This document shows, one piece after another, positions 1 through 40,999 of a DNA stretch of 40,999 nucleotides. A program made the translations under genes and the position numbers. The stretch lies in UHGV virus genome UHGV-1366019; one strand, given 5' to 3'. Each line of letters begins with the position of its first letter. The stretch's first letter is position 1. The notes under the pieces are model-generated. The model had not been told where the DNA came from and searched no databases. It worked only from the letters and a program-made list of their open reading frames with translations. Source of the stretch: a virus.

Positions 1-52
1 CTTTTTTTTCGCATGGTATACTTAATTCATAACTTAAGGGAGGAATTAAACA

Positions 53-241
53 ATGATAACTAAAGAAAATTACGAAAACGTATTACAAAAATTAAACGAA
101 AGATTTGACAAATTAAAAGCTGAAATGATTGAAGCATACGAGAAAGGAGATAACGAAAAAGGACATAGATTAAACGACAGACTAGAAAGCATCTTAGATG
201 TGATTTTACTAACTGAAATGGTATTAGATACTTTTAAATAA
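53..241 (+). CDS. hypothetical protein (62 aa)
   Basis: ORF with a strong upstream RBS (gggaggaa, spacer ~7). First gene after the promoter that is split across the window ends. Confidence 0.6.
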   Translation: MITKENYENVLQKLNERFDKLKAEMIEAYEKGDNEKGHRLNDRLESILDVILLTEMVLDTFK

Positions 242-255
242 AATCAGAAAAGGGG

Positions 256-284
256 TTGACAAGTTCAGCCCCAACTGATATACT
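256..284 (+). promoter_or_regulatory. sigma-A type promoter (TTGACA-N17-TATACT)
   Basis: Consensus -35 and -10 elements with a 17-nt spacer. Followed by an ATAAGATAA leader motif, then the RBS. Confidence 0.5.
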
Positions 285-314
285 TATTTCATAAGATAAA
301 TGGAGGAAAACAAA

Positions 315-512
315 ATGATGAAAAAACTAAACAACCTATCATATTTAGATGGGGTAGACATTTACAAATATCTTACCAAGACACACGGTAAGAAAAACGT
401 AGAGCGCAAATTACGCAAACATACAACTGACATTTACTTATTTGGGAAATACTTTGACACATATGATAACGAAGGTGAACCTAGAGGTTACAAATTAGTA
501 GCAGTAAATTAA
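315..512 (+). CDS. hypothetical protein (~65 aa)
   Basis: The ORF track starts at 300, but the GGAGGA at 303-308 is better placed as the RBS for the ATG at 315. Confidence 0.55.
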   Translation: MMKKLNNLSYLDGVDIYKYLTKTHGKKNVERKLRKHTTDIYLFGKYFDTYDNEGEPRGYKLVAVN

Positions 513-526
513 AGGGAGGATATGAG

Positions 527-970
527 ATGGACTTTCAAATTGGAACAGTAAAGAAAACGCAAGGACAAGTAAAGAAACACGCTTCACAGTTTACACACAA
601 GGAAGAAGAACAAGTATATAAAGCTAGAGAGCGTGTAAAAGATTTATGGTTAAAGCGTGGTATCAAGATTGGTTTTCACTTACAAGATAAAATCAGAAAT
701 GGTGAAACTAAATTTTCATATGAAATGACAATGAAAACCATGTTGAGTAGTACAATCGTAGAGTATAACGAAACAGGCGCAGACAAGCGTATTTTACTAC
801 GTTCACACTATTCAAAAAACAAAGAAGTACAGTGTATTGTTGTGTCACTATTAAGTGGTAAAGTAATTACAAGCTACCTAAACAAAGTAGATGACGTTCA
901 CAAGACACTTGACCCAAGGCGATATGACAAAAATTTGAAAATTAATTTACCAAAACACTTGACAAAATAA
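527..970 (+). CDS. hypothetical protein (147 aa)
   Basis: ORF with RBS agggagga. No recognisable motifs. Confidence 0.65.
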   Translation: MDFQIGTVKKTQGQVKKHASQFTHKEEEQVYKARERVKDLWLKRGIKIGFHLQDKIRNGETKFSYEMTMKTMLSSTIVEYNETGADKRILLRSHYSKNKEVQCIVVSLLSGKVITSYLNKVDDVHKTLDPRRYDKNLKINLPKHLTK

Positions 971-1018
971 AAAGAATCATTTATACTAACTATATAATCA
1001 ATTAGGAGGAATAAGTAA

Positions 1019-1291
1019 ATGAAACATAAAGGATTAATTATTGGATTGGCAGTAGGATTAAGTTTTTCAGCAAGTACAGCAATGTTAACAAATAATTTAA
1101 ACAAACAGAAATTAGAAGAAGCTAAAAATGAAATAGGTTTATATAAAGGTTTGAATGACCAGCAACAAGATATTATTTTGAAATATAAGCAAGTTTCAGG
1201 AATTGAAGTATCAAGTATCACAAAAACACTACACAATGAACAATTAATTATTGAATTAGAAAAACGAATTAACGACTTGGAGGAAAAATAA
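1019..1291 (+). CDS. hypothetical protein with N-terminal hydrophobic segment or signal anchor (90 aa)
   Basis: RBS aggagga. N-terminus LIIGLAVGLSFSASTA is hydrophobic. C-terminus ...RINDLEEK overlaps the next RBS. Confidence 0.6.
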   Translation: MKHKGLIIGLAVGLSFSASTAMLTNNLNKQKLEEAKNEIGLYKGLNDQQQDIILKYKQVSGIEVSSITKTLHNEQLIIELEKRINDLEEK

Positions 1292-1292
1292 A

Positions 1293-1457
1293 ATGAATGA
1301 AAATTTAGAAATTTCAGTAGCATTATTGGTGGCATTTGTAGTAGGTATCTTTACAATCGTATTCACAGGTTCAAGTGATGCTGCATTAGTAGCATGGTTA
1401 GTATCATTTGGACTAACATTTTTAGCAACTCAAACACAAGTTAAGGAGGATAACTAA
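1293..1457 (+). CDS. small membrane protein (54 aa, two predicted TM segments)
   Basis: Not in the ORF track (<60 aa). RBS ttggaggaaaa 6 nt before ATG 1293. Sequence MNENLEISVALLVAFVVGIFTIVF...LVAWLVSFGLTFLA. Confidence 0.5.
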   Translation: MNENLEISVALLVAFVVGIFTIVFTGSSDAALVAWLVSFGLTFLATQTQVKEDN

Positions 1458-1458
1458 A

Positions 1459-1668
1459 ATGAATTTATTACAAGCATATGAAGTGGTAGACAGTCATTTT
1501 TTAGTAGTGAAAGAATCAAATGGTATGACTGCATTAGTAATTGACACAACAAGTGACAAGTCAGTAGCACGATTATTTAATAAGTATAATGAGTTGACAA
1601 AGGTATTAAATATCAGTTACAATGAATCATGGGGCGGAATTGAATTAGTAATTGGAGAGGAAGAATAA
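1459..1668 (+). CDS. hypothetical protein (69 aa)
   Basis: RBS aaggagga. Tightly packed with its neighbours. Confidence 0.6.
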   Translation: MNLLQAYEVVDSHFLVVKESNGMTALVIDTTSDKSVARLFNKYNELTKVLNISYNESWGGIELVIGEEE

Positions 1669-1670
1669 TA

Positions 1671-1895
1671 ATGACAAACTTAGAGCTTATTGAAAAATTA
1701 GACAAAGACACGTACAACATGACACAGAACTTTTTGGAAAAAGGTGTAACACAACATGAAATTGATTTATATGTTACAAAAGGTGTTACAATGTATCTAA
1801 TGCTATTGAAAGAATATGGAGAAAACATTGACAAACACATTGAAAATGGTAAAAATACAATGGAGCGATTAGAAATTACAGGAGGTACTTTATAA
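1671..1895 (+). CDS. hypothetical protein (74 aa)
   Basis: RBS ggagagga. Stop/start overlap with the next gene. Confidence 0.6.
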   Translation: MTNLELIEKLDKDTYNMTQNFLEKGVTQHEIDLYVTKGVTMYLMLLKEYGENIDKHIENGKNTMERLEITGGTL

Positions 1896-2128
1896 TGAAA
1901 ACAGAACGTATTATTGCAATTGACAATATTTTGAATGAACTGGAAAATGATTTCAGAAGTAAAGGTGTTTCACAAGATGACATAGAAAAGTATGCAACAT
2001 ACACTGTATTAGCAATGTTAGGTGTATTTTCTCAAAATAATATTGATGTAGAAAAAGCAATTGACCTATTAACAAATATGTTACAAGGCAATAAAAAAGG
2101 TGGTTCAGTACGTGAAACAAGAAGCTAA
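1895..2128 (+). CDS. hypothetical protein (77 aa)
   Basis: RBS aggaggt. ATGA overlap with the previous gene. Confidence 0.6.
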   Translation: MKTERIIAIDNILNELENDFRSKGVSQDDIEKYATYTVLAMLGVFSQNNIDVEKAIDLLTNMLQGNKKGGSVRETRS

Positions 2129-2486
2129 ATTCAGTAGAAAAGTTGTAGATTATTTGGAAGCTAAAGGAGCAGTAGTAAACGTCAATACGGCAACCATATA
2201 TGACCGTGTTGGACGTGCAGACGTTGAAGCGTGCTACTTAGGTTATTATATTGCTTTAGAATTGAAAACAGGAAACTACCAGCCAGACCCATTGCAAATC
2301 ACATATTTACAACAAGTTAGATGTGCTGGTGGATATGGTTTACTATTAAGAGATACGCTTGATGATTTAGAGGACCTATTACTACACTTAGACCAGATGG
2401 ATAATGGTGTGGAATATCCATACACATATGAACAACCGATTCTGCCAGAAATAAATTATGACGAATTGGAGATTGACTATGATTGA
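2112..2486 (+). CDS. VRR-NUC-like PD-(D/E)XK nuclease domain protein
   Basis: Motif GRADVEAC...YYIALELK fits a D...E-x-K nuclease core of VRR-NUC type. The track start 2100 is GTG without an RBS; GTG 2112 is preceded by AAGGTGG with an 8-nt spacer. Confidence 0.5.
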   Translation: MKQEAKFSRKVVDYLEAKGAVVNVNTATIYDRVGRADVEACYLGYYIALELKTGNYQPDPLQITYLQQVRCAGGYGLLLRDTLDDLEDLLLHLDQMDNGVEYPYTYEQPILPEINYDELEIDYD

Positions 2487-2967
2487 AGAATGGAAAGATA
2501 TTAAAGGTTATGAGGGTTTATATCAGGTTAGTAATTTAGGTAATGTTTACTCAAATATAACTAAAAAGAAACTAAAAGCAAGAATTAAAAGATATTCATA
2601 CTTAGGTGTTGTACTATACAATAATGAAGTAGCAAAACACTACACAATACACCGCCTAGTAGCGGAAGCATTTATACCAAACCCAGAAAACAAACCACAG
2701 GTAAACCATATTGATGAAGATAAAACAAACAACATGGTTTCTAATCTTGAATGGTGTACAGCTAAAGAGAATGCAAATCATGGTACACGTAATAAAAGAA
2801 TGAGTCATAGAGTAAAAGCTATAGATATTGCAACAGGCGAATACAATATCTATAACTCAATACGAGAATGCGGGAGAAAATTAAACATAAGTAGCGGAAA
2901 TATCAGTAAGCAATTAAATAGAAAAATTAAACATGTTGGAGGTTATATATTTGAGTATTCCAAATAA
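2479..2967 (+). CDS. HNH homing endonuclease (NUMOD4-like N-terminus plus HNH_3)
   Basis: WKDIKGYEGLYQVSNLGNV is the N-terminal motif typical of phage HNH homing endonucleases. HIDEDKTNNMVSNLEWCTAKENANHG is an HNH motif. Start taken at ATG 2479, inside the track ORF 2458. Confidence 0.8.
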   Translation: MIEEWKDIKGYEGLYQVSNLGNVYSNITKKKLKARIKRYSYLGVVLYNNEVAKHYTIHRLVAEAFIPNPENKPQVNHIDEDKTNNMVSNLEWCTAKENANHGTRNKRMSHRVKAIDIATGEYNIYNSIRECGRKLNISSGNISKQLNRKIKHVGGYIFEYSK

Positions 2968-4255
2968 AATAGGTAAGATTACTTTATTACCAAATCAAAT
3001 TGAATCAATTGAGAACTGGAAAGAAAAACCTTTTGATTTATCAGATGCAGGTGTTGGTAAAACCTATAGCGCATTAGGTGCCTACCTGCAATCTGGGTGC
3101 AGTAAGTTATTAGTTATATGCTTAGCACCAAAAGTCAGTGACTTTGCAGAAGATGGAGCTTTGATGGATATTGATATTACTCCATTAAACAGAGGAACAA
3201 AGAAAAACAAAGAACTGTTAGCTGAATCAGATAAAGTTGCAATCAGTTTTGAAAGTGTTTGGCGTATCACTGAATTAATGAAGTGGGTTGACAAAGACAC
3301 CTTTATAATTATTGATGAAGGACACAAGGTAGGAGTAGTAAGCTCTAAGGTTACCAAGTTTGTAATGAAGTTGACAAATAAAACCATGTATGTTAGAATA
3401 CTAACAGCAACACCTGTTAGCAATGGAAAACTTGAAAATTATTATCCATTGTTATATATGCTCAATGTATTCCGCAAACCTAAAAAAGAATTTGAAGAAC
3501 TATTTGTTATTAAGCAAATGCGCCAAATGGGTTCGCTTAGGTTCATGCAAATTGTTGGGTATCAGAACGAGCATTTATTAAATGATATGATAAATAGCGT
3601 TGCGGTGCGTTTTACACGTGATAAAGACTATTTCCCAGCAGATTATGTGTATAAGACTAAAAAGCCAGCTATGTATGCTAAATTGAAAAAGAACCGCATG
3701 TACAAAGCAGATAACGGCGAAGTGATTGAATTAGATAATAGTAGTAAACTATTTAACGCAATGCGCTGTGTGTCACATGGTTTCTTATTAGGAATCAATA
3801 AACAGGTAAGTAAAGAACCATTTGAACGACTGAACCAGATTCTTGAAACACACAATGACGAACGAATAGTTATATTTTATAATTACAATGTAGAACTTGA
3901 AATGTTGAAACAAGTATTAGACAAGTTAAAACGTCCATATAGCCAATATAATGGCGCTAGCAAAGACTTAAAAGCGTTTAAAGGTAAAGACAACGGTGTT
4001 GTGTTAGCACACTACAAATCAGCTTCTACAGGTATTAATGACTTTGTTATTGCGAATGTGACAATTTACAATTCAATGCCTTTAGAATCAATTAACTATG
4101 AACAATCAAAAGCACGCACAGACCGCTATGGTCAAACGAAGAAACCACTTTATTATCACATTGTACCTGAAACACCAACGGAGAAAAAGATTTTTGAAAC
4201 AGTCACAAACGGAAAAGACTTTACTAATGAAGATATTGAAAACATTTTAAAATAA
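2951..4255 (+). CDS. SNF2/DEAD-like superfamily-2 helicase
   Basis: Motif I GVGKTYSALGAY, DEGH box (IIIDEGH), motif III LTATPVSNG, motif VI QSKARTDRYGQ. Probable TTG start at 2951 after GGAGG at 2938-2942; the track ATG at 2933 lacks an RBS. Confidence 0.75.
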   Translation: MSIPNKIGKITLLPNQIESIENWKEKPFDLSDAGVGKTYSALGAYLQSGCSKLLVICLAPKVSDFAEDGALMDIDITPLNRGTKKNKELLAESDKVAISFESVWRITELMKWVDKDTFIIIDEGHKVGVVSSKVTKFVMKLTNKTMYVRILTATPVSNGKLENYYPLLYMLNVFRKPKKEFEELFVIKQMRQMGSLRFMQIVGYQNEHLLNDMINSVAVRFTRDKDYFPADYVYKTKKPAMYAKLKKNRMYKADNGEVIELDNSSKLFNAMRCVSHGFLLGINKQVSKEPFERLNQILETHNDERIVIFYNYNVELEMLKQVLDKLKRPYSQYNGASKDLKAFKGKDNGVVLAHYKSASTGINDFVIANVTIYNSMPLESINYEQSKARTDRYGQTKKPLYYHIVPETPTEKKIFETVTNGKDFTNEDIENILK

Positions 4256-4258
4256 GTA

Positions 4259-4299
4259 TTGACAACTACTATATCCTATGATATAGTAGGTACATAAGA
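4259..4299 (+). promoter_or_regulatory. promoter TTGACA-N17-TATAGT with an overlapping 9-bp inverted repeat (operator-like)
   Basis: ctactatat...atatagtag spans the spacer and the -10. The same palindrome recurs at 38043..38082. Confidence 0.5.
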
Positions 4300-4316
4300 T
4301 AAGAGGAGGATAAATA

Positions 4317-5186
4317 ATGGAAGTATTAAGACTTAGAAAAAACGGTAAAGCACCATATAAAGAAGGTGCTTTCAATGGTGAAGATAAAGCAGAAGTGAAG
4401 AAGTGGGTTGCAGAAGGTGGCAACTATGGTATCTTAACAGGTAAGATTTCAGGTATTGCAGTGATTGATATTGACACTCATAATGGCGTTAGTGGTGCTG
4501 ATAACCTCAAAGAGTTTTGCGAAAAGTATGATATTGAATTACCAGACACTAAAACAGTTATGACACCAAGCGGTGGGCTTCACATGTATTACAAGCTACC
4601 TGAAAAATATAATGATGTACAATTCATTCAAAACCACAAGGAACTTGAAGGTGTTGACTTCCAAACACATGGACGGTACATTGTTGGGTGGGGCTCTAAA
4701 TTAATGCAATACGAACATGTGAAGAACTCATTAGCACCAGCACCAAGCAACGCAATAAATGTAAAGGTAAAAGAAGTAACAGAACCACACACTGGCAACA
4801 CTATGACGGCTACTACTTATGATGTACCAACTGGAAAAACGGTAAAATATGAAGTAATTGACAATTCACCAATTGCAGACCTACCTCCAAAATGGTTTGA
4901 CATTTTCACAGATAAAACCATTCAAAAGCAAAACAAAAAACGTGAACGCAAATGGACTGCAAACCTATTAGGTGACATTATCGCTGGTAGTGATGAAGGA
5001 GGACGAAACAACTGGATAACGCAAATGATTGGTAAGTTATTTGCTACTGGCTTAGAACATGAAGAAGTGTGGGTATGGTCACAATATGTAAACCAAATTG
5101 GGTGCAACCCACCACTTGACGGAACAGAGTTGAAACGCACCTATGAATCAGTTAAAAAACGAGAAGAACGGAGAATGGCAGAATGA
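4317..5186 (+). CDS. DNA primase-polymerase (PrimPol N-terminal domain plus PriCT_1-like C-terminus)
   Basis: AVIDIDTHNG (DxD), SGGLHMYYK (hGxH) and GVDFQTHGRYIVGWGS are the three PrimPol catalytic motifs. C-terminus GGRNNWITQMIGKL...EEVWVW resembles the primase C-terminal PriCT_1 domain. Confidence 0.7.
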   Translation: MEVLRLRKNGKAPYKEGAFNGEDKAEVKKWVAEGGNYGILTGKISGIAVIDIDTHNGVSGADNLKEFCEKYDIELPDTKTVMTPSGGLHMYYKLPEKYNDVQFIQNHKELEGVDFQTHGRYIVGWGSKLMQYEHVKNSLAPAPSNAINVKVKEVTEPHTGNTMTATTYDVPTGKTVKYEVIDNSPIADLPPKWFDIFTDKTIQKQNKKRERKWTANLLGDIIAGSDEGGRNNWITQMIGKLFATGLEHEEVWVWSQYVNQIGCNPPLDGTELKRTYESVKKREERRMAE

Positions 5187-5395
5187 GTAATGCAATGCAC
5201 ATGTTTAGAAAACAATTTCCAAATGGGTGGTTAGTTGATGTGCAACACGACCCAGATGGTTTCAACGACCGTTACAGTACAGATTATCCGTATTCAGTAA
5301 TGGTACAAAATGTAGAAACTGGCTTTGCTAGTTTTGAAAACATTGAAACTGCAGAAGAAGTATTTAAAATTATAGCAGACACCAAAAAATGGTAA
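5183..5395 (+). CDS. hypothetical protein (70 aa)
   Basis: Overlaps the previous stop (ATGA). RBS ggaga. Confidence 0.55.
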   Translation: MSNAMHMFRKQFPNGWLVDVQHDPDGFNDRYSTDYPYSVMVQNVETGFASFENIETAEEVFKIIADTKKW

Positions 5396-5495
5396 ACAAA
5401 AAAAGCCAACTCATACGAGTTGACCTAAGATAGTTGAAGGTGGGAGGAATCACCTTTGCTATAAATATATTATATCATAAAATTAAAGTTTTGTG

Positions 5496-5524
5496 TTGAC
5501 AAATAAACGTCAATATGATACAAT
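5496..5524 (+). promoter_or_regulatory. promoter TTGACA-N17-TACAAT
   Basis: Consensus hexamers upstream of 5555. Confidence 0.45.
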
Positions 5525-5554
5525 AATACTTATAAAACATTAGGAGGAATTTAA

Positions 5555-5986
5555 ATGAAATTACATGATGGAATGTTAGTAAAACGCAAAGATAATGGTG
5601 AAAAAGGTGTAGCACATAAAATGGAAGGTAAAATGTGGAAAGTAAAATATCATGATGGAACACACACATATACGACAGAAAGTGCTTTTAAAAACCACTT
5701 TGTTATTCCTGAATTAGAAATTGAATTTGAAGATGATTCAAAATGCGATGGTGTTGAACCTGAAAGAGGACTGATTGACAATCAAAAACATTACACAAAC
5801 AATGGTATCCAACCTATTCAAATCATGAAAGCTAACATGACAAAAGAGAAATACCGTGGTTTCTTAGAAGGAAACATTCTAAAATATCCATTGCGTTATG
5901 AGGATAAAAACGGATTAGAGGACCTTAAAAAAGCAAAAACATACCTAACTTGGCTGATTGAAGATATTGAAGAAAGAGGGTTGTAA
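5555..5986 (+). CDS. DUF3310-like phage protein
   Basis: C-terminal half KHYTNNGIQPIQIMKAN...LKYPLRYEDKNGLEDLKKAKTYL matches the conserved DUF3310 pattern (HY..gIepI...KY..R...KG..eDL.KA..Yl). Confidence 0.5.
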   Translation: MKLHDGMLVKRKDNGEKGVAHKMEGKMWKVKYHDGTHTYTTESAFKNHFVIPELEIEFEDDSKCDGVEPERGLIDNQKHYTNNGIQPIQIMKANMTKEKYRGFLEGNILKYPLRYEDKNGLEDLKKAKTYLTWLIEDIEERGL

Positions 5987-5987
5987 T

Positions 5988-6191
5988 ATGGAAAAAGTAA
6001 GGGTGTTTAATAGACCAATTGGAAATTATAAAACCATTCATTTAGAATGTAATAAAAACGACCTAGATTATTTAGAAGTAACAAAATACCCAGATGGTGA
6101 TATTATGGTTAGTATAGATACAACTATTCCAGAAGATAGCATTGTATTAAATATTGAACAACTAGAAAAGTTATTGGAGGAACTTAAATGA
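5988..6191 (+). CDS. hypothetical protein (~67 aa)
   Basis: The track ORF starts at 5958. ATG 5988 is preceded by aagaggg, so it is the likelier start. Confidence 0.5.
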   Translation: MEKVRVFNRPIGNYKTIHLECNKNDLDYLEVTKYPDGDIMVSIDTTIPEDSIVLNIEQLEKLLEELK

Positions 6192-6667
6192 TTGAAAAAT
6201 TTGAACCATTGTTTGAACCGTATGACAGATACGCAGTTTCAAACATGGGATATGTAATAGACCGTGACACAGGTTTAACGGTCTGGAACTCATATGAGGA
6301 TAACGGCAAACCATACGTAGTCTTAGAAGGCTCACACAATAAGACACGTAAGTTTTTTATTGCTAACTTAGTAGCTGAATCATTTGTATTAAATAAAGAC
6401 AATCTAGGCTATCTGTATTACAAAGATGGTGATGTTAACAATACACATTGCAACAACCTTGGGTGGGCTATTAACCCACAAGAAGGCAAACAACGTGTTG
6501 CACGTCCACTGCGTAAAAAAGTAGAGGATAAACGTCATAAATTAATTATTGAAATTAATAAATGTATTGACAAAGATAAATGGGATACTGCTAAACGACT
6601 TGGCAAAGAGTTATGGGAATTAGAAGGCAACCCATGGTCTGAACGCAATACACCATCTCAATATTAG
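6188..6667 (+). CDS. HNH endonuclease (second homing-type copy)
   Basis: YAVSNMGYV is a NUMOD4-like motif. KDGDVNNTHCNNLGW is an HNH_3-like motif. Confidence 0.65.
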   Translation: MIEKFEPLFEPYDRYAVSNMGYVIDRDTGLTVWNSYEDNGKPYVVLEGSHNKTRKFFIANLVAESFVLNKDNLGYLYYKDGDVNNTHCNNLGWAINPQEGKQRVARPLRKKVEDKRHKLIIEINKCIDKDKWDTAKRLGKELWELEGNPWSERNTPSQY

Positions 6668-6677
6668 GAGGTAGCAA

Positions 6678-7454
6678 ATGTCATTCAAATGGAACGTACA
6701 TTACACAGGCAGTAAAGGAAATGCAGTATCAATTTTTAATAACAATTTAGGTATCTTAGTAGATTTTGGTAAACCATATAAATATATTGAGCCATTCTTA
6801 TATGATGTTCATTTCTTAATTGTAACTCATAGACATGGTGACCATTTTAAGCCAGCTGTTTATAAGAAGATTCGTGAAAACTTTCCAAACATTAAAATTT
6901 TAGCTAATGAAGAAGTAAGCAACTTAATGTTTGAAAAAGCAAAAATTCCAGCAGATGTTGTCTTTAGTGATAACTTTCAATTTCAAATTGGCACAATGAA
7001 ATTCACAACTATTCAGAACTATCATGGTGCTGGTGAAGAACTGGTTGACTGTCATGGCTTCATTATTGAAGATACAGAAACACAAGAGGTATTATTATAT
7101 GCAACTGATTTAAGCACTACAATAGACTATCAGGAATATTTAGATAAAAACGCTTTACAAGTAGACTACTTTTTGTTAGAATCTAACTATGACCCACAAG
7201 TAATTGAATTTTATGAATCAACGAAAGCACACACTGGTTTTGATATTTTTAGCAACGGTTCATATCGTCACTTAGCTTCAACTGAACATAAAGAATTTAC
7301 AGAAAAGTATTGCAAACCAAATTCAATTGTGGTACCATTGCACCAAAGCGAAACATATTCAACTTTTGAAGGACTAATAAAACGTACTAAAAAAGATGAA
7401 AATAAAATCACAATGGAGGACGTGGAAGCATGGAAAAAAAGCAAGAACAAATGA
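6678..7454 (+). CDS. metallo-beta-lactamase-fold hydrolase
   Basis: THRHGDHF is the HxHxDH zinc-binding motif. Further His/Asp residues lie downstream. Confidence 0.75.
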   Translation: MSFKWNVHYTGSKGNAVSIFNNNLGILVDFGKPYKYIEPFLYDVHFLIVTHRHGDHFKPAVYKKIRENFPNIKILANEEVSNLMFEKAKIPADVVFSDNFQFQIGTMKFTTIQNYHGAGEELVDCHGFIIEDTETQEVLLYATDLSTTIDYQEYLDKNALQVDYFLLESNYDPQVIEFYESTKAHTGFDIFSNGSYRHLASTEHKEFTEKYCKPNSIVVPLHQSETYSTFEGLIKRTKKDENKITMEDVEAWKKSKNK

Positions 7455-7618
7455 GTTATAAAATGTTACTGATGTTAGATTATGGGTATACTGTAAATGA
7501 CCTACTAAACACATTAGAGGAACTAAGAGACCTAATTAAAATGGGGTTCACATTTAACGAGATTTTCAAAGTTAAGTGGCTACGATTGAAAGCGGAGGAC
7601 GAACGCAATGGAATTTGA
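7430..7618 (+). CDS. hypothetical protein (62 aa)
   Basis: RBS ggaggacg. Overlaps its neighbours. Confidence 0.5.
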   Translation: MEKKQEQMSYKMLLMLDYGYTVNDLLNTLEELRDLIKMGFTFNEIFKVKWLRLKAEDERNGI

Positions 7619-8426
7619 AATTGCAATTAAAACCAATGGTGTTCAGTCAATTGAATTTGCAGACTATGAAAAAATACTAAATGACGCACAGAAGTTGGCT
7701 GATAAAATGAAAGAGCAAGAAGTTACAGCAGAAACAATCAAAGAGAATAAAAAACTAGTAGCTACAATCAATAAACGAATTAGAGAGCTAGACACACAAC
7801 GTAAACTAGTGAAAAGTGAAATCATGACACCTTATGACGAATTAAACGAAAAGATTCAGACTTTAAAGGACGTACTAAAGGAAGGTATAGAACATGTCAA
7901 TGTACAAATTAAAACGTTCAACGAGCAAGAACAAAAAGAACGTACATTACAGATTGAAGAACTTTTCAATAAGTACCAAGCTTCATATAATGCGCCACAA
8001 TGGCTATCTTTTGATAAGTTCATTGCAAAAAATAGAAGTTTAGTAACTAATAAAGCAACCTCACAAAAGACAATCACACAAGCGGTTGTAATGTATTTTG
8101 AACTGTTTAAACAGGACTATTCAGACTTGAAAGAACAGGTAACAGATAAAGATGACCGCATGGCAATACTTATTGCATATTCAAGAAATGGTTTCAATAT
8201 GAATGAAGCTATTGAAGAGTTCAAAGAAATGAAGTCAGAACGTGAACGACTTGAAAAGGAACAACAACGAGTAAGAGAAACGAAAGTTCCTGATATTGTA
8301 ATTTTGACAGGAAACGAAGATAAAGTTGTTGACAAACCAGTTGAAGTGAGTTATACTAATATTAAGGTTAAGACATCAGACTTAGCCAAACTAAAACAAT
8401 TAGGTATTGAATGGGAGGAAATTTAA
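7608..8426 (+). CDS. hypothetical coiled-coil protein (possibly DUF1351-like, recombination/replication associated)
   Basis: 272 aa, K/E-rich coiled coil. Position upstream of an SSB-tail protein and the DNA polymerase resembles DUF1351 contexts. Family assignment is uncertain. Confidence 0.6.
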   Translation: MEFEIAIKTNGVQSIEFADYEKILNDAQKLADKMKEQEVTAETIKENKKLVATINKRIRELDTQRKLVKSEIMTPYDELNEKIQTLKDVLKEGIEHVNVQIKTFNEQEQKERTLQIEELFNKYQASYNAPQWLSFDKFIAKNRSLVTNKATSQKTITQAVVMYFELFKQDYSDLKEQVTDKDDRMAILIAYSRNGFNMNEAIEEFKEMKSERERLEKEQQRVRETKVPDIVILTGNEDKVVDKPVEVSYTNIKVKTSDLAKLKQLGIEWEEI

Positions 8427-8672
8427 ATGGGTTTATTTGATTGGAAATTACATGACCTAAATGGCAAGCATGATGTAGACTTAGTAGTTGGTGTAACGTG
8501 TGGTGGTCAACAACTATGGATTGACCATGTAGGTTATTCATTTCATGAGTTCAACATGGTTTCAAATGATGATGAAACCATTATAAAAGGAAGTGTGTAT
8601 GAAGATGGTGGATTGGAACTAGTAAACGTATTTCTAAATTGTAAAAAGAAATATATTTTATTTGGAAAATAA
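8427..8672 (+). CDS. hypothetical protein (81 aa)
   Basis: RBS gggaggaaa. Confidence 0.55.
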   Translation: MGLFDWKLHDLNGKHDVDLVVGVTCGGQQLWIDHVGYSFHEFNMVSNDDETIIKGSVYEDGGLELVNVFLNCKKKYILFGK

Positions 8673-8749
8673 GGTACACAAGTTAGGGAAAGTATGTTAT
8701 ACTATTTAAGTAGTAAAAAATAAAAACAAATTATTGGAGGAATTTTATT

Positions 8750-9457
8750 ATGTCAGAAAAAACAAAATTAGTTATCGTGAGTGTAGAAGATTCAGAAATT
8801 TCAACTAAATTACAAGTTGCAAAATTAGACTATTCAGAAATGTATGACGCAGTAGCGTACAAACAACAATACAACAAAGACACAGAAGAATGGGAAGATT
8901 CAAAAGAAGCAACTAAAAAATATAAAGAAGCATTAGAAGTTGCTGGTGGCTCATTTGAAGAAGATAACGAAATTGAATTATTTGTTGATGAACAATCAGG
9001 CAAAGCATACTTTACAGAAGGTTCTGGCTTTATCAAAATTGAGAAACCACTAGTTAGCTTAAAACGTATTAAGAAAGCACCAATTGTTGCAATTCAAGAT
9101 TCACCTAAATGTCGTTCAGTAGTAATTGAACATAAAGGTAAGCACTACGCATTTAACTTTAATACAGGTGTATGGTTAGAAAAGAAAAAACAATTCATTC
9201 CAAACAAAGCAAAAATTGCAAAAGCAAAAGTACGCTTCAATGAAGTGTTTGAAGATGTTGGTGTGGATTGGGACAACGCAAAAGAAAAAGCAATTGGACT
9301 GGTTGTTGACGTAACAGTTAACAAAAACCAATTAGACACAACAAGCAACGTTGGCTGGTTAGAAGCTTTACCGCTTGACCCAGAGGACCAACCAGAACAA
9401 AAACCAGTGGTTGAAGGACATTCAATTGATATTAGTGACGATGATTTGCCATTCTAA
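8750..9457 (+). CDS. putative ssDNA-binding-like protein with SSB-type acidic C-terminal tip (DDDLPF)
   Basis: The C-terminus ...ISDDDLPF* matches the bacterial SSB interaction tip (DDDIPF). No canonical OB-fold SSB is seen elsewhere in the genome. Confidence 0.55.
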   Translation: MSEKTKLVIVSVEDSEISTKLQVAKLDYSEMYDAVAYKQQYNKDTEEWEDSKEATKKYKEALEVAGGSFEEDNEIELFVDEQSGKAYFTEGSGFIKIEKPLVSLKRIKKAPIVAIQDSPKCRSVVIEHKGKHYAFNFNTGVWLEKKKQFIPNKAKIAKAKVRFNEVFEDVGVDWDNAKEKAIGLVVDVTVNKNQLDTTSNVGWLEALPLDPEDQPEQKPVVEGHSIDISDDDLPF

Positions 9458-9465
9458 AAATAAAC

Positions 9466-9512
9466 AAACAAAACCCTTGACTTATGTTAGGGGTTTTGTT
9501 ATTATATACATA
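9466..9512 (+). terminator. hairpin terminator overlapping a TTGACT promoter
   Basis: aaaaccc-loop-ggggtttt followed by a T-rich tract. The loop carries TTGACT with TATTAT 17 nt downstream. Confidence 0.4.
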
Positions 9513-9527
9513 TAGGAGGGAATGACA

Positions 9528-9752
9528 ATGAAAAACACATTTAATGTAGGACAATATGTAGAACTTAAAAATGACAATCACAATGGTATTGGTAACAAAG
9601 GTGATAAAGTATATATCTTGGCAAAGGTATTTAAGCCTATTGATGGTGTAGAACTTATCTGTAGGTTTGCAAATGGTGCCACAGAAGGTTTCTTACAACG
9701 TGAGTTGAAATTAGCAACAAAAACACTTGACAGAATCACATTAATAAAGTAA
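9528..9752 (+). CDS. hypothetical protein (~74 aa)
   Basis: The track start 9522 is only 1 nt after the RBS. ATG 9528 has a proper spacer. Confidence 0.55.
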   Translation: MKNTFNVGQYVELKNDNHNGIGNKGDKVYILAKVFKPIDGVELICRFANGATEGFLQRELKLATKTLDRITLIK

Positions 9753-9787
9753 GATAGTAATATAAACAAATTGGAGGAATTAAATAT

Positions 9788-12079
9788 ATGAAGAACATTG
9801 CAGAATTTAAAAAGGCACCAGAACTAGCTGAAAAATTATTGGAGGTATTCAGCAATTTAAAAGGTAATTCACGAAGTCTTGACCCAATGAGAGCTGGTCA
9901 ACATGACGTGGTTGTTATTGAATCTACCAAAAAGTTATCAGCAAAAGGAAAAGAAATGAAAGTAGTTAAAATGCGTTCATTAGAAGATGGTAGGGACGTT
10001 ACAAGCTACATCATGAAGTTTCGCAAATATGACTGGGACAAATGGAAAAATGTTGAAGTTGGTGACCGTTTATTGATTGATTTGAAGTTTAGCAATGGTT
10101 TTGCTACAGTCAAACCTATTAGAAGTATATCAAAAGGTAATGAAACACCATTTAAACCAAGTGAAGCATTAACAAAACAAACCATTTTACTATTTGATAT
10201 TGAGATTTTTAAACATGATAGCTTATTTGTATTTCGTGATTACTTTACCAAAGAATGGTTTATCATCAATAATGACCTTGAAGAATTGCGCAAGTTTTAC
10301 CTTGAATACCGTGATAGTATGTTCATTGGGTATAATAATGCGTCATATGACAACAATGTAATGCGTGGCTATTTACAAGGCAAAAATGCTTATCAGATGT
10401 CTAAAACAATTATTGAATCAGATAATAGAGGTCTAGTTTACAAGATGTTTGATAGTCATAAAACACCATTATTTGGAATGGACCTATATCAAGATAACAA
10501 AGGTTTTAGCTTAAAAGAACATTCCGCATTTTTAGGTATCAACATTAAAGAAACAGAAGTAGATTTTGACATGGATAGACCATTGACAGATGAAGAAAAA
10601 GAGAAAAACATTGCATACTGTATGAATGATGTGTTAGCAACTGAAAAACGTTTTGAACAAAATATTGGTATGTTATTGGCTAAAGCAACCATTGCTTTAA
10701 TGTTTGATATGGATAAGACAGACCTATTACAAACCAATGCTAACTTAACAGCTAAGTTACTTGGTGCAACTAAACAAGAAGTTAGACCAGACTTGACAGA
10801 CCCATTAGAGTTAGACAAACGATTAAATATCAATACAAAAGAAATTGCAGAAGCATACCTGAACCATGAGTTTGAACTAAATGAAGATGGTAAATTGAAC
10901 GTGTCATTAGAGTACACGGACGAAGATGGATATACAATGATTTTTGGTAGTGGTGGTGTACATGGTGCTAAAGCTAGTTACATTCACATTGGAATGTTCC
11001 CAATGCGTGACTGGGGCTCGCTATATCCTAACACAATGGAACAATTTAACTTACTATCAAGAAATATTCCAAAGGATAAGATTCACCGCTACGGTGACTT
11101 ACTAAAGCAACGCATGGACGCTAAGTATTCAGGTGAAGAAGTGGCAAATATTAAAGGTGTAGAAGTACCAACATATGTAATGATTAACGGTATCAAGTTA
11201 CCATTGAACACTAAGTTTGGTGCCACTGGTGCGCAGTTTAATGGTTTGTATGACCCAAGAAACCAATTCTTAGTTTGTGCAACTGGTCAATTAATTATGA
11301 CAAACATGTATGAATTAATTAAAGGTAAAGCACAGTTTATTCAATCAAATACGGACGCACACGCATATATTCCAAACAGTGAAGCAGATGACAAAGCTAT
11401 TGATGAAGCATTAGATGAATTTGCTAACAAGATTGGACTTACACTAGATAAGGACATGTTTCGTGAAATTTGGCAAAAAGATGTAAACAACTACATTGCG
11501 GTACAACCAAATGGAAAAGTAAAAGTAAAAGGTGCTATTGGCTTAACTGGTGGTATGAAAGTGTCAAAAGCGATTGTATCAAATGCGTTCATTAATTATC
11601 TGGTAGCTGGTAAAGATTATAAAGAGTTTATCAATGAATGTAATGAACTAAGACAGTTTCAAATTATTACTAAAACAGGTTGGACATTTGATAGAACGGT
11701 TGCACGTGATAATGAAGGTAATGAGTTCAACGCACAAAAGGTTAACCGTGTATTCGCAGTAAAAGACAAAACTAATGCAGTAGAATTGTTTAAGGTCAAA
11801 GAAGGTCAATTATTAGATATTGAAGCTGATGAATTTAAAGATAACATTTCATATACAAAAGGATTGGCAAACGCACCAGAGTACTACACAATCAGTAATG
11901 AAGCGATTGGCGAAGGTATTACAATTGATGAAGTTGACAAACAATACTATATTGACCAAGTAGAAGATACGCTAGAGTTATGGTTTGGTGAGAACTGGAA
12001 AGAACGTATTGAACAAGCACATCATGAACGAGAATTACAAGGATTCAAACCAGTGGAAGTTAAAAATTATATTGACTAA
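9788..12079 (+). CDS. DNA polymerase, family-B type, with N-terminal DnaQ-like 3'-5' exonuclease
   Basis: Exonuclease motifs FDIE, YNNASYD and YCMNDV. Polymerase motif A D..SLYPN and a TDS-like motif C (QSNTDAHAY). 763 aa. Confidence 0.7.
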   Translation: MKNIAEFKKAPELAEKLLEVFSNLKGNSRSLDPMRAGQHDVVVIESTKKLSAKGKEMKVVKMRSLEDGRDVTSYIMKFRKYDWDKWKNVEVGDRLLIDLKFSNGFATVKPIRSISKGNETPFKPSEALTKQTILLFDIEIFKHDSLFVFRDYFTKEWFIINNDLEELRKFYLEYRDSMFIGYNNASYDNNVMRGYLQGKNAYQMSKTIIESDNRGLVYKMFDSHKTPLFGMDLYQDNKGFSLKEHSAFLGINIKETEVDFDMDRPLTDEEKEKNIAYCMNDVLATEKRFEQNIGMLLAKATIALMFDMDKTDLLQTNANLTAKLLGATKQEVRPDLTDPLELDKRLNINTKEIAEAYLNHEFELNEDGKLNVSLEYTDEDGYTMIFGSGGVHGAKASYIHIGMFPMRDWGSLYPNTMEQFNLLSRNIPKDKIHRYGDLLKQRMDAKYSGEEVANIKGVEVPTYVMINGIKLPLNTKFGATGAQFNGLYDPRNQFLVCATGQLIMTNMYELIKGKAQFIQSNTDAHAYIPNSEADDKAIDEALDEFANKIGLTLDKDMFREIWQKDVNNYIAVQPNGKVKVKGAIGLTGGMKVSKAIVSNAFINYLVAGKDYKEFINECNELRQFQIITKTGWTFDRTVARDNEGNEFNAQKVNRVFAVKDKTNAVELFKVKEGQLLDIEADEFKDNISYTKGLANAPEYYTISNEAIGEGITIDEVDKQYYIDQVEDTLELWFGENWKERIEQAHHERELQGFKPVEVKNYID

Positions 12080-12084
12080 AGTAT

Positions 12085-12122
12085 TGACAAACGATAGGTA
12101 AGGTGATATACTTTACCTATCA
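12085..12122 (+). promoter_or_regulatory. promoter TTGACA-N18-TATACT with overlapping 9-bp palindrome gataggtaa/ttacctatc
   Basis: Perfect inverted repeat 12094-12102/12114-12122 across the -10. A second TTGACT lies 13 nt upstream. Confidence 0.45.
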
Positions 12123-12141
12123 ACTATTAGGAGGAATTTAA

Positions 12142-12738
12142 ATGAACCCACTTGAAGTTAAAAGTGTAAAGGAATATAATGTTTTACCAGTACCACGAAA
12201 TGTAATTAGAAATTTTATTGAAGAATGGCATTACACACACTCTATAAATGGTCTACAATCATCATACTGTTTTGGGTTGTATTGTGGTGATGAATTAATT
12301 GGTGCTATGATTTATGGTGGCTTAGGTATGGCAAATGTTTGGAAGAAATACGGTGAAACCAAGGAGGAAGTTTTGGAACTTCGTAGACTATGTTTGATTG
12401 ATGATACCAAGCGTAACGCGGAATCATATTTCATTGGTAAGACGCTAAAATGGTTACGTAAGAATACAAACGTTAAAACTATTGTAAGCTATGCAGACCC
12501 TAACCATGGTCATGAGGGTATTATTTACAAAGCAACGAACTTCACGTTAGTAGGAAAGACAACTAAAACTAAAGTTATAAAATATGGTGATAAAATCTAT
12601 CATGATAAAGCAATAAGAACGAAATACAAAGGTGAATTGAAACCATTTGCGCAACGATTAGTTAATGCTTTAAACAGTGGTGAAGCTTATTATATTGAAC
12701 AAGAACCTAAAAATATTTATGTAAAGGAATTGATTTAA
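12142..12738 (+). CDS. conserved hypothetical protein (possible GNAT/Mom-like fold, uncertain)
   Basis: 198 aa. Motifs EWHYTHS...LIGAMIYGG and VSYADPNHGHEGIIYKATNF. Confidence 0.6.
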   Translation: MNPLEVKSVKEYNVLPVPRNVIRNFIEEWHYTHSINGLQSSYCFGLYCGDELIGAMIYGGLGMANVWKKYGETKEEVLELRRLCLIDDTKRNAESYFIGKTLKWLRKNTNVKTIVSYADPNHGHEGIIYKATNFTLVGKTTKTKVIKYGDKIYHDKAIRTKYKGELKPFAQRLVNALNSGEAYYIEQEPKNIYVKELI

Positions 12739-12969
12739 ATGATTACAGTATATACTAAAAACAATTGCATGCCTTGCAAAATGACAAAACGCAAACTACA
12801 AGAATTAGGTGTTAACTATAAAGAAATTAATGTAGATGAAAATTTGGAAGCATTAGAATTTTTAATGGAATACGGGTTTCGTTCTTTACCAGTTGTGTTC
12901 AATGAAAATGGCGCACCTATGGTAACAGGTGGATATGCACCAAATATCTTAGAAACCATTGTTTCATAG
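12739..12969 (+). CDS. nrdH: NrdH-like glutaredoxin
   Basis: 76 aa. The CMPC active site sits at the N-terminus of a thioredoxin-fold-sized protein with a GG motif near the C-terminus. Confidence 0.8.
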   Translation: MITVYTKNNCMPCKMTKRKLQELGVNYKEINVDENLEALEFLMEYGFRSLPVVFNENGAPMVTGGYAPNILETIVS

Positions 12970-13060
12970 GACGATTCTAAGCACGTTTCAGATTCAAAGT
13001 AAGGTGATTATACATTAAAACGCAAATAAAGACACCCTATATTGGGTGTCTTTTTGTTTT
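12965..13060. repeat. direct repeat copy 1 (~96 bp) flanking the lysis cassette
   Basis: ~95% identical to 14735..14830. Includes the last 2 codons plus stop of nrdH and the terminator hairpin. Confidence 0.85.
13030..13060 (+). terminator. rho-independent terminator (shared by convergent nrdH and endolysin transcripts)
   Basis: agacaccc-tatatt-gggtgtct followed by ttttgtttt. Confidence 0.7.
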
Positions 13061-14156
13061 ATACTAATGTACCCCACGTGTTGTTAGGGTCTCCGTCATT
13101 TGGTCCAATTGGTAAGTAGATACGTGTGCCATTAGTGTCTGTTCCACCAATCCATACATAACCGTCACCAACTGTGATTTCATCATACTTGAATACTGCA
13201 CCTTGTTTCCATGTTCCGTATACTGGGGCATATACGCTTGGTCGTCCACTACGTAAAACAATAGCGTCAACACCAATTGTAAACTGATTAACTGGTTTAC
13301 TTGGTTTTGGTGGGAACTTAGTGTTAAGGTCCTCTAAGTCGCCAGCGTTAGCATATGTTACAAATTTACCACTGTTTTCAATCTTGTAAGGATTGACTGC
13401 ACCTTGTTTCACTTCTGTAATTGTACCAACTTGTGTCCAAAGACTTGCACCAGCTACGAATGGTACCACTGGTCCATTGTGTGACTTGTGACCATTATAA
13501 ATGTAAACATTTTGTCCTTTTTTGAATGTCTTTGGTTTGCTTGGTGTTGGTTTTACTGATTCACCAGATACCCCATTGGCTAAGTCTTTAGCAAGTTGCG
13601 CTTTACTGATTCCCATTTCTGCTAAGTAACCATATGGGTCTGTGTGGTCACCCCATACATAATCTGATACCCATTTATGAGAGATAACACCTTTTTCCCA
13701 AACAGAAGAACCTTGGTCAAGTGTCATAGGAATTCCAAACTTTTTGCCCATGTCTCTTGTATAATCAATGTATGCCTTATAGTTCTTTTTGAACAATTCC
13801 TTATCATGTGTATGTTGCAACTCAATTTGAATAGGTGCGTAGGGGTTTGCGTTACCAGCACCCCATGAAATGTTACCTTCTGGTGCAATCTTATAAACAA
13901 TTCCGCCATCGCCAATGATAGCTGTTGTATGTGCATTAAACCAGTTGTTTTTCATGTACGTTGCTTCATTTCGTCCTGTGGCACGTTCATTAGCAGTTTC
14001 ATGTAAGATAATCTTATTAGGTAGTGCAACCTGTCCTGAACCTTCCCAATGGCTTAAATTGAACTCGTTATTAACTTCATATGCGTTAGCTGTTTGCATT
14101 CCAGCAAACAAACCAATGGTTGCTAATGCACCAAATAAAATACCTTTTAATTTCAT
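13059..14156 (-). CDS. endolysin: N-acetylmuramoyl-L-alanine amidase (Amidase_2/PGRP) with signal peptide and C-terminal SH3b-type repeats
   Basis: MKLKGILFGALATIGLFAGMQTANA is a signal peptide. The amidase_2 core follows. Two repeats with W/Y/G pattern sit after the PSKPK linkers. Confidence 0.8.
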   Translation of the reverse strand: MKLKGILFGALATIGLFAGMQTANAYEVNNEFNLSHWEGSGQVALPNKIILHETANERATGRNEATYMKNNWFNAHTTAIIGDGGIVYKIAPEGNISWGAGNANPYAPIQIELQHTHDKELFKKNYKAYIDYTRDMGKKFGIPMTLDQGSSVWEKGVISHKWVSDYVWGDHTDPYGYLAEMGISKAQLAKDLANGVSGESVKPTPSKPKTFKKGQNVYIYNGHKSHNGPVVPFVAGASLWTQVGTITEVKQGAVNPYKIENSGKFVTYANAGDLEDLNTKFPPKPSKPVNQFTIGVDAIVLRSGRPSVYAPVYGTWKQGAVFKYDEITVGDGYVWIGGTDTNGTRIYLPIGPNDGDPNNTWGTLV

Positions 14157-14158
14157 AC

Positions 14159-14394
14159 TTATTTATCCTCCTTATTGTCTTTAATACCTTTTGTGGTTGG
14201 GTCTATAACTACCCCTAAAATACTTAACACAACGAATACCGCATTAACCACGTCAATTAGTTGTTGGCTCAAACCAGTTAGGTTTGATAAGTCTAATCCA
14301 AAAATGTTTCCCACAACTTGAATCAGAACAATTACTGCTGGAATTAAAGCAATCCAGAACGCTTTGTTTTTAATACGTGTTTTCCAATCCATTT
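14159..14394 (-). CDS. holin (phi-LC3/LL-H-like family)
   Basis: MDWKTRIKNKAFWIALIPAVIVLIQ...VVLSILGVVIDPTTKG. ATG 14392 follows the RBS aaggagag; the longer track ORF (14476) has no RBS. Confidence 0.7.
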
Positions 14395-14406
14395 TTAACA
14401 CTCTCC

Positions 14407-14652
14407 TTATAATATAGTTATAATAGCACCAATAACAGCAACAATAATTGCTCCTGATACTGTGCGTGTTAGCCAAGTTAAACGGTCATTTATACTAGCA
14501 ATGTCTTTCTCATTTTGAATTGAACGATGATGGGTTTCACTCAATAAATTATTGTTTGCCTTTAATTCATTTTTCAAATCTGGAATACCTTCCAAGTTTG
14601 ATTCAATTCTAGCTAGTTGCACTTTTATTTCCATAAAGTCCTTATCTTCCAT
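14407..14652 (-). CDS. xhlA: XhlA-like lysis-associated membrane protein
   Basis: N-terminal coiled coil (RIESNLEG...RLTWL) plus a C-terminal TM segment (GAIIVAVIGAIITIL), as in PBSX XhlA. Lies upstream of the holin. Confidence 0.55.
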   Translation of the reverse strand: MEDKDFMEIKVQLARIESNLEGIPDLKNELKANNNLLSETHHRSIQNEKDIASINDRLTWLTRTVSGAIIVAVIGAIITIL

Positions 14653-14734
14653 GCCTACATCTCCCTATCTTATTATAATCACCGCCTTTCAGCTACTATT
14701 ATAGTATAGCATTTAAATAAGGGAAATAGTGTGC

Positions 14735-14830
14735 TTCATAGGACGATTCTAAGCGTTTTTCATATTCAAAGTAAGGTGATTATACATTAAAACGCAAATA
14801 AAGACACCCTATATTGGGTGCCTTTTTGTT
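14735..14830. repeat. direct repeat copy 2 (~96 bp), includes a terminator hairpin after the Tal gene
   Basis: Starts with the relic ttcatag and ends in the hairpin agacaccc/gggtgcct plus T-run, overlapping the Tal stop. Confidence 0.85.
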
Positions 14831-17198
14831 ATCCAATTGGGAATAGCTCTTCTAACTGCACGTTTACTAAACGCATTGCCATCAGATTATTTCTATTTGC
14901 TCGTAGTTCTAAAACAAGACCAAACCATTGTCCAGCTTTTACATCAATTACAACGGTAGCTGTACCAATCCATTGTAATAACACTGCACGACTGTCTCCA
15001 GTACCAAGTGCCGAAGCAACTAATACACCCCCACTTGTTGTTTTTAATTCATTATAACTGTTTCTTACTTGCATTTTTGCATAAGCGTAGTCTGTATCAC
15101 TAGCTGAACCACTACCCTGCATAAGTACGGTTCCTTGAAATTTAATTTTTGCGTCCCGTTGTGCTTGGAATGCATCTCTTGCTGTATTGGCTTGGACTAA
15201 GCCATTTAATGCACTAACAGTTGTATTGAACCCAAGAGCCTGTAAACTTCCAAATTTAAATAGGTCTGTACTCTTTGCATTAGTAACGTTTGTCCCTTCC
15301 CCCCATGCTGAAATGTTTGGACTGTGACCATTAACTTTTATTAGACCACCTGAAAGCTCTGTGGTACCTGTCAATGTGGCTGGGTTGCTACCTTCTTTAG
15401 TTGTTGTTACAAAGCTAAGTCCTCTAGGTTCTAATGTTGCCTGTTGGTTTATTTCAGTATTCGCAGTTGTATAGTCAAGTTCATTTAGGTAAACTCTGTT
15501 TGCTGATAATAAACCATTTGACTTGCGTTCTATTTTAGTACCTGTTGCAATATCATAGTTATTTATGGTGTTTAGTACTTGACCATATTGTATTTTTGTT
15601 GTTTCCTCTGTTCTAAGTTTTTCTAGTGTTGAACCTGTAGTGATAATAAATGTATCGTTATCCTGTATAATAGCCCCATTTTCAATCACTGTTGTTCCTT
15701 GCCTACGTGCTTGACCACCGTTGATAGGTTCTGTTATATTCCATGTGTTGATAAATTCAGAACCATTGATTGTTGAACCATTGATGTTTACTGCGTTAAG
15801 TGTTTCAATGTTCAGCACAGATTGGTCAATTGTTTGTTCTTGCCACGCACCATCTTTATACACCTTGTATGCTGTTACCATAACATCGCCTGTTGTTGGT
15901 GTATCAGCTACTGCATTTAAACGTAATAAACGAGTTTCAGGTACTGCTGGTGCAACTGGTTCTTGTACCCACCAAATATCATTTTCTTTTGGTGTTGCTG
16001 GCTCTTCCTGTTGAACAAACACTTGCGGTACACTATTGAACATTTGTTCTGTTTTATTGTTTATGTTTATTTGAATTTCTCGCAGTTGTTCAGCAATTCC
16101 AGATTCTAAACGTACAAAATCAGATAAGACTGCTTCACACGTATTTGATTCATAACGAAATGTCAATTGTTGAACACGTGAACTAAGATATAGTTTTTCG
16201 TTTTCGTCAACTAATTCAACGGTATCGCCTACCTGTAAAATATCAGGAATGTTTGCAATATCAACAATGTAATTCGTTATTGGTTGGCTGTATTTTTTAA
16301 GATGTGAAACCACGTTATTTACTAGTGTTGTTTTGTTTGTTGTTTCCCACTGTTTGTGTTGTAAGAAGTAATGTGAGTTAGTATTATCTCTTGACCATTG
16401 CTTAATGTTCTGCGTATCACGTATAACACCATCGCTTTTATTTAATACAAACCGCCCTTCTGGGTCCGTCCATGTGAACCCTTTTAAGTTAATAGGTTGG
16501 TCCTTACCTTCCTCTGTACCGCCTGTAGCATAGATAGCATTCACAAGTTGGTATATATCTTCTTCAACTACAATTGAATGAATGTCTTTATTTACATACA
16601 TTCTGTGAAAATCAGTTGTACCACGTTTTTTCTTAATATCAATATAACGTTGACTTAGTTGGTTTCCAATAAATTCAAATCTAAACTCTATTTCTGCATT
16701 GTCAAATTGGGTTGCAACTGATTGGATACGCTCTAATGCTGTTGCTTCACCTTCCCATTCAAGTTTACGTGTTAGTTTTGAAATTTCATTAAGACCAATC
16801 TTGAAACCACTGTCATACGTAAAGCGTTCAATGTAATGCGCAACATTATATGCTTTGTCTGCTTTGTAGTCACTTACTGTTTCATTTAATAAGTCCAGTC
16901 CAGCGTCCTCACATTCTAATGTTCTAACCTGTGTCAGTGGATTGTGTGTTGATTTTAAAATAGTCATCCACTCATGTTTACCATTTAGGTCAATGTATAA
17001 AACGTAGTTACCTACCTTGAAAAACTCTTTAGCTTTATCTGTTGTTTCAGGTGTGAAGCTTATTTCCATTGTCATTCTACGTGAAGATGTTTCAAGAGTA
17101 GAAACATCTTCCGCAGAAATTACCTTAAAAATTGTATTACCTGTTGTGCTTACAACCGTTTCTAGTTTAAAATTGCGGTCTGTGATATAAAAGTCCAT
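14829..17198 (-). CDS. tail-associated protein Tal / tail fibre (Prophage_tail-like N-terminus, C-terminal receptor-binding region)
   Basis: 789 aa, immediately downstream of Dit. N-terminus is similar to Tal (gp27-like). Confidence 0.6.
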   Translation of the reverse strand: MDFYITDRNFKLETVVSTTGNTIFKVISAEDVSTLETSSRRMTMEISFTPETTDKAKEFFKVGNYVLYIDLNGKHEWMTILKSTHNPLTQVRTLECEDAGLDLLNETVSDYKADKAYNVAHYIERFTYDSGFKIGLNEISKLTRKLEWEGEATALERIQSVATQFDNAEIEFRFEFIGNQLSQRYIDIKKKRGTTDFHRMYVNKDIHSIVVEEDIYQLVNAIYATGGTEEGKDQPINLKGFTWTDPEGRFVLNKSDGVIRDTQNIKQWSRDNTNSHYFLQHKQWETTNKTTLVNNVVSHLKKYSQPITNYIVDIANIPDILQVGDTVELVDENEKLYLSSRVQQLTFRYESNTCEAVLSDFVRLESGIAEQLREIQININNKTEQMFNSVPQVFVQQEEPATPKENDIWWVQEPVAPAVPETRLLRLNAVADTPTTGDVMVTAYKVYKDGAWQEQTIDQSVLNIETLNAVNINGSTINGSEFINTWNITEPINGGQARRQGTTVIENGAIIQDNDTFIITTGSTLEKLRTEETTKIQYGQVLNTINNYDIATGTKIERKSNGLLSANRVYLNELDYTTANTEINQQATLEPRGLSFVTTTKEGSNPATLTGTTELSGGLIKVNGHSPNISAWGEGTNVTNAKSTDLFKFGSLQALGFNTTVSALNGLVQANTARDAFQAQRDAKIKFQGTVLMQGSGSASDTDYAYAKMQVRNSYNELKTTSGGVLVASALGTGDSRAVLLQWIGTATVVIDVKAGQWFGLVLELRANRNNLMAMRLVNVQLEELFPIG

Positions 17199-17209
17199 TT
17201 AGATTCCTC

Positions 17210-19291
17210 CTATAAATATCTTTCGTTAACTGAAACACTAACTTCTGGTGTTAATGCAAAATCTGAAAACACTGGTTTTATAACCGTTTCACCTACTGGT
17301 AGTACAAATTTTTCCCAGTCATTACCTAAGGTATTCAATGTTCCGTTAGGTGTTCCATTAACGTATAATGTTCTTGTTTCTGTGTCAATTGTTACTAGGT
17401 CTCCATTTTGGAATACGTTCTTCACATCTTGTAAATATGGTGTATCTTTCCAGCGCATTTTAGCATCTGTTATATCCATTAAGATGTGTAAGTTTGAACG
17501 CCATCTTTGAAACCAAGTGCCAAATTCGTAAATTTGTTGTGTGTTTGTTTCGTTTATTGTGTACTTATATTCATCTTTAATCACTACATTATCAAACTGA
17601 TTCAATGATTTAATTGAACACAAGCGCCACACTAGTTTATCACCTAAGCGTTCTAAGTTGATTTCACGCCAACCATTTGCGAATTTCTTTTTGTCAAATG
17701 TCTGTGTATGAACAACCTTACCTTGATATACAATTTCAATTAAGATATTATCACTAGTCGTTGTTGAATCACGGAATACTGCACCCATTACATACTCTCC
17801 ACTTGTGTCAACAAGGTTAAATTCCACACGTCCCATTGCTTGTGGTGAATATGAATACTTGAAGTTGAAACGTATGTTTGCTGTAAAGTTTAATGTTCTG
17901 TCATTAGTTGAACTTGGTGGTATAACTGCAACCATACTTGGTCCATGCCAGTATTGGTCATTTGCACTACCAAAAACAGGTGTGGCACTATTTGGGTCTA
18001 ATGCCATATCTATTGAGCCATCAAATATATTTGGTTTACTTATGTCACCTGCATAGTTTGGATAACTTGAAACGAAACCTTCATTGATTTTAAATTCAGA
18101 TGGTAATGTATTGCCCCAAAAATTCCACGTTTTTACAGTTTCAACTTTTGTCTTTTCAATATAATCTTTTTCTGCTGGGTATCCAAATTGTAACACATTA
18201 CCTTTTCCATCAACTAAACCACAGAACCCATTATCACTATTCATTTTAAATGTGTACGTTGGGTATGACTTGTAAGTTCCTTTATTTTGAATTGTGATAT
18301 TCTCATTATATTGGAACTCTGATGGGTAGTAAACGCCAGTTGTTTCTGGGTTTAAATACATGTAAGGTCTAGCATATGCAACGCTAAACTCACTACCAAA
18401 TGCGGAATACTGAAAATTAATTCCTTTTACATTTGGTGATTCTAACCTAACATCTAGGAAGAAGTGGGTCCATTCTGTAGTACCTTTTGGAATATCTCTA
18501 GTGTGTCTTTTTAAGATTCTAAGTGGTGCGTCTCCCCATTCTTCTACAACTATTCGTCCAGCAATGTCTGCGTCATCTGAATCAACATATCCTTTAAATG
18601 TGATACCAGCAACAACCCTGTCACCTACTTTCAAGTCAGGAATCATTCTTCTGGTGTATTGATTCATTTGAAACCACGCTTGACCTTTTGTGCTATTTTT
18701 ATCATAATCAAAAGGTATTCCACTTGTAAAGTCTGCACCAACTACCCTACTATTTAATCTTGTTTCTGGTAACACCTTCGCCCAAGGTTTCAAGTATTGG
18801 TCAATCTTAGTGAACTCACTATCATAGATTAAATTAATATTACCACTTTTTACATTTGTAAACCCAGCTGGGTTTATTGCATGTGCTAATGAATCAGGTA
18901 CATCAAATGTTAATGTTAATGGTGTATACTTAGTGTCTGTTGCGTCATACTCTTCTGTTCCTGTAAAGATAGCGCTAAAATATCTATCTGGGAATAGGTC
19001 TAAAATTAACTCTTTTGGTTCGTCAGTGTTGATGATTTTAACTAGTTCATCTTTTGTTTCTGAAACAGTCATACCACTATTGTCTGTGATAATGAAACCA
19101 TCAATACTAAGTGTGTATTCACCTAATCTAGTGTTTCTAAAGTGTTTTCCGTCTGTATTACCTACGGTGAAAAAGTCATTATCTTTTGATAAAAACGGTA
19201 TGTTCACTTTAGCAATTTGAAACAGGTGACTTGTTTCTTTACCGTCAAATGTAAAGCTTCTTAAAAAATCATAATTTTCAGCCATTCTCAT
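17210..19291 (-). CDS. distal tail protein Dit, evolved (long form with inserted carbohydrate-binding-like modules)
   Basis: N-terminus MR..FTFDGKETSHL...YTLSIDGFII resembles Sipho_tail Dit. 693 aa versus ~250-300 for a classical Dit. Lies directly after the TMP. Confidence 0.6.
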   Translation of the reverse strand: MRMAENYDFLRSFTFDGKETSHLFQIAKVNIPFLSKDNDFFTVGNTDGKHFRNTRLGEYTLSIDGFIITDNSGMTVSETKDELVKIINTDEPKELILDLFPDRYFSAIFTGTEEYDATDTKYTPLTLTFDVPDSLAHAINPAGFTNVKSGNINLIYDSEFTKIDQYLKPWAKVLPETRLNSRVVGADFTSGIPFDYDKNSTKGQAWFQMNQYTRRMIPDLKVGDRVVAGITFKGYVDSDDADIAGRIVVEEWGDAPLRILKRHTRDIPKGTTEWTHFFLDVRLESPNVKGINFQYSAFGSEFSVAYARPYMYLNPETTGVYYPSEFQYNENITIQNKGTYKSYPTYTFKMNSDNGFCGLVDGKGNVLQFGYPAEKDYIEKTKVETVKTWNFWGNTLPSEFKINEGFVSSYPNYAGDISKPNIFDGSIDMALDPNSATPVFGSANDQYWHGPSMVAVIPPSSTNDRTLNFTANIRFNFKYSYSPQAMGRVEFNLVDTSGEYVMGAVFRDSTTTSDNILIEIVYQGKVVHTQTFDKKKFANGWREINLERLGDKLVWRLCSIKSLNQFDNVVIKDEYKYTINETNTQQIYEFGTWFQRWRSNLHILMDITDAKMRWKDTPYLQDVKNVFQNGDLVTIDTETRTLYVNGTPNGTLNTLGNDWEKFVLPVGETVIKPVFSDFALTPEVSVSVNERYL

Positions 19292-19315
19292 TCTCCTTTA
19301 TAATTTACTATACTA

Positions 19316-19357
19316 GTATTATAACACAAAAGACAACCCTTGTAAAGGAGTTGTCTT
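19316..19357 (-). terminator. terminator hairpin plus TGTGTTATAAT extended -10 module (after TMP)
   Basis: - strand: aagacaac-loop-gttgtctt, then ttttgtgttataat. Nearly the same module is at 31356..31391. Confidence 0.5.
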
Positions 19358-19363
19358 AATGTT

Positions 19364-22300
19364 TTAAACAATACCTAAGTCACGTGAACGATTACGTTCT
19401 GCGGTTTTATTTAGGTTGTTAAGTTCCTTGTTAAGCTTCTTACCATCCAATAATACATCTGTATTTTTGGCTAAGATAGCTTGCAACAATTCGTTCTGTT
19501 GTTGCATTAAAGCAACCACTGTTGCTAAGTCTGTTGATGTTCCTTGCTTAGGTGCGTTGCGTTCTTCCTTAACTCCTAACGCTTGTTTAGCTTGGTTAAG
19601 CAATGCCATTGCTCTACCTCGTTTAGCTGGTTCAGTTGGAATGATAAATTCTGGATAGCCATTTTCAGCAAGTTTTGCAATCTGTGGACCTTTTGCAATA
19701 CCACCATTATAATAACCTCTAATGCGTCCACCAGATGGACCCCAACCAGATTTACCATAAGGTAAGTCTTGACGCCAGTTAGTATTGTTGAAGAATGCTA
19801 GTAATTGGTCATAACCTGAATAAATGTTGCCATGCCCTTTCACCTTGTATGCGTCAAACGTTTGTGGGATATATTGAAGCAAGCCACGTGCTGGGTTTCC
19901 GCTTGCGGTGTTGACGTCCCATACTGCTGAACTTTGAACAATCTTTTCATTACCACCTGATTCACGTTGAATCTGTGCTAAGATACCATTGATTTCACTT
20001 TCACTAGCATTTGCACCCATTTCTTTGGAAGCTTTGATGACTAATGCTCTCCAGTTACCATCTACAGGACCGCTAACACGTTCTTCCTCTTCTTTCTTTT
20101 TGAATAAGGCTTTCACCTTTTCAGCAAATGCAGTTGTTGCTTTTGTTCCTAAGCCTTTTGCCATGTCTAATGCTACGTGTGTTAGACCTCCTAAGTCCAT
20201 TGCTCCCATAATTGCATTTCGTGCTAAGTCTAACGGATTACCTACCCAGTCCATAATATCGCCAATGGTTTGTTTTACCTTGTTAATACCATTACCAACA
20301 AATGACTTGGTATTGTCCCACATGTTGCGAACGCCGTCCATGAAACCAGTTCCTTTTTTATAGAATGGAATGCGCCCTTTTTGTCCTAATACCATTGATG
20401 TTTCTTTGGCATTTAATACTTGTGTTCCCGCTGGTGCATTCATCATAACGTTTCTACCTTTTGGAATCATTGCTTGACCATTTGGTGCGATTATCATTTC
20501 AGCACCACCACCGTCATTTACTACCATAGGTCCGCCTATGTGTCCGTCAGTACCGTTTGCATACTGTGGTACGTCCCATTTAGGAATTTGAGGTGCGCCA
20601 AACTTTTCTAACACCCAGTTAGCACCGCCAATGATACCATTTACTGGACCACCAATTGCACTCAATACCTTATTGAAAATACCTTTAAATGCACCAGTAA
20701 CATGACCAGCGCCCCTACTGATTGCACTGCCTAAACGTTCTGGCAAACTAGTAAACCAACGTACAATAGTGTCAATACCACCACTAAATGTGTTTTTGAT
20801 TCCCTTCCAAAGAGATGAAATAGTTCCTGAAACATTACTTCTAAGGTCACGTGCAATGCGTGTTACATTACTGAACCAACCTGAAACAGCACCATTTACA
20901 TTTGATATACCACCTTTAAAGAAGTTTTTAACAGCTTCCCACATTCCAGAAATTGAACCTTTGAATGTTGCGCCAAAACCTTTTACACCTTTTAATATTT
21001 TACCAAAGAATGAAAGATTTATCCAGTTCCAAATTACTTGAATAGCACCCCAAACTAATTGCTTGATACCGTCCCAAATCTGTTTCCAGTCACCATTGAA
21101 AATACCTTTAAAGATTTTTGTTGCCCCTTCAATTACATCAAAGAAACCTTCAATCAAACCAACTACTGAATCAACAAACATCATTACAATATCAATTGCA
21201 ATTTTAAAAATTGGTGTTAATAATTCTAACCACTTTTTAAGTGCATTCATTATTGCTTGTCCGTTCTCGTTCCACCACTTAGTCACCTTATCAAAAACAG
21301 CACCTAACCTGTCCCCAAGTTCTTGAAGCTTAGGCATGATGTAAGGTATTAAGTCATCTGCAATGTACTTAATCACAACACCCATAATGTCGCCCGCAAC
21401 CTTGAAAGATGTACCAAGATATTGCGTTAACTTTTCAAGAATTGGTTGTGCAAACTCCCACATTTTTTGCAACGCTGGTTGTACCATTGGTAGAATTTTC
21501 TTGGTGAAGTTTGTGATACCGTCTGCCATTCCACCAAACATTGGGTTCAATGAGATACCAATTTCATTTCCTAATGCTTTTAATGCTGATTTAAAGGCGT
21601 CCATTCCAGTTGTGTTACTCATTGCGTTGTTCATTGCGTCTTGTGCGCCTTCTACATTATCATATGCCATTGATGTGTTGTTTAATGACTTGATAACATT
21701 TAAGCTGTTATCTTCACCTAATGCGGACCAGATTGTCCCAGCTTTGTTTAGTGCTTCATATTGGTTTTCCATACCGCCAAAGTCGCTAATCATTGAACGG
21801 ATAACGTCCGCTTGTGTTGCTCCGCCTTGTTGCCATTGTCTAAACAACTCTTGTGTTTGACCGCTGAACATACCTATGTTGTCCTCAAAACGACCATCTG
21901 TTAATGAAATAGCCATTTCTTTGATTAAGTCATTGACTTTGTCTAAGTTGTATGCTCCACCATCTAAACCACTTTGTAACATGTCAAATGTTTGTTCTGC
22001 TGTGAAACCAGCTTGACCAAAAATCTGTGAGTATTCAGCCATGTTGTCGCCTAGTTCGTCTGTTTGGTCAAGTCCCATTTGTGCGCCACGTGCCATCAAG
22101 TCCCAAGCTTTGTCTGCGTCAATACCAAAGTTGGTCATCATTTTACCAATACCACGAATAGTTTCGTTTACGTCTGCACCTGTATTTTTAGAAAATGCAA
22201 TTGCATTACGTGTCATTCGTTGTAGCATGTCATCGTCCATGCCTTCCGCACCCATTACATTTTGAACACGTATCATTGCGTCTGCTACTTCGTTGATGTC

Positions 22301-23251
22301 GTCTGAATAACCTTCCGCAACTAATTGGTTAGCTAGCCTTGAAACGGCTTGGGCGCTCTCTGCGTCCCAATCAAACGCACCTTTGAATTTATCAACGGCT
22401 TCAATACCAGCATTAATATTTTCAACAACTTCTGAAACAGCGTCACTAATCATATCAATTGCTTTAGTAGCTACCGCCATACCAACACCAGCAACCAAAC
22501 CTTGTAGTCCTTTACTTGCTAGTCCTAAACCTTCACTAGTTTCACCACTTGACTTACCTAGTTCTTGCATTCCTTTAGATACTGAATCTAGTTCACTATC
22601 TGTGTTGTTTAATTGCTTTTTAAAGCCTTGTAACTCTTGTTCAGCCTTGCTAACTTCTGTTGAATTTTTACCAAACTTTTGCGTTAACTGTTTGATTGCG
22701 TTTTCTTGACCAGCAATTGCTTGTTTAGTTAGGTCTGATTGACGTTTTAAACCAGCTTGTTTTGTTTCCAAAGCACCCATTTTGTCGCCAGCTTTATCCA
22801 TTGCATTGGCTTGTGTTTGGAAGTCTTTTGCGTTATCTTTAATTTCTTGACCTAGTTTGTCTAAACCATTCTCAAACTTGATAACGTCAGCTGTTGTTTT
22901 TTGCAAATCTTTTTGCATTCCGTTGTATTTGGCACTAGCATTGTTTAACTGTGTTGTTAGTGTTTTAACTTGGTTTGATTCTTCACCATATTTTGCAATA
23001 GCGTCTTGACGTTTCTTACTTAGTAATTCAACTTTCTTACCTTGTAAGTCCGTAGCTGTTGCTAAGTCTTTTTCTTTTTGTTGCAATTTCTCAATACTTT
23101 GTCCTGATTTATCAAACACTGATAAATTGGCTTTCATTGCTGATTCTTGCTGTTTAATTGACTTGTTTAATTTGTCTAATGTATTAATTGTCTGGTCTAC
23201 ACCGTCAACACCAATACCAAACTTCATATTGCCAATAACTTTGTCTGCCAT
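19364..23251 (-). CDS. tail tape measure protein with C-terminal lytic transglycosylase (SLT) domain
   Basis: 1295 aa. TP901-type TMP core region with G/W-rich repeats. ESGGNE...GLLQYIPQTF is an SLT catalytic-Glu motif near the C-terminus. Confidence 0.85.
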   Translation of the reverse strand: MADKVIGNMKFGIGVDGVDQTINTLDKLNKSIKQQESAMKANLSVFDKSGQSIEKLQQKEKDLATATDLQGKKVELLSKKRQDAIAKYGEESNQVKTLTTQLNNASAKYNGMQKDLQKTTADVIKFENGLDKLGQEIKDNAKDFQTQANAMDKAGDKMGALETKQAGLKRQSDLTKQAIAGQENAIKQLTQKFGKNSTEVSKAEQELQGFKKQLNNTDSELDSVSKGMQELGKSSGETSEGLGLASKGLQGLVAGVGMAVATKAIDMISDAVSEVVENINAGIEAVDKFKGAFDWDAESAQAVSRLANQLVAEGYSDDINEVADAMIRVQNVMGAEGMDDDMLQRMTRNAIAFSKNTGADVNETIRGIGKMMTNFGIDADKAWDLMARGAQMGLDQTDELGDNMAEYSQIFGQAGFTAEQTFDMLQSGLDGGAYNLDKVNDLIKEMAISLTDGRFEDNIGMFSGQTQELFRQWQQGGATQADVIRSMISDFGGMENQYEALNKAGTIWSALGEDNSLNVIKSLNNTSMAYDNVEGAQDAMNNAMSNTTGMDAFKSALKALGNEIGISLNPMFGGMADGITNFTKKILPMVQPALQKMWEFAQPILEKLTQYLGTSFKVAGDIMGVVIKYIADDLIPYIMPKLQELGDRLGAVFDKVTKWWNENGQAIMNALKKWLELLTPIFKIAIDIVMMFVDSVVGLIEGFFDVIEGATKIFKGIFNGDWKQIWDGIKQLVWGAIQVIWNWINLSFFGKILKGVKGFGATFKGSISGMWEAVKNFFKGGISNVNGAVSGWFSNVTRIARDLRSNVSGTISSLWKGIKNTFSGGIDTIVRWFTSLPERLGSAISRGAGHVTGAFKGIFNKVLSAIGGPVNGIIGGANWVLEKFGAPQIPKWDVPQYANGTDGHIGGPMVVNDGGGAEMIIAPNGQAMIPKGRNVMMNAPAGTQVLNAKETSMVLGQKGRIPFYKKGTGFMDGVRNMWDNTKSFVGNGINKVKQTIGDIMDWVGNPLDLARNAIMGAMDLGGLTHVALDMAKGLGTKATTAFAEKVKALFKKKEEEERVSGPVDGNWRALVIKASKEMGANASESEINGILAQIQRESGGNEKIVQSSAVWDVNTASGNPARGLLQYIPQTFDAYKVKGHGNIYSGYDQLLAFFNNTNWRQDLPYGKSGWGPSGGRIRGYYNGGIAKGPQIAKLAENGYPEFIIPTEPAKRGRAMALLNQAKQALGVKEERNAPKQGTSTDLATVVALMQQQNELLQAILAKNTDVLLDGKKLNKELNNLNKTAERNRSRDLGIV

Positions 23252-23822
23252 TATTCAATCTCTCCTTTTGCTTTTGCTAGGTCTGTTGGTGATAGGACAG
23301 TGCCAAAAAATGCTAATGGGTCTTGTTTCTCTTCTTTTTTATCTTTAGTATTATCACTGAATAATTCCAATAAAAGAAGGTAGTCAGCTTCGCTAACATC
23401 ATTAACGGTCCAACCACCTTCCATGTATGAATTATATAATTTGTTTAGTGATTCCAAAGATTCGTCCCAGTTAACTTCTGCACCGTCCTCTAGGCTTCCT
23501 TTGAATCATCAACCCCCATGATAGTTCCTAAGATGTTTTCTAAAACGTCTACTAAGTCATCAGATTCAATTGAGTTTTCAATTGCTTCAAATGTAACTTC
23601 TGGGTGTTCGAAAATTTCAACTAATAAGACAATCATTGAATCTAATAATTCTAATTGGTCAACTTCTACACCATTAGCCATGTCTTTTTGTACGTTTTCC
23701 ATATCACGGTAATACTTCATAATACTACGCATTGTCTTAACTTTGACACCTTTTTTTGTAATTTTGCGGTTTTTTCCGTCAATAATTAAGTTAATACTGA
23801 ATGATTTTGTTTGTTTTGCCAT
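23251..23822 (-). CDS. tail assembly chaperone G-T fusion via a predicted -1 programmed frameshift
   Basis: The -1 frame is open from 6 nt before the G stop, through the 68-aa track ORF (23251..23457), to the TMP start codon. The only slip window is GAT TCA AAG GAA GCC (A-AAG). Confidence 0.4.
23490..23822 (-). CDS. tail assembly chaperone (gpG-like)
   Basis: 110 aa acidic protein between the major tail protein and the TMP. Confidence 0.6.
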   Translation of the reverse strand: MAKQTKSFSINLIIDGKNRKITKKGVKVKTMRSIMKYYRDMENVQKDMANGVEVDQLELLDSMIVLLVEIFEHPEVTFEAIENSIESDDLVDVLENILGTIMGVDDSKEA

Positions 23823-23857
23823 GTTTATTCCTCCAAATAATTTTATTTACTATAGTT

Positions 23858-23866
23858 ATTATAGCA
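23858..23866 (-). promoter_or_regulatory. extended -10 element TGCTATAAT (one of three copies on the - strand)
   Basis: The + strand 10-mer tattatagca occurs at 23857, 32091 and 33257, each upstream of - strand genes. Confidence 0.4.
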
Positions 23867-23904
23867 TTAAAAGCAATGATTGTGGGTGTTGGTGAAACCA
23901 GTGT

Positions 23905-23932
23905 AATAAAAAAGAGAGCCGTTAAGCTCTCT
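23905..23932 (-). terminator. rho-independent terminator after the major tail protein gene
   Basis: - strand agagagc-ttaacg-gctctct followed by tttttatt. Confidence 0.6.
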
Positions 23933-23934
23933 TA

Positions 23935-24003
23935 GGTTAATTCAATTGATACACTTGTGTCAGCTGGCGTCACCTGTCCTACCACAGGTGGCGTGCTAGG
24001 GTG
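23935..24003 (-). other. conserved ~70-nt block after the major tail protein stop (CCC-UAG context), paralogous to 26313..26382
   Basis: See the findings. The +1 frame is open for 21 codons and ends in TAA at 23932-23934. Confidence 0.5.
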
Positions 24004-24559
24004 TAATAATGTTGTTTACTTTGTCAACAAACTTGTCAAGTGTTAATGTTTCACTTGAAACAGCACTCATGTATGCGAACCCGCGTGAATCTGTTACAAA
24101 TGAACCTTCAATTGTTTCTGTGTTTGGTTCTGTACCACCAGATTCAGTTGTATTCAATGCGATTTCTGGGTGGCTGAAACGTCCTTTAACTAAACCAAAG
24201 TACATTTCTTTACCGTCTGCACCGTCTGCAACAAATACCGCTGAAACGTAAGGTGCTTCTGTGTTTTCGCCAACAATTGCAATACCATCTTCACCGCGTT
24301 CAATGCCTAAAATTTTCTCATAAACGTTGTCTTTATACAAGTCAAATACGTTTAATGAAGCTGTTAACTCTCCAACCCCTTTTGCTGATACCCAAATTGG
24401 AACGTTTGACGCATAAACGGTTGTTTGTTCTGCTGAAATTCCTTGAATTGACGCTTCAATAGTACCGCCACCGCTTTTATCAATTGTGTATTTATCAACG
24501 CCAGCACCTTCTGCTTTAGGTACGCTGATAATAGCTTTTTTAAAACCTACTACTGCCAT
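23996..24559 (-). CDS. major tail protein
   Basis: 187 aa, phi13/TP901-like MTP family. Its position is canonical. Confidence 0.8.
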   Translation of the reverse strand: MAVVGFKKAIISVPKAEGAGVDKYTIDKSGGGTIEASIQGISAEQTTVYASNVPIWVSAKGVGELTASLNVFDLYKDNVYEKILGIERGEDGIAIVGENTEAPYVSAVFVADGADGKEMYFGLVKGRFSHPEIALNTTESGGTEPNTETIEGSFVTDSRGFAYMSAVSSETLTLDKFVDKVNNIITP

Positions 24560-24637
24560 AATTGTTTCTCTCCTTTAGTGTTTATATTTTCTTACTAGAA
24601 TAATTATATCATTAATCAACTGGTTTTAGGGCGTCAC

Positions 24638-25003
24638 TTAGACAACTCTTTGTGTGATTACGTAACGCTTCACAATGCGACTAGCACCTTCTAAGTCTGG
24701 TTCGTATGTCTGTGTACTAAATGAACATTGTACGTTATCAGCACGCATTGTCTTATCAATTGCTAGATAGTATTTATCCAACATTGTCAAATCTTCAACC
24801 CACAAATCAACTTGGATATAGGTTGTGTAATAATTTGGGTCTGCACTTGCGTATGCGTGATAGTCCATGTCTAACTCTGTGATTCTACCTACTGGCAACT
24901 TAGGAAGTGATACAAATTCATTTGGTACCTCGTTAGTAAACCAGTTGACTTCTGGGTGTGCTTCATTAAGTATCTGCGCCACTTGTAAAATAGGTAATGT
25001 CAT
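24638..25003 (-). CDS. tail completion / tail terminator-like protein (by synteny)
   Basis: 121 aa between the gp10-like protein and the MTP. Confidence 0.45.
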   Translation of the reverse strand: MTLPILQVAQILNEAHPEVNWFTNEVPNEFVSLPKLPVGRITELDMDYHAYASADPNYYTTYIQVDLWVEDLTMLDKYYLAIDKTMRADNVQCSFSTQTYEPDLEGASRIVKRYVITQRVV

Positions 25004-25407
25004 TTTAGAAACGCCTCCTCCATTGCTTTTATAATTACCTTTTCAATTTCGTCTTGAACCTCTTTAATAGTCTTTTCAATGAAATGTTGTGGTCTTTGTG
25101 TCATTGTTCCCAATTCTGTAAAGTGAACCCTCCACGAAACTTGGTCATTATACCCAATCAACACTTCGTGTTTACCTTTACTTGCTTTTGTCATTGCTGT
25201 ATTTTTCTGCATATGTTCACGCTTGTACATCTGGTCTTTTCTACTGTACTTTTTACCGTTCCAATATGGTGTGCGTTTAGCAAGCTCTTGCTCTCCTATT
25301 TCACCAGCTTTGTTCAGTGCTTTTGCTGTGATACTATCTGCATTTTTACCAATCTTTATAAGTGCGTTGTATGCGTCTGAAAAGTCAGCATAATTCTGCT
25401 TACTCAT
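25000..25407 (-). CDS. HK97 gp10-like protein
   Basis: C-terminus ...VSWRVHFTELGT matches the HK97 gp10 family (yv.EfGT). Confidence 0.6.
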   Translation of the reverse strand: MSKQNYADFSDAYNALIKIGKNADSITAKALNKAGEIGEQELAKRTPYWNGKKYSRKDQMYKREHMQKNTAMTKASKGKHEVLIGYNDQVSWRVHFTELGTMTQRPQHFIEKTIKEVQDEIEKVIIKAMEEAFLK

Positions 25408-25736
25408 TTCTTAACCCTCTTACATACTAATGTTGTAAAGTCACGGTCATAGCTACCTTCCAATATTGATACTATTTCATAGTTAATACCTTTATATACA
25501 ACACGCATATCATTTTGTAATTGGAAACGCTGTTCATAACGCACAACAAAGTTAGTTGTATCCTCTAATGCAGTACCATATGTTTCTTTAAAATCTCTGA
25601 AATACTGCTGTTTTACGCTACACCATATAGTTGCTTTGTCAACCCACGTTGTTACCCATTCAAACTTATCGTTTTTAGCTGTGGTTTTCTCTTGAATAGT
25701 GATTTTTTGATTAAGATGTTGTGTTGGTATCGCCAT
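25404..25736 (-). CDS. head closure / head-tail joining protein (SPP1 gp16-like)
   Basis: 110 aa. Pattern and position match Phage_H_T_join. Confidence 0.65.
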   Translation of the reverse strand: MAIPTQHLNQKITIQEKTTAKNDKFEWVTTWVDKATIWCSVKQQYFRDFKETYGTALEDTTNFVVRYEQRFQLQNDMRVVYKGINYEIVSILEGSYDRDFTTLVCKRVKK

Positions 25737-26010
25737 CAGATAACCCCCTTAATTGCCAAATAAATGCCTGAATAGTGAACGGTACATCTTGTTGAAGTGC
25801 GCTGGTTGCTGGAACACGGTTTTCATACCAAAGAGAAACCAGCATGAACTGACAAGTCTTAAAACGTACATCTTCTGGAACTGTGTTAACCTCAATAGCT
25901 CCTAAGATAAACATTGAACTTGTGTCAATTAATGTCTGGATATAAACGTCGTCTGAATCATAGTCTAATCTTAGGTTGTTCTTAACTTCTTCTAATGTTA
26001 ACATTATCAT
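25711..26010 (-). CDS. head-tail connector protein (gp6/gp15-like)
   Basis: N-terminus MLTLEEVKNNLRLDYDSDDVYIQTLI is typical of Phage_gp6/connector. Confidence 0.65.
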   Translation of the reverse strand: MIMLTLEEVKNNLRLDYDSDDVYIQTLIDTSSMFILGAIEVNTVPEDVRFKTCQFMLVSLWYENRVPATSALQQDVPFTIQAFIWQLRGLSDGDTNTTS

Positions 26011-26021
26011 ACCTCCTTAGT

Positions 26022-26048
26022 TAAAAAGAGGGCTAAGCCCTCTTTTAT
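26022..26048 (-). terminator. bidirectional hairpin terminator between the small Ig-like ORF and the connector gene
   Basis: agagggc-taa-gccctct with an A-run upstream and a T-run downstream. Confidence 0.55.
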
Positions 26049-26248
26049 TATCCAGCTGTTGCAGTTGTAGTGAATGCTGGTACATCTACTTTGCTAGATT
26101 CTGGCTTACCATCTTCAATAGCTGTTACTTGAAAATCACCTTTTGCGTATTGTGTTTCTGCTGTTAAACCAGTGATTGTTACTGGTGACGGTTTTTCAGT
26201 CACAATCTTTTCACCTGTTTTCTTGTATACGTTAAATACTTTAGCCAT
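26048..26248 (-). CDS. small Ig/FN3-like protein (possible capsid decoration)
   Basis: 66 aa. TITGLTAETQY...VTAIEDG is a beta-sandwich-like pattern. Own RBS aaggagag; flanked by terminators. Confidence 0.5.
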   Translation of the reverse strand: MAKVFNVYKKTGEKIVTEKPSPVTITGLTAETQYAKGDFQVTAIEDGKPESSKVDVPAFTTTATAG

Positions 26249-26270
26249 AATTTACACTCTCCTTTTATAT

Positions 26271-26304
26271 TTTAAAAAGAGGTAAGGCGTATGCCCCACC
26301 TCTT
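26271..26304 (-). terminator. rho-independent terminator after the major capsid gene
   Basis: - strand aagaggt-(ggc..gcc inner stem)-acctctt followed by tttttaaa. Confidence 0.55.
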
Positions 26305-26312
26305 AGTATTTA

Positions 26313-26382
26313 CGATAATTCAATTGATACACTTGTGTCAGCTGGTGTCACCTGCCCTACCACAGGTGGCGCACTAGGGTGC
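26313..26382 (-). other. conserved ~70-nt block after the major capsid protein stop (CCC-UAG context)
   Basis: About 90% identical to 23935..24003. The +1 frame is open for 21 codons and ends in TAA at 26310-26312. Confidence 0.5.
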
Positions 26383-27591
26383 TGGTGTTAATGTAATGAA
26401 TTTTCCAGCCGCTGGGTCTACTACTTTAGCGTCAAAACGCATGAAGATTGCTAAGTATTGACCGTAAATTTCATGGTCAATCCAACGAGCAGTAGTTTCA
26501 GCACGATTGAAGAATGTTGCAAATGCTACTGGGTCGCCTAAGAATGCCACTTTAGCACCTTTATCACCTAACATTTCATCTTTTAACACTGTTACTGGAA
26601 CACCAAACAATGATTTACCAGACTGTGCTGTAATGTCAGTTTGTAATAAGTAACGTCCTTCACCGTCTTTCATGATGTCAACTGCGTTGTAGAATGATTG
26701 AGTAACAATTAATTCCAATCCATAAGCTGGGTCGAAACCAGTGTTAATCTGTGTTTTGATGTCATCTAATGAAGTTGCTGGTACTGCTGTAGCTGTTTTT
26801 AACAAGTTAGCTAAAACAAAGTTAGTTGTGTTTAAGCCTTGACGTTGTACTGAATCAGCAATAATTCCAGCTAAGTCGTCCGCTGAATCATCTAATGATT
26901 CTTGTGATACAACAATTTGACCACGGTAAGTTGATACGTTGTAAGGAACTTCTTCAAATTCAGGTTTTGCCAATGCTGGGTTTTTTGCCAACTCTTCAAC
27001 TGTTACCATTTTTGCAGTAGTTGATTTCAAGATTGGGTATTTACCGCCAGATGTTTTAACTTTGATACTGTTCACTTTATTACGTAAGTCAACAACTGTG
27101 TCTGGTAATTTACGTGCTTTTGTGATAATATCTTCTGGGATAATTGCTTCTGCGTCTGTTGATTTAACTTGTCCGTCATCAACCGCACGTGTTTCGTTAA
27201 ATGATTTTACGCTAGTTGATTTTGAAGTCACGTAGTCTAAAAACGCACGCTGTTCTGTTACTGGCTCTGCTAACTCTTTACCATTGATTTTTACTTTCTC
27301 CATGTCAATATCTTCTCCTTTTGCGTTCTCAATTGAACGTTCTTCTTTTTTTGGTTCTTCCTTTGGTTCGTCTTTGACTTCGTCTTTTGGTTGGTCCTTT
27401 GGTTCTTCTTTAGGCTCTTCCTTTTTGACTTCGTCTTTAGGTGCTTCTGCTTTATCTTCTGCACGTTCTTCGTTTTCAGCTGGTGTTTCATCTTTCAAAG
27501 CTTCTAACTGTTCAATAACTTTTTTAGCTTCGTCAAGTTTACCTTCTGCCAACAAAGATTTTGCTTGCGCTTCTAACTCTGCCTTGTTCAT
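26374..27591 (-). CDS. major capsid protein (HK97 fold) with N-terminal charged delta/scaffold domain
   Basis: 405 aa. HK97-family MCP C-terminal region. N-terminal ~110 aa is coiled-coil and PEEPK-repeat rich. The preceding gene is the prohead protease. Confidence 0.85.
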   Translation of the reverse strand: MNKAELEAQAKSLLAEGKLDEAKKVIEQLEALKDETPAENEERAEDKAEAPKDEVKKEEPKEEPKDQPKDEVKDEPKEEPKKEERSIENAKGEDIDMEKVKINGKELAEPVTEQRAFLDYVTSKSTSVKSFNETRAVDDGQVKSTDAEAIIPEDIITKARKLPDTVVDLRNKVNSIKVKTSGGKYPILKSTTAKMVTVEELAKNPALAKPEFEEVPYNVSTYRGQIVVSQESLDDSADDLAGIIADSVQRQGLNTTNFVLANLLKTATAVPATSLDDIKTQINTGFDPAYGLELIVTQSFYNAVDIMKDGEGRYLLQTDITAQSGKSLFGVPVTVLKDEMLGDKGAKVAFLGDPVAFATFFNRAETTARWIDHEIYGQYLAIFMRFDAKVVDPAAGKFITLTPAP

Positions 27592-27667
27592 GCTGTAAAC
27601 TCCTTTACATATTATTTTCTTACTAAAGATAGTATATCATGAACAAGGTGAGTTGTGGGCGTTACTC

Positions 27668-28222
27668 TTACAAGGTTGCTAGTCGTAACTGTAATTCTAG
27701 TTTTCGTTTTTCCATTTCGTTTACTTCCATGTTTTCAAGTGAACGTTTAGCTACTGCGACATCTGTGTCGTCATATGCTGGAATTGAAACCAGTGATATT
27801 TCAGCTAACGTATTGATTTTTTTGATAGTTCTAACTGGCTTACCGTCTCTCCGCTCCCATTCATCTTCCGCAACCGTAAAGCCAAATGAACATTGACTAA
27901 GGTCACCACGTTTTACAAGTTCCATAACATCATTTCCAAGTGTTGTATTTGGTAACTCACAACGGAATTTCAACCCTACTTCATCAACTGATAATTGAAG
28001 TGTACCGCTCTTTGTTCTTCCAAGTAAATTTCCTGAATCATGATTTAAAAATAATTTTACATCTTCCATATTAACGCCGTCCAATGCTCGTGCGTCAATA
28101 GTTTCAATAAAACCACCTAGGTCTTTTGATGGTTTATTGAATTTTAATGCGTAACCTTCAACAACATTGTTGTCATTCACAAACTCATGCAGTTGTCTAA
28201 TTTCCAGTTGCGTCTGTTTCAT
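27668..28222 (-). CDS. prohead protease (HK97/U35-S78 family)
   Basis: Conserved peptidase_U35 pattern (YALKFN...FLNHD...LLGRT). The start was moved to ATG 28222, which has the RBS aaggaag; the track start 28273 overlaps the portal gene. Confidence 0.75.
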   Translation of the reverse strand: MKQTQLEIRQLHEFVNDNNVVEGYALKFNKPSKDLGGFIETIDARALDGVNMEDVKLFLNHDSGNLLGRTKSGTLQLSVDEVGLKFRCELPNTTLGNDVMELVKRGDLSQCSFGFTVAEDEWERRDGKPVRTIKKINTLAEISLVSIPAYDDTDVAVAKRSLENMEVNEMEKRKLELQLRLATL

Positions 28223-29375
28223 TCTCGTACACTTCCTTTTCTGTGTTCTCTGTTTTAACTGTTGTTTCCCCATCTTCTAACGGTTCATACCCATAATATG
28301 CACGAACTTCGTTTTCTTTGATAGTTGATAGTAACTCTTTACTTGCTTTTCCACTAAACAATTGTTTGCGTCTGTCATCTAATGTATCGTTCATTAGACT
28401 TGAAAAGTCCATTTCTAAAACATTACCTGTTTTAATTGCGATTTCGTCACAGATTGCAGATTCATATTGACTAATTGTTGAAGCAATATAGATGTCGTTT
28501 TGTCCGCTATCAGTTGAGTTTACTAATTCCATACCAAAACGGTTCAATGGAATACCTAAAACTTTTGCAATTTGTTGTGTACTGAATTTATTTGATTGAA
28601 TCAATTTCAAAATATCAGTATTCATTTTGTATTCTGTGAAGTCTGTTGCTTCGTCTAAAACGATAACACCGTTACTGTTTGTGCTTCCTCCGTTAGCTCT
28701 TTCAAAATCTTCACGAATTTTCTTTTTGGTTGCGTTGTCTACATAACCTTTTTTAAGTTTTAAGATTCCGCCACCGAAAACACCGTTAGCAAAGAACTTG
28801 GATAAAATCTTATTACCATTTGTTTGCATTCCGATTTCATCACGTAAAGACAATAAAGGACTGCGTCCGATGAAACCATCTACGACTGAAATTCTAAAGT
28901 GTAAAATGTCACGTGGTTCACACCGTAACATGTGGTTGCCATAATCTAACGTTACATCATATCGCCATTCACCTGTTGTCATATCTTGAATTAGGTTCAC
29001 TTGGTCTGCTGTTACAAACTCTAATGACTTAATTGGTGAATTATAATCATTCTCTTTTTCTCTGTGAATGATTGCGTATGAGTTCCCATAAAGAATAAGC
29101 TGTGCAACCGTTGCATACATGAATGTATAATGACTTTGTTTTTCATGCGGTCGCTTGTTAATTAGTTGTAGAAAATCTTTGTCTGCGTATTCGTCTGGAA
29201 CTTTTCTGAATAGTGATTTACCAATGTCACCACCAATGATATTAACACCTGTGAACACGTCTGAATTTTGTAATGCTCGTTCACCTGTCAAATATCCTAG
29301 GTTATCCATTCCACTTTCAATATAATCAATAAAATTCTTCTCTGCGCTAGTCTGTGGTGCAATAAATACGCCCAT
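28197..29375 (-). CDS. portal protein (HK97 family)
   Basis: 392 aa. Phage_portal pattern. Lies between TerL and the protease. Confidence 0.85.
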   Translation of the reverse strand: MGVFIAPQTSAEKNFIDYIESGMDNLGYLTGERALQNSDVFTGVNIIGGDIGKSLFRKVPDEYADKDFLQLINKRPHEKQSHYTFMYATVAQLILYGNSYAIIHREKENDYNSPIKSLEFVTADQVNLIQDMTTGEWRYDVTLDYGNHMLRCEPRDILHFRISVVDGFIGRSPLLSLRDEIGMQTNGNKILSKFFANGVFGGGILKLKKGYVDNATKKKIREDFERANGGSTNSNGVIVLDEATDFTEYKMNTDILKLIQSNKFSTQQIAKVLGIPLNRFGMELVNSTDSGQNDIYIASTISQYESAICDEIAIKTGNVLEMDFSSLMNDTLDDRRKQLFSGKASKELLSTIKENEVRAYYGYEPLEDGETTVKTENTEKEVYENETDATGN

Positions 29376-29379
29376 TTAA

Positions 29380-29544
29380 CTATTCACCTTCTTTCAATTC
29401 TAGGTATAATACTACTGCTGGTACTAATAGTGATAGCCCTAATGCTACTAAACCAGCTACAATACTAACAAAAAACATGCTTGTTACAAGGGCTGATACC
29501 CCTAAAACGTAAAATAATACTACTAAAATCACTGGATTATTCAT
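29380..29544 (-). CDS. small membrane protein (2 TM, ~54 aa)
   Basis: Internal ATG 29544 preceded by aggaggg. The upstream part of the track ORF lies in a terminator T-run. Confidence 0.45.
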   Translation of the reverse strand: MNNPVILVVLFYVLGVSALVTSMFFVSIVAGLVALGLSLLVPAVVLYLELKEGE

Positions 29545-29584
29545 ATTAAACCCTCCTATACACCTTATTTTAACACAAAACATA

Positions 29585-29612
29585 TAAAAAAAGAGTGGTG
29601 TTTAGCCACTCT
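29585..29612 (-). terminator. rho-independent terminator after terL
   Basis: - strand agagtgg-ctaaaca-ccactct followed by ttttttt. Confidence 0.6.
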
Positions 29613-31335
29613 ATACCCCAAAGCCAAATGTACCTTGCTCTAACATGTTTTCAAAACTTGAATATCCAAAGTCATAATACATTGCTTCACTCATTGCATT
29701 TATTAAAGCGTCCAATGAATCAATCTTATTACGATTCATTTTCTTTTCAATTGCTATGTTGTCCGCAAACTCTTTCATATACGCATTATATATCGCTGTA
29801 TTGAGTAGTGGGTTGTTTTGATGTATTATATCACCTTTGTATATTGCGTCCCTTAGATACTTTGTAGGAGCGTTTAAATACTGTATGCGTTGCGGTACTT
29901 CAATTAGATACCGTTCGCCGAAAACTTCCGCTAGTCGCAAGACTGATTGTGACGCTTGGTGTCCATCATAGAAAATACCTTGTAGGTCCAAATCATATGT
30001 TTCAACAAAATCAACTATCCAGTCGCACATGTCCGCATGGTCAATCAATCCTGATTCTAACTTACTAATTGAAACGATACCTTCATTTTCATATTGGCGA
30101 TATGGTATTTTGTCCTCTTGAATTTTCTTTTCAATACCTCCAATTGATGAAATGAAACCATGTGTATTTACGAGTAATTTCTCTTCTTCTGCAATTGGTA
30201 TAATCCAGCTAACCGCTGTTATATCTTTTGTTCGTGATAAGTCCATTCCAATAAATACAGGTCGTTTTCTAATATCATATTCTTTTGTTGCTTTGATTGC
30301 GTCCCAGCTTTCTTTATCCATGAAACTATCTTGTGAAGCTTGCACCCAGAAGTTCATTTCTTTAGTTAGCCAACCACTCATGTCTCCTTTTGCCTTGTAC
30401 TCTGCCAATGAGTTAACCTTATGTTCATACATGGTTTCATACAATTGTGTATTCTCAAACAGTGGGTTTGATTTTATCCAATTGGCTTTATCATCAACTT
30501 CGCTGATACTATCCATTTCCCAACATAAAGCAAGGTATGCGTCTGCTTCAACCTCTTCATTTAATAGCTTAGTTATAAATGGATATTCTATGCTGTGCAT
30601 TGGTCCATTAAGATTTTTAGTTGTTGTACTAATAATCAAAATTAAACCTTGCGGTTGTTGTGACTGTGAACTTTCTAATACCTCAATTAATGCTGTGCTT
30701 TTTGCTTCTCCGTATTCATCTAATACACCGCAAAGTACGTCTAGTCCGTCTAAACTATCTGCGTCACTTGCTAAAGGTTTAACAGTTGATTCATCTTCTA
30801 AATGTTCAATGTCATATTTGTTTACCTTAGTAATTTTACGCACACTATCACTTGAATTTCTCAATGCTTTCAGCTGTGATTTTAACATACGGAATACAAT
30901 TCCAGCTTGTTCTTTAGTATTTGCGCCAGCTACAATCTGTCTTGAAGCTTTTGGGTATTGTCCTAAGATGAACTCATACAATGAAATACCAGCAACTAGA
31001 ATTGACTTACCGTTTTTACGTGCTAAACTAATATATACTTTTCTGAATCTGCGCATTTTATTACTCTTTTTGCGCCAACCATAGATTAATGCTACAATAA
31101 ACTTCTGGAACTTAGCTAGTTTATTTGTCTTTTTACTCTTTGGGTCTGGTAACATTTCAATAAATGCGACTGGTTCATATGTTTCGCTTGGGTCGTAGTA
31201 ATATGGGTACTCTGGGTCTTTTGATTTTTCTAAGTCTTTCTCATGACGTCTAATTGCTTGCTTGATTTTATTACCTATTGGTATATTATTAATTCGTATA
31301 TAGTCTATATATTCTTGTACGTAGTCTTGATTCAT
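29611..31335 (-). CDS. terL: terminase large subunit
   Basis: 574 aa. Walker A LARKNGKS. Terminase_1-type ATPase plus C-terminal nuclease. Confidence 0.9.
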   Translation of the reverse strand: MNQDYVQEYIDYIRINNIPIGNKIKQAIRRHEKDLEKSKDPEYPYYYDPSETYEPVAFIEMLPDPKSKKTNKLAKFQKFIVALIYGWRKKSNKMRRFRKVYISLARKNGKSILVAGISLYEFILGQYPKASRQIVAGANTKEQAGIVFRMLKSQLKALRNSSDSVRKITKVNKYDIEHLEDESTVKPLASDADSLDGLDVLCGVLDEYGEAKSTALIEVLESSQSQQPQGLILIISTTTKNLNGPMHSIEYPFITKLLNEEVEADAYLALCWEMDSISEVDDKANWIKSNPLFENTQLYETMYEHKVNSLAEYKAKGDMSGWLTKEMNFWVQASQDSFMDKESWDAIKATKEYDIRKRPVFIGMDLSRTKDITAVSWIIPIAEEEKLLVNTHGFISSIGGIEKKIQEDKIPYRQYENEGIVSISKLESGLIDHADMCDWIVDFVETYDLDLQGIFYDGHQASQSVLRLAEVFGERYLIEVPQRIQYLNAPTKYLRDAIYKGDIIHQNNPLLNTAIYNAYMKEFADNIAIEKKMNRNKIDSLDALINAMSEAMYYDFGYSSFENMLEQGTFGFGV

Positions 31336-31355
31336 ACTTATACCTCCTCATATGT

Positions 31356-31391
31356 ATTATAACACAAAAAGACAAGGAATTAACCTTGTCT
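31356..31391 (-). terminator. terminator hairpin plus TGTGTTATAAT extended -10 module (after terS, before terL)
   Basis: - strand agacaagg-ttaatt-ccttgtct then tttttgtgttataat. Confidence 0.5.
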
Positions 31392-31850
31392 CATTTTAAG
31401 CAATTGACCTAGTGGGTCTTTGCTTTCGTCCTCTACTTCTTTTGGTGCTACCAGTTTCAATCTTGAATTGATAGTTAAACCTAAGTCATTAGTTGCACTT
31501 TTTAGTTCCTTGGAATAAGAGTTCATAGCCGTTACTTTAGGGTTTAGCTTTCCATCTTCTGTCAAAGGTCCTTCATATGCAACCTGTTCAGCCATTTCTG
31601 AATATAGGTAACTATAATTACAATACCTAACCATTGCTTGCTGGTCAAGTTCTGATATTGGTAGGTCACCAATAAAGTGTGAAATACGTTCCCACTCGTG
31701 GTATGCTTCTCTTAACAACCCAGCTGGATAATATGAAAAGTCTAACTTCTCAAAGTTCATTAACTTTTCTTCTTCCTTTTGGCGTTGGTGTTGTTGCTCT
31801 TGTGTAAGGTTGCCAACTTGGGCATTTAATAACTTCCTTGGTCTACCCAT
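31380..31850 (-). CDS. terS: terminase small subunit (P27 family)
   Basis: 156 aa. Conserved P27-family core; positioned before terL. Confidence 0.75.
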   Translation of the reverse strand: MGRPRKLLNAQVGNLTQEQQHQRQKEEEKLMNFEKLDFSYYPAGLLREAYHEWERISHFIGDLPISELDQQAMVRYCNYSYLYSEMAEQVAYEGPLTEDGKLNPKVTAMNSYSKELKSATNDLGLTINSRLKLVAPKEVEDESKDPLGQLLKMRQG

Positions 31851-31864
31851 TATTTTTCACCTCC

Positions 31865-32038
31865 TTATACAACCTCAATAATTTCATAATGGCGATTCTT
31901 GCCACCTAGTTTAGTTTTGATGTCTTTGAAGTAACCTGATTTTTTACCATAAAATTTGTCTGCTTCTGTTTGCGATTTAAAAGCTCTTGTTTGCTGGGTT
32001 CGCAAATCTTTTACCATGATAGGTTTTGGCGCTGGCAT
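31865..32038 (-). CDS. small hypothetical protein (57 aa) translationally coupled to terS
   Basis: Not in the ORF track. RBS aaggagg 7 nt before ATG 32038. Its stop is followed 1 nt later by the terS RBS. Basic protein. Confidence 0.45.
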   Translation of the reverse strand: MPAPKPIMVKDLRTQQTRAFKSQTEADKFYGKKSGYFKDIKTKLGGKNRHYEIIEVV

Positions 32039-32091
32039 TCGTCAACCTCCTTTGCGTTACATTTTAGTTTAAGAGAAAAGTCCCTAACAAT

Positions 32092-32134
32092 ATTATAGCA
32101 CAAAAGCTGTTGTTTGAGAAACCAGCTTTTGTGC
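32092..32134 (-). promoter_or_regulatory. extended -10 TGCTATAAT overlapped by a perfect 12-bp inverted repeat (gcacaaaagctg N13 cagcttttgtgc)
   Basis: Inverted repeat at 32098-32109/32123-32134. Lies upstream of the small ORF/terS/terL operon. Confidence 0.45.
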
Positions 32135-32299
32135 TGTTTATGAGGGAAGAAATTCGTATTAGTGAGATTATGAAACAATGCGTGAAACGTTTGATATTAT
32201 TGAAAAGAAACCAGTTTTGAATGGTTTTTTACGAGGGAAAAAGCCTGTTTTGAAACTTCGTTTTTAGAATTTTGTGTGAAGAAAAGGAATCTCCGATTG

Positions 32300-32375
32300 T
32301 AGCCACCAAAATACTGGCGGGGGGTGTTAAAATTTTCAGCTACCCTCCCCACCGTTTTGGCGCTATCCCCCTTGA
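32300..32375. other. candidate cos / terminase recognition region (G-rich tract and gttttga direct repeats)
   Basis: ggcggggggtg...ccctccccacc is G/C-rich in an AT-rich genome. Lies between the HNH and terS genes, the usual cos position. Confidence 0.3.
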
Positions 32376-32377
32376 AA

Positions 32378-32773
32378 TTATTTCTGGTTAGCCCTACCTA
32401 CATTTTTAAAGGAATGAGCGTGGTCCTCTTTGTTGTGACAGGATTGGCAAATTGATTCTAAATTATTAATATCTAAACGTTTTTCCCAACCAATTGGTGT
32501 ACGTATTTCCTCCACATGGTGGACGATAGTGGCAAGCGTCTTGGTGTGGTCATTGCGTTCACATACTTCACACATTGGATTGATACTTAACTTGTATTGT
32601 CTTAACCTTTTCCATTCACTTGACTGGTAGAACTCTGCATACCTTTTGTTCTGTGGATTTGTCCGCACATACTTATTGTATTGCGTGGCTGTGTTACCTT
32701 TGTGCTTAGCACAGTATACTTCTGGTTGCTTTACATATTCTCTACACAAAGCAACCTTGCACTTCTTATACAT
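32378..32773 (-). CDS. HNH endonuclease (terminase-associated)
   Basis: Cys pairs CAKH...CEVC plus HHVEEIRTPIGWEKRLDINNLESICQSCHN. Lies upstream of terS as in cos-type HNH-terminase modules. Confidence 0.8.
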   Translation of the reverse strand: MYKKCKVALCREYVKQPEVYCAKHKGNTATQYNKYVRTNPQNKRYAEFYQSSEWKRLRQYKLSINPMCEVCERNDHTKTLATIVHHVEEIRTPIGWEKRLDINNLESICQSCHNKEDHAHSFKNVGRANQK

Positions 32774-33021
32774 TAGAATGAGTACATGTCTTTCTTAGTT
32801 ACTGTATCACTAAAGGTATATGATGTCAAGTGTTGTGGTGTTGGTTCAGTGATAGATGGTTGTGTACTATCATATACATTCCCTTCACTATCTAATGGTT
32901 CTACTGCATTGTTAACGTATGTGGCTAGTGTACCCTCCAGTGTTCTGATGTATGCCACTAGGTCCACCTTGTTACTCTTTAGTAACTGCTTATCTGTCTT
33001 ATTATATAGTTCATGTTCCAT
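32773..33021 (-). CDS. hypothetical protein (82 aa)
   Basis: ATGA overlap with the neighbouring gene. Confidence 0.5.
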   Translation of the reverse strand: MEHELYNKTDKQLLKSNKVDLVAYIRTLEGTLATYVNNAVEPLDSEGNVYDSTQPSITEPTPQHLTSYTFSDTVTKKDMYSF

Positions 33022-33221
33022 TAGTTATCACCTCGTTTAGTTGCGTTGAATAGTACAGTGAACACAATATCAACAATAACAATCCATGCAATAACAGTGT
33101 GACCTGTTGCGAACAACACACCTACAATTACCCATAAGATGTAGATGTTCAGTGCTAACAAACCAAGTGCCAATATAATTGCTAATACAATTGCGATGAT
33201 GTTTCCTACTTCTTTATTCAT
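33021..33221 (-). CDS. small membrane protein (2 TM, 66 aa)
   Basis: RBS ggagga. First gene of the - strand block. Confidence 0.5.
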   Translation of the reverse strand: MNKEVGNIIAIVLAIILALGLLALNIYILWVIVGVLFATGHTVIAWIVIVDIVFTVLFNATKRGDN

Positions 33222-33257
33222 TATGATTCCTCCTATTTGTTTTTACTTTACTTCTAT

Positions 33258-33266
33258 ATTATAGCA
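33258..33266 (-). promoter_or_regulatory. extended -10 TGCTATAAT for the first - strand genes
   Basis: About 37 nt upstream of the ATG at 33221. Confidence 0.4.
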
Positions 33267-33325
33267 TACTTATTTGTGGTTTAGGGAATAGATTAACCAT
33301 TAATCGAAACCATTTAATGATTAAG

Positions 33326-33602
33326 TGTAACGCTTGTAACGCTTATGTAACGCTTTGAATTTCTAAGTGTTACACCCTTCAGCCTTACTCTCCCAAGGGA
33401 TTAACCAATAGTGTAACACTTGTAACGCTTATATTTGACTTTATAGAATAAAAAAATAATAATATATAAAATAAATATATATAGAGTAGAAAAAAATAAA
33501 GCGTTACGTGTTACAACCATAACAAAACTGGTTACTATCGTTGTTATATCAACGTTTACAGATGTAACACTTGTGTAACGCTTAAGTGTTACAAAGCGTT
33601 AC
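33326..33602. repeat. iteron cluster: about 11 copies of TGTAAC(G/A)CTT in both orientations around a >85% AT core (33431-33498)
   Basis: Direct triplet at 33326, 33335 and 33346. Palindromic pairs at 33575-33602. No CDS. Confidence 0.7.
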
Positions 33603-33637
33603 ATTAAACAAATTTCAATAAATTTAAACAAAAGTGT

Positions 33638-33667
33638 TGACAAAGTAACCAACATGGTTTAGTATAA
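33638..33667 (+). promoter_or_regulatory. promoter (TTGACA ... TAGTATAAT) for the 33714+ operon
   Basis: Consensus -35 hexamer with a 17-20 nt spacer to a TATAAT-like -10. Confidence 0.45.
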
Positions 33668-33713
33668 TAAATGTACCACACAACAAACAAAAACAATTTA
33701 GGAGGAAAACAAT

Positions 33714-33938
33714 ATGCACTATAGATGGACAGAAAAAGGAACTGACTTAAATAAGGACTATCATTTCATTATGTGGCATGAAGAAGAATTTGATGATGTA
33801 GTAGTACGTTGTACTTATGGAAATGGTCCAATTGGTAGTTACTCAACTCAAAAAATATTCTCAAAAGGTGAAGATGGTCTTATATATGACGAACTTGACA
33901 GAATGAAAGAAAGACTATATGAGTGGTCACATAAGTAA
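33714..33938 (+). CDS. hypothetical protein, paralog of 34660..34872
   Basis: Both proteins share WTEKGT...NKDYHF.M..EE...V.CTYG. Confidence 0.6.
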   Translation: MHYRWTEKGTDLNKDYHFIMWHEEEFDDVVVRCTYGNGPIGSYSTQKIFSKGEDGLIYDELDRMKERLYEWSHK

Positions 33939-34061
33939 GGAGTAAAACAATATTAAATGAGAAAGTTCTAATTAAAGTATTAGAACTTTCTCAATACATA
34001 ATAAAAGACAGATGGTATTATAAATACATAAGATAACAAAAACAATTTAGGAGGAAATAAA

Positions 34062-34265
34062 ATGCAAGACAATATTTTTTCATACATTGATGAAGGTGTA
34101 TTCAATGAACCAATCAAGAACCCATTTAGTAGTGAAGCAGAATACGAACAAGCAATTAAAGATGTAAAAGGAATTATCAAAGTAAATGAAGAAGTTGGCA
34201 ACGATACAACAGTGGAACAAGAGATGTTAACATACTTATACAACATTGGTTGTGAATACATTTAA
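34062..34265 (+). CDS. hypothetical protein (67 aa)
   Basis: RBS taggaggaaa. The same 22-nt leader precedes 33714. Confidence 0.55.
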   Translation: MQDNIFSYIDEGVFNEPIKNPFSSEAEYEQAIKDVKGIIKVNEEVGNDTTVEQEMLTYLYNIGCEYI

Positions 34266-34276
34266 GGAGGAAATAA

Positions 34277-34411
34277 TATGAACGAATTAGTACAATGGTT
34301 AAATGAGGAAGCGGAACGATTGGAAAAGGAACAGGCAACAAGTGATGACCCATATAAGACAGTTAACCACAGTTTTATCCAAGGCTTTTACTACGCATTA
34401 GCACACGTTGA
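34277..34411 (+). CDS. small hypothetical protein (44 aa)
   Basis: Not in the track. RBS aaggagga 6 nt before the ATG. Confidence 0.35.
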
Positions 34412-34438
34412 ACTATTCAATAATAAGGAGGAATCAAA

Positions 34439-34657
34439 ATGAAATTAAGAGATATGATTGACACAGTTAGCAATAACCTAAAAATCACACTGGTTTTCCA
34501 AACAAGAGAACCATTAAGTTTTGAGTATGAATCACGTGGACGATACATTGAGTATGGACCAGCATATAAAACATTAATCAAATATCTTGACAATGAAGTG
34601 ATTGGAATGTATATTATAAGTGACAAACATATTCAATTATTAATTAAGGAGGATTAG
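34439..34657 (+). CDS. hypothetical protein (72 aa)
   Basis: RBS aaggagga. Confidence 0.55.
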   Translation: MKLRDMIDTVSNNLKITLVFQTREPLSFEYESRGRYIEYGPAYKTLIKYLDNEVIGMYIISDKHIQLLIKED

Positions 34658-34659
34658 TA

Positions 34660-34872
34660 ATGAAATACACATGGACAGAGAAAGGAACACGATTCAACAA
34701 TAAGGACTATCATTTCACTATGGAATATGAAGAAGTATACGGTTGTGTTTCAGTAACTTGTACCTATGGTTCATATTCAACTAGAGTGTTATTCTCACCA
34801 GATGCAGAACAATATATCTATGAATCACTTGACGAAATGAAAGAACTATTATATAATAAGTCATACATTTAA
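34660..34872 (+). CDS. hypothetical protein, paralog of 33714..33938
   Basis: See 33714. Confidence 0.6.
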   Translation: MKYTWTEKGTRFNNKDYHFTMEYEEVYGCVSVTCTYGSYSTRVLFSPDAEQYIYESLDEMKELLYNKSYI

Positions 34873-34884
34873 GGAGGACCAATA

Positions 34885-35265
34885 ATGATTAAACGTAAAG
34901 TTAGAATTTTTACAAGAGATGATTTATTCCAAGACTTCCTAGACACAATGGAAGATGGCACAACCATTGCTCACTATTCAGTTAGTAAAGATGGTGTGCA
35001 TTACATTATCACAGAACGCAAGATGTCAGAGAGTGAAGCTAATGAATTTAGGAAGAAACAACTTGAAAAGCAAATTAAAGAATGTAACGAACGTTGGGAA
35101 CGCAGAATAAAGAATTGTGAAAAACTAATACATGAGTATAACGTAGTACTAAACTATGAGGTGGCTAACTTGTATATGCAACGTAGAGAAGATTTGATTG
35201 AAGGATATAACAAAGAACAAAGAAAATTGACAAAAGCACTTGACAATTTAAAATATTCATTGTAA
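34885..35265 (+). CDS. hypothetical protein (126 aa, coiled-coil C-terminus)
   Basis: RBS taaggagga. Confidence 0.6.
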   Translation: MIKRKVRIFTRDDLFQDFLDTMEDGTTIAHYSVSKDGVHYIITERKMSESEANEFRKKQLEKQIKECNERWERRIKNCEKLIHEYNVVLNYEVANLYMQRREDLIEGYNKEQRKLTKALDNLKYSL

Positions 35266-35291
35266 GATGGTTTCATAAGGAGGAAAACAAG

Positions 35292-35492
35292 ATGAACAAA
35301 CTACCACAAGAGGTTAAACTAAAGATACTAATTGACGACTTAAACATTGAATGTACAACAGTAGTAATGCAACTACGTAACCCACATATTACAATAGCTG
35401 AAATGAAACGATTAGAAGGTAGATATGAAGAAGCAATTAGAAAAAGAGAATTAGCATATTTAGAGTTATACAACCTAAAGGAGGAAAAGTAA
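35292..35492 (+). CDS. hypothetical protein (66 aa)
   Basis: RBS aaggagga. Confidence 0.55.
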   Translation: MNKLPQEVKLKILIDDLNIECTTVVMQLRNPHITIAEMKRLEGRYEEAIRKRELAYLELYNLKEEK

Positions 35493-35493
35493 C

Positions 35494-35868
35494 ATGCCAT
35501 TAAAAATAAAATGCTCATATGTAGCAGATGGAGAACCATTCACATTAGGAAGAACATATACTATTTATTGCGAAAGCGCAAGTACTGGCCTGTATTACAT
35601 TAAAGATGATTTAGGCTTCAATCTACCATATAGACATGTTGACGATATGCCAGTAATTGACGGACTACTAAGAAATTTAAACGACTTTTGGTATTCACAT
35701 TTTACAACATGTGTTACATTAGAAGAAGAACCAGAAAAAGATATTAAAAAAGAAGTACACGAATTACTTGACAAAGCAACTGAATTAATTTACAATAATC
35801 AAGAAGAATTAAAAATTAGCTTTGATGACTTTATCACAATAGTTAGAATTAAGGAGGAAACCAAATGA
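35494..35868 (+). CDS. hypothetical protein with KC(S/T)-x-FT-x-GK-x-Y module
   Basis: N-terminal domain shares the module found in 36270 and, three times over, in 37207. Confidence 0.6.
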   Translation: MPLKIKCSYVADGEPFTLGRTYTIYCESASTGLYYIKDDLGFNLPYRHVDDMPVIDGLLRNLNDFWYSHFTTCVTLEEEPEKDIKKEVHELLDKATELIYNNQEELKISFDDFITIVRIKEETK

Positions 35869-36071
35869 TTGACAAAATTATACGTTTTATGATAGTAGCA
35901 TGGTTAATTTTTAGTGTATTGACCATATTGGTTTTACCATTAATGATTCTAAAGATAGCTGTAACTTTTGTATCTATATTATACATTATTTATGGTATCT
36001 ATTCTATGATTCTACTTATTGTAATGTTGATTGATGTTTGCTATCTGATACTATTTGAAGATATTATATAA
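35865..36071 (+). CDS. small membrane protein (68 aa)
   Basis: Two hydrophobic helices. RBS aaggagga. Confidence 0.55.
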   Translation: MIDKIIRFMIVAWLIFSVLTILVLPLMILKIAVTFVSILYIIYGIYSMILLIVMLIDVCYLILFEDII

Positions 36072-36083
36072 GGAGGACATAAA

Positions 36084-36269
36084 ATGAAAAGAGTATATAT
36101 TGCTATTGATGGTGAAACAGATACAACTTTAATAGTTGGTTTCTCAAAAACAACTGTACTTGAAGAATTATTTCAGATTGATGTATATTTTCCAAGCAAA
36201 TACGAGTTTTTATCACGTTGGCATGAACGATATACACTTGAGGTATGGAATGTAAAGGAGGAAGAATAA
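36084..36269 (+). CDS. hypothetical protein (61 aa)
   Basis: RBS taaggagga. Confidence 0.5.
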   Translation: MKRVYIAIDGETDTTLIVGFSKTTVLEELFQIDVYFPSKYEFLSRWHERYTLEVWNVKEEE

Positions 36270-36680
36270 ATGACAGAAACTATACAAAGAAAAATGAAAT
36301 GCACAAAAGCAGACCCACAAGAACCGTTTTTCACAGAAGGTAAAGAGTATGACATTATTAAAAACGAACGTGGATTCACTATAATTGACAATGACAATGA
36401 ACAGGTAGACTGCGGACCAAACGTATTTGAATTAGAAAACAACTTAAATGAATTTTGGGATTCAAAATTTAAGCTGGTCAATATTGATGAACGAACTAAG
36501 ATTAGAAGCGTATTCCAACGAACACTTGTTCAATACAATAAGGATATTGCATATCTTGAAAACTCTATAAGAAGAAACAAAAGTAATATATCAGAAACAC
36601 AACTGGCAGTAATAAGAGTACAACGTGAAGCAATCCAAGAATTATACAATGAAGTATTTAAGGAGGAATTAGAATGTTAG
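36270..36680 (+). CDS. hypothetical protein with KCT-x-FT-x-GK-x-Y module
   Basis: MKCTKADPQEPFFTEGKEYDII...IIDNDN. Confidence 0.6.
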   Translation: MTETIQRKMKCTKADPQEPFFTEGKEYDIIKNERGFTIIDNDNEQVDCGPNVFELENNLNEFWDSKFKLVNIDERTKIRSVFQRTLVQYNKDIAYLENSIRRNKSNISETQLAVIRVQREAIQELYNEVFKEELEC

Positions 36681-37009
36681 TATTAAAAAAGAAATATGAT
36701 AAGCTGGTACATGATTACAACTTTTTAGTAGACATTAAAAATGATTGGAAAGATTCTTACAATCAAAGTCAATCAAAAGTAGGTAGGTTAGAACAGCAAT
36801 GTAATAGACTTTATAAAGAACTTGACAAAGCAGATGATGCGGTTGTAGAATTAAATTTTAAATGTGAAACAGAGGAAAAATATAAAGATATGTGGTTTCA
36901 AAGATTTATCAAAACAAAAGAAGAATTAGATATAGTTGACCGCATTGTTTTACAATATGAACAACGAATTAACGAATTGGAGGAAAAGTTAAATGAAACA
37001 ACTATTTAA
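36674..37009 (+). CDS. hypothetical coiled-coil protein (111 aa)
   Basis: C-terminus ...QRINELEEKLNETTI. Its 3' end shares a 24-nt repeat with 1264..1287. Confidence 0.55.
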   Translation: MLVLKKKYDKLVHDYNFLVDIKNDWKDSYNQSQSKVGRLEQQCNRLYKELDKADDAVVELNFKCETEEKYKDMWFQRFIKTKEELDIVDRIVLQYEQRINELEEKLNETTI

Positions 37010-37220
37010 AGACAATTTCACTATTGAACAGATTAGAGATATTATAGGTGGTTGGGACAACGAGGGTATTTTATACGGCTGGGAAAATGGCGAAGCTAGT
37101 GAAGTTCAGATATTATTAGACAAACACGGTTACAACACGGATAGTATTAAAGTAATGAGAAAAGCATTTGAAACACTAGACTTAATAGCATGGGAGGAAC
37201 GAGCATATGAAGTATACTGA
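36993..37220 (+). CDS. hypothetical protein (75 aa)
   Basis: RBS ttggaggaaaa. Confidence 0.55.
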   Translation: MKQLFKDNFTIEQIRDIIGGWDNEGILYGWENGEASEVQILLDKHGYNTDSIKVMRKAFETLDLIAWEERAYEVY

Positions 37221-38037
37221 AAAAGACATTAAAGACGGTATGAAACTACGTTGCACCAAGGCAACACCTAAATGGTGGACTGTAGGAAAAATCTATGATG
37301 TTACATTAAATGATGATGGTATTTTACAAATTACAGACGATAACGGTCACGGCGCATATACTGATTACATGTTATACTGTTTAAACGGAAACCACAACCC
37401 AGTAGCATTTGAAATTGTAGAGGAGGAAAAAGAAATGACAAAATATGTAGAGGTAACAAAATTAATTGATTGGTCACGTGACCCAGAACTATTAGAAGTT
37501 GGTAAAGTGTACAAAGTAGACGTAGAGTATAAAGAATCATTATATATCAACGGTGTATCAATTTATGTTAATGAAAATGAACCATCATATTACTTACGTT
37601 CAGACCAATTCAAATATGTTGAACAAAACGAGGAGGAAAAAGAAGTGACAAAATATAAATATGCTAAAATTACAAAATACACTGGTTTCAATGGTATTGA
37701 CAAACAAAATGGTTTAGAAATTGGTAAAACCTATAAAATTGTATCATATGACGATGTTTTCAGTGATGACTGCCGTATTTATTTGAACGAAGAACACCCA
37801 AGTTATTTCATTTCAGAAACACAATATGAATTAGTAGAAAAAGAAGAAGCGCCTACCTTGAAAGCAAATGTGACTGTAGATGTAAAAGAAGTTATCCAAG
37901 CTAAAGTTGATGAACTTAGAAATGAAGCAGAACACTTATTCAAAAAACGTGACCGTTTGGAGCAACACGGAATTAACTTAAACAAAAAGGCACAAAAACT
38001 TAAAGAAGTTATTGAAACTATCAAAGAATTTGAATAA
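37207..38037 (+). CDS. hypothetical protein made of three tandem copies of a ~70-80 aa module
   Basis: Module copies begin near residues 1, 78 and 148. Internal in-frame GAGGAGGAAAAAGAA(A/G)TG sequences at 37420 and 37631. Confidence 0.6.
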   Translation: MKYTEKDIKDGMKLRCTKATPKWWTVGKIYDVTLNDDGILQITDDNGHGAYTDYMLYCLNGNHNPVAFEIVEEEKEMTKYVEVTKLIDWSRDPELLEVGKVYKVDVEYKESLYINGVSIYVNENEPSYYLRSDQFKYVEQNEEEKEVTKYKYAKITKYTGFNGIDKQNGLEIGKTYKIVSYDDVFSDDCRIYLNEEHPSYFISETQYELVEKEEAPTLKANVTVDVKEVIQAKVDELRNEAEHLFKKRDRLEQHGINLNKKAQKLKEVIETIKEFE

Positions 38038-38042
38038 AACAC

Positions 38043-38082
38043 TTGACACCTACTATATCTGATGGTATAGTAGGTGTATAAG
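38043..38082 (+). promoter_or_regulatory. promoter TTGACA-N17-TATAGT with 9-bp palindrome cctactata/tatagtagg
   Basis: Near-duplicate of the promoter/operator at 4259. Confidence 0.5.
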
Positions 38083-38103
38083 ATAACTAAGGAGGAAAAG
38101 AAC

Positions 38104-38181
38104 ATGGCAGTATTTGGTTTAGTATTTGTAACAATTGGAATCTGGGGTACTTACAACATTATCAAGTATATTGAGGAGTAG
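38104..38181 (+). CDS. tiny hydrophobic peptide (25 aa)
   Basis: RBS taaggaggaaaa 6 nt before the ATG. MAVFGLVFVTIGIWGTYNIIKYIEE. Confidence 0.3.
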   Translation: MAVFGLVFVTIGIWGTYNIIKYIEE

Positions 38182-38192
38182 GAGGAACAAGA

Positions 38193-38417
38193 ATGCCAGT
38201 AAAAACAAACTACTATATTTGTCTAACAAATAATGAACTTTTCACATTATATACAGAAACACCAATTCTTGTAATGTATGAAAAAGCAGTTGAAAATGAT
38301 GAAAAGTTATTGAAATTGGAAAAACCAGAAGTAATTGAAATTGATGGTGAAATGCAAGACACATTTATCACAATTCCACTTGATTCAATCTTATATGTAT
38401 TGGAGGACGCTAAGTAA
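38193..38417 (+). CDS. hypothetical protein (74 aa)
   Basis: RBS aggaggaa. Confidence 0.55.
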   Translation: MPVKTNYYICLTNNELFTLYTETPILVMYEKAVENDEKLLKLEKPEVIEIDGEMQDTFITIPLDSILYVLEDAK

Positions 38418-38638
38418 TGAAGAAAGATGTAGGTACATTTTGGAAATTTGAAAATGATTCATGGTACTTTTTTATTATTGGTAGTTTTGAAGATGAAGTT
38501 AGTGTATGCGCAATTGACACTTCAAATAATCAAATTAGTTTTATGATGATGAAACACGAACAAACAGTATATTTTGTACCAAGTGATAATTTTGAAATGA
38601 ATAACTATCTAATTGAGGTGATGGGAAAACATGAGTGA
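38417..38638 (+). CDS. hypothetical protein (73 aa)
   Basis: ATGA-type overlap with its neighbour. Confidence 0.5.
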   Translation: MKKDVGTFWKFENDSWYFFIIGSFEDEVSVCAIDTSNNQISFMMMKHEQTVYFVPSDNFEMNNYLIEVMGKHE

Positions 38639-38849
38639 TTCAGTGAAAGTGATTGGCTCAATTTGGGCTTCAACTGATGGTCTAAATATTTACAGAATTG
38701 ACAAGATAGACACACGTGGTTATTTTATTACATTATTAGACAATGAAATACACATGGTTTCTAAAGCATGGATACACAAGCAAGCTACAATGTGTGACAT
38801 GAAAGCAACTAAAGCACAAAAACAACAATTTGAGGAGGAAACAAAATGA
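38631..38849 (+). CDS. hypothetical protein (72 aa)
   Basis: Overlaps its neighbours. Confidence 0.5.
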   Translation: MSDSVKVIGSIWASTDGLNIYRIDKIDTRGYFITLLDNEIHMVSKAWIHKQATMCDMKATKAQKQQFEEETK

Positions 38850-39085
38850 GAGTTGACATGTACACAGAACGTCACTATGAATTTGAAGAGCCATACAATG
38901 GAGCTACAGTAACCATTACATTAAAGAATGGTGTGCCACAAATGTATGAATATGAATATAAAGATGTACACAACACTTTAGCATATAAATTCACTTGGCT
39001 ATACAATGTCAAGTATATTGGAGATATTGTAAATGTATGGAATGAAAAACGATTATTGAAAAAATTAGATGAGGTGGAAAAATGA
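38846..39085 (+). CDS. hypothetical protein (79 aa)
   Basis: RBS gaggaggaa. Confidence 0.55.
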   Translation: MRVDMYTERHYEFEEPYNGATVTITLKNGVPQMYEYEYKDVHNTLAYKFTWLYNVKYIGDIVNVWNEKRLLKKLDEVEK

Positions 39086-39273
39086 GTAAATATGAAGCAT
39101 TTATGATGGCATGTATCACAGTAGCCATGTTAATAGTATCTGGTCTAATACTATTTTGTATCATAATGATTTTATCTTTTATGAAACCAATTGGTTGGAT
39201 TGCACTAGGTATCGTTGCACTAGTAACATTAGTGTTATGGGCTGGTATATACCAATACGACAAACATTTTTAA
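39082..39273 (+). CDS. small membrane protein (63 aa, 2 TM)
   Basis: Hydrophobic helices. Confidence 0.5.
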   Translation: MSKYEAFMMACITVAMLIVSGLILFCIIMILSFMKPIGWIALGIVALVTLVLWAGIYQYDKHF

Positions 39274-39313
39274 AATTAAATATGCTATGATAAGGGAGAA
39301 AGTTAAATAAAAC

Positions 39314-39345
39314 AGTTGACTTTCTCTTTTTTAGATGGTATATTA
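39314..39345 (+). promoter_or_regulatory. promoter TTGACT-N17-TATATT upstream of the primase-helicase gene
   Basis: Paralogous to the promoter that spans the window ends. Confidence 0.45.
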
Positions 39346-39374
39346 ATGGCATAAGATATTTAGGAGGAATAACA

Positions 39375-40961
39375 ATGGTAAATGAATTACAAAAAGTTGA
39401 ATATGACCAACCAGTTGAATTAAGTTTTATCAGCACGCTTGAAAAGACTTTGACACCTAGCAAGCAATATATCAAAGCACTAAAGGAATATGAAAAGAAT
39501 CACAAGGAGTGGGAAGTAGACTTCAAAAATGGAGATGTTGCTAAGAATGCAGAACCACAACGACCAGAACCAACCTATGATGGCTTAAACGCAGAAGCCT
39601 TAGCCGTTCACATGGCTAAGGTATTACCAGTACATGCCAGCTCTACAATTGGCTTACCAGTGGTTTATAATCATGACACAAAAATCTATGAGGTGTCAGA
39701 GGATAATTTAGAAGCTCGTTTATGGCAAAAGCTTTATAATGAGTTCATGATGGTATACACACCACATTATGCAGAAAATGCAAAGGTTGCTAACCAATTT
39801 AGAAATGCAGTTCAAAGAATGGCAAAAAATGCACTTGCTTCTGGTGCTAACTTGCCGTTTAATGACAAAATGGACCCAAACAAAATAGCTTTTAAAAATG
39901 GCACATATCGTTTTAAAGAGGACACATTAAAACCAACGGTAAAAGAGGACTACCAAACAACAAGAATTGAATATGATTATATTGAGAAACCTAAACACAA
40001 TATCGTTGCTGAATGGATTGAGTATATTTTAGAAGAAGATGCAAAAACGCTATTTCAATTGATTGGACGTATTTTTTACCGCAACCAAGACCCGCAAGCA
40101 ATGGTATTTGCAACTGGTGAAGGTAGTAACGGTAAATCTCACGTTATGGCGTTTATTGAGGACCTAGTAGGTAAATCAAACACAAGTCATGCGACACTAG
40201 CTAGCTTGTCAGGTAATAATGACAAATTCGCAAGCTCTCAATTATTTGGTAAAATGGTAAATATTGAAACGGACATGCCAGCGCAACACATTAAGCAAAC
40301 AGGTACACTGAAAACTCTATCAGGTAATGATGTTATGAGTGCAGAGTATAAAGGTATTAACAAGTTTACATTTACGAACTACGCACTAATGATTTTCACA
40401 ACTAATAACATGCCTACTTTTTCAGACACTTCACATGGTTTCTTGCGCCGTATTATCACATTGCCATTTAACAAGACTATGGGTAGAGATAACCCAACTG
40501 ATTCAATGTGGTTAGAACGTTCAAAGAACTTCACATATGAAGAAAAATCAGAGTTTATCAGCTACTGTCTGCAACAATATAGAAATGTATTATTTGGGCT
40601 AAATGGAGAAACAAAAGGGCAGTTCTGGACCAGTGAGAATGCAAATAAATTACGTGACGCATTTATCCAAGGAAATGACACAATGGCTAACTTTATTGAA
40701 TTGAACGAACTTGAATTTACAAACAATATTGATGATGTAATTCCAAATACAGAATTATTAGAAGCATATAACACTATGTTACGTGAAGAGAATCTAATGG
40801 AAGTATCAGCCAAGAAGTTCATTCCAGAATTGAAACGTAAAGCACAATCAGAAAACATTATTCTTAGTGTAATCACTAAGCGTGTTGATGGAAGAGTACA
40901 ACGTTGTACAACTAACGTGAGATGGAAAACAAATACTTCTGAAACAGATAATATTTTTTAA
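39375..40961 (+). CDS. D5/P4-family primase-helicase (SF3 NTPase C-terminal domain)
   Basis: Walker A GEGSNGKS, Walker B region MIFTTNN, D5_N-like middle region. 528 aa. Confidence 0.75.
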   Translation: MVNELQKVEYDQPVELSFISTLEKTLTPSKQYIKALKEYEKNHKEWEVDFKNGDVAKNAEPQRPEPTYDGLNAEALAVHMAKVLPVHASSTIGLPVVYNHDTKIYEVSEDNLEARLWQKLYNEFMMVYTPHYAENAKVANQFRNAVQRMAKNALASGANLPFNDKMDPNKIAFKNGTYRFKEDTLKPTVKEDYQTTRIEYDYIEKPKHNIVAEWIEYILEEDAKTLFQLIGRIFYRNQDPQAMVFATGEGSNGKSHVMAFIEDLVGKSNTSHATLASLSGNNDKFASSQLFGKMVNIETDMPAQHIKQTGTLKTLSGNDVMSAEYKGINKFTFTNYALMIFTTNNMPTFSDTSHGFLRRIITLPFNKTMGRDNPTDSMWLERSKNFTYEEKSEFISYCLQQYRNVLFGLNGETKGQFWTSENANKLRDAFIQGNDTMANFIELNELEFTNNIDDVIPNTELLEAYNTMLREENLMEVSAKKFIPELKRKAQSENIILSVITKRVDGRVQRCTTNVRWKTNTSETDNIF

Positions 40962-40975
40962 AATAATTTTGAAGA

Positions 40976-40999
40976 AAGTTGACTAAAACAGTTGACTTT
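40976..40999 (+). promoter_or_regulatory. 5' half of a promoter (tandem TTGACT) whose -10 (TATACT) lies at window positions ~17-22
   Basis: Joining end to start gives TTGACT-N18-TATACT, about 90% identical to 39296..39345. Confidence 0.45.

Follow-up and report, generated by a model that had tools for sequence, protein, structure and literature searches.

Siphophages of Firmicutes have a standard gene order in which the tail gene is followed by the genes for XhlA, the holin, and the lysin. Gene sets with transcription signals of their own are reportedly known from the late operons of lambdoid phages, where the autonomous transcription units called morons are said to have been described by Juhala et al. 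in 2000 and by Hendrix et al. Conserved boundary or linker sequences, associated with the modular theory of Susskind and Botstein, are likewise said to lie at module junctions in mosaic phage genomes, as in the work of Clark et al. of 2001 on lambdoid phages. The phage analyzed here, UHGV-1366019, whose sequence of 40,999 nt is referred to below as the window, is an Enterococcus siphophage of the genus Efquatrovirus. In that genus four bidirectional terminators have been reported for vB_EfaS-271 (PMC7503890), and the relative Abitsa carries two holins, homologous to SPP1 24.1 and 26, together with a signal-peptide lysin (PMC13517437). The locus described below most likely contains an old, genus-wide duplicated unit that walls off the lysis genes as a transcription unit of their own.

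The lysis cassette of the window lies at the end of the late region and consists of three adjacent, co-oriented genes on the minus strand, identified by their Pfam domains: a gene for an XhlA-like membrane protein (14407–14652; XhlA, E 1.3e-10), which is the first gene of the cassette, a holin gene (14159–14395; Phage_holin_1, E 2.4e-23), and an endolysin gene with Amidase_2 and SH3_5 domains (13059–14156). The gene names proposed in the original prediction are supported by these matches. The XhlA-like protein is labelled as a second 'holin' in annotations, and the N-terminus of the endolysin (MKLKGILFGALATIGLFAGMQTANA) resembles a signal peptide, as judged by eye only. On one side of the cassette lies the last structural gene, encoding a Tal-like tail protein of 789 aa (14829–17198, minus strand; Prophage_tail), the 3′ end of which is hypervariable and matches only some relatives, at 65–92%. 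On the other side lies an open reading frame for an nrdH-like glutaredoxin (12739–12969, plus strand; Glutaredoxin, E 2.5e-16), the last gene of the rightward replication/early block, whose homologues in relatives are annotated as glutaredoxin or thioredoxin-domain proteins.

The cassette is bracketed by two direct repeats of 99 nt, copy 1 at 12960–13058 and copy 2 at 14732–14830, which are identical at 93 of the 99 positions (94%) and are separated by 1772 nt from start to start. The pair was recovered both by a repeat finder and by self-BLAST of the window (E 1.7e-37), in line with the dot-plot confirmation suggested earlier, and a third copy is absent. Within the range given originally, 12965–13060 and 14735–14830, there are indeed 5 mismatches in 96 nt; the homology begins 5 nt to the left of that start. 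Each copy abuts the TAA stop codon of a minus-strand gene, the endolysin gene (13059–13061) and the tail gene (14829–14831), respectively. Copy 1 is composed of the nrdH end, a conserved 5′ box (12963–12982), a middle segment, a 3′ box (13003–13030), and a terminator hairpin. It is almost certain that the likeness is neither accidental nor produced by assembly, for instance through collapse or duplication of a terminator. Although the short metagenome contig L101 has at its end an extra inverted copy, apparently produced by fold-back at the palindromic hairpin during assembly, the E value within the window and the recurrence of the two-copy architecture in dozens of independently sequenced phages from several continents speak against such an origin. 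A mobile element was also considered and rejected, there being only two copies, at fixed sites and without terminal inverted repeats. Third copies found by BLAST in some records are mostly the palindromic hairpin matching itself; a true tandem duplication of the unit occurs in Vaquero alone.

A consensus scan confirmed that both repeats close with a hairpin and a T-run, as had been predicted: in each copy the stem AAAGACACCC is followed after six nucleotides by GGGTG(T/C)CTTT and then by the T-run. The 10-bp stems fold at −16.1 kcal/mol in copy 1 and −15.5 kcal/mol in copy 2 (z −5.1 and −4.95 relative to shuffled sequences). By consensus scan of both strands and by folding, copy 1 is predicted to contain a bidirectional intrinsic terminator (13018–13063). 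Its stem-loop, AAAGACACCC tatatt GGGTGTCTTT, occupies 13028–13053, with the plus-strand T-run at 13054–13063 and a minus-strand T-rich tail complementary to 13018–13027. The U-rich tract directly 3′ of the stem reads CTTTTTGTTTT on the plus strand of copy 1 and CTTTATTTGCGTTTT on the minus strand of both copies. The minus-strand stems start 3–5 nt after the TAA codons of the tail and endolysin genes, while on the plus strand the copy-1 stem lies 58 nt past the TAG of nrdH. The hairpin of copy 2 is the predicted terminator of the tail-gene, i.e., late structural, transcript (14790–14831, minus strand); its stem-loop runs from 14825 to 14800, is followed by ATTTGCGTTT, and begins 3 nt past the tail gene TAA. 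On the minus strand it has ten pairs, one of them G.U; on the plus strand, where the single stem mismatch is A.C, no more than five pairs are contiguous. The energies are −15.4 kcal/mol for the minus strand and −12.8 kcal/mol for the plus strand.

This asymmetry recurs among the relatives. More than 30 hairpin alleles all fold stably, at −9 to −24 kcal/mol, and fall into three stem families, GACACCC/GGGTGTC, AACACCyCT/AGrGGTGTT, and GACCyCC/GGrGGTC, the pairing being kept by compensatory change. Since stem and loop lengths differ and there is no single register, pairing was judged by folding each allele and not by counting pairs per column of one alignment. Alleles of the copy-1 type are about equally stable on both strands, whereas 11 of 17 copy-2 alleles are more stable by at least 1 kcal/mol as minus-strand RNA, because G.U replaces A.C. 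Such a bias is as expected for a terminator of the tail-gene transcript. A plus-strand role of copy 2, for example in terminating antisense RNA from a promoter-like site at 14395–14424, was considered and is argued against, since most copy-2 hairpins are weaker on that strand. At both sites the features of an intrinsic terminator are thus found in the sequence, namely a stable G+C-rich stem-loop, a U-rich tract, a position after a stop codon, and maintained pairing, and termination is predicted at both hairpins. In the record of LM99 its authors annotated terminators at both sites, a bidirectional one at the copy-1 site and another after the tail gene. The copy-1 hairpin resembles the bidirectional rho-independent terminators of the Efquatrovirus phages LM99 and vB_EfaS-271 in being a perfect G+C-rich palindrome that has an A-run on one side and a T-run on the other and separates the convergent nrdH and endolysin genes. 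It differs from them in being part of a 99-nt unit that is present twice, the second copy of which has drifted toward action on the minus strand only. The paralogy of the two terminator sites is not mentioned in the literature searched.

Between copy 2 and xhlA lies a strongly conserved 79-nt spacer (14653–14731, minus strand), the putative lysis promoter and leader, with an extended −10 element TGCTATACT at 14711–14703, the Shine-Dalgarno sequence GGGAGA at 14665–14660, and the ATG at 14652. Its mean pairwise identity of 0.91 exceeds the conservation of the adjoining genes. Nine metagenome loci cover the spacer, and in 7 of them it is 100% identical to that of the window; in one of these 7 xhlA is only 86.6% identical. 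The original prediction placed promoter-like TATAAT elements at about 14690. A conserved promoter-like element does exist, but it is TGnTATACT (14711–14703), which is invariant upstream of xhlA in 45 of 45 loci, while the overlapping TATAAT varies. The putative lysis promoter has no full sigma-70 match with a −35 element, nor a recognizable −35. Inside the unit no sigma-70 promoter matching at 9 or more of 12 positions was found on either strand; −10-like hexamers without a usable −35 were seen there on hand inspection. In the distant relative L030 xhlA directly follows the preceding gene, with no spacer.

The relatives compared comprised 45 loci from GenBank and IMG/VR (41 distinct) and 13 metagenome loci. 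Wherever the sequence reaches, both units are present in all of them at the same two sites, the nrdH/endolysin and the xhlA/tail intergenic regions, and the units always enclose the same three lysis genes. No deletion form, single-unit form, or other set of genes between the units was found among these 45 and 13 loci, i.e., neither an empty site nor a different cargo of the kind that would mark a mobile cassette. In about 100 GenBank records with the unit the lysin gene always adjoins copy 1, and no record lacks the cassette, has a single unit, or shows other genes between the two; the unit was not found elsewhere in IMG/VR. There is no recombinase gene or specific recombination site in or adjoining the cassette. 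HNH genes occur in some relatives, outside the cassette or inside copy 1.

The two copies are usually much less alike than in the window. Copy-1 alleles share a mean identity of 0.877 with one another and copy-2 alleles one of 0.841, whereas alleles of copy 1 compared with those of copy 2 average 0.775, and the two copies within a genome (0.774) are no more similar than copies from different genomes (0.775; permutation p 0.47), so that no concerted evolution is seen across the genus. With 0.938 between its own copies the window is the top outlier of 41 genomes, the typical relative having copies about 77% alike, and homogenization within a genome is confined to single lineages: the window, Ef6.4 (0.90), and VP15 (0.90). 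The unusual 94% identity in the window arises because its copy 2 is a chimera, as revealed by diagnostic sites and nearest-neighbour analysis. Roughly the left third (unit positions 5–32) is of the copy-2 type, with an identity of 0.90 to copy-2 alleles and 0.80 to copy-1 alleles; the right two-thirds (positions 33–99), including the hairpin, are of the copy-1 type, with 0.99 to the window's own copy 1 and averages of 0.91 against alleles of copy 1 and 0.77 against those of copy 2. Only Ef6.4 and the metagenome contig L097 share this chimera with the window, and no others have a hairpin of the copy-1 type at site 2. All three have the same tail allele, and Ef6.4 has private variants common to its two copies. 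The high identity thus appears to be a secondary, lineage-specific homogenization. The copies would normally diverge independently, and in the lineage of the window ectopic gene conversion, the probable mechanism behind the chimera, would have overwritten the right two-thirds of copy 2, hairpin included, with copy-1 sequence; it is because of this overwriting that the repeat is so striking here. The patchwork copy 2, nearly identical over 67 nt to the phage's own copy 1, resembles the outcome of ectopic gene conversion between dispersed short repeats. In rRNA operons and other homogenized families the situation is different, since here conversion is sporadic and the paralogues are independent across the genus.

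The original prediction saw in the repeats a built-in mechanism for modular exchange: insertion or exchange of the 1.67-kb lysis module would have given rise to the duplicated unit, and the repeats would be kept as a device to excise or swap the cassette. Several observations agree with this reading. Copy 2 carries a relic of the nrdH end, both units coincide with peaks of mosaic breakpoints, and sequence has moved between the sites, copy-1-type sequence being found at site 2 in the window, Ef6.4, L097, and Vaquero, and a site-2-type hairpin at site 1 in LY0322. In pairwise comparisons the whole cassette is at least 95% identical with both flanks divergent in 66 genome pairs; yet pairs that share only part of the cassette (439) outnumber fivefold those that share all of it (86), and discordance at the lysin interdomain junction (300 pairs) is comparable to that at the repeat junctions (263 and 299 pairs), all these pair counts being descriptive and not independent tests because the 41 genomes are related and mosaic. 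Exchange breakpoints are therefore not confined to the repeats but are as frequent inside the cassette. Those at the lysin interdomain linker match the domain shuffling reported for the genus (PMC13517437). Swapping between genomes needs homology of copy 1 with copy 1 and of copy 2 with copy 2, not likeness between the copies. Recombination between the direct repeats, which had been expected to excise or swap the module cleanly, would delete all lysis genes, and a strictly lytic phage needs them. Moreover, the copies are usually no more than about 77% alike and show no concerted evolution across the genus, therefore nothing maintains their similarity.

As in the boundary-sequence systems, variable modules are bordered by short conserved non-coding sequences at which breakpoints also fall. 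The locus differs in that breakpoints are equally frequent at the lysin interdomain linker and at other sites of the cassette, and in that the likeness between this phage's two boundary sequences plays no role in exchange. That all relatives would carry both repeats with the same content and with no deleted forms had been named in the original prediction as the result that would speak against an exchange device, and this is essentially what was observed. The exchange device is thus largely refuted on its own terms and must be regarded as very unlikely; what survives of it is that the two copies exchange sequence now and then, not regularly.

The origin of the unit can be traced in part. The last three codons and the TAG stop of nrdH lie within copy 1; TTCATAG recurs in copy 2, where no open reading frame precedes it, so the stop-codon relic noted earlier is real. 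LY0322 has a longer NrdH allele whose C-terminal coding tail shows in-frame homology to the unit, as does a relic in Enterococcus dongliensis, and for this reason the duplication likely proceeded from copy 1 to copy 2. Homology further left into nrdH did not exceed shuffled controls. A pattern scan of a genome collection gave 24 matches against about 17 expected by chance, of which only two, both from Enterococcus, extend beyond the search pattern. The unit would consist of the nrdH 3′ end, some 60 nt that once belonged to the nrdH tail, and an intrinsic terminator, and would have been duplicated at or before the origin of the genus Efquatrovirus, probably in a single event. The claim that the nrdH end and the terminator were duplicated upon insertion of the lysis module therefore stands as regards the duplication and its likely direction; its link to a recent insertion or exchange fails, the duplication being present in every Efquatrovirus locus examined with copies typically about 77% alike.

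Another reading concerns the approximately 60-nt non-hairpin part, with its 5′ box TCAyAGGAnnATTCTAAGC and its 3′ box GGTGATTATnCATT. It could be a functional cis element at both borders of the cassette, either bound by a late regulator of the phage upstream of the lysis promoter or acting as RNA to modulate read-through or stability, and the duplication would then be maintained for that function and not for termination alone. In both copies the boxes have a pairwise identity of 0.86–0.91, compared with 0.76–0.80 at third codon positions, and invariant columns make up 65–70% of the 5′ box and 39% of the 3′ box but 18–37% of third codon positions. The 5′ box of copy 2 occupies about −39 to −58 relative to the point where the lysis transcript is predicted to begin. 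For GGTGATTAT, with 0.49 occurrences expected, three were counted; the third is inverted and just upstream of the xhlA ribosome-binding site. A 27-mer resembling the 5′ box follows a resolvase gene in another Enterococcus genome. Since a passive nrdH relic leaves the conservation of the boxes in copy 2 unexplained, the unit may do more than terminate.

Against this, the unit has no match in Rfam (best 23 bits, with thresholds of 50–55), no consensus structure or compensatory pairs on either strand outside the hairpin, no sigma-70 match, and no conserved open reading frame. Shuffled sequences fold as well as the leader, whose long-range fold would pair the TCATAG relic with the start region of xhlA (z −0.45), and this fold shows one-sided changes only. 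Furthermore, two allelic forms freely substitute for the middle segment at copy 2, copy 1 is not followed by an equivalent promoter, and the conservation of the boxes could reflect coding use where nrdH reads through the unit, plus recombination. Such a cis element is accordingly rather unlikely, and slightly more doubtful still is the full proposition that the boxes are an undescribed cis-regulatory element kept at both borders, with a duplication that is functional and not a relic. Were it true, a late regulator of the phage that binds the boxes could set the timing of lysis through restart or read-through at the copy-2 terminator and through antisense or convergent transcription at copy 1. 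Three further candidates were rejected. A structured RNA or sRNA has neither an Rfam match nor a consensus fold outside the hairpin. A 12-codon minus-strand open reading frame present in both window copies is broken in IME-EF4 and lacks a ribosome-binding site. A read-through C-terminal extension of the lysin and tail proteins is contradicted by the different frames of the two copies relative to the stop codons.

The reading that we consider quite probable is that a terminator region was duplicated, that it sets the lysis operon apart as an insulated unit, and that its copies now and then undergo gene conversion. Copy 1 would mark the meeting point of the rightward replication genes and the leftward late genes and terminate transcription in both directions, that of nrdH and that of the endolysin gene. 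Copy 2, right after the stop codon of the last tail gene, would end the structural late transcript on the minus strand, and its position suits it to shield the cassette from the tail operon, as originally predicted. The 79-nt spacer with its extended −10 and ribosome-binding site would restart transcription into the xhlA, holin, and endolysin genes. From the terminators of the two copies and the restart in the spacer a self-contained, insulated lysis unit would therefore result, comprising a promoter, three genes, and a terminator. Like the morons, it would be embedded where a long late operon ends while having a promoter and a terminator of its own; morons are accessory and polymorphic in presence and absence, whereas this cassette is needed by the phage and found in every relative.

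The significance of these results is mostly corrective: a striking 94% repeat invites the story of a swappable cassette, but the relatives point to an old duplicated terminator that was locally homogenized. They also provide a testable transcription map for Efquatrovirus, in which the structural transcript would end after the tail gene and the lysis genes would be separately promoted. Efquatrovirus phages are widely proposed for therapy against Enterococcus faecalis, and such a map is relevant to their engineering, both for host range, as swaps of tail genes would end at the copy-2 terminator, and for the timing of lysis. Finally, the locus offers a small, clean case in which the 100-nt repeats of a lytic phage appear to undergo sporadic ectopic gene conversion, as well as an example of strand-biased maintenance of terminator pairing.

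The phage, a siphophage of Enterococcus, belongs to the genus Efquatrovirus, a classification taken from the taxonomy of the matched records opened, the closest local relatives included; a 3.8-kb query around the repeats matched 108 GenBank phage records, all Enterococcus. Its nearest relatives in this region are MSF2, Vaquero and RioGrande (95–96%), and the structural half of the genome is a mosaic of MSF2-, G01-, Q69- and Ef6.4-like segments, with no near-100% match among the records compared. According to the ORF list and Pfam, the plus strand carries genes for a DNA polymerase (9788–12079), a Mom-like protein (12142–12738) and a glutaredoxin/NrdH-like protein (nrdH, 12739–12969), and converging on them from the minus strand are a tail gene (17198–14829), xhlA (14652–14407), the holin gene (14395–14159) and an Amidase_2+SH3_5 endolysin gene (14156–13059). 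In phages AL2 and VP14 an HNH gene lies between the DNA polymerase gene and nrdH, the place of the Mom-like gene in the window.

The direct repeat bracketing the three lysis genes is real: positions 12960–13058 (copy 1, site 1) and 14732–14830 (copy 2, site 2), 1772 nt apart, are identical at 93 of 99 bases, and the pair scores an E value of 1.7e-37 within the window, where no third copy was found. Both copies end, as the original prediction had it, in a hairpin and T-run (AAAGACACCC-TATATT-GGGTG(T/C)CTTT, then the T-run); folding of these hairpins exceeds that of shuffled sequence by about 5 standard deviations. The final codons and TAG of nrdH fall within copy 1, and the TTCATAG of this gene end recurs in copy 2 with no gene ahead of it, a non-coding relic as had been proposed. 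Viewed on the minus strand, copy 1 starts at the endolysin TAA and copy 2 at the tail protein TAA, so that the unit consists of stop codon, terminator and then about 70 nt. Its parts are a 5' box (TCAyAGGAnnATTCTAAGC), a middle segment, a 3' box (GGTGATTATnCATT...GCAAATAAA), a hairpin and the T-run after it. The middle segment exists as form A, present at copy 1 and in roughly half the copy-2 alleles, and as form B, restricted to copy 2; the A-run of the 3' box serves the minus-strand terminator as its U-tract; and the hairpin falls into three sequence families.

The unit hairpins behave like terminators and are predicted as such from their sequence. A stable stem is kept through coordinated changes in both arms in more than 30 hairpin alleles, and the LM99 record annotates both sites as terminators, site 1 as a bidirectional one. 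Stems of copy-1 type form perfect palindromes with about the same stability on either strand, a symmetry that would fit a bidirectional terminator at a convergence point. At least 1 kcal/mol in favor of minus-strand RNA is found in 11 of the 17 copy-2 alleles, because their imperfections are G.U on the minus strand and A.C on the other; the copy 2 of the window is one of them (−15.4 on the minus versus −12.8 kcal/mol on the plus strand). Selection for terminating the tail-gene transcript would give this asymmetry. Where the holin gene meets xhlA, at 14395–14424, a plus-strand sigma-70 match (TTAACA-18-TATAAT, 11/12), the second-best on that strand in a 10-kb scan, points through xhlA in antisense to copy 2. 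Its probable cause is the AT richness of the ribosome-binding region, and a dedicated antisense RNA is disfavored by the weak pairing of copy-2 hairpins on the plus strand.

As for the origin of the unit, the nrdH of LY0322 and of a few other phages continues through it and encodes an 89-aa protein ending ...CVSEEHSKHFSDEKVGN*, and copy 1 of the window matches this tail in frame, with TAG in the window and GAG in LY0322. A degenerate fragment from Enterococcus dongliensis (L066, 830–889; tblastn E value 3e-5), translated as CVSQEHSKHVLD*KVGN, is a relic of the extended NrdH tail. The in-frame match and this fragment indicate that the first ~57 nt of the unit are probably former nrdH coding sequence, site 1 being the likely native context and copy 2 a derived duplicate; the earlier view that the nrdH end plus terminator served as the duplicated source agrees with both. 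In LY0322 (L037/L026, 2502–3346) an HNH/NUMOD homing-endonuclease gene (2774–3304) interrupts copy 1, separating its 3' box from the hairpin, which belongs to a family normally found at copy 2. The unit-like sequence in E. dongliensis (830–900, 54 nt at 80% identity) lies outside phages, next to genes of the host, and possibly marks where a degraded mobile element ends. Also outside phages, a 27-nt 5' box (93%) directly follows the stop codon of a resolvase gene in Enterococcus sp. LJL51 (L072, 958–984).

The comparison covered 45 loci (18 GenBank records, 26 IMG/VR contigs and the window; 41 distinct over the region), to which 13 metagenome contigs were later added. As far as their sequences extend, all loci carry one unit between the nrdH and endolysin genes and another between xhlA and the tail gene, with the same three lysis genes between them; IME-EF4 and others that appeared single-copy in the first BLAST do carry copy 2, more diverged at 77%. 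An IMG/VR scan for the conserved 5' box gave matches confined to the collected contigs. By this distribution the duplication looks as old as the genus and no peculiarity of this phage. Relatives with a single repeat or a different module between the repeats, of the kind to which the original prediction pointed, were absent among the 45 and the 13 additional loci. In one metagenome contig (Ga0172378_10141524, 1953 nt) an extra inverted copy at 3–192 abuts copy 2 at the contig end; the assembly most likely folded back in error on the palindrome of the terminator.

Compared across the unit's first 80 nt, copy-1 alleles have a mean identity of 0.877 and copy-2 alleles one of 0.841, with 0.775 between the two. 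Within-genome pairs are no more alike than between-genome pairs (0.774 versus 0.775; permutation p 0.47), so there is no general concerted evolution of the copies in the 41 genomes. The window is the most extreme of these, with a copy identity of 0.938, followed by Ef6.4 and VP15. By diagnostic sites and nearest-neighbor comparison its copy 2 is a chimera: unit positions 5–32 are of copy-2 type (0.90 to copy-2 and 0.80 to copy-1 alleles), and positions 33–99, hairpin included, are of copy-1 type, with 0.99 identity to its own copy 1 and averages of 0.91 to copy-1 and 0.77 to copy-2 alleles. Copy 1 of the window has CG at unit positions 13–14, the C at position 13 being present in 3 of 41 copy-1 versus 23 of 41 copy-2 alleles. 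Only the window, Ef6.4 and a metagenome contig (L097) have a copy-1-type hairpin at site 2, linked in all three to the same tail-gene allele, and both copies of Ef6.4 have in common private variants seen in no or almost no other genome. Site 2 of Vaquero holds a copy-1-type unit in a 77-nt tandem duplication (L036, 6630–6690 and 6707–6767) with its junction inside the hairpin 3' arm and a hairpin family otherwise found beside the second lysin type; its xhlA and holin alleles also differ. Site 1 of LY0322 has a site-2-type hairpin. Together, the chimeric copy 2 and these three phages suggest that ectopic gene conversion occasionally exchanges sequence between the sites; the 94% identity in the window would be one such event and no sign of a recent insertion.

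Both boxes are conserved in both copies, with pairwise identities of 0.86–0.91 and invariant columns of 65–70% (5' box) and 39% (3' box), beyond the third codon positions of nrdH, the holin gene and xhlA (0.76–0.80 and 18–37%). A passive relic does not explain this at copy 2, which is never coding. With the predicted transcript start ~39–58 nt downstream of it, the 5' box of copy 2 occupies the usual place of an activator or UP element, and GGTGATTAT occurs three times in the window against 0.49 expected, the third occurrence (14675–14683, minus strand, versus 14775–14783, plus strand) being inverted, ~10 nt upstream of the xhlA ribosome-binding site, and forming with the copy-2 3' box a 10-nt inverted repeat across 92 nt. 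A cis-regulatory role of the boxes would fit these features but is improbable; the unit yielded no Rfam match, no conserved structure or compensatory pairs outside the hairpin, no sigma-70 promoter and no conserved ORF.

Downstream of copy 2, a 79-nt minus-strand spacer (14731–14653) is conserved above the flanking genes; of the nine metagenome loci covering it, seven match the window at 100%, one of them with an xhlA of only 86.6% identity. It contains TGnTATACT, invariant in 45/45 loci, and a GGGAGA ribosome-binding site 7 nt ahead of the xhlA ATG. We read this spacer as a putative extended −10 promoter that would restart transcription into the lysis genes. The promoter-like element previously assigned to the cassette is supported by the invariant motif, although the TATAAT overlapping it varies, and the putative promoter has no recognizable −35. 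In the sole distant relative compared (L030) an 8-nt gap between the preceding late gene and xhlA leaves no such spacer, a weak hint that the insulated arrangement is peculiar to Efquatrovirus.

A second direct repeat on the minus strand (23932–24003 and 26310–26381; 72 nt, 92%) has its start precisely where two genes end in CCC-TAG, those of the major capsid protein (26374..27591) and the major tail protein (23996..24559). After CCC, the +1 frame gives near-identical 21-aa extensions, SAPPVVGQVTPADTSVSIELS* and STPPVVGQVTPADTSVSIELT*, with two of the differences between copies synonymous in that frame and a CACCUG-6-CAGGUG hairpin following. This looks like a programmed +1 frameshift producing long forms of both proteins, similar to the one reportedly doing so in Listeria phage PSA (Zimmer et al. 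2003).

The breakpoint profile over all genome pairs, a crude measure, peaks at both units; equal peaks lie in the linker between the lysin domains (~13560), inside the holin gene and at the xhlA 5' end. When 820 genome pairs were classed by segments at least 95% identical (counts that are descriptive because the genomes are related), the whole cassette was common to 86, in 66 of them with both flanks divergent, and only part of it to 439; adjacent segments were discordant in 263 (nrdH/lysin), 300 (the two lysin halves), 155 (lysin/holin), 161 (holin/xhlA) and 299 pairs (xhlA/tail). With breakpoints and discordance inside the cassette as at the units, the latter are ordinary module boundaries in a thoroughly mosaic region, a pattern in line with the reported shuffling of domains in the lysis and receptor-binding proteins of Efquatrovirus (PMC13517437). 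The strongest single peak in the region is the endolysin linker (~13540–13620), and the lysins of relatives (365 aa and 327–331 aa) join one of two unrelated N-terminal catalytic domains to a shared SH3 C-terminus, in keeping with the lysin domain shuffling described there.

The observation behind the original prediction stands, and its interpretation is supported only in part: the repeats do not emerge as a mechanism of modular exchange, as breakpoints are as frequent inside the cassette and no genome deleted between them was seen among the loci compared. A cassette swap between genomes uses homology of orthologous flanks and needs no likeness between the two flanks. If the direct repeats recombined with each other, all three lysis genes (xhlA, holin and endolysin) would be lost, and the resulting genome could not by itself release progeny. 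A mobile or exchangeable cassette was rejected, there being no presence/absence polymorphism, no confinement of breakpoints to the repeats and no recombinase. The Efquatrovirus literature mentions predicted terminators and mosaicism; paralogy of the two unit sites is not mentioned in the searchable papers on the genus. The hairpins, partly bidirectional, resemble intrinsic terminators at operon ends, the units as module borders resemble the conserved boundary sequences of mosaic phage genomes, and the cassette works somewhat like a moron-type autonomous unit; the feature is a minor case of operon-end terminators and mosaic boundary sequences.

What the first reader, a model, noticed from the sequence alone, without database searches (positions are those of the whole stretch)
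23932..24003. Second copy of the CCC-UAG plus conserved-block element at the 3' end of the major tail protein gene
This is the same architecture as at the capsid gene: ...AUU ACA CCC UAG, then the conserved block, then a +1-frame TAA at 23932-23934, then a terminator hairpin at 23905-23932. A ~70-nt noncoding repeat sits precisely after the stop codons of the capsid and tail genes. It preserves reading-frame length and the stop position in both copies. That is hard to explain by chance or by a transcription terminator alone, because separate canonical terminators follow each copy. Dual capsid-and-tail frameshifting would mirror the Listeria PSA/A118 cps/tsh paradigm, but with a short shared tag rather than Ig-like domains.
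Basis: partly seen in the sequence, partly recalled or inferred. Interest (0 to 1): 0.7.

Follow-up and report, generated by a model that had tools for sequence, protein, structure and literature searches.

The report
Frameshift tag docking a split FN3 domain
In this Enterococcus phage, the capsid and tail-tube genes both end in a slippery CCC-stop that can add the same 21-residue tag, and that tag looks like the missing first third of a small fibronectin-type domain encoded by a separate 66-codon gene, so the phage probably uses it to clip one decoration protein onto both head and tail.

Summary
A 72-nt block (23932-24003) repeats at 26310-26381 (92% identity), in each case starting at CCC-TAG, the end of the tail-tube and capsid genes of an Efquatrovirus (Enterococcus siphophage). 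CCC is the rarest proline codon here. The +1 frame is open for exactly 21 codons in both copies. Across relatives, 56% of codon differences are synonymous in that frame, against 3-6% in the other two frames.

The new point is what the tag is. It is not just a short tag. It matches strands A-B of an FN3 domain. The 66-aa ORF just after the capsid gene (26048-26248) matches strands C-G of the same domain and always lacks A-B. A tag+ORF fusion aligns end to end with intact FN3 domains and is predicted as a complete FN3 sandwich (pLDDT 96.8).

Tag and partner gene co-occur perfectly in 41 related loci. In other lineages the same pair is reached by -1 frameshifts instead. Some partners carry cargo domains (Big_2, HeH). 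Mycobacteriophage Bxb1 gp29/gp30 (PDB 9d93) shows the same split by sequence.

Neither frameshifting nor docking has been demonstrated experimentally.

The parts
23996..24559 (-). Major tail (tail-tube) protein gene, 187 aa, ending ACA CCC TAG
   Evidence: ORF list. Pfam Phage_TTP_1 E=2.9e-8. phrog_88 major tail protein E=5.8e-42.
23996..24001 (-). Proposed +1 shift site CCC_UAG of the tail gene (CCC 24001-23999, UAG 23998-23996)
   Evidence: Sequence. It is the only shift-prone site within the 18-nt overlap of the two frames. CCC is the rarest Pro codon, at 0.40 per 1000 codons.
23935..23997 (-). Tail copy of the tag: 21 codons in the +1 frame, STPPVVGQVTPADTSVSIELT, stop TAA at 23934-23932
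   Evidence: Synonymous-biased substitutions occur in this frame only. The tag aligns with strands A-B of intact FN3 domains.
23971..23990 (-). Hairpin CACCUGU-GGUAGG-ACAGGUG, 7 bp with a 6-nt loop, starting 5 nt after UAG; a possible frameshift stimulator
   Evidence: It is in the minimum-energy fold of both copies. Synonymous sites of the stem codons are invariant in 29 unique tag sequences. The folding energy is not better than shuffles for the capsid copy, and no compensatory changes were seen.
23903..23933 (-). Intrinsic-terminator-like hairpin plus T-run immediately after the tag stop codon
   Evidence: stem 23933->23912, 9 pairs, then TTTTTATT.
26374..27591 (-). Major capsid protein gene, 405 aa, ending GCA CCC TAG
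   Evidence: Pfam Phage_capsid E=3.5e-24. phrog_10 major head protein.
26374..26379 (-). Proposed +1 shift site CCC_UAG of the capsid gene
   Evidence: Sequence. The two frames overlap by only 12 nt.
26313..26375 (-). Capsid copy of the tag: SAPPVVGQVTPADTSVSIELS, stop TAA at 26312-26310
26349..26368 (-). Capsid copy of the hairpin (CACCUGU-GGUAGG-GCAGGUG, with one U-G pair)
26275..26302 (-). Terminator-like hairpin plus T-run after the capsid tag
26048..26248 (-). 66-aa ORF with its own RBS (AAAGGAGAG), encoding an FN3 domain that lacks strands A and B; the proposed partner ('catcher') of both tags
   Evidence: The Pfam fn3 match covers only profile positions 36-81 of 84. 132 N-terminal homologues all start at position 30-34 of a 92-position FN3 model. 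The profile finds multi-FN3 giant proteins. AlphaFold2 alone leaves strand E unpaired, while the fusion with the tag gives a complete FN3. The homologue in phage vB_EfaS-271 was detected by mass spectrometry at 7.0 kDa with 94% coverage (PMC7503890).

Best explanation
The window is an Efquatrovirus, a virulent Enterococcus siphophage. A fraction of ribosomes that reach the rare codon CCC, with the stop UAG in the A site, slip +1 (CCC to CCU). This happens at the end of both the capsid and the tail-tube mRNA. The slipped ribosomes add 21 residues, S[AT]PPVVGQVTPADTSVSIEL[ST], and then stop. These 21 residues are beta-strands A and B of a fibronectin type III domain. Strands C to G of that domain are made separately, as the 66-aa protein encoded just downstream of the capsid gene. 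I propose that the 66-aa protein docks in trans onto tagged capsid and tail-tube subunits and completes the FN3 sandwich. It would work as a natural tag/catcher by strand complementation. One small gene would then decorate both head and tail, at a density set by frameshift efficiency. What is shown: the repeat, its frame-specific selection, the truncation of the 66-aa protein, the homology of tag plus ORF to intact FN3 domains, and the co-occurrence of tag and partner. What is inferred: that the shift occurs, how efficient it is, that the two pieces bind, and what the decoration does. Its function is presumably weak adhesion to surface carbohydrate or virion stabilisation, as proposed for phage Ig-like and FN3 domains.
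For: Repeat and context.

Shift site:
- The frame overlap is only 12 and 18 nt.
- CCC accounts for 5 of 12,394 codons, and 2 of those are these terminal codons.
- Experimentally studied precedents exist: CCC_UAA in SPP1 gp17.1*, which adds an 87-aa FN3 (PMC6316719), and CCC_UGA in the tsh genes of Listeria PSA/A118/A500 (PMC5009743).

Translation of the tag:
- 56% of codon differences are synonymous in the +1 frame, against 6% and 3.5% in the other frames. The differences include AGT<->TCA serine switches.

Tag = FN3 strands A-B, ORF = strands C-G:
- BLASTP of the tag+ORF fusion against an intact FN3 domain of P0188 aligns residues 3-87 (E=4e-13). Within the tag, 11 of 18 residues are identical, and 0 of 20,000 shuffles score as well.
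- With an FN3 model built only from natural repeats, the fusion aligns over positions 8-97, and the real tag beats 297-300 of 300 shuffles.
- 132 homologues that begin at their own Met all start at model position 30-34 of 92.
- AlphaFold2 of the fusion gives pLDDT 96.8 and pTM 0.85, with the tag forming strands 5-11 and 15-21. All top 50 PDB matches are FN3 domains.

Functional link between tag and ORF:
- In 41 informative IMG/VR loci, a tag is present exactly when the partner gene is present (27 with both, 14 with neither).
- In other lineages the partner gene directly follows a tag reached by -1 shifting: A_AAG in L029/L034, G_GGA_AAC in L046, G_GGG in L047. In L051 the tag appears to be in frame.
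- Partners in relatives carry C-terminal cargo: Big_2, HeH, or an unknown 150-aa domain.
- Bxb1 gp29 (tail spike) ends in an A-B-like segment, and gp30 (tail wing base) starts at strand C. gp30 is the best PDB match of the 66-aa protein by sequence and by fold, and both chains are in 9d93.
- The two tags of one genome are more alike than tags of different genomes (6.6 vs 8.4 differences, permutation p=0.006).
Against: No protein evidence:
- The one proteomic study of a close relative searched only annotated ORFs, and its held supplements contain no tag peptide.

Structure prediction:
- Without intact FN3 domains in the alignment, AlphaFold2 left the tag undocked at pLDDT about 54.
- The confident model used an alignment that contains intact FN3 domains, so it leans towards that fold. 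It is also a covalent fusion, not a two-chain complex.

Sequence and RNA evidence:
- Pfam fn3 matches are below the gathering score (13.6 vs 25 bits).
- The hairpin is not energetically exceptional (z = -2.2 and -0.04) and shows no compensatory changes.

Variants among relatives:
- Some lack CCC-stop at one copy: GGT GAG TAA, CCC AGC TAA, and one GCC TAG. The shift site is therefore not universal, or is not understood there.
- The divergent tags of L029 and L026 are not individually significant against the FN3 model.

Statistics and precedent:
- The co-occurrence counts are phylogenetically clustered.
- I could not inspect the 9d93 coordinates or read the Bxb1 structure paper.
Confidence: 0.68

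Rival explanations
1. The +1 frameshift occurs, but the 21-residue extension works alone. It might act as a short strap that cross-links neighbouring subunits or modulates assembly. The 66-aa protein would then be an unrelated small structural protein.
For: The frameshift evidence is independent of the partner gene. The tail copy has no partner gene next to it. Without intact FN3 domains in the alignment, AlphaFold2 did not dock the tag.
Against: The tag is homologous, in register, to strands A-B of intact FN3 domains whose C-G part is homologous to the 66-aa protein. The 66-aa family always starts exactly where strand C starts. Tag and partner co-occur perfectly and are adjacent in several unrelated lineages.
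Confidence: 0.14
2. The block is a relic of a formerly complete frameshift-encoded FN3 extension that was cut by insertion of a terminator. It is no longer translated to any useful extent, and the two copies are kept alike by gene conversion.
For: Related phages do carry a complete Ig-like (Big_2) domain in the -1 frame at the same capsid position. The two tags of one genome are more alike than expected.
Against: Frame-specific purifying selection acts over about 100 genomes, with the ORF length and stop position conserved in both copies. The rare CCC is retained at two highly expressed genes. The same tag-plus-partner layout has arisen with different shift sites and directions.
Confidence: 0.06
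3. The conserved block is primarily an RNA element shared by the two late, highly expressed mRNAs. It could be a stabiliser, a processing site or a termination-efficiency element. Its open +1 frame would be incidental.
For: A conserved 7-bp hairpin has invariant synonymous sites in the stem codons. Each copy sits just upstream of a terminator.
Against: Substitutions are concentrated at third positions of one frame. Serine codons switch between AGT and TCA, which preserves protein and not RNA. There is no Rfam match. The folding energy is unexceptional. The 3' two-thirds of the block has no conserved structure. Divergent lineages keep the peptide, not the nucleotide sequence.
Confidence: 0.05
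4. The tag and the 66-aa ORF are joined into one polypeptide at the capsid copy by a second recoding event. This would require ribosomal bypassing of the 61-nt terminator/RBS gap and would regenerate a contiguous capsid-FN3 fusion.
For: The two halves are adjacent and in the right order at the capsid gene.
Against: The ORF has its own strong RBS and start codon, with an in-frame TAA two codons upstream. The homologue was detected as a 7.0-kDa protein with 94% coverage. The tail copy has no ORF to hop to. In L026 the partner gene lies about 700 nt away from the capsid gene.
Confidence: 0.02

Closest known systems
Bacillus phage SPP1 tail-tube proteins gp17.1 / gp17.1*
   Same: Both are Phage_TTP_1-type tail-tube genes of about 180 codons ending in CCC-stop. 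In SPP1 a +1 shift from the rare CCC to the overlapping CCU adds FN3 sequence to about a quarter of the subunits, and the extension is non-essential (PMC6316719).
   Different: SPP1 adds a complete 87-aa FN3 domain in cis, and only on the tail. Here only 21 residues (strands A-B) are added, the rest of the domain is a separate gene product, and the same tag is also put on the capsid protein.
Listeria phages PSA, A118 and A500: frameshifted Cps and Tsh
   Same: Both the capsid and the tail genes of one phage are recoded. The tsh genes shift +1 at CCC_UGA. The PSA cps gene shifts at ACA_CCC with a downstream structure. CCC is rare in a low-GC host (PMC5009743). The window's tail site also reads ACA CCC.
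   Different: In the Listeria phages the two extensions are different, long sequences. Here the two extensions are the same 21-residue sequence, and a trans partner is implied.
Frameshift-appended Ig-like domains on phage structural proteins (T3, Lactobacillus A2, and many others)
   Same: A C-terminal Ig-fold module is added to a subset of capsid or tail subunits. The family is indifferent to +1 versus -1 shifting (PMC5009743). Close relatives of this phage add a whole Big_2 domain to the capsid protein by a -1 shift at A_AAG.
   Different: Those domains are complete and covalently attached. I found no description of a split domain completed in trans.
Mycobacteriophage Bxb1 tail spike gp29 and tail wing base gp30 (PDB 9d93)
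   Same: gp30 is the best solved match of the 66-aa protein by sequence (E=0.029) and by fold (Foldseek probability 1.0, 35% identity). gp30 also starts at FN3 strand C. The upstream protein gp29 ends in an A-B-like segment, TPPNVSALHVDVSATSTSITIT. gp30 is reported to attach the wing to the tail spike, which that paper numbers gp22 and PDB entry 9d93 names gp29 (PMC12646305).
   Different: The Bxb1 tag is in frame, so every gp29 carries it. It sits at the tail tip, not on the capsid or the tube. gp30 is a 496-aa protein.
Donor-strand complementation in chaperone-usher pili, and the engineered SpyTag/SpyCatcher pair (from my own knowledge, not tested here)
   Same: An Ig-like fold is deliberately left incomplete in one polypeptide and is completed by a short strand or strands from another polypeptide. 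This gives a specific and stable attachment.
   Different: Pili donate one strand (G) of a pilin fold. SpyTag is an engineered split of a CnaB2 domain with an isopeptide bond. Here two N-terminal strands of an FN3 would be donated, no covalent bond is implied, and the donor is produced by ribosomal frameshifting.

Membership tests
Programmed +1 frameshift at a CCC-stop 'shifty stop' in phage structural genes (SPP1 17.1*, Listeria tsh) | The last sense codon is CCC, followed directly by the 0-frame stop, so the P-site tRNA-Pro can re-pair with CCU | tested here: met
   CCC TAG ends both the tail and the capsid genes. 40 of the 43 copies examined (41 in related contigs plus the window's two) read CCC TAG.
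Programmed +1 frameshift at a CCC-stop 'shifty stop' in phage structural genes (SPP1 17.1*, Listeria tsh) | CCC is a rare codon in the genome | tested here: met
   5 CCC codons in 12,394 (0.40 per 1000), against 264 CCA. Two of the five are these terminal codons.
Programmed +1 frameshift at a CCC-stop 'shifty stop' in phage structural genes (SPP1 17.1*, Listeria tsh) | An open +1-frame extension that is conserved as protein | tested here: met
   21 codons in both copies. Synonymous to non-synonymous differences are 1329:1034 in the +1 frame, against 135:2129 and 78:2155 in the other frames.
Programmed +1 frameshift at a CCC-stop 'shifty stop' in phage structural genes (SPP1 17.1*, Listeria tsh) | Two protein species with a common N-terminus are present in virions, and the junction peptide is identified | not testable with these tools
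   The only proteomic data for a relative used annotated ORFs, and no tag peptide is in the held supplements.
Programmed +1 frameshift at a CCC-stop 'shifty stop' in phage structural genes (SPP1 17.1*, Listeria tsh) | A 3' stimulatory RNA structure (present at PSA cps, not required at tsh or SPP1) | tested here: inconclusive
   A 7-bp hairpin lies 5 nt after UAG in both minimum-energy folds, with z-scores of -2.2 and -0.04. Synonymous sites in the stem are invariant, but there is no compensatory change.
Frameshift-appended complete Ig-like/FN3 domain (SPP1 gp17.1*, T3, A2) | The extension encodes a whole domain of about 80-100 residues | tested here: not met
   The extension is 21 residues and covers only FN3 model positions about 3-25.
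FN3 domain (Pfam PF00041) | Sequence match above the Pfam gathering score | tested here: not met
   13.6 bits against a cut-off of 25 for the window protein. The best family member reaches E=0.0012.
FN3 domain (Pfam PF00041) | Homology to bona fide FN3 repeats by profile search | tested here: met
   The profile of the 66-aa family hits multi-repeat proteins at E down to 6e-71, with 10-32 repeats each. Their repeats have the canonical FN3 pattern.
FN3 domain (Pfam PF00041) | A complete seven-strand sandwich within one polypeptide | tested here: not met
   The 66-aa protein starts at model position 30-34 of 92, as do 132 homologues. Only the tag+ORF fusion gives a full FN3 model (pLDDT 96.8, and the top 50 PDB matches are all FN3).
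Split-domain docking by strand complementation (Bxb1 gp29/gp30-like; pilus donor-strand principle) | The incomplete fold in the accessory protein and the missing strands at the C-terminus of a structural protein are encoded in the same genome | tested here: met
   In the window. Co-occurrence is 27 loci with both and 14 with neither. Other lineages. Bxb1.
Split-domain docking by strand complementation (Bxb1 gp29/gp30-like; pilus donor-strand principle) | A physical complex in which the donated strands complete the fold | not testable with these tools
   Only a covalent-fusion AlphaFold2 model could be run. No multimer prediction was available, and the 9d93 coordinates could not be inspected.

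The most novel reading that the evidence does not exclude
Siphophages have a natural, modular tag/catcher system. A 21-residue FN3 beta-hairpin is appended to a set fraction of capsid and tail-tube subunits by programmed +1 or -1 frameshifting, or is sometimes in frame. It captures small proteins whose N-terminus is an FN3 lacking strands A-B, and whose C-terminus carries exchangeable cargo (none, Big_2, HeH, or carbohydrate-binding-like domains). One gene then decorates head and tail alike. Frameshift efficiency sets the density, and cargo can be swapped without touching the essential structural genes. Bxb1 gp29/gp30 would be an already solved, unrecognised example.
Probability: 0.55. Interest if true: 0.85.

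Novelty: new variant of a known kind. Interest (0 to 1): 0.78.

Why it matters
Frameshift-added Ig-like and FN3 domains on phage heads and tails are well known, but they have always been described as complete, covalently attached domains. A domain split between a frameshift-encoded tag and a free protein would be a different assembly logic. The essential structural proteins would carry only a short, assembly-neutral tag. Decoration would happen in trans. One decoration gene would serve two unrelated structural proteins. Stoichiometry would be set at the ribosome.

This would explain several loose ends:
- why hundreds of phage genomes annotate a roughly 7-kDa 'major tail protein' next to the capsid gene;
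- why these phages keep a rare CCC at the end of their two most highly expressed genes;
- how accessory modules such as the Bxb1 wing are anchored.

It matters practically because Efquatrovirus phages are candidates for therapy against Enterococcus faecalis. A native 21-residue tag and 66-residue catcher pair would be a ready-made handle for displaying cargo on the capsid and tail without editing essential genes. The idea is directly testable with existing phages and existing mass-spectrometry and cryo-EM data.

Tried and rejected
- Stop-codon readthrough and the -1 frame at the window sites were rejected. Readthrough gives 11 residues and the -1 frame stops after 5-6 codons. Neither frame shows synonymous bias.
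- A known RNA family was ruled out. The Rfam search of 23700-26600 gave only two far-sub-threshold matches.
- A pseudoknot was considered. The complement of the loop GGUAGG (CCUA) occurs downstream only in the tail copy, so it is not conserved (read).
- No solved structures exist. The capsid and 66-aa proteins have no PDB sequence match.
- The first AlphaFold2 run (fusion plus 66-aa homologues only) left the tag unplaced (pLDDT 53-55), so it was inconclusive.
- Alignment A3, with whole multi-domain proteins, was misaligned by MAFFT and discarded.
- Pfam scans of the fusions did not extend the fn3 match into the tag.
- The profile search with fusions found no protein covering tag and ORF contiguously among the 120 hits listed, of 230. 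Intact relatives appeared only in the exhaustive HMMER search.
- The literature holds nothing on frameshifting in Efquatrovirus, nor on a split FN3 domain or strand complementation with frameshifting in phages.
- The Bxb1 structure paper could not be read, and another mycobacteriophage paper was irrelevant.
- The proteomics supplements of vB_EfaS-271 hold no tag peptides.

Full report
**What the window is.** The region matches about 124 Enterococcus phage records, at 95-97% identity to the closest of them (phages G01, MSF2 and vB_EfaS_159) and 73-80% to most others such as IME-EF4. This places it in the genus Efquatrovirus. On the minus strand the order is:
- capsid gene (26374-27591);
- a 66-codon ORF (26048-26248);
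- head-tail connector genes;
- the tail-tube gene (23996-24559);
- chaperone ORFs;
- a 1295-codon tape-measure gene.

- The repeat finder returns 23932-24003 and 26310-26381 as a 72-nt pair, 92% identical.
- Both copies begin at the last codons of a gene, ACA CCC TAG (tail) and GCA CCC TAG (capsid). Both continue in the +1 frame for exactly 21 codons to a TAA.
- A separate terminator-like hairpin with a T-run follows each copy.
- The 86-nt query finds 198 places in 101 phage records, essentially two per genome.
- In IMG/VR contigs the block is again found after the capsid and tail genes.

**Is the block translated?** Three lines of evidence say yes.
- The +1 ORF overlaps the upstream gene by only 12 nt (capsid) or 18 nt (tail). 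Any shift must therefore occur in the last 4-6 codons, and CCC_UAG is the only site the two copies share.
- CCC is by far the rarest proline codon. It occurs 5 times in 12,394 codons, against 264 CCA. Two of the five close the two most highly expressed genes.
- Among 28 unique tag sequences, codon differences are 1329 synonymous to 1034 non-synonymous in the +1 frame. In the other two frames the counts are 135:2129 and 78:2155. The differences include serine switches between AGT and TCA.

CCC-stop +1 shifting is experimentally established for SPP1 gp17.1* (CCCUAA) and for the tsh genes of Listeria phages PSA, A118 and A500 (CCC_UGA).

A 7-bp hairpin starts 5 nt after UAG in both copies. The synonymous sites of its stem codons never vary. 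Its folding energy is unexceptional, and no compensatory change was seen. A stimulatory role therefore remains open.

**What the tag is.**
- The 66-aa ORF that follows the capsid terminator has a strong RBS and an in-frame stop just upstream.
- Its weak Pfam fn3 match covers only profile positions 36-81 of 84.
- An exhaustive profile search found 1,586 relatives. These include giant proteins with 10-32 canonical FN3 repeats, and many short proteins whose match begins at residue 1.
- Against a model built from intact natural domains, 132 such N-terminal matches all start at position 30-34 of 92. The family therefore uniformly lacks strands A and B.
- The tag supplies these strands. A tag+ORF fusion aligns over its whole length with the intact third FN3 domain of P0188 (38% identity, E=4e-13). 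In the tag part, PPVVGQVTPADTSVSIEL against PPTVESVTPTDTTASIEM has 11 of 18 residues identical, and no shuffle out of 20,000 scores as well.
- With a generic FN3 model built from natural FN3 repeats in the retrieved proteins (chiefly the giant multi-repeat ones), the fusion aligns over positions 8-97. The real tags beat 297-300 of 300 shuffles.

**Structure prediction.**
- AlphaFold2 with only 66-aa homologues modelled the ORF part well, left strand E unpaired, and left the tag unplaced.
- With intact FN3 domains added to the alignment, the fusion became a complete sandwich (pLDDT 96.8, pTM 0.85). The tag forms strands 5-11 and 15-21, and strand E is formed.
- All top 50 PDB matches of that model are FN3 domains.
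- This second model leans on an alignment that contains whole domains, and it is a covalent fusion. It shows compatibility with the fold, not binding.

**Comparative evidence links the tag to the 66-aa gene.**
- Among the related contigs, every genome with a tag on the capsid and/or tail gene has the partner gene. Every genome without a tag lacks it: 27 have both and 14 have neither.
- The route to the tag varies:
  - CCC TAG in the window group;
  - CCC AGC TAA in L016 and L017;
  - GGT GAG TAA (capsid) and CCC AGC GAG TAA (tail) in IME_EF3-like phages;
  - a -1 shift at GTA AAG TAA in L029 and L034.
- Sister phages use that same A_AAG site to add a complete 88-aa Big_2 domain, and they have no partner gene.
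- Outside the genus, the partner gene directly follows:
  - a capsid gene ending G_GGA_AAC TAG, with the tag in the -1 frame (L046);
  - a tail-tube gene ending GCG GGG GAG TAG, with SPVVGKVTPTTNGATIALS in the -1 frame, 9 of 18 residues identical to the window tag (L047);
  - an ORF in which the tag appears to lie in frame at the end, though only 38 codons are held (L051).
- Partner proteins in relatives carry extra C-terminal domains: Big_2, HeH-like, or an unknown 150-aa domain. That fits an anchor-plus-cargo design.
- The two tags within one genome are more alike than tags from different genomes.

**A solved analogue.** The best PDB match of the 66-aa family, by sequence and by fold, is the N-terminus of Bxb1 gp30, the 'tail wing base'. 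The upstream gene product is gp29, the tail spike, which is also in PDB 9d93. It ends ...TPPNVSALHVDVSATSTSITITPSGAVDDA, an A-B-like segment. gp30 starts MPSGLRGYNVY..., at strand C. gp30 is reported to attach to the tail spike. I could not read the structure paper or inspect the coordinates, so this stays a strong lead and is not proof.

**Mechanism proposed.** A minority of ribosomes shift +1 at CCC_UAG on the capsid and tail-tube mRNAs. The resulting subunits carry a 21-residue FN3 A-B hairpin. The 66-aa C-G fragment binds it in trans and completes the domain. Head and tail are thereby decorated from a single gene, at a density set by shift efficiency.

- Shown: the repeat, frame-specific selection, the truncation of the ORF, homology of the two halves to one domain, and their co-occurrence.
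- Inferred: the shift itself and its rate, the binding, and the function.

**Standing.** The recoding signal is a new member of a known kind. The split, trans-completed domain that serves two structural proteins is, as far as the searched literature shows, undescribed. I therefore rate the whole as a new variant of a known kind.

Noticed in passing
window 24585-24645 and 27613-27673 (minus strand, upstream of the tail and capsid genes): A 61-nt direct repeat, 70% identical, shares a GT[GA]ACGCCC motif and a TGATATAAT / TGATATACT -10-like box. The capsid and tail genes each look like their own promoter-to-terminator unit, possibly under a common late regulator.
   Followed up: partly
window 27342-27425: Five 12-nt-spaced tandem repeats encode the Lys/Glu/Pro-rich repeats (EPKEEPKDQPKDEVKDEPKEEPKKE) in the N-terminal, scaffold-like part of the capsid protein.
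   Followed up: no
window 23490-23822 and 23251-23457 (minus strand): Two short ORFs lie between the tail-tube gene and the 1295-codon tape-measure gene. This is the usual place of the G/GT-type chaperone pair made by a -1 frameshift. If so, it would be a third recoding site in this module.
   Followed up: no
L025, L031, L035, L038, L039, L043 (about 2740-3010 in each locus): In related Enterococcus phages the capsid gene ends GTA AAG TAA, and a complete 88-aa Big_2-like domain lies in the -1 frame. These genomes have no tail tag and no 66-aa partner gene.
   Followed up: partly
L045 (Bxb1 NC_002656) 20960-21200: The C-terminus of gp29 (tail spike) looks like FN3 strands A-B, and gp30 (tail wing base) starts at strand C. 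The genes overlap by 8 nt, and both chains are in PDB 9d93.
   Followed up: partly
L024 and L044 (IME_EF3-like), capsid gene ends at about 2680-2700: The capsid copy of the tag lies in the +1 frame after GGT GAG TAA, with no CCC in the overlap. The shift site there is unexplained.
   Followed up: no
L006:5071 and L016:2169 / L017:5065: Variant tail copies: GCC TAG in one metagenome contig, and CCC AGC TAA, with the stop one codon later but the same +1 frame, in two others.
   Followed up: no
P0110 (L049:147-404): An 85-aa family member carries its own A-B-like segment (PTATADGASIELA) at its C-terminus. It could be a self-complementing circular permutant or a head-to-tail chain former.
   Followed up: no
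L048:1-1561: One tag (…TTDTTATIELS*) plus terminator is followed by two tandem partner genes of 236 and 247 aa, each an N-terminal partial FN3 plus Big_2 cargo.
   Followed up: no
window 26048-26248: GenBank/RefSeq records and PHROGs (phrog_341) call this 66-aa protein 'major tail protein' or 'tail tube protein'. That looks like a propagated misnomer for an FN3 fragment encoded next to the capsid gene.
   Followed up: partly
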